In this document: positions 1 through 41,808 of the stretch, one piece after another
Numbering within the stretch: position 1 is the first letter of the stretch
Layout: each line of letters starts with the position of its first letter
DNA from: an uncultured Nitrososphaeraceae archaeon
GTDB taxonomy: Archaea > Thermoproteota > Nitrososphaeria > Nitrososphaerales > Nitrososphaeraceae
Direction: 5' to 3'
Assembly: GCA_963837175.1 (NCBI GenBank)
Contig: CAWIMJ010000030.1
Location: 1-41,808 of the forward strand
DNA: 41,808 nt
Program-made: the position numbers and the translations under genes
Notes under the pieces: generated by a model
Database searches by the model: none
Seen by the model: only the letters and a program-made list of their open reading frames with translations
Told to the model about the DNA's origin: nothing

Positions 1-21
1 TGTAAACCTCTACTAACAGTA

Positions 22-35
22 TTAGCCTAGGCTAA
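22..35. promoter_or_regulatory. Perfect 14-bp palindrome TTAGCCTAGGCTAA, candidate DtxR/MntR-family operator next to a TATA-like box (tttattaa, 38-45)
   Basis: Self-complementary sequence seen directly about 30 nt upstream of the MCO start. Resembles DtxR/IdeR/SirR boxes, and a DtxR-family gene lies in the same cluster. Confidence 0.6.
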
Positions 36-67
36 CATTTATTAACTGTGCTATCAATTATCATCTT

Positions 68-1284
68 ATGCTACGTCCAAAAATAATTATCATCATGATT
101 TCTGTAGTTTTAATCTCTGTGATCTCAATAGGATATGTTATTTTTTCTTCTCCATTTAATCAATTTTCTGTTGTTGCACAGGACAATTCCAAGCCAAAAA
201 AAGTAGGTGAACATATGCCTGGTTCTAATATATTAGAAACAGCAGGAGACACTTTAGATCCTATATCACTAAGTAGCAGCGCCAGAGCGGTAGTAGATCC
301 TATGAAATATTTACGAGAATTCAACTATGGTAGGATATCTACCTTATCTAATGGAACTGTACTTAGAGAATTTACTCTTATTGCATCAGATGACAAAGTA
401 AAAGAAATATCACCAGGTGTCTTCTATAATGTATGGACATTTAATGGAACCGTACCTGGACCGACAATAAGGGCCACGGAAGGAGATCTGATTAGAATTA
501 ACTTTATAAATAACGGTTCAAAATTTCATACAATACACACTCACGGGATACATAAAGCAGAGATGGATGGTGTCTTTGAAAGTATAGCCCCGGGGGAAAA
601 TACACATATGAATTCACTGCAGAACCATTTGGAGTATTTCCTTATCATTGTCATATACAGCCTTTAGAAGAACACATATCCCATGGTCTATATGGAGTTT
701 ACATTGTCGATCCAAAGACACCAAGGCCTCCCGCAGATGAAATGGTAATGGTGATGAATGGCTATGATACAGACTCGGATTCAGAGAACAATTTTTACAC
801 AGTCAATGGAATTCCATACTACTATATGCATAACCCTATACAGATTGAAAAGAATCGTCTTGTACGAGTATATTTAGTAAATATGTTAGAATTTGATCCT
901 ATAAATAATTTCCATCTTCATGCAAATCTATATCAACTCTATCGAAGTGGAACAAGTCTGGTACCTAATGAATACACAGACATGGTAACTATGAGTCAGG
1001 GCGAAAGAGGGATACTTGAATTCACATATAAATTTCCTGGACAATACATGTTCCATGCTCATAAGACAGAATTTGCAGAAAAGGGCTGGATGGGATTATT
1101 TTTTGTTAAAGATTCGGCTGAACCAAATGTTGTTGTTGCATTGAATAACAGCAAAACAGCTAATTATCCGACTGAACTAGGTAATAATAATAATAATTAT
1201 TCTCATACTGAAAGTGCTAAAACAATAGCATCCCATTCTAGAGATGATGGTTTTGTACAATATCAATCAGGAGTAGGTAGTTAA
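68..1284 (+). CDS. Membrane-anchored two-domain multicopper oxidase (type C-like, T1 Cu in domain 1); one frameshift at the G5 run 592-596
   Basis: N-terminal TM helix, WTFNGTVPGP and HTIHTHG. Adding one G restores GGKYTYEFTAEPFGVFPYHCHIQPLEEHISHGLYG in frame with ORF 742-1284 (NNFHLHAN, MFHAHKTEFAEKGWMG; no Cys in domain 2). About 405 aa when joined. Confidence 0.9.
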
Positions 1285-1290
1285 AGAGAA

Positions 1291-2625
1291 ATGGAGATAG
1301 AACAAAATAGAGCGGACAGAAATACAAAGTCCAGCAGAAAAAAAATAATCGCTATTGCATTAATTCCATTATTGGTACTGGGTGGAATGATTATATTTCT
1401 TTTTGGCCCTGGTCAGTCGTTCCTTAACAAAGGAATATCTTTGCCTGAAATTACTATAGAAAGAACAGAATTCCAAGAAGGTAAAATTATAGCTTACATC
1501 CGTAATACTGGTCCCGAGGAGATCGAAATTGCACAGGCTGACATAAATGATCGAATAACCCCTGCTGCAATAGAACCTGGTAAGACCTTGTCAAGGTTGG
1601 CCGAAGCAAAAGTTATAATACCTTTTTCTTGGACGCCGGGGGTACCATATGAAGTAGGAGTAACTACTTCTGAGGGTACAAGGTTCAGCAAGGGCATCGA
1701 CGCTGCTGCCTTAGCGCCAGTTCCAAATGTAGCACAGGCATCATATTTTGCAGTAATAGGTGTATACGTAGGAGTTATACCAGTGTTGATAGGTCTTCTC
1801 TGGTTTCCATTCATAAAAAGACTGAGTACAAACAAATACAATTTCTTCCTCAGTCTTACTGTAGGATTGCTGGTATTTTTGGGAATAGATGCGCTAGTAG
1901 AAAGCAACGAAATTACCACAGAAAATATTGCAGGAGCTTTCAACGGTCAGGTGTTGATTGCCATGATAACAATTCTTTCGTTCTTAGCGTTGTTATATAC
2001 ATCTGAAAAACTCATTCAACGGGCTATAATGAAATCTGCTACAAACTCGAAATCTCCTTTGCTAGTATCATCCTCCTCCTATTCTCCTGATGCTACTACT
2101 ACACAGCAGCAACAACAACAAATGATAAAACCTGTTGCAATAGCGTTGATGATATCAATAGGAATAGGATTGCATAATCTTGGAGAAGGCTTGGCAATAG
2201 GTGCTGCTGTTGTACTGGGAAAAGTTGCACTCAGGTACTTTTCTAATAATTGGATTTGCATTACATAATACTACGGAGGGTTTGGCAATAGTAGCACCAA
2301 TGGCCAAAAGTGGCAAAGTCATGATACGAAAACTAGTAGCAATGGGCTTGATAGCTGGCATTCCGGCTATAATAGGAACATGGATTGGAGGATTTCTGTA
2401 TTCTCCCATTGCCGCAATAATATTCCTGTCTATGGGTGCTGGTGCAATATTTCAAGTGGTATTTTCTATTGCTTCTTGGATGACAAAAAATAAAAATAAA
2501 AAAATAATAATAATAATAATACTGCTGTTGACGGCGGAAGAAAGACATTGTTAAGTACATCTATGATTGCAGGATTTGTAGTAGGAATGGCAATAATGTA
2601 TGTAACGTCGTTGCTGGTATCATAG
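1291..2625 (+). CDS. ZIP family divalent metal permease with N-terminal extracytoplasmic domain; two compensating frameshifts (~2232, ~2500)
   Basis: IGLHNLGEGLAIG and FALHNTTEGLAI ZIP metal-binding helices lie in adjacent frames. The terminal helix SMIAGFVVGMAIMYVTSLLVS* returns to the original frame and ends at 2625. Confidence 0.88.
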
Positions 2626-2689
2626 TCTTGAGTCTTGATAGGTGCTATGATCAGATAATGGATATTGTAGTGAAATATTATAATAGTAG

Positions 2690-3217
2690 GTGAATGAATT
2701 ATTGTTAAATGAGTTGAAAGATGAATCGAATGCAAAAAACCATCGTCTTGAATCAATTCGTAATGCTCATAATAATGTAAAGAAAGAAGAGGGAGTAGAA
2801 GAGCGTACAGATAGAATGGAAGACTATCTTGAAGTGATTTATGAATTAGTACAGCAGAAAGGCTATGCTACCATTATAGATATTTCAAAATGTCTCAATG
2901 TCAGTTCTCCAAGTGTCACTAAAATGCTGCAGAGGCTAGATGAGAGCAGATATCTAGATTATGAAAAATATAGAGGAATCCGTCTGACTCATCAGGGAAC
3001 TGACGTTGCTAAGAATATCCATAAAAGGCATAGTGTATTGGCTGAATTTTTGAAAATGATTGGAGTAGACAAAGATATTGCAAATAGAGATGCTGAGGGG
3101 ATTGAACATCACTTGCATTCAGAAACTTTAAAAAAATTAGAAGAATTTGTAAAGACTGTAAAGAAGAACCCTGAATTTATACACACACATAATGAGTGTA
3201 GTGTAGAACCGAAATAG
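2690..3217 (+). CDS. DtxR/MntR family metal-dependent transcriptional regulator
   Basis: EDYLEVIYEL, VSSPSVTKMLQRL HTH, YEKYRGIRLT, RHSVLAEFL and DAEGIEHHL metal-site motifs. Confidence 0.93.
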   Translation: MNELLLNELKDESNAKNHRLESIRNAHNNVKKEEGVEERTDRMEDYLEVIYELVQQKGYATIIDISKCLNVSSPSVTKMLQRLDESRYLDYEKYRGIRLTHQGTDVAKNIHKRHSVLAEFLKMIGVDKDIANRDAEGIEHHLHSETLKKLEEFVKTVKKNPEFIHTHNECSVEPK

Positions 3218-3230
3218 ATTAATGCAATTA

Positions 3231-3264
3231 CATTATCACACACAATAAGTAGTGTGTGAAAATG
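3231..3264. terminator. Stem-loop just downstream of the DtxR-family gene (possible terminator or stability hairpin)
   Basis: cattatcacacac (3231-3243) pairs with gtgtgtgaaaatg (3252-3264), 12/13 complementary, starting 14 nt after the stop codon. Confidence 0.4.
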
Positions 3265-3588
3265 ATATAGTAATAACAGGAATTACAGACATTTATTTTA
3301 AACAATAATTCTACTTTAGAATATAATCAGATTCCAATAACTGTTCATCTTATGGGTAAGAAAGTTCTTGGCTTAATGATAAATTCAGAAAAGACTGGAA
3401 GAAGACTGGAAGACATTTTGCTAGTTCTAATGAGCTGTTTGGTACTTTAATTACTGGAACAGGATTAAGAAGACACAGGACTTGAGGATACAGAATTATT
3501 ACCACTACAAGATGACAAAAGCAACAACAATAACAATATGGAGATGAATGAAACGATGATGATGATGGCGCCTCATAGTTGAGATGTG

Positions 3589-3738
3589 TCATTCTCTTTT
3601 TCTAACTATAACTATCAATTTTTCCTTAACTGTTGGAATGCTTGTTCTTGTTCCCCTGATAACTGCCGGAAGATTTTCGTCATCTTCTAAAAGATGTTTA
3701 ATAATGATGATGTCTGTATCATTTAGCTGATATGGCAT
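3589..3738 (-). pseudogene. Degenerate Lrp/AsnC-type HTH regulator N-terminus
   Basis: Hand translation MPYQLNDTDIIIIKHLLEDDENLPAVIRGTRTSIPTVKEKL resembles the LDxxDxxILxxLxxD...TxxSxPTVK AsnC HTH start. Truncated at 49 aa. Confidence 0.4.
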
Positions 3739-3846
3739 TGCCTAATTTACCTATACGCTGCATAAATACGAATATCTTCATTATTAATCAATTTTACATT
3801 TGTAAAGTCTACTTATAATAAATGATAATAACAATCGATACTCAAT

Positions 3847-4194
3847 ATGTCTACAAAAGTACTCCAGAATCAAAAATATCAGAGTTGTATAGATGCGTGC
3901 AATGGCTGTGCCGAATCCTGTGAACTATGTGCTACCTCTTGTCTTAGAGAGCAAGATGTAAAGATGTTAGAAAGGTGTATTCAACTAGACCGCGACTGTG
4001 CTACTATATGTTGGGCAGCTTCACAATTTATGTCAAGAGATAGCGAATATGTGAAGCAAATCTGCAATACTTGTGCAGAGTTATGTGATGCATGTGCTGA
4101 AGAATGCGAAAAACATCAGCGTATGGCGCACTGCAAATTATGTGCACAAGCATGTAGGACATGTGCTCAAGAATGTCGTAAGATGAGTGGCTAA
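3847..4194 (+). CDS. csp3: Cytosolic copper storage protein, Csp3/DUF326 four-helix bundle
   Basis: 115 aa with 19 Cys in CxxC/CxxxC spacing (CIDACNGCAESCELCATSC, CIQLDRDCATIC, HCKLCAQACRTCAQEC). No signal peptide. Confidence 0.9.
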   Translation: MSTKVLQNQKYQSCIDACNGCAESCELCATSCLREQDVKMLERCIQLDRDCATICWAASQFMSRDSEYVKQICNTCAELCDACAEECEKHQRMAHCKLCAQACRTCAQECRKMSG

Positions 4195-4358
4195 AGTCAA
4201 AAGGTTGGGTTAAGACCAGCTAACATTTCTATTTCTTTTTTATATCATAGCCTTATAGCAGACATAAGCTTGTTTGATAAAAATAAAAAATAATATTTGG
4301 TTTTTTAAGATCTTTGTTTCCCTGTTTTGATTCTTTTTATTATATGCTGATGATATTA

Positions 4359-4718
4359 TTATAGACTACCTTGAGCAGCCTGTGCATGCATCTTTGCACC
4401 TTCAGTATCGCCAGCTTGTAGAGATTTCATTGCCTCATCTACGTGCATCTTTGCGGCTCCTTCTGGTAGAACCTTATCAGCTTCACTCAAGTGCATCTTT
4501 GCACCTGCAGTATCGCCAGCTTGTAGAGATTTCATTGCCTCATCTACGTGCATCTTTGCGGCTCCTGGATCTCCTACACTACTTGCTGCAGCGGATAGGG
4601 GTGATGATACAAAAGCAATAGGGCCGCCGCTATTTGTCATTATCAGTGTCCAAACTCCAAACAATACAGCGGTAATAATACCTACTGTATATCTTGTTCT
4701 AATACTTGTAGTCATCAT
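4359..4718 (-). CDS. Exported small helical protein with four AKMH motifs (internal 35-aa duplication)
   Basis: N-terminal hydrophobic signal/anchor followed by GAAKMHVDEAMKSLQAGDTxGAKMH twice. Likely start is the ATG at 4718. Confidence 0.8.
   Translation of the reverse strand: MMTTSIRTRYTVGIITAVLFGVWTLIMTNSGGPIAFVSSPLSAAASSVGDPGAAKMHVDEAMKSLQAGDTAGAKMHLSEADKVLPEGAAKMHVDEAMKSLQAGDTEGAKMHAQAAQGSL
4387..4566. repeat. 75-bp intragenic direct repeat (4387-4461 and 4492-4566), period 105 bp
   Basis: Copies differ at one position (4402 t / 4507 g). Confidence 0.95.
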
Positions 4719-4847
4719 ATAAATACAGAACACTATTTGATATAATGGTTATAACTATATTCTTTGATATGGAAGCAAGACTGAGATAATTGGGCATATT
4801 AGAATCTGTTAATGGTGCTGCTGGTGATAATAATAGTTAAGAGAACA

Positions 4848-5204
4848 TCAAATCAATCTTTTTTTGATAGTTGTATTATTCTTATCTTTTAATTGTTCTT
4901 TTACTATTTCAGCCAAGTCACCTATTGGTAGTGGCTTACGAGCAAAACATTTGACGGTTACGTTAGGATTTTCTTTCAAAAATTCTTTATACTCAGTATA
5001 TTTACTGGCTGTTAAAAAACAAACCTTGACCTTATTGTCTCTCTTTTTTATTTCTCTATAAAATTCAAAAACATTTATTTTTGCCATTTTAATACCCAAG
5101 AGTATAAGGTCATAGAAATTAGATTTAAAACTAGATAATGCTAGTTAAGGACTATCAAATGTATCACTTCAAATCCTTCATCTTTTAGTGCAACCTTCAC
5201 ACTT
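4848..5204 (-). pseudogene. Stand-alone response regulator (REC) pseudogene
   Basis: VKVALKDEGFEV / TFDSP*LALSSFKSNFYDLILLGIKMAK...KVKVCFLTA...RKP. It has an in-frame TAA and a frameshift, and the phospho-acceptor Asp is replaced by Gly. Paralogous to 34564-35025. Confidence 0.8.
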
Positions 5205-5497
5205 ACCAATTTGAATATCATCTGTGCTATGCTTTGCATAACTGACAGTTTGCAGAAAATCTCTAAGTGATGCTGTTTCATTCATTCATCGTTAGTATAA
5301 TTCCAAATTATTTAAGTCTAAATGTATTCTATAATTTCAAAAGGTAAGAAGGGACTGTTAAACTGTTGGCTGGCTTTCATTTATGCGTAATAAACTATTT
5401 CTCGTCATCAGATCCTTGTCAAATGGCCGTCAGATACCCATCATATTATTATGATTATATAATATAATTTGCAAAGATATTTTTGTATAAAATAACC

Positions 5498-5809
5498 ATG
5501 AAGAATGTTGTCGTTAGTATTGATGGAATTATGTCGATATGCGATGGATTTGGTATTGAAAAGCGACTTTTAAATTATCCAGGCATACAAAGTATTGAAG
5601 CCAACTTCCTTTCTGGCACAGCTACAGTAAAATATGACGGGTCAAAGGTAACATTGGAAGAGATCAAAAAACTGCGAAAAGTAAATATCTGGCGTAAGAC
5701 ATCAACAATGCATCAAATAAACACAGACTATGAAGAATATGGCTTTAAGCTTTCAATTACGCGAGGTCTAATGAATTACTTTTTGGCTTTTTTTGATTTT
5801 ATTAGTTGA
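5498..5809 (+). pseudogene. HMA-like domain, probably the truncated N-terminus of a P1B heavy-metal ATPase or a degenerate CopZ
   Basis: MKNVVVSIDGIMSICDGFGIEKRLLNYPGIQSIEANFLSGTATVKYD fits the HMA ferredoxin-like fold with only one Cys. The tail is unrelated and overlaps the opposite gene. Confidence 0.65.
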
Positions 5810-6547
5810 TTTTAACAAATAAGCTAGTAAGACTACTAAGAGGATTTCTATTATTATAGTTATTATGCCATTAGGTTCTAGTTCGTTTATTGGAGCTGCC
5901 TCACTCGAGAAGGGTGGCGTAATTAACCTGACCAATACAAATATACCAACTAATAAGGCGTTTCCGATAATTCCAAAATAATACAATATTGACTTATTAA
6001 TTGGAGATAGTTTCCCACCCATTATAATAATAATTATACCGAAAATTAATTGAGCAATTCCACTAATTAAGAAAAATATTCCCCACATGAAAGCTTCTTT
6101 CATATGTTCTTGTATTAGCAATAGATGAATAATACCAGCAGAAATAGACAATATTGCTATTGAAAGGTTGGTAATACTAATGCTTCTACTTTTAGAATAA
6201 ACAGGCTTGTATCCCAAGGAAGATACAAGTCCCACAGTTATACCTAGCGCAAATACTCCTACCCATTCAGTTAAAGGGGAAATTATATTATCTTCTTTCA
6301 TGGGGCTCATATTAGTATTATTATTATTCTCGTCATTTTCACTTTGAGCAAAGGCATCATGAGTACCAATAAAAGTAGTGATACTAGTAGATAAGAGAAA
6401 GGGGATTTGTGGTAGTAATAATATTAGTACTACTAATGATACTAACAACTTAATGTGCTTGTTATCATCCGGTGCAATATTCCACCCAGCAAAGTATTTG
6501 ATACTGCTCATGGTGCTAATAATGCATTCTTTTATATGAACTGGCAT
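5768..6547 (-). CDS. Multi-pass membrane protein with conserved-looking GIIHLLLIQEH...FFLISGIAQ motif, function unknown
   Basis: Signal-like N-terminus ending in AFA, about 5 further TM segments, and two intramembrane His. Start may be ATG ~6511. Confidence 0.7.
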   Translation of the reverse strand: MPVHIKECIISTMSSIKYFAGWNIAPDDNKHIKLLVSLVVLILLLPQIPFLLSTSITTFIGTHDAFAQSENDENNNNTNMSPMKEDNIISPLTEWVGVFALGITVGLVSSLGYKPVYSKSRSISITNLSIAILSISAGIIHLLLIQEHMKEAFMWGIFFLISGIAQLIFGIIIIIMGGKLSPINKSILYYFGIIGNALLVGIFVLVRLITPPFSSEAAPINELEPNGIITIIIEILLVVLLAYLLKSTNKIKKSQKVIH

Positions 6548-7011
6548 ATGTTCTGCTACTCAATTGTAAAATTCCTCCATCAGGGGTCGCAAGGATTTTC
6601 GTTATCTGTATTAGTATCATTAACGTTAAGACAGGCTGTTTATAAACTATATTTAAAGTGATGTGATAATATGTATAAGATAGAATATTAATACAAACGA
6701 AATGCTTTTGACAGCATTATCTTGATAAACTCTAATCTATGTTGAATTATCTTATTAAAGAATGTAATTATTAGTAGCTTCTATATTAATAAATAATTGC
6801 TGATAATAAAATACTGCCAATTATTTTGAAAAAATTAGACAGAACCACGTCATAAGTCGTAGTTTATCCCAGCAACTGATAGCCGTTGTCTAATACACAA
6901 TCTGAGACAATTACAAAGGTGTGGCAAAAGAATTTTTGCTTCGCGTTCTTCACCGAACCCATCATCTATTGCTTGTTTCTGATGTATTGATGATAATTTA
7001 TAAATCATAAA

Positions 7012-7125
7012 CATTTTGCTACTAAATCAATGTTAAAAAGTAGTTTTTCTATCATAATGATCAAAAATACCGATCAAAGGAGATTTAGTTATTTTCCGTT
7101 GTATCATATGCGATAATATTTGTCA
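7012..7125 (+). repeat. Degenerate dispersed repeat, copy 1 (copy 2 at 15986-16112)
   Basis: Shared blocks in the same order: cattttgctacta, tagtttttctat.ataat, tcaaaaa, aaaggagatttagtt, gttgtatc, ataatatttgtc. Confidence 0.7.
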
Positions 7126-7329
7126 AACTACTTAGTTAATGTTCAATATTTCTTAGTTAATAACAAACTGACGATATATCCACTACTCTTCATACCATTC
7201 TTTTCACTTCCTTCTCTCTTCGTACTTCAATTCTTATCTTTGATATGAATTTGTATAACTTTATCTGTAAATAAAATAAATGACTCAAGAAAAAGGAGAA
7301 GCGACAATACTATATAACAATCCAGCAGC

Positions 7330-7485
7330 TCAGCTAACGATATTGTAATAGCATTATAAGCAAATGACATTGCTAAATTCTGTTTAATCTTTTTGAACGA
7401 ATACTGTCCTGTTTTCAATGCAGAAAGAATATGACGGAGGTCGTTTTTCAAGTATTATATGTCCTGATGACATGGCAACATCTAT
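7330..7485 (-). pseudogene. C-terminal fragment of a P1B-type heavy-metal ATPase
   Basis: DVAMSSGHII / LKNDLRHILSALKTGQYSFKKIKQNLAMSFAYNAITISLA matches the DVA...KIKQNL..AYN region of Cu-ATPases. Frameshifted, with the rest of the gene missing. Confidence 0.8.
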
Positions 7486-7681
7486 TCTTTAGCGTATATC
7501 TGAAAAGAAAAAATCACGAAAAAAATTTTGATATTTGATATTTGCTGACTTATTTCTTTTTGAACTGTTAACATAGATTGTTTTATTATTTGGTATTTGA
7601 AAGACTCATCATCATAGTTATTTTTTGTCAGTCAATATCTTGCAATCTAGTTTTATTGCATTTGTGTTTATCGAAGTTGTC

Positions 7682-8084
7682 GCAATCAAGAATCTTAATT
7701 GTAATGAATTTGAGAAAACATTAACAGATTCATGTAGAGTATAGCATACACACAGATAAATGAGACATTCAAAATACCATTAATGAACATGTTGCTAAAT
7801 GCAGGTATTGACAGACTACCTCATGTCAATAATAATAGACTTGAAAGATTTAACAAACTTTAAGGAAAGAATTAGAGTGTAGATGTATGGAAGAAGAAGA
7901 AGAAGAAACGCACATACTTTACCATTCGTAGATGTCCATAGAATAAAATATAACTTTCTAAAATGACCATGCTTTAGAAAATGAGACACACACACCTGCT
8001 AAGAACACTGGAGTAGAAGAAATTAATGGAAACAACACATGATTGAACTTGTTAGAATCATCTATTAAGAAGGTTAATAGCTAG
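7682..8084 (+). mobile_element. Decayed DDE transposase/integrase C-terminus (IS6-like, archaeal type)
   Basis: Hand translation across frameshifts: AIKNLNCNEFEKTLTDSCRV*, EHVAKC/GIDRLPHVNNNRLERFN/FKERIRV, HRIKYNFLK*H/ALENETHTPAKNTGV...LNLL. This fits the TD, NNxxER, YNFxxPH and TPA motifs of IS6-like transposases. Confidence 0.65.
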
Positions 8085-9402
8085 AATACATATATACTTC
8101 CTACGTCTGGCACACACACATGGAAGATAACCAAGTTGGGATTTATCTAAACAACATCATCATGCCATCATAATCGATTGGGGTGGCGTGGATAAGTTTG
8201 ATTTGGTTATTTCATCTTGGCTCTACCTCCCATGTGTATTTACTATATTAGTTTCACAGAATACAAATTTAGCGTAAAAATAAGCATATAGGTTACTACG
8301 TGAGCATTTAGTGATGGTTTTTATTTTCTCTATTACTACTTATCAACTCCTATGTGACTAAGACGGAAACACATGCCTGGTGATAATTTTAAGGGTATCA
8401 CTTCATCACCATCAAAGCGGCTTTAATCAAGCTACGGATACACTTTTTCATCAAATTAGAGCTTTGGCTAATTATATCTTCTTCTTTATCATTTTTAGTA
8501 AAGAATTTCTATAAAGACGCAGTCATTTACAACTAATTCCAAGGGTTTATACCTAAAGTCAACAGAACTGAGTTTTCTGATCAATATTGCTATCAAAGAT
8601 AAATATTTTATTGAGGTTAAATTAATTAATGCTAAATGTCTACTTATATTCATACAATTGTAATTGTCTTTAGTTTTATGGCAAATAAGTTTCTAGTAGA
8701 ATAATGCTAAATAAAATCAATAATAATATTTCGATTGATAATACATCTATAATGTCAAATCATAATCCTATTACTCTAGATTCTATACCTTTAATATTCT
8801 GGAAGTATATTATATATCACTAAGCTATATTTTTAAATGCAACATTTGTTATTATTGTTATTTTTATTGATTGATATATATTGATTATCTATAACATAAT
8901 ATACTAATAGACATAGTATACTTTCATAATCTAGTATACATTTTATGAATCAATATTAATTAAGCACTTAAAATTTGCGGTCATGTAAAATCTCGTGTAA
9001 TTTTTTAAATCTAAAGTCGTGTAATTATGGGCTACACTAAAGTCCACTGATTTATATAATCTTTCGTCACTTCTGATCTTTTTCTGCGTTCTGACTAGCA
9101 AATTCAACAGATAGTATGAAAGAGCGATGATAATTGAGTAATTCTGACTACACCAAATACTGCCAAGTAGGCAAGCATAACAATACAGTAGCCAAGTTCA
9201 ATTATCAAGAAAAGAAGTCAACATACAGAAAATAAACCTACAACAAATAATAGTTAAAATAATAGATGAATTTTAGTCAGTTTTTTTAATGTTAACAAAA
9301 ATAGAGAGCGAACATGTTCCTTGATTCTTTATTTCTCTACTTCTCTCTTTTTTTGCTCTTTTCTAATCTACATGCTTCTATGGTGATGTTGGTGATTGTG
9401 CA

Positions 9403-11275
9403 TCAAGCAATTGTTATTTTTTCTCCATTAAACTTAGTGAAATCGAAGGTATGTTTCTCTTCATATATAACTTGTTCTTGCCTAAGTAATTCTATTGCAA
9501 CCTTCTCACCAAGCAGGATGGACTCATAAAAGTCGCTCCAATAGTGAACACCCGCAAAATTCCTACCAAGGCCAACGTTACCAACTAGCTTGTTTAGTTC
9601 ACCACCCACTGTTAATTCGTCTTTGTCTGAGCCATGGAATCGTTCAAGCCTTGTACCGGCTTTACTTGGTATAAAAGCATTGGGGAGGACAAATGTCTCG
9701 TCAAAGTATGCCTTTAGGATTGTTGCCATAGCGCCAGAGGCAGTAGCATGACCTGCACCATAAGATGGATGAGGCGGACAGCCTTGAGGAAACGCCATAG
9801 GTAGCAGAAATGAATCATTTTTCTTAATCTCTGATTCATCAAATACATTAGATTCGAGTAATTCACGCTTGATTGGGTAGTCTTTTTTACCAGTCTTCTG
9901 ATTATGAATAAGTCCTCCAAATTCCTCAGGCCTTAGTCTTCTATGTACATAATATTTTTGGAACCATACTGCCCTCATTGCAAAAGGTAACACTTGGTTG
10001 ATAGCGAAAAGAGGAGTAAAAGGTCCAAAGTTAAACAATGCATCCTGGGTACGTGAGTCTTTGTATGGGTCACCGGCATGAAATGGAGCACTGCCTCCTC
10101 GAAGTATGGCTGCTGGATCAGGTACTACTCTCATACAAGGAACTTCTTGATGTAATAAGACCCAGGTTGCGATTGTAAATTCCTGGGAGGGAAGATCGTC
10201 GTATTGAACCCAATTGGCTAAATCTCGTCCATAACGCATAAACCGTGGGGTAGTATCGTATTCATTAGAACAAAATTCACCGCTTCTGGGATCAAAACCA
10301 TTTTGTACTCTTAGCCATTGCTTAAAGTCAGTAAGATGATCACTTCCTTTCTTTAGGGTTAAAATTCGTTGGTCCATACGATTACCCCATCCAATTATCA
10401 CCCATCCATCTTCTGGCTTTAGATCAAAAGCCGGGATCTTGGTTCCCTGCAAAGCAAATTGAGAGACGTATGGCCCCTTTTGTGTTCCTGGCAAATTAGG
10501 ACGGAAAATGGTATCTGGAGTGACTTTACCGTTTCTTTTAGGACCATGGAAATTACGAAAAGATGACAAGTCGTCTGCTGCCTCGTTCAATCAGCTTGCT
10601 ATCTTCATATTCATTGGTATTTATATCCCGCGCTAGTGCCATCCAGTACATTTCAGCCATTTCGCCTGCACCCTCGATTGAATCAATTCTAGGAGCAGGT
10701 GGTATAGCTAGTCCAAATGGATCAGGACCCTCTAGAGGAAAAGTCAATCCTCCAACAGGATTAAAGAGCTTGAGACCAGAGGCCCTAGACTCATCAGCCA
10801 GCTTGACCCTTTCCCAATCTTCAAACTTGCCACTCCTTGCTGCTCTGAGGAAGGTTTCATACGCTTCTCTATCTACCTCACCTAATTTGTTATGAGGTAA
10901 CGCTTTACTATAATTAGCAATGTAGGTACGATGACCATTCTCACGATAATCATCTTCCTCACCGTTGTTTGGGTGATCCGGCCATGGTATACCATAGGTC
11001 CTTTCAGCAGATCTTTTACGTATCTCAAAGCCCATTCTTTTACGCTCTGATTCACTCATTGGAGGGGTACTTGTAGAGCGCCCTCCTCCCGATGCAAAGG
11101 CAGATTGAGTATTACTACCGCCACCACCATTTCCTCCCATCTTAAAGAAACCCATTCCACCGAGCGCTAGACCTGTACCGCCCCAAAATATGGCTTTTAA
11201 AAAGTCCTTACGTGTAATACCGTTACTGTCTGTTGTATTACTATTGTCGTTTGATGTAATATTTCTGTCTGACAC
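9403..11275 (-). CDS. Vanadium-dependent haloperoxidase (bromoperoxidase-like) with Tat-type signal; single +1 frameshift at ~10585-10590
   Basis: WFQKYYVHRRLRPEEFGG, PPHPSYGAGHAT and GRNFAGVHYWSD vanadate-site motifs. The N-half has YSKALPHN and EMAEMYWMALARD. Signal ITRKDFLK plus h-region plus AFA. About 623 aa when joined. Confidence 0.92.
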
Positions 11276-11516
11276 TCCTTTGACAATTCAATAAATGTTA
11301 TAAAAGCGTTGTTATCGATCGGTAATATCATATTTCTTCAAACATATTAACAAGTATATGGCATAAACACTAATTACTATCCTTTTTTTAGTATTGTTTC
11401 CAAAATAGGAAACATCTATAGTTTTTTCACATTAGGCATAAAGTAGCCATGAATTTTCATAACAAAAATAATATTACAATGAGGATCAGAAAATAACAAA
11501 AAAATTAAAGTTGTTC

Positions 11517-11870
11517 TTATGCTCTAGTGTGGCTTTTATTAATTTCTGTTTCAATGGCTAATCTGAGCTGATCATCGTCTTTATCCGTATAATCAATTCC
11601 TAGAGTATCGGCAATTGATTCTAGCTTTTCTCTACTTGCACCTGCATTTGTAGTAGATGAGCCGGATGTTCCCGCATTTTTCATTTCACGAAGTTCTCTT
11701 TTTGCTTCAATTCTAGCCTTTTCAAATTCTGAAGTAGCTTTACCGAAACCTCTTGCAAGATCTGGGATTTTCTTTGCACCAAAAATGAGAACTACAACGA
11801 TTATAACAATAAATATCCACTCAAAGCCTGAAGGTATCTGCATCAACATATTTATAGGTAATATTTCCAT
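11517..11870 (-). CDS. tatA: Twin-arginine translocase subunit TatA/E
   Basis: EWIFIVIIVVVLIFGAKKIPDLARGFGKATSEFEKA. Confidence 0.95.
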   Translation of the reverse strand: MEILPINMLMQIPSGFEWIFIVIIVVVLIFGAKKIPDLARGFGKATSEFEKARIEAKRELREMKNAGTSGSSTTNAGASREKLESIADTLGIDYTDKDDDQLRLAIETEINKSHTRA

Positions 11871-11902
11871 TCAACATTCATATTAAAAGGAATAATTTAA
11901 GG

Positions 11903-11930
11903 CTTTTCCTTTAATACTTTTCCTTTAATA
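11903..11930. repeat. 14-bp tandem duplication (cttttcctttaata x2) in the tatC-tatA spacer, near-inverted to tattaaaagga at 11881-11891
   Basis: Seen directly. Confidence 0.8.
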
Positions 11931-11934
11931 CACT

Positions 11935-12783
11935 TCACAAAATCTCAAGAGTTTTCTTCTTCTCTCTCCTTCTAATTGCCAGCATACCTAGAAGATATAT
12001 GATAATCATAGGCAATGCGAGAAACCACATAGTAATTCCACTACCATCTGGAGTTATCAATGCACCAAAAATCACCAAAATTATAACGGCATACCTAAAG
12101 TTCTTTCTCCAAAATTTTGAATCAACTGCACCTGTCAGAGATATAGCATACATTACAACAGGAAGCTCAAAGGCAATTCCAAATCCTAAGAAGAATTGCA
12201 ATACAAAGGAGATAAAATCGTTGATATTAAGAAACGTCTCAACGCCTATGGCGCGACCGTAATCATATAGAAAATTAAGAGTAAATGGAATTACTATAAT
12301 ATAAGAAAATAAAATACCTATTATAAATAAAGACACAGTAGGGACAAACACATTCATTATTCCGATTTTTGTGTGTTTTCCAATCGCAGGTGAGATAAAT
12401 CCATATATTTCTTTGATAATTATTGGCATCGAACCAATAATGCCAATTAATAGTGAGACATACACATTAGCAAAGAATGCTTGCCCGGGAGCTGTTTGGA
12501 TTAGTTTTACCTCTGGTGGAAGCAGTGTATTTTGCATATATTTGGTAAGCTGAAGAGCAAAGTTTCCAAAGGGATCAGGATAAGGATAATACAATTTTAG
12601 AGTGATGGCATTGTTATTGTTATTGTTATTACCATCTAAATCAATTGTAATCGGTTTTATACCTATACTCATAGAAAAAATGGTAATAATTACAAGAGAA
12701 ATTACAATATGGAGTATCCTTGAGCGTAGCTCATTAATATGCTCAAATATAGACATCTCAGTAGACATAACTTCGTTTAACAA
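11935..12783 (-). CDS. tatC: Twin-arginine translocase subunit TatC
   Basis: EHINELRSR, FISPA, FGIAFELPV and ITPDGSG motifs with about 6 TM helices. Confidence 0.95.
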   Translation of the reverse strand: MLNEVMSTEMSIFEHINELRSRILHIVISLVIITIFSMSIGIKPITIDLDGNNNNNNNAITLKLYYPYPDPFGNFALQLTKYMQNTLLPPEVKLIQTAPGQAFFANVYVSLLIGIIGSMPIIIKEIYGFISPAIGKHTKIGIMNVFVPTVSLFIIGILFSYIIVIPFTLNFLYDYGRAIGVETFLNINDFISFVLQFFLGFGIAFELPVVMYAISLTGAVDSKFWRKNFRYAVIILVIFGALITPDGSGITMWFLALPMIIIYLLGMLAIRRREKKKTLEIL

Positions 12784-13027
12784 ACAAAGAATATATTATG
12801 AAATATAATAGTGTGTCGTTTGATATATCATTAAAATAAATTAACTTTGGCAATGATGTTATAATTAATATAGTTCTAGAGTCTTTCTTGATACACTCTA
12901 TATTGTGAAAAAAAGAACCTATCTTCTTGACAGAACCCTGATATTTTCACCATGAGTTATCATCGTGTATCTTTCTCCTTTTCTTCAATCTGACTTAATA
13001 TATGAAAGGCTTCACCTGACAAATTCA

Positions 13028-13517
13028 GGGAGCAAATCAGCTAAACATAAACTTAAAAAGATATCAGGTAGAAAAATGTTTCAAGAAAGATACAAATCAC
13101 GTTATATCAAAAGCCATTATCTCAAACGCTAAAGGCACAACTAGAGATATAGTGTCAGAAGACTTGAAGAATATTCGTCAGAGTTTAGAGCAACGGTTAA
13201 GGATAAAGCTCACAGACATTCAAATTGGGCATTTTGATAACTCGAGATTTTATAGAATATAAAGCAAAAATTAGAGTTCCTTTGAAGATAATAAGTTCAA
13301 AGAATACTTCAAGAAATGTCCTCAATGTAGATACATAGACCAAAGAAATAGAAAGACACGTGATACTTTTGAATGTCTACAGTGTCATTATAGCGAAATG
13401 TCTGATTACCTGGCTCGCTTTGAATATAAGAAATCGGGTTCTAGTCAACGAGCTTATTGTAACACCTCTTTTCCCGGTAGTTACAAGCCCCTTTGCCTTA
13501 GCAGGGGGTTAGTTGAC
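13028..13517 (+). mobile_element. tnpB: Decayed IS200/IS605 (IS1341-type) tnpB with preserved right end
   Basis: GSKSAKHKLKKISGR / FKKDTNHVISKAIISNAKGTTRDIVSEDLKNIR (RuvC-II E), HSNWAF** ...IEYKAK, CPQC...FECLQC Zn finger, DYLA/LNIRNR. Ends with acaagcccctttgccttagcagggggttagttgac. 5' part missing, with stops and frameshifts. Confidence 0.85.
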
Positions 13518-13748
13518 CTGACAGCAAATGAAAATAATATGATAGATGCAATTACAATATATTTAGTTACTTTCCCCAATGTTTTCTATTATTATAGATA
13601 ATAATATTTGTCAAGGATTAATTATTACTCAATAATGCTTTACAAACTAATATTAGATACATTCTAGTATCATTGCAATAATACGCCATAATAATAACAG
13701 TCAAAGATTATAAGTATAATAGAGTCAATAAGCTTCTTTGTTTTAACA

Positions 13749-13931
13749 ATGTCATCAACAGTATCATCTAACGAAGATGCAAACATTACTGATAATAGTA
13801 CTAATGCTCAACAAGATAGTGGACAAACTACAACAGCAGGACAAGGTTATACAGTTAATTCAAAAGCCAAACACAAAAAACAACAGCAACAACGACCACA
13901 AGAAAACGAACAACCAGCAAACCAAGAGTAA
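13749..13931 (+). CDS. Small hydrophilic low-complexity protein
   Basis: 60-aa ATG ORF rich in Q/N/T/S, with upstream ttataa and downstream T-rich tract. No recognisable domain. Confidence 0.45.
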   Translation: MSSTVSSNEDANITDNSTNAQQDSGQTTTAGQGYTVNSKAKHKKQQQQRPQENEQPANQE

Positions 13932-14553
13932 AAGATACTTTCTAATTCTTTTTTCATATCTCACGTTCTTTAATCTAGTCATTTGACATAAATTCATCAA
14001 TGCGTGAGTGAGTATACCAGAAATTGAGTATAATTCATCAATCCCATTCATTCAGTGAATATACGTAATTGACGTTGGAATTTTTCACGTTGATGTATAC
14101 ATTTTTCATACTTTTGTATCGCGCCATTGCGATTGCAACACATTATTTGAAAATTATCCTATCCTTATCAGAATATCCACCCTTACTGCGGAGCTTGTGG
14201 TAAAATGATATCCCTTCATTGCATCTAAGTAGTTACAATGTGCCACTCATCATTATGTATAGGGAATAAGAAGACCACAATAGCAAGAGACATGGAAAGG
14301 TTTGCTAATATCACTAAATGAATCAGAGAAATCTAACACTCTTCTGGCTAATTTGGATAGGAATACTACTCGTATCAGTTAGTACTCTAAGACATGCGTT
14401 GCATATATCTCTCTGATTTATTAATATAAAACTGTTAGAAACAAGATTATAGAGATTTAAACCATTCAATTAACTATAGTTCTAAGAGATAGTTTGATGG
14501 TTCTAACACCTATTTTAGAAAGTCTTAACTACTAGCTATTAACCATTAGATTA

Positions 14554-15258
14554 TTGTACAGTAAGAGTAAACTAACACTTTTGTCTACTTTTATGACAAT
14601 AATAACTGTTTCAATGTTATTGGTTGCTCTTCCTCATAGTACTGACGCTATTACTCATCAACAACAACGACAAGCATTAGCACAAGCAAATGATAATAAT
14701 AAGAATGATAAGAATGATAAGAATGATAGTATTTTCAGGATATATGAAAATCCTGCTTATGGAATACAAATTCAATATCCTTCTACTTGGATAATATATG
14801 CAGGTGATACGTTTTCCGATAATGATGCTTCTATTGATATTGTTTCATTCCTTGGTCCAGTAAAAAGTGACACAAAAGAATATGCGCCATCTCTTTACAT
14901 ATCTATAGAGAATCCACGACCACCCAATCTAAATTTAAACTTGAATGAATACCTTACTAGAATTACTAATGATTATGAGGCTAGACTAAAAGAGTTCAAA
15001 GTCATTGAATCTAATTCAAATAGTATTCTTGCGGACAAGCCTGCATACAAATTAGTATTTACTGATGAAGAAGATGAAATTTACTATAAAACTATGGATA
15101 TTGGAACAATCATTGGAGATAAAGTATACTTACTTTCATATACTGAACAAAGAGAACAGTATCCAGATTACCTACCAACAGTACAAAAGATGATTAATTC
15201 ATTGAATATAACTACATCTAACAATGGATTGGATACTGGGGCTTCTTCCGCTGTATAA
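14554..15258 (+). CDS. Secreted PsbP-related domain protein
   Basis: Signal peptide, YENPAYGIQIQYPSTW, LADKPAYKLVF and KVYLLSY...YLPTVQKMINSL typical of thaumarchaeal PsbP-like proteins. 9-bp tandem aagaatgat x3 at 14701-14727. Confidence 0.85.
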   Translation: MYSKSKLTLLSTFMTIITVSMLLVALPHSTDAITHQQQRQALAQANDNNKNDKNDKNDSIFRIYENPAYGIQIQYPSTWIIYAGDTFSDNDASIDIVSFLGPVKSDTKEYAPSLYISIENPRPPNLNLNLNEYLTRITNDYEARLKEFKVIESNSNSILADKPAYKLVFTDEEDEIYYKTMDIGTIIGDKVYLLSYTEQREQYPDYLPTVQKMINSLNITTSNNGLDTGASSAV

Positions 15259-15328
15259 GATTTAAATGAAATAAAGAAGAGGCTGTGCTGGACACAGAAA
15301 TAATTAATGGTGTCTCATTCGGAGCCAA

Positions 15329-15453
15329 GGTATTACAGTTTCTAAAATATTGCAGTAACCAATTCAGCCAAACGCCAGCAAGCAGCAAGATAATTGTTAC
15401 TTCTACTATTCTGTACTATAGTCTATGAATGGTATCTCAGAAACTGTAATACC
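15329..15453. mobile_element. MITE-like 125-bp element with perfect 15-bp terminal inverted repeats
   Basis: ggtattacagtttct (15329-15343) and agaaactgtaatacc (15439-15453). Non-coding interior, no convincing target-site duplication. Confidence 0.6.
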
Positions 15454-15985
15454 AATAATAGTATGAGTTTATCTATTATTAACTTTAATTGCAATTGTAA
15501 AGCTGACCAGGTATCGACGGTAAATAATCATGCAGTATATATTATGTTTATGTAAAAATTGTTAGAATAGAACTACTAACTTTCGCTCTTGTCATCGTCG
15601 TTAGAACTAACAAATAATAGTACACTCCTGTTAGAATCAAAAATAGAACTTCTACTATTTATTGAGGTATGCTATGAATATTATACATAATAGTATATTA
15701 CAATATTAATTATAGACATTTTTATTGTTTACTGATAAGAAATTGAATAATAAATTCTTATTCCCTTACTGTGATTAGTCTATTTACAATCATCATCAGG
15801 CAGCAATATCAATAGATGATAGAATCATGCCATAACTCGTTGTCTGTCTCACGTATATACATACATCCAAAAAAGATAACAATAAAAGCGTGGCGAAGAG
15901 GTTTCCTTGAGATTCTAACCCTACCATCGAGTTCCTTGTTGTTTTTGCTGGTGATGGAGGTATTTCTTTATAGCTATTTAAAAAG

Positions 15986-16112
15986 CATTTTGCTACTACT
16001 AATTCAAAGTTAAAAGGTAATAGTTTTTCTATTATAATACTCAAAAACAGTAATTAAAGGAGATTTAGTTGCTTTCAGTTGTATCTTCTATTATATGTAA
16101 TAATATTTTGTC
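15986..16112 (+). repeat. Degenerate dispersed repeat, copy 2 (copy 1 at 7012-7125)
   Basis: Same ordered blocks as copy 1. Confidence 0.7.
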
Positions 16113-16292
16113 CAGTTGCTAAGACGACAACGACGACGACAACAATCGCCATTAAAGCAAAATAATAATAGTTAAAATAAACAAGAGGAAAAGAGAAGAG
16201 TTAGAAAAACTTAAGATGACAAAAAACAATTTTGTAATATGACAGACTAATTGATTCAATTTTTCTCCTTTCTATATTACAACTCTTGCATA

Positions 16293-16524
16293 CCATTACT
16301 ATGAAGTATACGTTCAATTCTCCTGGCCGAAGGTCTTATAAGGACTGGCTGCGTGATGTACAGATGTCTAACAAAAAAGAACATCCACAAAGATATGGCT
16401 GGTGGATAAGCGAACTATCTTCTCTTGGAATCAAAAGAATGAGAAGAAATGATATGAGGGATAGAAAAGAAATTACTGACCTTACTGAAAATATAAAGCA
16501 GACTCTTTTTCAAGAATATAAAAC
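16293..16524 (+). repeat. 232-bp near-identical direct repeat, copy 1 (copy 2 at 20289-20521); overlaps 84-aa ORF 16286-16540
   Basis: The 3' ~175 bp are identical apart from an A6/A7 indel. A few substitutions occur in the 5' part. Confidence 0.95.
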
Positions 16525-17717
16525 TGTTTATAACAAATAGTAAATCATTTTCTCTATACTTCGATTAATGCATATTAATAAACTGCTTTTCAAGAACAAT
16601 AGTTAGTAATCTAACGAGGATACATGAATTAATGTTATTATTACTATATGAAATACCGTAACAAAACGAATAACTGGTTTTTTGAACACCAAAACCAATT
16701 GCAATTATTATATTGTATTTTTTGTATTTCATTTATCTTTGTGGCCATATGCTTTGCTATGATGAATCCTATCATAGCTATCACTAATGCAAATCTGCAG
16801 TCATTGTAGGAAAACTAAGTAATTGTGGTAAGCCTATACCAACTCCTACAAAGAACATTATGGAACCAACTACGTAAGTTAAGGAGCATGTATATATGGA
16901 CATAAGGATTCTTCCTCTTTATTACATAGTAATCATCTTTGCCATAGTCTTTCTCCACATAAAATAGCAAGGATTCCTTAATAAAGGCAGGATTTACTAC
17001 TATGTACTTCATACTTAACAACAACACTACAACAGACATTTTCTAAAAAACTTGGAATAGATCTTTATGTAGCCCAAATTATTTTTGAAGAGGCTAAAAA
17101 CATGAGATGTTGTCACCCCTGCTGCAGCTTTGCGATCAATAAAGATAATTATTACAATAATATTCGTTATTTGCAATTATTATCCAATGAACAGAATATA
17201 ATTGCATAACTTATTCATTTAATGTTATAATTATAATGCTGGTAACGGGATTCAGTAGTTTTACATATCTATACATTCTGTGGTTCAGTCAGAACTACTA
17301 GATGCTTAGCTAGTATTTTGCAATAATCAAACATCTTCTTTATCTAGGTCCATTTAGAGTTTATTTTGAAAGCTGGAGATAAGGATGCTGTTTTAGATCT
17401 ATAATTTTATTTGTAAATCACAAATTGCAGCCAAGGATTTGAAAATAAACATATTTGATGGCATACCAAGGAATGTAATAATGAAAATAATACTATCTTA
17501 ATAGATCCTAAATGGTTTCATTATTGTGGTACATCATCTTTTTGCTTTAGCAAAAATGAGAATGTTATTGCTGTTGTCACCACCAGCAGATGCAGAAGAA
17601 GATTCTCTTTTCCCCTCTTCCTTCTTCTATTCGTTTATATTTCATATAGACTGAATAACATAACTTAGAGGCTGTCTGGGTTTAAACTTTATTAATTCCT
17701 CCTCGAATCAGTAATTA

Positions 17718-18077
17718 ATGGAAAATGAAAAATTACCCGTAGATATCATGAATATTGACCCAAAGATTCGATTGGTCACTATTTGTGATATCAATGGCAA
17801 AGTAATGTTCTCTAATCACCGCCAAGGTGTAAAGAATTTGCTCAGTCCGGAGGAAAGCAAAGAATCACTTGAGTTAGCTGTTAATTCATGGAAAATACGT
17901 AGCAAACTTGCACCAAAGATTGGAAAAGGAAAATACGTATTGGCTGAATATGAAAAGATTAAACGTATCACTATGCCGCTAGGCGACGATCATATTCTCT
18001 ATGTTACCACAGAACCGGAAGCTGATCATTCAAATATAATCAATAGGGTTCATAGCTTAGAGGCTGGGTTAAAGTAA
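17718..18077 (+). CDS. DUF6659 / roadblock-LC7-like thaumarchaeal protein
   Basis: IMNIDPKIRLVTICDINGK...LLSPEES...IGKGKYVLAEYEKIKRITMPL...LYVTTE. TATA-like tttattaa upstream. Confidence 0.8.
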   Translation: MENEKLPVDIMNIDPKIRLVTICDINGKVMFSNHRQGVKNLLSPEESKESLELAVNSWKIRSKLAPKIGKGKYVLAEYEKIKRITMPLGDDHILYVTTEPEADHSNIINRVHSLEAGLK

Positions 18078-18098
18078 TAAATATTATGACAATCAGAG

Positions 18099-18120
18099 AT
18101 TTTCTACAGTTGTAGAAAAT
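18099..18120. other. Perfect 10-bp inverted repeat attttctaca-gt-tgtagaaaat
   Basis: Seen directly 21 nt after the DUF6659 stop. Confidence 0.6.
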
Positions 18121-18135
18121 AAAATAAAATAAAAT

Positions 18136-18315
18136 GGTAGTTCAGACAAAAGTTGGGAAAATGCTGCGCAAGTTGCAGTAGATGAAACTAAAAAGGACAA
18201 TACATGGAATTAGAGGAATAGAAATATCAGATATATGACTGCAAGAATAGATCCTAGTAGTGGCGAGATTATAGAATATCGAGCCTGTATTAAACTCTCA
18301 TTTGGAGTAGACACT
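18136..18315 (+). pseudogene. Dodecin-family flavin-binding protein, frameshifted
   Basis: GSSDKSWENAAQVAVDET / KRTIHGIRGIEISD / MTARIDPSSGEIIEYRACIKLSFGV. Two frameshifts and a damaged N-terminus. Confidence 0.8.
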
Positions 18316-18727
18316 AAGGGAAAAAAGCATAACTTTTCACTTTAAGGTCATGTTAGAAACTGTCGATATAAAATCAATGAACCTTCATAAAACTTATAGA
18401 GACGGCTTCTGGAAAGAGATAGATAGATTGAAACATTGCAATGAATATTTTCAAAGTATCTTAGTATTAGAAGAATTAGTATTAGAAGAAGGTAACATGG
18501 TATGTGATACTATTACTAATAACCAGTAACAACAGAAAGAGAGAAAGAAAGGATAGAACACAAACTTCTTATTCTGATAGCGATATTGTTGTTTATTTGT
18601 TTGAAATCGAAAGCCTTATTCATCAACCAGATAAATGGACATGATGATGGAGGAGGACTAGGGCAGAGAAGATACTATATACTACAATCGTTTTTTATTA
18701 TAAAGTCTAGAGTAAGTTGAACAAAAA

Positions 18728-18931
18728 ATGATTGAAGAAGAAAATAAATCATCGTTATCGTCATCAGAGGAAGAAGATGATACTACTAAGGCAGAAAGAG
18801 TTGTAAAGTATAATGAGAAATTTAATGTTCCAGAACAAACTGAAGAAGAAGAAGCAGAGACTCATGAAAATGCTGAAGTAGAAAATTTAGCAGATAATAA
18901 CAAAATAAAACGTAGAAAAAGTGGTCTCTAG
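18728..18931 (+). CDS. Small acidic hypothetical protein
   Basis: 67-aa ATG ORF with TATA-like ttataaa about 25 nt upstream. Confidence 0.55.
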   Translation: MIEEENKSSLSSSEEEDDTTKAERVVKYNEKFNVPEQTEEEEAETHENAEVENLADNNKIKRRKSGL

Positions 18932-19351
18932 TTTGCTAAATATGACGCTAACTACAAGATAGGGCAACAGAAGATAGAGGCTTTGAATTACTCTGGATAA
19001 AAGAAGGATATGAAGAACTATTTATTACAGTTTATCTTGTGTCTAGCAGGAAAATATGAAGAAATTTTAACAAACTAGTTCAACGCTTAGGCAGCGGACA
19101 CATCAACTATAATTGTTATGATGACTAGATAATATCATAGAGTCTTAGTAACAGAAGACTGATAGCAGGCAGAAGAAGCGGAATTATTACTAGGGAAAGA
19201 GAGGAAAGATAGCAAAATAGATTATAGATCTCTAGCCGATGTCTATCTTAAAGAAGCTCTGTCTCTAAGGTGTTTAGTAAAAATTTATAAATTATATCAA
19301 AATGTAAAAAATTTATTTAGAAATCCTTTTAGTTCCGATTACTATTACTGT

Positions 19352-19657
19352 ATGAAATATCGTAGCAATATTGACATAATTATACATATTCTAGGAATCT
19401 GTTAATAGTCGTGGGGTGATACCGGATTAACTAAGACGAAAATCATGTACAGCGTATTTCTATCTTATGTCCAGCTGCAAGGATATCTGTCTGATCTAGT
19501 GGAAAAAGACTTGATAGAGGAGTACCAAAAATAATTGGAAGAAGAGGAAGAGAAAAAAAGGAAGAGAAAAGCAACGACCTTATTATTATTATTATAGAAT
19601 AATAGACAAGAGAACACGTTTCTTATATATAGAGATCTTTATGAAGTGGCTACATAA
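19352..19657 (+). pseudogene. Winged-helix regulator (ArnR1/HTH_45-like) pseudogene
   Basis: MKYRSNIDII..IL / GLTKTKIMYSVFLSYVQLQGYLSDLVEKDLI / YYRIIDK..RFL, with stops and frameshifts. Confidence 0.8.
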
Positions 19658-19783
19658 GTAACGATTATTATTATTACGTTTAACCATTGCTTAAAGTAGA
19701 AGCTATGGTGTTTATTGCTCGACTATCTGGTTAATTATATCCTATTTGGTTAATAGTATACACTTGCAGTAGATATATCTATA

Positions 19784-20014
19784 CTATACTCTATACTTTT
19801 CTAATTCTCCAAAGTTTAGGTTCAAGAATACCTCTGCACCATTGAATCCACTGACCTGTGACTTTGGTATTTTGTATTCTTTACGTGCACCATCAGTTAT
19901 AACTACTACTGAGTCTGCATCTACTGCATCAACATTTCCTGCATCCTGTCCATCACTAGACCTTACATTCTTATGCACGATTCTGTCCCAATCCAGTACT
20001 GCTGGTTCTGACAT
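19784..20014 (-). CDS. Small PRC-barrel-like hypothetical protein
   Basis: WDRIVHKNVRSSDGQDAGNVDAV...YKIPKSQVSGFNGAEVFL. Confidence 0.75.
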   Translation of the reverse strand: MSEPAVLDWDRIVHKNVRSSDGQDAGNVDAVDADSVVVITDGARKEYKIPKSQVSGFNGAEVFLNLNFGELEKYRV

Positions 20015-20288
20015 TAGTAATATAGGTAAGATGTTTTATATAAATCTGTAACAAATCATCATACTAAGAGGATAATCCAACAGGAACAAGAGATACACAA
20101 ACTCATAGCAGAGCTGATACTAATAGTGTTTGAACAGAGATAGATAGATAGAAAGATTGCAATGGTCTTGGCTTGGATAGTTACGCTGCTACAACAATCA
20201 CCATCCTTATCATAACCAAAGTACATCAGCCTATTGATTGATTCAAATTCAAATTTTTCTTCCCTATAGATTCCGGCTGTCTTTTTCG

Positions 20289-20521
20289 CCATTACTATGA
20301 AATGTACATTCAATTCTCCTGGCCGAATGTATTATAAGGACCAGCTGCGTGATGTACAGATGTCTAACAAAAAAAGAACATCCACAAAGATATGGCTGGT
20401 GGATAAGCGAACTATCTTCTCTTGGAATCAAAAGAATGAGAAGAAATGATATGAGGGATAGAAAAGAAATTACTGACCTTACTGAAAATATAAAGCAGAC
20501 TCTTTTTCAAGAATATAAAAC
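20289..20521 (+). repeat. 233-bp near-identical direct repeat, copy 2
   Basis: See copy 1 at 16293-16524. Confidence 0.95.
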
Positions 20522-20828
20522 GGCATACTTTCAATAAATAATCAGAAAGAATTCCTAATAAACATAACCAGTTATTTATTGTAAAGGAAGAAATTAGTTT
20601 ACATTTCTATGGTTGGTTGGCCCATAGATGACGACGAGCATAAAAAATCCAGGTTTCTAAAGTTTTTATAATGGAGTTATCTCGTAAAATACTTGTTTTG
20701 TCCAGAATTTTATACAATTTATACTCACTAAGATAGTTTAATGTAAAATATTCAAAATATCCCTTTTTAGACACTAATAATAAAATTTACCCTGTGTTTA
20801 AATAGCTCAATAATAATAATATAAAAAG

Positions 20829-21398
20829 TTGAATAAAAGTAAGTCTCCGAGCTGGATGCGGGCTGCTCAAATAGGGCTCGGCGTATTGGCTATCATTTTG
20901 TCAATTATTGCTTTAGCGCTTCCCGGTCTGACATTCTTATCATTAGTTATTCTGCTATCTGTAGTGCTTTTCTTCGTAGGTATTGAGAAGGTTATAACAG
21001 GAATATTTATAGCTCACAAAGCTCGTTTCGCTACGATAGGCTTAGGAATCTTGACAATCATATTAGCTGGGTTGGCGATGGCCTATCCTGTGGCAGCAGC
21101 AATAGTGGTAATATTCTTGTTGGGATTTGCACTAATGATGGATGGATTTGGACGAATAATAGATGGAGTAACAAATAAAGCTAATAAAGGCTGGGTTAGA
21201 GGTTTTACTATAGGAGTAGGAATTTTGGCAGTTATAATATCTGTTATGATAGTGGCATCACCAATCTTTGGTGCTATATTTGCTGGGCTGATAATAGCAA
21301 TGGCTCTACTAATAATAGGTATACAAATGGTAGCGGCTGGAGTATCCGGAAGAAGGGAATCACTAATACCATCATCAACATCTCAGTTCAGAGAATAA
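20829..21398 (+). CDS. HdeD/DUF308 family membrane protein
   Basis: Six TM helices in the repeated G-x-L-x-I...P...GI pattern. Confidence 0.85.
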   Translation: MNKSKSPSWMRAAQIGLGVLAIILSIIALALPGLTFLSLVILLSVVLFFVGIEKVITGIFIAHKARFATIGLGILTIILAGLAMAYPVAAAIVVIFLLGFALMMDGFGRIIDGVTNKANKGWVRGFTIGVGILAVIISVMIVASPIFGAIFAGLIIAMALLIIGIQMVAAGVSGRRESLIPSSTSQFRE

Positions 21399-21743
21399 TA
21401 GAAGAAGATGCAATTTGCACAAAGCATGTTATGGGAAATACAATTTTCATTATTTGTGCATAACACCATTTTAAATATATGTACATCTTTCAGATAATGC
21501 AAGTAATACATGATTTTAAGAATCATGGAGTTGCATTAATTTATAGATGACTAAATTTAAAAAAGAGAGACGATGGAAATGATACAAATAGATAATATAT
21601 TTTCCTAAAAAAATGAAAAAACTGTATTTTGAAGTAATATTTGATGAGGATCAAAAGAACTCAGGAAAATATAAACTGCATGACACAGCAAATATGAGAT
21701 AAAAGATTCTTCAAACCACACTATAGATAAATACTCATTTTTA

Positions 21744-22920
21744 CTATGAGAAGGTTTTCATAAACGTCGTCTTTTCTAATAGGCTTTTACATTTCTCAGG
21801 AAAAATAGTACCATCTATATTGCGTTCCTTACCAACTATTAGTTGGTTTAATGTTTGATCACTTGAAGGATGCCAGTATAATAGTTGGTTTTCTTTATCC
21901 CAATTCATCTTTTTACTAGTGGCCCATACTCGGAATTCTGGCGAATAATGAAAATGATAAGGTATGTATATTATAGTAGGAGCATCTACTACAGCTCCCT
22001 TTAGAATTATTGCACTATACTTACTTTCTATATCAAAAAAAAGTAATATTGGTTCTGCTGAGCTTCGGATTGGATATGGACGTGCCATAACGTCCAAATT
22101 TCGATGTGTTCTATTCGGTCCAAGAATAGAATAGTCTTCTAAATTCCAATTATCCTTTCCATCTGCCGTATGATACAGATCATAGTTCCAGTAAGTTGCA
22201 TTGATTAGATATTTTTCAATTTGAATAAAATGTAGATTTATGTATTCTCGTATATTTGTCGATTCTTGAAACCCACCGAATTCTGTTAGAAATGGAATAA
22301 GTTCACGTTGAGATGCAGCTTCAACTAATTGTGCAAATATTTGTGGAAATTCACGCTTAATCCTGTACAAATTCTCAGGTATTTTTAAAAATGATCCGGC
22401 TGTGGACTCAAGATTATAATAATGAAATGATAAGACTCCACGATGTCTAAGAGTTTCAAGCGAGGCAGAATCGCTTGGTAGAGAGCTATGAAGCTGTATA
22501 CTGTTTATTTTACCTTCAATCATAGTATCACGTATGACGCAAGTGGAATGTGCGCTTTATATCGAAAAGCGAACGTCTAGATCCAGATTTATCACCGTCA
22601 GTGGAAGATACGGTCCAATCAACTCTTGGTTCAATGAACAAAAATATATTTTTATCATATCTTCTTAGTTCAGATTCTACATTGGTATAAAATTCATAGA
22701 GAAACTCCCTCAAATTTGTGAGGAGGTATTCCCACGGGATGCGGCTCGTTGAACGGTTCAATACCCAGTATGGCAGGATGTCCAAGACGATTATTAAAGG
22801 ATTTGAAAAACTTTACTGTCTGACCGATAGTTTTTTCTAGATGAGTACGAAGAGAATAATTTGAAAGTCCAGCTTCATGATTTGTTAAGTCATTATTCCA
22901 AAAAGATCTTTATAGTTTTT
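21744..22920 (-). pseudogene. Glycoside hydrolase family 5 (endoglycoceramidase-like), 5'-truncated and frameshifted
   Basis: Hand translation gives FWNNDL...AILGIEPFNEPH (acid/base Glu, 22742-22750), FIEPRVDW, SFHYY, FLTEFGG (nucleophile), YWNYDLY...DNWNLEDYS and RPYP. Confidence 0.8.
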
Positions 22921-23138
22921 CATAACTTTATGATGATGCTTAGTTAGTTTTTAGGCAAATTCTTGAAATCGACAAATTATGCAATTTCGATATTATATGA
23001 TTTTTACACATTTTTAGACTAAAAGAGTGAGGTTTTTAAATTAAAAAAAGGTAAATTATATGCTTCTTAATAGTTAAATTGGTTAAGGCATTCTTAAATA
23101 TGGACTGCTACCTTGGATAATATGGTGATATTAAAGGT

Positions 23139-24791
23139 TTGAAGACGAAGGCATCGTTCTTCTCATCATCATCGTCATTATTATCTTCTTACATCTTTCG
23201 TATTAATCCGACTTTAATTAAATATACAATTGTACCATCCATACCTTTAATAATTATAGCAATTCTATCTACCAATCCTAATACTTGGGTAGCATCGGAT
23301 ATTGATCATTTTTATTTTGAGATCATTGCAGTAATATTTGCTGCAATAGTGGCATTCTACTGCATAACGCGTGCTTATACATTAAATGATAAATTCACTC
23401 TTTTTATTGGTATAGGATTTCTTACAAGTGCTTTAATTGATTTGATGCATGCCATAATCTCGTACAATGCTACGGATGATCCACTTTTTCTCGGATACTT
23501 TATACCACAGACTTGGTTTGCAGGAAGGACATTTATCAGCGCTATGATGGTAATAGCAATCACAAGATTTGCCGTAATACCAAAAAATTCCGAAGGGTCG
23601 TCCCGCAGAACATTCATAGCTTATTTATCTTTAATTGTGATTTTGGCAGTAAGTGTATCTCTTGTCTCATTTCTTACAATTTTTCCAGGAGCATTAATTG
23701 ATTTTCCTATACATAGACCATACGAAATTCCTTCGCTAATACTATTTTCAATCGCTTTGATATATTTTTACAAAAACCAGCTTCATCGCAGAAATGATGT
23801 CTTTTATAAAGGAATTCTAGGTTCGCTAATAATTGTTATTTTCAGTCAAATTATAATGTCTTATTCCCTTTCATTTTTTGAGTCTGGACACAATGTATCC
23901 CACATACTCAAAGATACAAGTTATTTTGTTATAATTATTGCTCTTGCATTATCAAGTATACAGTACAATAAGAGATTGAGAGAAAGAGAGAAAGAAATTC
24001 GTGTTCAATATGAAAAACTAAAAAAAACAGACAAGGCCCAGAAGGAGTTTATCAATGTGGCCGCTCATGAATTACGAACTCCTATACAGCCAGTACTTGG
24101 CCTGTCAGAGATTCTTCACTCTAAAATAAAGGACACCAAACAACGTGAATTATTAGGTGTTATAACTAGAAATGCAAAACGATTACAGCGTCTTTCAGAT
24201 GATATATTGGATGTAACAAGAATCGAAAGTCAGTCACTAATACTAAACAAGGAGCAATTTAACCTAAAAGATGTATTATCAACTGCGATACAAGATCATA
24301 AAATTGAAATTGAAAAAACTAATAGTAACTTAAAACTCTTATACGAAAATGTTGATAATAATGATGACAATATTTTTGTTGTAGCAGACAGAACCAGGCT
24401 GATACAAGTTATCTCTAATCTGATAAGAAATGCCATTAAATTTACCAAAGAAGGTGTCATATCGATTAATGCAAGAAAAGAAACAACTGATTATGATAAT
24501 GACAATAATAATAATAATAACCAAGTCGTTATTAGTGTAAAGGATACTGGTTCTGGTATAGATCCAGATATTTTGCCAAGACTTTTTTCAAAGTTTGCTA
24601 CAAAGTCTTTTGAAGGTACTGGACTTGGATTGTTTATCTCAAAGAGCATTATTGAAAATCATGGTGGCAGAATATGGGCAGTAAATAATGCTGATGGGAA
24701 AGGAGCTACATTTAGTTTTAGTATTCCAATAATTTCGGCACAACAAGCAAATATAAAATTAGTTGATTGTTCATATGACAATATGATATAG
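23139..24791 (+). CDS. Membrane sensor histidine kinase with MASE3-like N-terminal domain
   Basis: About 8 TMs (HFYFEI...IDLMH), H-box AAHELRTP, N-box NAIKF, G1 DTGSGI and G2 GTGLGL. Confidence 0.93.
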   Translation: MKTKASFFSSSSSLLSSYIFRINPTLIKYTIVPSIPLIIIAILSTNPNTWVASDIDHFYFEIIAVIFAAIVAFYCITRAYTLNDKFTLFIGIGFLTSALIDLMHAIISYNATDDPLFLGYFIPQTWFAGRTFISAMMVIAITRFAVIPKNSEGSSRRTFIAYLSLIVILAVSVSLVSFLTIFPGALIDFPIHRPYEIPSLILFSIALIYFYKNQLHRRNDVFYKGILGSLIIVIFSQIIMSYSLSFFESGHNVSHILKDTSYFVIIIALALSSIQYNKRLREREKEIRVQYEKLKKTDKAQKEFINVAAHELRTPIQPVLGLSEILHSKIKDTKQRELLGVITRNAKRLQRLSDDILDVTRIESQSLILNKEQFNLKDVLSTAIQDHKIEIEKTNSNLKLLYENVDNNDDNIFVVADRTRLIQVISNLIRNAIKFTKEGVISINARKETTDYDNDNNNNNNQVVISVKDTGSGIDPDILPRLFSKFATKSFEGTGLGLFISKSIIENHGGRIWAVNNADGKGATFSFSIPIISAQQANIKLVDCSYDNMI

Positions 24792-25251
24792 AAAGAAGAA
24801 AATTTGCTGATAGGACTACTCTATATGATATTATGTAGTGATGTTATTGGCCTTTTTTAAAACTACTGGCGAGTATACAACTTGCTTTAAGATGATTTTT
24901 TTTATGTTGAATAGGTATTTTTCAGTTATTGTATCAATAATATGGTCTCAATCATATTTTGTTCCCTGGCATCAAATCACATCTTCTTTCTATCATTTTA
25001 CCATCGCTTGTATCATTATCATCATCATCATTGATTTGATAGAGAACACTTGAACAAAAATTCAAAATATGTTTGCAAATTGACATTCGGTTGTTGTATT
25101 ATCTCTGAGTCATCATTGCTCATTTGAGGAAGGGGGGAGGGTGGTGGTGGATCTTTAGGTCATTCGTCCCCTATTGATAATCCAACTTTAAGGTGAGTAT
25201 GATTCCATTATACTATAATATTTTTAAACTTAACTCACGATACAATTCTTA

Positions 25252-26250
25252 ATGTTGTTACAGGAAATTGATCATTTGTCTGTTACAATTTTAATGGATA
25301 ATTATACTGATAGACTTCTGCCAAGCTTCTTACCTGCAATTAGGCCGCCAATGATAATGCATGGAAGATTTCTTACTGCTCCAATTGCAGAACATGGCTT
25401 TTCAACTATTCTCGATATCAGATACAATGATGAAAAGAAGAAAAATATATTTCTCTTTGATACTGGTGTAAGTGAAAATGGAATAATTTTTAACGCCGAT
25501 ATTTTTGGAATAGAACTTAGGAATATTGAAACAATTGTCTTGAGTCATGGTCACTTGGATCATTGTTCAGGACTTTTAAATGTGCTAAAGAAAGTGTCTA
25601 AACCGATTGATGTCATAGCTCATCCTGATGCATTCCTAAAACGATGGATAATATATCCTGATGGGAATAGAGCAAAGATGCCCGTGCTTGATGAAAAGGA
25701 TTTGGAGAATCATGGAGCAACAATACGCAAGATTAGAAACATAAGCTTTCTTCCAAATAACAATAATGAGGGTGCTGATGATAATGTTGATGGTAGTATC
25801 AATTTACCACCACCACTTATGATTACAGGACAAATTCCTAGAAAGACAAGCTTTGAGAAAGGTTTCCCGCTACAGTATAAGGAAATAGAAGATGAGAAAG
25901 AACTTGTCCCTGATCCGTTAGTGAATGACGATCAAGCAGTAGTAGTAAATATTAAACAAAAGGGATTAGTGATTGTCACAGGATGCGGCCATGCTGGAAT
26001 TATAAATACAATAAATTATGTTAAAAAGGTCACCAAAATAAACAAAGTATTTGCGGTTTTGGGAGGATTTCATTTGACTGGAGGGATATATGAGGAGTCA
26101 ATAGAACCGACAATCAAGGAGCTGGAAAAAGCAGATCCTAAATATATTATACCTTGTCATTGCACTGGCTGGAAAGCAACTAATAGAATAATTGAAGCGA
26201 TGCCTGAAAGATTCATACAGACAAGTGTAGGTACATCATTTAATTTTTAA
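25252..26250 (+). CDS. MBL-fold metallo-hydrolase (dihydropterinyl-methyl-RFA-P synthase-like subgroup)
   Basis: AEHGFS, FDTG, SHGHLDH, GCGHAG, GGFHL and PCHCTG. Confidence 0.92.
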   Translation: MLLQEIDHLSVTILMDNYTDRLLPSFLPAIRPPMIMHGRFLTAPIAEHGFSTILDIRYNDEKKKNIFLFDTGVSENGIIFNADIFGIELRNIETIVLSHGHLDHCSGLLNVLKKVSKPIDVIAHPDAFLKRWIIYPDGNRAKMPVLDEKDLENHGATIRKIRNISFLPNNNNEGADDNVDGSINLPPPLMITGQIPRKTSFEKGFPLQYKEIEDEKELVPDPLVNDDQAVVVNIKQKGLVIVTGCGHAGIINTINYVKKVTKINKVFAVLGGFHLTGGIYEESIEPTIKELEKADPKYIIPCHCTGWKATNRIIEAMPERFIQTSVGTSFNF

Positions 26251-26899
26251 TGATCTATCTATTTCATTCACAAAATTATTCGTGAAATTGGGTTCAATCA
26301 ATTTTTCTCCTTCCAATGCCCCTTCTTCTTTTTGGTGGCAATACTTCAGAATCTCTATTTAGCATATCTTGATTTTCATCATATATGAATAAACTCAAAT
26401 CTTTTTTGTTCACTATTAGAGGATAGGTGGCAGCCTAAAATGACTTCATAAGAAATCTATAGTAGTATTTAGAAATATTGAATTTATAAATTTATATATA
26501 ATATATTTTTTTTGAATTACTATGCCAATGTAAGGATACTATTACTAGTTTGTTATTTCTCCATTTGTTATTGTATTAAAAATATCTGCTTTAATTTATT
26601 TAATTTAATTTAACTTTATTTTATTTTATTTTATTTTATATTTTTTGAAAAGCTATGTCTCTCTCGCTCCCTGACCTTTTAGTCTTTCATAAAACCAAGT
26701 ATAAAATAATTGGCATCATAATACTATTGTCTCTCCATGGAACACAAAAGTTAACATTGCTAGTACTAACGCGTGTATGTCAATCAAGTTTTAGTAGGTT
26801 ATTATTATTACCATTCAAAATAAATAAAATACTAATGGTGGTAATGATCGCATGTATGTGTGATCACTCTGAGTGGATATACATTCATCTACATCCATG

Positions 26900-27523
26900 T
26901 TAATGAAGTGCTCCACCGCTTGATTTACTAATTGTGGCATGTGCTGTTATTACTGCTGAATAACCACCAGCCTCAAAGCTTAGAGTTTGGTTAGATGTAT
27001 TTACTAGAGCAATATCGGTTATTCCATTAGGTATCTTGCCATGATAGAAACATGAAGATCCTGTAATAGATAACTCTATATTTTTACCATCAAGAGTACC
27101 ATTGTTAATAGAATTGCCTACATCTAGTGTTCTAAAGTTAGGCTCTACACCGCTGATTATGGTAACCAGTGGTTTACCATAATTGTCACATGGAACCTTT
27201 ATTGCAATATGACCTTCAGCAGTAGTGTTAAATGGAGCAAGGTCAATCAAATGAAGGTAATCTCCATTCTCTAATTTTCCAGTTAAAGGTATATTTTGTG
27301 AGATAAACAGGTTTTCTTCTCCTTTATATTCTTCTCCTTCAGTTGCCTGGGTCTGATTAGTAGTTGTTGCTGCTGTTGTTGCTGCTGCCGCTAGGCCATA
27401 TGCATTATCAAATCCTGGAAGTGTAGCTACTAATCCGCCTCCACTTCCTCCTCCTATTACTGATATTGTTGCTATTGCGACCATCAATAACAATAGTGAA
27501 TAAACATTCGTATTATTATTCAT
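26900..27523 (-). CDS. Secreted thaumarchaeal hypothetical protein
   Basis: Signal peptide, then GDYLHLID...GHIAIKVPCD...SCFYHG...ITDIALVN. Likely start is ATG 27523. Confidence 0.75.
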   Translation of the reverse strand: MNNNTNVYSLLLLMVAIATISVIGGGSGGGLVATLPGFDNAYGLAAAATTAATTTNQTQATEGEEYKGEENLFISQNIPLTGKLENGDYLHLIDLAPFNTTAEGHIAIKVPCDNYGKPLVTIISGVEPNFRTLDVGNSINNGTLDGKNIELSITGSSCFYHGKIPNGITDIALVNTSNQTLSFEAGGYSAVITAHATISKSSGGALH

Positions 27524-28045
27524 TGCAAAGTGATAAATTCCTCTTATAATTAGATGTTTGGTCAAAAAAATCAGCGTATTTATCTGTTATATAGGTGAGG
27601 ATATGTGGTGATATTAGAACTCTAAAAGGTTCATACATCTAACTATATCTATACTATATGTCATACCCCCAATAAGTGAAATTATAAAGCTAAGAACAAA
27701 GCTAATACCATGTGTACACAGAGGGCTTGTAGTCTTTAATAAATTCAGGAAATAGTTAATAATACTATTTGACAGTATTAACCTGTAATAATTAACTAGT
27801 ACTATCCAACAAATCTTTGATATGGTGTGTTATGTTTATGAATGGATTTTTATTTTATAATGCATTATATGGCATAAAATTATACTAATATTATTATCAT
27901 ATCAAAACAAAAAAGCGAGAGTAGAATTTGACTAACTAACCCAATTAGAAATAGAAAAAATACATTGATCTGAAATGACCTTCCACTGATTACTGTTTAC
28001 TAATCATACTTGTAGTGTGATCTAACAGGATGATAAATTTTTTTA

Positions 28046-28336
28046 TCAAAAGTTATCGCCAAAGTTTCTCATGTGCTCGTTTACTTCTTCTTGAGGGCCC
28101 TTTATTGTCTTGTGCTTATATTCGTCTTTATGGGTTCGATAATCTAATTCCTTTTCATGTTCTTCCCTTGCATGATGTAACCTATCTTTTTCATGAATGA
28201 ATTCCTTACCACAGTATTGGCATTTGACGATAGTGTGATGATGTATATGGACTGCATGTTTTATTAGATCATCGTAACTTCCAAACTTTTCACCACATTG
28301 ATCACACACATTTTTGTTATGATGGAACAGATTCAT
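28046..28336 (-). CDS. Tandem C2H2 zinc-finger protein
   Basis: CDQCGEKF..YDDLIKHAVHIH and CQYCGKEF.HEKDRLHHAREEH. Confidence 0.88.
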   Translation of the reverse strand: MNLFHHNKNVCDQCGEKFGSYDDLIKHAVHIHHHTIVKCQYCGKEFIHEKDRLHHAREEHEKELDYRTHKDEYKHKTIKGPQEEVNEHMRNFGDNF

Positions 28337-28941
28337 TTAGAATTGTAGTGGGTCGCACTGACTATAAGGATTTTTTGGTCAATGTTAGAAAATGGATTTG
28401 CATGTAATTGTCTATTAAAAATAAAATAAAAATAACTTGGATTTTTCTTGAATTATATATATGATTATACTATAAGATCAATTAGGAAGTAAATGGAGGT
28501 GTGTTGTTGTGCCTTTTTTTCAGAAGACTATACTACATTACAACATATTTTTATTTTCAATATATGTTTCCTTTCTCATATTGATGTTGATCCTTCGCTT
28601 TGATTACTCCTAGTTCCAATTATGTCATGATTCGCCATAAAATACTCTCATCAGAAAGTTACCCTTTTACATGTGGAGCATTAGTGTCATATCAGATTTC
28701 ATCCATGACACCTATTCCTGAATTATGGGAGGGTATATAGTATCTGCAATTTCAAATATCTATTATGTGATAATCCCAGGTATTCACACTCTAGACTAAG
28801 ATTGATTATGAATCTAGGATTGAATGCTGAACAAGTAATATTTGCTGCTATTTTCGACTTTTACTTTAAGAAGACAGTTATTACATAGTACACATAATGT
28901 AGAAGAAAGCTAATTTACATCAGAAATTTTTTTAATAAGCT

Positions 28942-29343
28942 ATGGCTTTACATTTTTTAATGAATTATGAAGAAACAATTAAGGAAATAGAGCAGACATT
29001 TGGAACATTACCAGGATTTTTTAAAAACACCCCAAAGGATATTCTTCCTCAGATGTGGCCTTTATTCAAAAAATATCAGATCGGCGAATCTGCAATACCA
29101 CAGAAATATAGAGAAATGATGACGTTAGCTGCTGCAGCCGCAACAAAGTGTCCTTATTGTCAGACATATCATAAAGAAGTATCAAAAATGTGGGGAGCGA
29201 CAGAGGAAGAACTAAATGAATTAGCTGTAGTTATAGGACAAACTGCTTTTTGGAGTAACGTCTTACATACCCAAAATTATGATTATAATACCTTTGTCAA
29301 GGAACTAGAACAGATTAAGGATTATATGTCTAAGCAAAAATAA
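28942..29343 (+). CDS. Carboxymuconolactone decarboxylase / AhpD-like protein
   Basis: KYREMMTLAAAAATKCPYCQTYH...GATEEEL. Start may be 28960. Confidence 0.9.
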   Translation: MALHFLMNYEETIKEIEQTFGTLPGFFKNTPKDILPQMWPLFKKYQIGESAIPQKYREMMTLAAAAATKCPYCQTYHKEVSKMWGATEEELNELAVVIGQTAFWSNVLHTQNYDYNTFVKELEQIKDYMSKQK

Positions 29344-29714
29344 GAACAACGAAGACTGAAAAAACAGAGTATAAAAATATCTATGATGGTAATTGAGTAG
29401 CAATAATCTCTATTTGCATATTTTCTGTCTTAAATTTTTATATTCAATCAATAGATGAACGATCTTGTTGTGAAAAGAATAATAACAATATAACTACTCC
29501 TGGTAGTGGTATTATTTATGTTGAACTAGAAAATCAAGAGACTTTAGGTAAGCTTGTACAAAACTATAAAATAGATAACGAGTATAATAACAATCCATAA
29601 CAGCAAATATTATTCTTCCAAAGTGACAGCTTGCCAATGTTGTGTGCTTGATACTACTAATAATAATAATAATAATATTAATAACAAAATATTTCTCTCT
29701 TTCTATCTATCTAT

Positions 29715-30357
29715 TTATTTATCTGCTTCCTGTCGAATGGCTTTAATCATAGCAATAAATGTATCAAAGTCTTTCTGGTTTAACTTTTCAATCATATCTA
29801 TTTTTTACTTTATTATTGTTTTTGCTTCTCCTACTATTCCAGATAGAGTCTTTTGTAATCTTGCAGAGATTAATTTAGCCCCTAATGTAGATATGAACGT
29901 TCCAAGAATCCTATACCTGCAAATATTAGGAATGTAGTTACTATCTTACCTTCTGTAGTAACGGGATAAACATCTCCATATGCTATAGTTGTTACTGTTC
30001 CTACTGCCCACCACAAGGCATTACCTAAATTATTTATGTTGGCTCTTGGGTTTCCTGATTCTGCAAAATAGATCCCTATGGAACCAAGAATTATGGTGAC
30101 TGTTGTGAATAATGCTAGGAAAATAAATTGTGTACTTCCAAAATATGTTAAAAGTCTATAGAGTCTAACAATCTAAAGAATACAATAAGTCTCAGACCAC
30201 GTATAGCTGCTCCAACAATGGTTGGAGTGTCAAAAGCAGCATACAATAATAATGGCAGCATAGCTGGAATCTCATACCAATGCTTGATAATGAATTTGAA
30301 GGCTTCCTTTGAAGCTTTTAGTCTAACATAGTAATCAACTACTATACTGCCTAACAT
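29715..30357 (-). pseudogene. Potassium channel family protein, disrupted
   Basis: S2-S4-like part (RGLRLIVFFRL), then NALWWAVGTVTTIAYGDVYPVTTEGK pore region. At least two frameshifts, an in-frame TAA and a truncated 5' end. Confidence 0.85.
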
Positions 30358-30977
30358 AATTTCGTATATCTTTTAAAACCAAGTAAAAGGATTTTTTAAG
30401 CATAGTAAACCTTACATACATATTAAGAAAAATCTGTGAACGAACTTTTGTTAGTTAGTATAGCAAAATTATCACTACCAAATTGAAGAAATAAATAACT
30501 AATCTTTGATTTTCTGATAGTGGAACAAAATAATCAATTAGTATTAATACTAATAGTGCTATAATTAATATGGCTACAGATAACTCTATCTCTCTGTGTA
30601 TAATTGAATTAAAAGGACAGTTCTAATAGCAAGTAAAGTTTACCAAACATGATAGATTGGAGAATTTTCCTTAGGCTGTTTTTACGGTAAATAGAATGAT
30701 CTATATGGTATGTACTCACTAGTGGAAGAAATTACATTGTTACCTGTACTAAATGAAGATCGAATGAGAGACAGAAGAACACAATATAGAATATATACGA
30801 TTTTATTCGCTTAACAGAAAATAGAAATATAGAAATGTAATATTGAAACTAACGACAAGTCCATTTCTAATTATAATCCTTCTATTCAATAGTTAGAATT
30901 ACCAGTCAGTTATAAAATAATACATAACTTTGGCTTTCTGTCACATTTATAATAGAGGGTATGAATTTCTATTTTCC

Positions 30978-31172
30978 ATGGCAAGACTCGTTAGCAAAGA
31001 AGATAGGGGACCTATGGAAGTCAAAGTTGGAAATGAAAGTAAGTGGATTTGTATGTGTGGATTAAGTAAGAACCAACCCTTCTGCGATGGCTCACACAAA
31101 AGGACCGCAGATGAAGAAGCAGGAAAAGTTTATAGATATAATCCTGATGGATCTAGAACTGAAATTCAATAG
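30978..31172 (+). CDS. CDGSH iron-sulfur domain protein
   Basis: WICMCGLSKNQPFCDGSH. Likely start is ATG 30978. Confidence 0.93.
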   Translation: MARLVSKEDRGPMEVKVGNESKWICMCGLSKNQPFCDGSHKRTADEEAGKVYRYNPDGSRTEIQ

Positions 31173-31451
31173 AAATAAAAATTTGAAAAGTCTGATCCCT
31201 ACATTATTCTATTTTTTGTAATAGTAAATAACTTTGATTTTCATACTTTTAGAGAAGGAATATGAATATAAATTACAAATGCAACTGTAGTGTTGCTGAT
31301 GTTATTGACGATGATGTTACAGGTTTATACCTTAAGTTAAAAGTGACAAAATCTGAAACTGCTCCTTGGCTTAACTATCATAATTAATTCGTCTAGAGGA
31401 AATCATCAATGGCTAGAATGAAGGAAGAACAATAAATCGGGTTTTTTGTTA

Positions 31452-31913
31452 TCATCTTTCTGCATACCTGTTCTTTTTATTTATACTTGGAATACGTGGC
31501 ACAAGGACTGCAAATGCAATTGAGATTATTGCTATAAAATAATAATTATATCCTATTGCCATTCCTATAGCTGCTGAAAACCAGATACTTGCAGCAGTAG
31601 TTAAATTAATAACCTTATTATTATCAGTTTGGCCTTTTTTACTATCATATTCACCTTTAAGTATTACACCTGCACCTAAAAAACCAATTCCTGTGATAAG
31701 TTGGGCGGCAATCCTTGATGTTGAGCTAGGATCAACTAATGCAGATAAATAAGTAAAGATCATCGAACCTGCGATAACAAAGGAATGTGTACTTATTCCA
31801 GCTGGTTTGCCTCGAAACTCTCTTTCAATCCCAATAAGAGCGCCAGCAATTAGTGAGAGAGATATATCTAATAAAAAATCTATTTCATAACCTCTGAGAA
31901 ATTCTTCAAACAT
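31452..31913 (-). CDS. MgtC/SapB family membrane protein
   Basis: IGIERE..GKPAGISTH, RIAAQLITGIGFLGAG and LTTAASIW. Confidence 0.92.
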   Translation of the reverse strand: MFEEFLRGYEIDFLLDISLSLIAGALIGIEREFRGKPAGISTHSFVIAGSMIFTYLSALVDPSSTSRIAAQLITGIGFLGAGVILKGEYDSKKGQTDNNKVINLTTAASIWFSAAIGMAIGYNYYFIAIISIAFAVLVPRIPSINKKNRYAER

Positions 31914-32642
31914 GGTTACTTTTTGTTGAAATGACGTTTATAAAGCGTGACTCTATGTTTGTTTGCTTGCTTGTTCCTAGCATATAGGATTATAGAGACA
32001 GTTGGGAAACTCCTCATACAGCAATGGCATCATCATCATCCTCCTCCTCCTCTTCTAAGATTAAATAGTAGATAGATAATTGTTTCATCTATACTTCCTA
32101 GAAATCTTTCTATTAATAGCAGTTCATCATATTACTAAAACAAAAAAAATAGAAAGGTGGATGAAATGCATTGTTATAAGAAAAATATCAGGTATGGATC
32201 TAATGCCATCAGTCAACAAAATTAAAGGTTTGTTTGTGTTAATTGTTACCAGCAATTCAAACAGAAATTTCTACTCATCTCAAAGATTAGTGCATCGTCA
32301 CCATAGCGGCCATTCTTTCAGATGTTGCTTATTACTTAAATACTTCAAATTGGCTATGCACATTATAAGAATATTATTATTATTATTAGTTTTTATTTTT
32401 ACTACTGTGATAGTACCATTACTTGATTGACTTTCCTAGTCCACTGAGCTACAATTACGTCACCTAGTCTTGTACTATTTTTTGATGTTAACACCTTACA
32501 ACTTGTCCTTAACATGAAAAAGCTTGGCATTGATTTGCTTATTTGATATAATAACGGTTCACTATTAGAACCACAAGAAGTATGGCAATAAATTCGGTAG
32601 AATTTTTAACATCAAATAGTGAACTTAGCAAATCCAGATCGG

Positions 32643-32906
32643 TTATCGTAAAGCCTCTTCATTCTTTTGGAATCCAAAATAGCATGAATGGCACATTTTT
32701 TTACCATAAATTACTCCTCTTTTGTCACATTTGTTACATACATTTTCGTAATCGATGGTCGAATCTAATGATTTAGCCTTTTGAATACATTTGCCGCATA
32801 TTGGGGCTTCAAGATTGAAGCTAGAAAGAAAGCCAAATCCGCATTGGAAACATCTAAGGCTATACATTTTTCCTTTTGGTTTCCAACGTCTAAATATGTT
32901 AATCAT
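32643..32906 (-). CDS. Small protein with four CxxC motifs (double zinc ribbon)
   Basis: CFQC, CGKC, CNKC and CHSC. ATG at 32906 overlaps the upstream TAA (TAATG coupling). Confidence 0.7.
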   Translation of the reverse strand: MINIFRRWKPKGKMYSLRCFQCGFGFLSSFNLEAPICGKCIQKAKSLDSTIDYENVCNKCDKRGVIYGKKMCHSCYFGFQKNEEALR

Positions 32907-33256
32907 TAGAATCCCACCTTTTTCATCTTTGAACCACATTTAGGACATTCAACCTGTTTGTGTTGTGTTCCGCAACTCATACAATAATATTTTAATGCAT
33001 TATCTCCAAACATTGAAGAAGAAGAGGAGGAGGAAGAGGACATTGAACCAAACATTCCTACTCTTCCTCCGCCCATTCCAGCTCGTTGCATTGTTCTCTT
33101 TCTCACATAGAAACTAATCAAAATGAATACTCCTATTGTAGTAACTAATGATATTGGAAATGGCAATAATAGAGAAATAGCAATACTGATGCCTAAAGAT
33201 ATTCCCAACCACATTATTTGGTTGATGAGAAATTGTTTATTGTTGTTAAAACTCAT
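32906..33256 (-). CDS. Two-TM membrane protein with C-terminal zinc ribbon
   Basis: Two hydrophobic helices, a Gly/Ser linker and YYCMSCG...CPKCGSKMK. Confidence 0.85.
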   Translation of the reverse strand: MSFNNNKQFLINQIMWLGISLGISIAISLLLPFPISLVTTIGVFILISFYVRKRTMQRAGMGGGRVGMFGSMSSSSSSSSSMFGDNALKYYCMSCGTQHKQVECPKCGSKMKKVGF

Positions 33257-33763
33257 CTTGTTTACGTCTTATACTATTCATTTTATCTAATTAAATACAG
33301 TAGTAATTGTTTACTAATTTGGTAGTTATTTCCTTACTTACTACTACACACGATAGTTACCCAGATATACTAGGAGTTACTGAATCTGCTTCTACTGTTG
33401 ATAATGATAGTATCAGTTGAAATAGGTGATGATGTAGTTATTTGTGTAGTAGTTGTAGTAATAATGATGATGAGATTCTGAATATATAATATATAGACAG
33501 AGTAGAAAATACTATCAAATGAGATAAAAATAAAAACTGTCATAACACTTAACTGAGTAGACAACTCCGTTTTATGAGTCAACTATTAATTTATGCTTCA
33601 ATTGCCATAAAAACATATTACTTGATATTGTAGATACCTGAACCTAATACATAATATAAGTATCAGTTCTGCGAGCTAATTTTTCCTGTCATACTACCAC
33701 CCTTTTCTTCAAATGCTTCTTCAGAAGCATTTTTTAATTGTTAATAATTCTACTATAACATAT

Positions 33764-34048
33764 ATGTTATCAAACGATGAGATAGAAAAAAATATTGTAG
33801 AGTTAGATAGCGGATGGGAATTAAAAGATGGAAAGGTTGTTAAATCATTTCAATTCTCCAGCTTTATGAACGCTATTGAATTTGTAAATGAGGTTGCAAA
33901 GATTGCTGAAAGACTTGATCATCATCCAATTATTACAATCAATTGGAAGACTGTGAAACTTTCTTTAAAATCATTTGATGTTGATGCAATAACCAGACGT
34001 GATATTGTTCTTGCTAAGGAAATAGAGAAATCAATTAGTAAAAGGTAA
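33764..34048 (+). CDS. phhB: Pterin-4a-carbinolamine dehydratase
   Basis: GWEL...KSFQF..F..AIEFVNEVAKIAERLDHHP...T.RDIVLAKEIE. Likely start is ATG 33764. Confidence 0.9.
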   Translation: MLSNDEIEKNIVELDSGWELKDGKVVKSFQFSSFMNAIEFVNEVAKIAERLDHHPIITINWKTVKLSLKSFDVDAITRRDIVLAKEIEKSISKR

Positions 34049-34218
34049 CAAAACACTGGTTGACAAAATCAACACTCTTATAACTGGATTGGAGAATAAC
34101 TCTAATTACCCAATACCAAAACAGGAAAAGTTACCTATTTTTATTTCGCATAAATTCTTTCTTTGATTGGAATAGATCATAAAATTAGTACTTTCTTCTT
34201 TCATACTTTCTTTCCATA

Positions 34219-34338
34219 TCACAAATTTACTATTTCTTTAAATTGCAAGTGGCTGGTCATTTCTATATGACCTTCAACACCTGTTTCACACAAATAAACT
34301 GCATCACATATTTTACATATATAGAATTTTAATTCAAC
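34219..34338 (-). pseudogene. Unannotated single C2H2-like zinc-finger microprotein with no in-frame start
   Basis: Hand translation VELKFYICKICDAVYLCETGVEGHIEMTSHLQFKEIVNL*. A GTG at 34342 is one base out of frame. Confidence 0.5.
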
Positions 34339-34563
34339 TCACAGCCTTTATTATATAGATAAATTTTACAGCCTCACTTGCTATTCAATGTTAGTAAGCA
34401 GTGTTTATGATTTATCCAAACTGCTGCTTATTTAAAAATAGTAATTAATCGGAATTCAATTATATACTGTTTTCTATAGGCTATAGATAAGGGTAAAATT
34501 TTGCAATGATTACTTGGCTGTGGACTAACTATGTTAAGCATTGTCTATTTAATAGACTCCAAT

Positions 34564-35025
34564 ATGACGGCTACATCAATACACAACAAATGTAAAGGTG
34601 ATCGATCAATAATAAATAAGAGAGTCTTGATAGTAGACGATGAACCTGATGTTATTTTAGCTATAAAGATAGTTTTAGAAATGAATGGATTTAAAGTCGA
34701 TTCCTTTACTGATCCTTTGTCGGCATTGGAGAACTTTAGAAAAGAAGCTGGTATATATGATTTGCTTATGCTTGATATTAAAATGCCAAATATGAATGGA
34801 TTTGAGTTGTATAAGCATATTAAAAAAATAGATGATAAAGTTAAAGTATGTTTTCTGACAGCAGGTGAAATGGATTATGAGCAGTTTAGAAAAGAGTTAA
34901 TTCCTGCATTAGATAAAAATTGCTATATTCAAAAGCCAATTGAAACTGAAATACTGATAAGAAGATTAAATAGAATAATAGCAGATAATAGCATCATCAA
35001 ATTAAACTTAACAATAATAACTTAA
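34564..35025 (+). CDS. Stand-alone response regulator (REC domain)
   Basis: RVLIVDDEPD, LDIKMPNMNGFEL, FLTA and IQKP. Start uncertain (34531 or 34564). Confidence 0.93.
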   Translation: MTATSIHNKCKGDRSIINKRVLIVDDEPDVILAIKIVLEMNGFKVDSFTDPLSALENFRKEAGIYDLLMLDIKMPNMNGFELYKHIKKIDDKVKVCFLTAGEMDYEQFRKELIPALDKNCYIQKPIETEILIRRLNRIIADNSIIKLNLTIIT

Positions 35026-35137
35026 CTGAAATATCAATATTAGACACAACTGTATTATTTAGTAAGCAAGATTGCAAGTGAAAAAAACAAGTACATGCAC
35101 TTATTGCTCAAAAGGATAAGAATAAAAAAGTTGATCG

Positions 35138-35510
35138 TGAATATATTGAATAATGACGATAATGATGATGAAGATGACTATTCAAAGCTAAATCACATCA
35201 TTAAAGAAAATGTCAAAGCCGTGTTAGCAAAAAATAAACAAATGATATCAGTGTAATTTGAAGCATTAATTCAATAGCTAAAAGCTAATCCACAAATGGG
35301 TAATTTAATTTACAATCTATCCAGCACGAATAATAACGAACAGAAAGGTAATAACATCAATACTACTAAGTACCTTGAATTTAATAAGAATAGCATATTA
35401 GATTTGGATGAAAAGAATTACAAAAACCCTTGTTGAGGTATTGACAAATAAAGCTTTAGACACTGCCGCTTCTTCTTCCAATCCCGTATTATCATTGCCG
35501 GAGTCTCATC
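35138..35510 (+). pseudogene. Decayed fragment of a helical hypothetical protein
   Basis: DDYSKLNHIIKENVKAVLAKNKQMISV*FEALIQ*LKANPQM...YLEFNKNSILDL reads as protein-like through two stops. Family not identified with certainty. Confidence 0.45.
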
Positions 35511-35857
35511 TACATTTCTAAATATATCGAATGAAAGTGATATCTACAGAATAGAAGAGTCAGAAAGCTTTCATAACAGTATAGATGATATTGCTGAATG
35601 ATAAATGAACCTTCGTATAATTAGTAGAGAATTTCTTATTAAATTTAATTGACCAGCCAATATTATTGGCTGTTTATGGCTAAATTATTTTATCTATGTT
35701 TGCTTGTTATTTCAATGAATCAATTACTGTTTGGGCATACTGCAGATATTCTCAATATTTATTTGGAATTGAATTTATTATGGAACATTTCAGTTTAGTG
35801 TTGACATTGAAATGTGTATACAATTATATACCATGTATAATAATTTTATCATTTGCT

Positions 35858-36918
35858 TTGAGCTTATATGAGAAACTTAAAGTAAAGACAGAAGAACTAG
35901 ATTCAAAGACAGAAGAGCTAAACAAAACAAACATGGCTCTTGCAATAGCTAATCAGCAGATTGAATCAAAAATATCAGAGCAAAATGCTTCTAATAAAGC
36001 GTTATTTGAATCAAACCATGAGCTTGCAGAAGTCAATAAAGAGATTGCAAAGAATAACAAAAGATTTGCATTAACAAATAAACAATATGCAGAGCTCAAT
36101 AGAGAATTGACAGCAGTCAATAAAGAACTATCGTTAGCTTATCATACAATAGAACAACAGAATAAAATTCATAGAGAATTTATCAATATTGCAGCTCATG
36201 AGCTAAGAACACCTATTATGCCAATATTAGGAACAGCAGAGTTATTAAAAAGTGAAATTGAAGAAAATTCTTATTTTAACAGGCAACGTAGTAATATGAT
36301 AATAATAGCATTCAAATTGAACAAATAAAAAGTAGGATTGAAGTCATTATCAGAAATGCAAAAAGATTAGAAGGGCTTGCAAATAGTATATTAGATGTTT
36401 CAAGAATTGAAAGTCAATCATTGATATTAAATAAAGAGCAGTTTAGCCTAGAAGAATTACTATCAAGTTTAATTAGTGAATATAATGAGAGTCAAGAAGG
36501 GAAGAAGCTGTTGTTTGAGTTCAAAGAACACAGAAGAAGCATAATCGTTAAAGCAGATAAGTATAAGATAGCTCAGGTTGTCTCTAATTTAGTAAACAAT
36601 GCTTTTAAATTTACAAACAAAGAACAAGAAGGAATTATATCTATTAGCTGTCAAAGAAAGGAGGAGAAGGATGGCCATAATAATACTAATGACTGTGTCC
36701 TTGTTCGTGTTAAGGATACAGGCGAAGGAATAGATCAAGAAATATTTCCAAGACTATTCTCAAAGTTCACTACTACTTCCAAGTCCTCTAATGATGGAAT
36801 CGGTCTAGGATTATTTATTTCAAAAGCTATTGTAGAAGCGCATGGTGGCAAGATATGGGCTGAGAATAACTCAGATGGAAAAGGTTCCACCTTTGCATTT
36901 AGTTTACCAATAGATTAA
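35858..36918 (+). CDS. Soluble coiled-coil histidine kinase; one frameshift at ~36270-36300
   Basis: Heptad-rich N-terminus and AAHELRTP. The alternative frame continues IEVIIRNAKRLEGLANSILDVSRIESQSL into ORF 36421-36918 (NAFKF, DTGEGI, GIGLGL). Start inferred at TTG 35858. Confidence 0.88.
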
Positions 36919-37465
36919 TGAATAACAAGAAGCTCTCCAGATTTACAAAAATGATATTATATAGATTTCGGAAATATTTATTTTGTCCATACCTCAGTCT
37001 TTGTATTCTGGGAATGTATTTCTATATATAAATAAAATGAACCCTAAGTGACAAAATAGGGTCAAATCTGTCATATGCCACCTCATGTAGTCCAACCTGT
37101 CTTTTACATTCCACCGAACTGGATCAACGATTATCATTTTATAGTCATCAAGAATGAGGGCTCAAATATGGCTCATAGTTGTTCAGATGCATTGCAGAAC
37201 GATTGGACTTTTTTAATATTAATTCTGTTCTGAATCCGACCCGGCCATTTTACACTATATGTATCTTGTCATAATGGCCTAGCTTAATCAAATAAGAAAA
37301 ATCAACAACAGGAAAAAGAATAGATATGGTTTTTTTTGCCTTCAATTCATAATTGATTTCAAACATATTTAATATGTTATTTAAATTCTCATGTGTTCAA
37401 AAGTACAGGTTATTGTATGTATGTATGTATCTGTTAAATATTTTATTTGTCTTTATTATATAGAT

Positions 37466-37696
37466 ATGTCATCAACAACATCATCATCAGCTGAGTTAAC
37501 AGATACGGCATATGATATTCTAAAAGTTCTGGGCAAGGATGCAGACTTCCTGTATGATACAATCGAAACTTATATCAAAGATGCACAGAATGCCAATAAA
37601 TCAGATTTGGTACAAATATGGCAAACAATTAAAGAAGAAAGAAAAAGACATATGCATATGCTCAAAGAAGCTTTAGAAAAAGAGATTCACGGGTAA
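37466..37696 (+). CDS. Small two-helix ferritin-like protein
   Basis: YDILKVLGKDADFLYDTIETYIKDA...WQTIKEERKRHMHMLKEAL (ExxxH-like). Likely start is ATG 37466. Confidence 0.75.
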   Translation: MSSTTSSSAELTDTAYDILKVLGKDADFLYDTIETYIKDAQNANKSDLVQIWQTIKEERKRHMHMLKEALEKEIHG

Positions 37697-37710
37697 ATCC
37701 TCCCGTGAAT
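37685..37710. terminator. Hairpin spanning the stop codon of the ferritin-like gene
   Basis: attcacggg (37685-37693) and cccgtgaat (37702-37710) form a perfect 9-bp stem with an 8-nt loop. Confidence 0.5.
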
Positions 37711-38083
37711 ATCTAATATCATGTCAAACTTGTTTGTTAGTGATTGGCTGCAAATTATATATTATATTGTTGATAACAGTTCACAAACGACCTGACCCAT
37801 TGAACCGTTTTTACATAACAACCAAATAGAAACAAAACCCGCTTACCAGCCAGTAATCTATTGAATCATTTACAGAAGACTAAAGCTTTAGAGTCAGATC
37901 TTAGCTGTATGAAAAGAACAAACAATTGCCATATTGACTGGAGGAAATTTATCAAACACTGATGCCATAACCACTTTATCAGAGCAAGTATCTAAATTAA
38001 TGCACGAAATAGAGGCTGTATAAACAATAAAATCTCCTCTACTTATTAGGTATATTGTCATAGAGATCTATAGTGTATAAGAT

Positions 38084-39322
38084 ATGAAAAGGTCTAGCCA
38101 GTTCAACTTGACAAAAGAATCTATAGTATTGTTTACTTTTGGACTAATGTTCATTCTTTATTCTGCTCTTACAGGTGACTATTACGCTACTTTACATGTA
38201 CAAGCACAACTATCGCAACAGCAACAACAACAAGAACAACAAAACTCCACAGTATCAGATGTTATGTCGGCAAAGGAGGAGCAGGGAGGAGATTCTCTTT
38301 CTCTTAATAGCATATTCAAACAGGTAGAGAATTCTGTAGTTCAGATAACAAGGAAAGTTCCTCCACCTAGCAGCATATTACCACCAAGTCCAGAATCAGA
38401 AAATGCTACTGCATTAGGATCTGGATTTGTTTATGATAATAAAGGACACATAATTACTAACAACCATGTAGTAGGTAATGCTAAAATAGTTGATATAACA
38501 TTAGTAGATGGAAATAGATATACTGCAAATGTAACAGGAACTGATATTTTTAATGATATAGCAGTTATTGAGATTGTTGGGAATCTTACTCAACCTCCTC
38601 CTGCGCTTAAGCCTCTTATAATTGGAAACTCTTCTGCACTTGAAGTTGGAGAGCAGGTAATAGCTATTGGCAATCCGTTTGGTCTTGTAGGAACAATGAC
38701 TACTGGTATAGTAAGCCAAACGGGCCAAATGATAGAAGACCAAGAGACTGGATTTTCCATACCAAATGCAATTCAGACCGATGCTCTAATCAATCCTGGA
38801 AATTCTGGTGGACCCTTGTTAAATATGAATGGACAAGTTATTGGAATTAATACAGCTGGCTTATCAGGGATAGGACTTGCTATTCCATCTAATGCTATAA
38901 CACGCATAGTCCCTGCATTAATTGAAAAGGGAAATTATACTCATCCATGGCTTGGTCTTACTGCTGCCACATTAACTTCAGATTTAGCAGAGAGTGTTAA
39001 AGGTTTAGAAAGAAATTTCAAAGGAGTATTAGTAGATTCAATTGTAAAGGATGGCCCTGCTGATAAAGTAGGACTAAATGGAAGCAGTACAGATCAATAT
39101 GGTAAAAAACATGGTGGGGATATAATAACAGCTGTTGATGGACATAATGTTATAAAAATAGAAGATTTTATCTCCTATCTTGAGGAGCAAAAGAAAGTTG
39201 GTGATAAAATAACCTTGACTATATATAGGAATGGACAGTTCCTAGATTTAGAGATAATCCTTCAAGAGCGTCCTTCTCCACTTCTGTATTTGACAGAGAT
39301 GCCTTCTTCTCCAGTTCCATAA
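38084..39322 (+). CDS. htrA: HtrA/DegP-like trypsin serine protease with PDZ domain
   Basis: Signal/anchor, TNNHVV, DIAVI and INPGNSGGPL catalytic triad, with C-terminal PDZ (WLGL...GDIITAVDG). Confidence 0.95.
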   Translation: MKRSSQFNLTKESIVLFTFGLMFILYSALTGDYYATLHVQAQLSQQQQQQEQQNSTVSDVMSAKEEQGGDSLSLNSIFKQVENSVVQITRKVPPPSSILPPSPESENATALGSGFVYDNKGHIITNNHVVGNAKIVDITLVDGNRYTANVTGTDIFNDIAVIEIVGNLTQPPPALKPLIIGNSSALEVGEQVIAIGNPFGLVGTMTTGIVSQTGQMIEDQETGFSIPNAIQTDALINPGNSGGPLLNMNGQVIGINTAGLSGIGLAIPSNAITRIVPALIEKGNYTHPWLGLTAATLTSDLAESVKGLERNFKGVLVDSIVKDGPADKVGLNGSSTDQYGKKHGGDIITAVDGHNVIKIEDFISYLEEQKKVGDKITLTIYRNGQFLDLEIILQERPSPLLYLTEMPSSPVP

Positions 39323-39474
39323 TTTCTATTTATTCTATATTATATAATATTGAGCACACGTTTTAAATACTTCTATTCCCGTAGCTTAACCTCTGAAAAA
39401 GTGTAAAGGAAATTAAACATCGGTCAGATGCACAACTCGTAAATTCTGTTTTTTGGGAGGAAGAGGAGTACCGA

Positions 39475-39950
39475 ATGCCGCATGTAGACGGAGATGATGA
39501 CGGCGTAGGATATGGTATATTTGGCCACAGCCCCAGCGGCCATGGTGAGAGGGGGTTAACCGGAAATGCAGTGTTTAACCCCGATGGCAACCCCAACGAC
39601 ATTACCGACGTAGGTGTGTTTGGCAAAAGCGACGACGGAACGGGTATGCATGGCAACAGCAATACGGGTGTCAGCTTGGGTGGCATCTGTCACAACACAA
39701 GTGGCAAAGGTGTACGTGGCCTCAGCAATGAAGGCACAGGTGTGCATGGCAGGAGCGAAATCGGCAGAGATGTGGAAGGCTTGAGCGATTCCGACTTTGG
39801 TGATAGTGGAAACAGCATTAATTTCATAGGTGTGTACGGAGAGGCAGGGAAGAGGGGAAAGAATATCCAAGTGATAACCGGCCAGTAGGTGTATTAGGCA
39901 TCATCCTATGCCAAAACGCCATATGTGTGGCTGGCACCGCCCACCGAGCG
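39475..39950 (+). pseudogene. GC-rich fragment of a glycine-rich GVxGxS repeat protein
   Basis: Repeats GIFGHS, GVFGKS, GMHGNS, GVRGLS, GVHGRS, GVYGEA at about 11-aa spacing, continuing out of frame as GVLG. Hand count of 65/120 G+C at 39541-39660. Confidence 0.65.
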
Positions 39951-40095
39951 GCTATGCTACGTTACCACTTTTATTACTCCCTGTTAGCCTCTTTCCAATT
40001 GTTACCATGATTCTACATTATATCGTGTTATTTCTTACAAGTTGATTTTAGGCAGCCTATATGTTTCTTGTTAACCATCTATATAGTATAAACTT

Positions 40096-40680
40096 ATGAA
40101 AAGTAAGAAATCTGACAATAATAATATACAAAAAGAAATAGAACCTCTAAGGCACATAGAGGCAATGCTACTAGGACCAGGAAAGCGGTAAAAAGAAGAC
40201 CCAGAGTTGGCAAAACACAACCTTTAGAAAAGGAGAGGAGGAGCAAATAACTGTTAGAAGATCAGCGGCCGCAAGGAAAAATTTGACACAAATCGTATGG
40301 CACAAACTGTAAGTAGGTCAGGAGTTCCATTTTTGATGGCAAGGGATATTGCAAAAAAAGTTTCAGGTAAAATAAAACAGGAAGCTCATAACCAACAAAG
40401 CAAAGGTAAGGATAATAATAATAGTAATAATGGTAATAAATCAAATGCTACACAACTAAAAGAAAAAACTGTAACTGGAAGTAGGGTGAGAAAGTTGGTA
40501 GCAAGTGAATTACGTGATAGAAACCGAGGCGATATCGCCTCATCTTATTCTGGTCAAGTTCCAGAAAATACATTACAAGAGCAAAATCTAAAAGATCAAC
40601 AACCTATCACAGATACTGTTTCAAACAGGAATAGAGTATTGCACGACACGAGCAAAAGGGGAGGGGGAATAATGACATGA
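40096..40680 (+). CDS. Stand-alone ATP-cone domain protein; 5' part frameshifted
   Basis: ITVRRS / SGRKEKFDTNRMAQTVSRSGVPFLMARDIAKKV...TVTGSRVRKLVASELRDRN..IASSY. The ORF track gives only 40297-40680. Confidence 0.7.
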
Positions 40681-41353
40681 GTTTAAGAGAAAGAACGAGA
40701 ACGATGAAAGAATAAAATAAAATTAACGTGACAATCATTTACTTTTTTCTGATATATGAGACTATTGCAGATAATAAAAAGAGTTTATATTTGGAAAAAG
40801 TTGGTCTCTCTTGTGTTTATAATAGAATTTTAATTTAGAAGTGGTGGCACACACAACTGTTGCCGCTGGCGTTACTAGAACCCGTCTATATTCGTCGAAG
40901 TAGTACCATCGGATCCTTAAATCTTCTAATATTGATCAGGCCGATTATTGGGTTTAACTATGATATAGATCATAAATACCAAAACACTGTTCACAATAAT
41001 ATTTTTCCCTTGGGGTACGGATAATTTTGACAGGCTTATTTGTTTATTCTCCAGCAGCTGTTACATCTCAGTACAAAATCATTAATGGCTGGATCCCATT
41101 CCTCCATACGTTCTCTAGTATTATTTGCTCAGACATATATAAATGAAAAATGCAATATTCAATTGCATATACAATAATCTGGGTGGCATATTTGAGTCAA
41201 ATTTGTTGCACATTCCACCGGACCATGACCAAATAGTCTTGACGTATAATCTGAATACATATTACTGCTTGTACTTATTTTATAGAAACTATAGGTACTG
41301 GTATCTCATGAATACACAAAAACATTCTATAACATAATGATTCATATTCATCT

Positions 41354-41779
41354 GTGGTAAAAGTTCTTTCTCATGTAATGAGAAATATCAATGAGTTTAA
41401 CATACCTGCGGGAGATACACATGGGTATGAGATATTGTATTTTGGCGTAAACTTGATACTTATGTTTGATTATAGATTGTCGTTTGATATACAAGTAAAG
41501 AATTCAGATGGTGACAAAATAGGAGTTTTTATAATTAGTAGAAAAGATATTCTAGCCTGGAAAATAAATGGTAGTAATCAGGATGTAAAGTCGCTTTATA
41601 GTAATAGTGGAGAAAGAATTAATGATATCTTTAAACCTTTAACAAGTGATGCATATGCTTTTATTTTAAGCAATAGATTCTCTTCTATGAATAACAACTC
41701 TGAGACAAAAACAGTTGAAGTTACTCTTATCCATACTTGGCAACAGGAAATAAAAGAATCACAATTAAAAAATATGTAA
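41354..41779 (+). CDS. Hypothetical beta-sandwich (GOLD/emp24-like) protein
   Basis: IGVFII...LYSNSG...YAFILSNRFS...KTVEVTL pattern. The fold assignment is tentative. Confidence 0.6.
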   Translation: MVKVLSHVMRNINEFNIPAGDTHGYEILYFGVNLILMFDYRLSFDIQVKNSDGDKIGVFIISRKDILAWKINGSNQDVKSLYSNSGERINDIFKPLTSDAYAFILSNRFSSMNNNSETKTVEVTLIHTWQQEIKESQLKNM

Positions 41780-41808
41780 ATAATGGGTTATCAAATGTAT
41801 GAACGATA

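Follow-up and report, generated by a model that had tools for sequence, protein, structure and literature searches.

A contig of an uncultured member of the Nitrososphaeraceae (GCA_963837175.1; CAWIMJ010000030.1) raises the question of why an archaeon of this family would carry a gene for a vanadium haloperoxidase behind two genes of the Tat export system, and whether the three genes belong together. The window analysed here is the whole stretch of 41,808 nucleotides, positions 1 to 41,808 of the forward strand.

Locus organization and host

The tatC, tatA and enzyme genes of the window are all real and all lie on the minus strand. Open reading frames, Pfam matches and motif positions thus bear out the original prediction of three co-oriented genes, the last encoding an enzyme of ~623 aa with three vanadate-site motifs and a Tat-like signal. 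Residue numbers below follow P0001, an intact natural relative of 623 aa.

11935-12783, minus strand: tatC (Pfam TatC, E 3.5e-52; above the TIGR00945 cut-off of NCBIfam)
11517-11870, minus strand: tatA (Pfam TatA_B_E match)
10553-11275, minus strand: 5' open reading frame of the vanadium haloperoxidase, residues 1 to ~231, with a GTG start
9403-10590, minus strand: 3' open reading frame of the vanadium haloperoxidase, with the catalytic domain
13302-13505, plus strand: decayed TnpB-like (IS200/605) remnant, upstream of tatC and outside the unit

The TnpB-like remnant contains stops and frameshifts and gives a weak match to Pfam Cas12f1-like_TNB (E 0.007). The gene-poor flanks described earlier are present, but their reading as special borders does not hold: open reading frames of at least 100 aa cover 59% of the genome, 151 of its 2568 gaps are at least 1.7 kb long, and gaps of such size are typical of it, which rules them out as island borders. 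The enzyme gene has a GC content of 42.8% vs 36.6% in long open reading frames, 3% of 897 being equally high. An amoA gene on another contig (C56; E 2.7e-118), together with Nitrososphaeraceae record titles and protein names, confirms the predicted host, a soil ammonia-oxidising archaeon (AOA).

Linkage to tatCA and the putative export signal

The enzyme is present in all seven genomes of the genus and in 23/151 genomes of the family, while a scan of 300 further genomes from the phylum found none. The order tatC-tatA-enzyme recurs in four of the six other genus genomes, the contigs of the remaining two ending first, and in four metagenome loci; the synteny on which the prediction turned therefore holds wherever it is visible in the genus genomes. 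In a quick tree without an outgroup, the window TatC falls inside a 39-row clade with all purP-linked and sole copies, and tree and gene neighbourhoods together identify it as the family-wide core copy, away from its usual site before purP. The window tatA likewise groups with core tatA copies that are linked to purP in other genera (16-row group, support 80/86), and in this genome purP (contig C46) is not preceded by any tat gene. The prediction had called for a check for a second, housekeeping tatC elsewhere. An extra tatC does exist on contig C12, and a second tatA on C50, but it is the window copy that groups as core, with none left at purP.

The putative signal peptide comprises two elements:

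11198-11215, minus strand: twin-arginine motif T-R-K-D-F-L (RK variant of the consensus S/T-R-R-x-F-L-K), with a hydrophobic region after it
11093-11104, minus strand: A-x-A signal peptidase I motif, residues 59-61, the putative cleavage site

Among the best 30 homologues, RR is found in 10, RK in nine and A-F-A in 23. The Pfam TAT_signal model gave no match for P0001 and a sub-threshold match for the copy of another genus, g13. Across the window's genus the Tat-like signal is retained, and so is the linkage to tatCA. Furthermore, at the four paralogue loci without an upstream tatCA the signal is frameshifted or decayed in every case (two variants, probably one event), and in two g13 genomes (G026 and G037; probably a single event) an independently acquired enzyme with a signal lies head-to-head with a third tatA copy. 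Export appears to matter for the enzyme, given the signal loss in unlinked paralogues and the recruitment, in another genus, of an additional tatA next to that genus's own enzyme copy. Apo-enzymes of this kind take up vanadate from solution, and the cofactor-loaded export originally envisaged is thus not required.

The adjacency of tatCA and the enzyme may nevertheless be a historical accident, a single rearrangement inherited without selection, and we give this a substantial probability, though one short of even. Only a single event in a single genus is concerned; in other genera, too, tat genes lie apart from purP (9/20 core-type loci), and no tat gene adjoins the signal-bearing copies of G012, G116, G078 and G153. 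The extra tatA of G078 adjoins an epoxide hydrolase, a Tat cargo unrelated to the enzyme, indicating that pairing of tat genes with cargo is not special to the enzyme. The independent pairing in g13 and the signal loss in unlinked paralogues weigh on the other side.

Integrity of the enzyme gene

The two open reading frames of the enzyme result from a single base:

~10581 (10581-10582), no strand assigned: one extra base, a +1 frameshift that splits the enzyme into two overlapping open reading frames

The extra base is absent from all three bridging runs (X1, X2, X15) and from a near-identical contig (L149), so that the enzyme gene is normally intact and encodes 623 aa. As the prediction had supposed, the frameshift very probably does not represent the usual condition of the gene, and the extra base is an assembly error or a mutation private to the source strain. 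The reading frame is intact in 12 of the 14 listed cluster members, and dN/dS of the enzyme ranges from 0.13 to 0.47 (28 pairs). Near-identical contigs were also found in two soil RNA runs, where DNA carry-over is possible; the contigs of RNA runs X15 and X17 do not span tatC or the tatA-enzyme spacer, and the coverage gap there is uninformative.

It is improbable that the source strain's gene is a young pseudogene. The extra base does occur in the assembly outside any long homopolymer, other split genes lie within the window, and broken enzyme copies are known in G078, G015, G074, G031 and G041; yet the base is missing from every run that bridges the site, and the two halves differ from P0001 at only 11 of 623 positions, one of these being the start codon.

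Identity of the enzyme

Sequence and predicted structure identify the enzyme as a group-1 vanadium haloperoxidase, the Corallina/Ascophyllum/Acaryochloris type as grouped in PMC13198595, in agreement with the long algal and cyanobacterial type predicted. All ten matches in a PDB sequence search are vanadium haloperoxidases (best E 4e-82). The predicted structure (pLDDT 86) gives TM values of 0.75-0.78 to the 11 listed Corallina, Acaryochloris and Ascophyllum chains, with the ~600-aa two-bundle group-1 fold present over the whole length. The active site is encoded as follows:

9928-9966, minus strand: motif 1, W437, K440 and R448 (invariant in 68/68 aligned proteins; PDB-chain alignment)
9748-9771, minus strand: motif 2, H502, A507, G508 and H509 (letters as in the Acaryochloris enzyme)
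9544-9564, minus strand: motif 3, R571 and the axial H577 (PDB-chain alignment and 68-protein alignment)

K440, R448, H502, H509, R571 and H577 are invariant in the 68 proteins and, together with G508, all align to ligand positions of the PDB chains, the covalent histidine included. The serine of motif 2 is replaced by alanine, as in the Acaryochloris marina enzyme AmVHPO. Vanadate-site motifs are also common to PAP2 phosphatases. A model of the homodimer, an assembly that is intertwined in group-1 enzymes, scored 0.66 against 0.00 for the best control, with at least 71% of contacts agreeing and pLDDT of at least 80, a mark reached by 21/30 solved pairs and 0/23 single chains, although it may echo solved dimers.

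The nearest characterised enzymes share only 27-34% identity. The vanadium bromoperoxidases of Corallina pilulifera and C. officinalis (PDB 1UP8, 8VH0, 7QWI, 1QHB; Arg-to-Trp mutant 7QVW) align over the whole length from residue 77 (33-34% identity, TM 0.77-0.78) with identical K/R/H/G/H/R/H ligands; the archaeal enzyme differs in its host, its Tat-like signal, the alanine of motif 2, an insertion near residues 376-395 and a native tryptophan where wild-type Corallina has Arg397. The characterised bromoperoxidase AmVHPO (PDB 5LPC, 8Q20-8Q22) is letter-identical in motif 2 (TM 0.75-0.77), whereas overall identity is 30-31%, tryptophan replaces Arg425, and the archaeal enzyme has a putative export signal. 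The two enzymes VBPO I and II of Ascophyllum nodosum (PDB 1QI9, 5AA6) share the fold (TM 0.75-0.78) at 27-30% identity but come from an algal host. The available text of PMC11871015 records that the Ascophyllum enzyme, too, has a tryptophan at the matching place in the second shell, and that Arg-to-Trp exchange raised chlorination in Corallina and not in Acaryochloris. Halide specificity cannot be read from W437 because of these opposite results, and the residue is suggestive only as a pointer to chloride oxidation.

Closer relatives include uncharacterised bacterial proteins. At least 6600 group-1 homologues, from Acidobacteriota, cyanobacteria, Gemmatimonadetes and Actinomycetota, share the motifs at 42-49% identity, many with Tat motifs, while no tat gene was found at the six bacterial-type enzyme loci examined (L037-L040, L160, L161). 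Within this set the archaeal copies fall into several separate clades. In a quick 30-row tree the AU test counts against archaeal monophyly (p 0.033; the group was named after an earlier tree had been seen), and several archaeal acquisitions are therefore likely, though not firm; a single acquisition was set aside.

It is unlikely that the protein acts in soil as an exported phosphatase, or as another vanadium-free enzyme on a haloperoxidase fold. The three-motif vanadate/phosphate site is shared with class A non-specific acid phosphatases, PAP2 enzymes and the fungal and streptomycete VCPOs, some sources name relatives 'phosphoesterase', and crystals show phosphate in the same site (available text of PMC11871015). 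The soil supply of vanadate and bromide is, in general, uncertain. Nevertheless, TM to these phosphatases and VCPOs is only 0.10-0.23 (0.10-0.16 for the acid phosphatases), the Pfam PAP2 match is 22 bits, under the cut-off of 27.2, and the enzyme lacks the ~250-aa fold of the phosphatase class. NCBIfam has no model for it. The whole-length fold and second-shell residues, including a bromoperoxidase-type H502, are those of group-1 haloperoxidases, and every solved group-1 member carries the haloperoxidase name. The intact natural P0001 makes the question accessible to standard enzyme assays.

Transcription of the enzyme gene

The spacer between tatA and the haloperoxidase gene contains three conserved elements:

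11299-11310, minus strand: BRE/TATA-like promoter motif, 24 nt upstream of where the enzyme starts (12 bases invariant in 9/9 aligned spacers)
11490-11510, minus strand: T-rich run just past tatA, a candidate archaeal terminator (T-rich in 9/9 aligned spacers)
11396-11413, no strand assigned: candidate operator, an inverted repeat of 6 bp with a 6-bp spacer (core conserved in 9/9 spacers)

Given this conservation, a TATA promoter of its own probably drives transcription of the enzyme gene. The palindrome was rejected as the mark of a regulon, as each pattern has just three matches in the genome vs 0-1 in shuffles, and the matches have no type of target in common.

A self-contained module, in which a dedicated TatAC is co-transcribed and co-inherited with the enzyme as originally proposed, might be read from the gene order, conserved in 4/4 assessable genus genomes and the four metagenome loci, and from the second tatC and tatA, but is very improbable and, as far as a dedicated TatAC goes, largely refuted: the window TatC is the core copy with none left at purP, not an extra paralogue with the core kept elsewhere; the C12 tatC belongs to a separate clade (beside moaA in 8/18 loci, here beside a sulfite-oxidase-like gene); the enzyme has a promoter motif of its own; the sister tatCA of L151 and L157 (~3% apart) accompany enzymes of different allele families, alleles having been exchanged independently of tatCA; and the Rieske protein, among other Tat cargo, depends on the same system.

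Predicted role of the haloperoxidase

The explanation that we favour, with somewhat more confidence than doubt, is that an acquired enzyme stands behind core tatCA, is exported by Tat and oxidises halides outside the membrane. An ancestor of the genus would have acquired a bacterial group-1 gene, for which no donor is named, and synteny and trees show that core tatCA relocated from the ancestral purP locus, so that the enzyme now lies behind it. The protein, probably transcribed as above, would fold in the cytoplasm, probably as a dimer according to the model, and cross the membrane through the ordinary Tat system, its signal being cut after residue 61. Outside the membrane vanadate would bind at H577, and, judging from the family, H2O2 would oxidise bromide, iodide and perhaps weakly chloride to hypohalous acid, which may halogenate nearby organic matter or react with further H2O2.

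Such an enzyme could be an external H2O2 sink, a role to which we assign close to an even chance; chemical defence or signal quenching is a somewhat weaker candidate, and some other role is improbable. Organic halogenation would be a by-product under every role. H2O2 disposal is plausible, although the need for an extra sink is weakened because the genome already has a Mn-catalase, as do four of the six other genus genomes. In g13, Mn-catalase occurs in 0/5 genomes with the signal-bearing enzyme vs 17/20 others (Fisher p 0.001). On a TatC tree (19/25 genomes), however, the pattern reduces to two independent pairs (sign test p 0.5); the enzyme of G078 is frameshifted, the catalase of G048 is broken, and both genes co-occur in the window's genus, so that the pattern is a hint only and the enzyme was rejected as a catalase substitute.

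Archaea are described as not yet known producers of chlorine compounds in the available part of a 2018 review (PMC6299022), and a forest-soil survey, in its available text, attributes halogen cycling mainly to bacteria (PMC4926216). Literature on haloperoxidase with Nitrososphaera, Nitrososphaeraceae, ammonia-oxidizing archaea, Thaumarchaeota or Nitrosocosmicus yielded no paper on an AOA enzyme, including the available portions of PMC11879582 and PMC8972015. Methanosarcina has been listed with VHPOs (PMC13102585), which we take to be a mix-up with V-nitrogenase because the source cited there is a nitrogen-fixation review, and a Thermococcus phosphatase of the superfamily is of another type than the group-1 enzyme (PMC3508851). 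The surprise is limited, since the family is large and NCBI auto-annotation already labels relatives in Nitrososphaeraceae MAGs.

Alongside Mn-catalase, the enzyme would give soil AOA a second means of coping with H2O2, and an exported haloperoxidase in every sampled genome of a soil-nitrifier genus would tie the nitrogen cycle to the halogen cycle. More speculatively, common soil AOA may have repeatedly acquired haloperoxidases and fitted them to Tat, with this genus secreting an active, possibly chloride-oxidising enzyme that turns soil H2O2 into hypohalous acid. Should this rather unlikely proposal be true, it would be the first demonstrated case of a halogenating enzyme in an archaeon, and archaeal nitrifiers would directly supply soil organohalogens and, next to the ammonia that they themselves have, also haloamines.

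Locus and reading frame

The locus comprises three genes on the reverse strand:

11935-12783 (-), tatC
11517-11870 (-), tatA
10553-11275 and 9403-10590 (-), vanadium haloperoxidase homologue, as two overlapping open reading frames (ORFs)

A single extra base at approximately position 10581 puts the two enzyme ORFs out of frame. This junction was compared in four (X1, X2, X15 and X17) of the 24 public sequencing runs listed, and the base is absent from all three with a contig over the site, namely X1 and X2 (DNA, two studies) and X15 (RNA); no X17 contig spans it. Metagenome locus L149 likewise lacks the base, and the natural relative P0001 is intact at 623 amino acids (differing at 11 positions from the two window halves). 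Of the 14 further members listed for the 23-member P0001 cluster, 12 have an open frame through the junction. The extra base is either an error of the assembly or a private mutation of this strain; the gene is normally intact, and the frameshift is very probably not its usual state. Other broken genes in the window include a frameshifted glycoside-hydrolase-like gene (21744-22906), a split histidine kinase (35696-36918) and a TnpB-like remnant (12965-13505). A metal-handling cluster (68-5809) contains multicopper-oxidase pieces, a ZIP-like protein, a DtxR-like regulator, DUF326 and an HMA domain. Contig C36 encodes a second copy of the protein at 1291-2268, matching it in length and start.

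The window spans the complete contig C30. Its genome (3.81 Mb in 58 contigs; completeness 91%) carries archaeal amoA and its nearest relatives bear the name Nitrososphaeraceae, confirming the expected ammonia-oxidizing host. Near-identical DNA, at the level of at least half of the sampled words, is found in 14/24 listed runs, 11 of which are labelled soil metagenome.

Enzyme family and active site

A PDB sequence search gives ten matches, every one a vanadium haloperoxidase from algae or Acaryochloris; this set is termed group 1 in PMC13198595. The AlphaFold model (68-row alignment; pLDDT 86) gives TM scores of 0.75-0.78 against these enzymes, 0.10-0.16 against acid phosphatases and at most 0.23 against other haloperoxidase groups, and ligand residues K440, R448, H502, H509, R571 and H577 (P0001 numbering) are invariant in 68/68 alignment rows. 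The proposed assignment to the long algal and cyanobacterial type is thus upheld. Motif 2 carries Ala where the Corallina enzyme has Ser, but this is no defect, since the characterized Acaryochloris bromoperoxidase has exactly Ala there. W437 occupies the place of Corallina Arg397; it does not fix the halide range, as the Arg-to-Trp change is described as boosting chlorination in Corallina but not in Acaryochloris (PMC11871015) and Trp is usual here among the top homologues. A homodimer model passes its controls but may echo solved dimers. The dN/dS values of 28 enzyme pairs range from 0.13 to 0.47.

Signal peptide and export

Residues 21-26 (T-R-K-D-F-L) are followed by a hydrophobic stretch and by A-F-A at 59-61; P0001 gives no score with the Pfam TAT_signal profile. 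Among the top 30 homologues, the twin-arginine position is RR in ten, RK in nine and without the motif in 11, the last being fragments, late starts or signal-less forms; A-F-A is kept in 23. We infer that the enzyme is exported and its signal cleaved. Vanadate can bind a haloperoxidase after export, and cytoplasmic phosphate competes with vanadate.

A close paralogue, in two variants, occurs at metagenome loci L152 (951-2811), L153, L155 and L156 with no tat gene upstream. Its signal is frameshifted at a T run, and additionally decayed in one variant, with an in-frame Met just behind the broken signal and the catalytic part intact; the same signal-less form makes up a 38-member cluster of proteins mostly of 580 amino acids. 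By sequence, these paralogues are apparently a once-exported enzyme made cytoplasmic. In another genus of the family, g13, a tatA and a signal-bearing enzyme belonging to a different clade are arranged head-to-head in G026 (L047:1097-3345; a third tatA besides two core copies) and G037 (L199:5993-7651). The signal loss in unlinked paralogues and this pairing are signs that export matters. The tat linkage should, however, not be over-read, as signal-bearing enzymes without a tat neighbour occur in G012, G116, G078 and G153, and the extra tatA of G078 (L166) is paired with an epoxide hydrolase rather than a haloperoxidase. Placing an extra tatA head-to-head with Tat cargo (G026, G037, G078) may be a general tendency in this group.

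Linkage of the enzyme to tatCA

The tatC-tatA-enzyme synteny was recovered in four genomes of the genus (G017, G030, G041 and G063), whereas in G072 and G052 the contig stops short of the upstream genes. It was also recovered in 4/11 archaeal-type metagenome loci, the other seven being three cut short and four paralogues. A MASE3 histidine kinase (23139-24791), located ~10 kb from tatC here, is the immediate upstream neighbour of tatC in G017, G041 and G063, where the two genes are head-to-head.

The window TatC shares mostly 52-64% identity with the sole TatC of single-copy genera and 45% with the second TatC of its own genome, and clusters with all purP-linked (core) copies in a quick tree without outgroup; it is the core copy. 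The tatC-tatA pair leads into purP in 10/25 loci of other genera and purP of this genome has no tat gene ahead, although tat genes have separated from purP in other genera as well. A second tatC lies on contig C12 (within L181, positions 165001-173500), adjoining genes for the molybdenum cofactor and one resembling sulfite oxidase; it belongs to a clade adjoining moaA in 8/18 loci and looks like the real dedicated Tat copy. Other Tat cargo in the genome comprises a Rieske protein, a bicupin and an unknown protein. The Tat-signal bicupin (L180:397-1713, contig C52) is of the oxalate decarboxylase family, scoring below the TIGR03404 cut-off; speculatively, oxalate oxidase activity, if present, could make it a source of extracellular H2O2. 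A 338-amino-acid protein on contig C50 (L183:281-1297) has a clear twin-arginine signal and no match in Pfam or NCBIfam.

In the tatA-enzyme spacer, a T-run follows tatA, and 24 nt ahead of the enzyme start lies a BRE/TATA motif whose 12 bases are the same in 9/9 aligned spacers. G017 and G041 share 91-96% DNA identity over tatCA, dropping to 71-85% inside the enzyme gene, and the placements of L151, L157 and G041 conflict between the tatCA and enzyme trees. These features argue that tatCA and the enzyme are not inherited together as a block and are probably not co-transcribed. With a core TatC as well, the self-contained module originally envisaged is not supported. Two divergent enzyme allele families alternate behind near-identical tatCA and spacer (L043 vs L044; L151 vs L157), a pattern read here as allele exchange at a fixed site. 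Contigs from X15 and X17, soil RNA runs of two different studies, cover tatA and most of the enzyme gene, with DNA carry-over possible; the long X15 contigs show 0-3 base differences each, and the contigs carry no strand or level information.

Distribution and origin

The enzyme is found in 7/7 genomes of the genus and 23/151 of the family (9/18 genera), several being fragments or broken copies, and in 1/194 genomes from the order's other families; a sample of 300 further genomes of the phylum has none. The unpublished genome G077 enters only into the denominators of this family survey, of the TatC identity comparison and of the Mn-catalase count. The sole match outside the family, in G153 (L135:1498-3129), has an RR signal and groups with the g13 copies. 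The archaeal enzymes, some signal-bearing and some signal-less, are spread over four or more clades among bacterial proteins; the AU test weakly rejects their monophyly (p 0.033). In the closed single-contig family genome G032, the enzyme lacks a signal and belongs to another clade (L058:9430-11103). At 42.8%, the enzyme gene GC content is high for its genome (3% of 897 long ORFs reach it), and tatC and tatA are not GC-rich.

Possible role

Ammonia-oxidizing archaea are described as H2O2-sensitive in PMC8972015 and PMC13577086. A Mn-catalase is encoded in this genome and in 68/151 family genomes, and an outside H2O2 sink beside it could still help, but the seeming mutual exclusion of the enzyme and Mn-catalase in g13 comes down to two independent pairs. 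Soil haloperoxidases have been proposed, in PMC4926216, to serve in oxidative-stress defence and antagonism. On our analysis, an H2O2 sink would rank slightly ahead of defence.

The enzyme family itself is already known, and relatives carry the automatic NCBI label 'vanadium-dependent haloperoxidase [Nitrososphaeraceae archaeon]' (e.g. HYX56191.1). No paper describing a member from ammonia-oxidizing archaea was found in the open literature, though the gene may figure in gene tables of genome papers on these archaea or in subscription journals. This is a real haloperoxidase homologue of soil ammonia-oxidizing archaea, normally intact, genus-wide and probably exported, adjoining relocated core tat genes. 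Its enzyme family is known and its host unexpected, and it is not a new kind of system.
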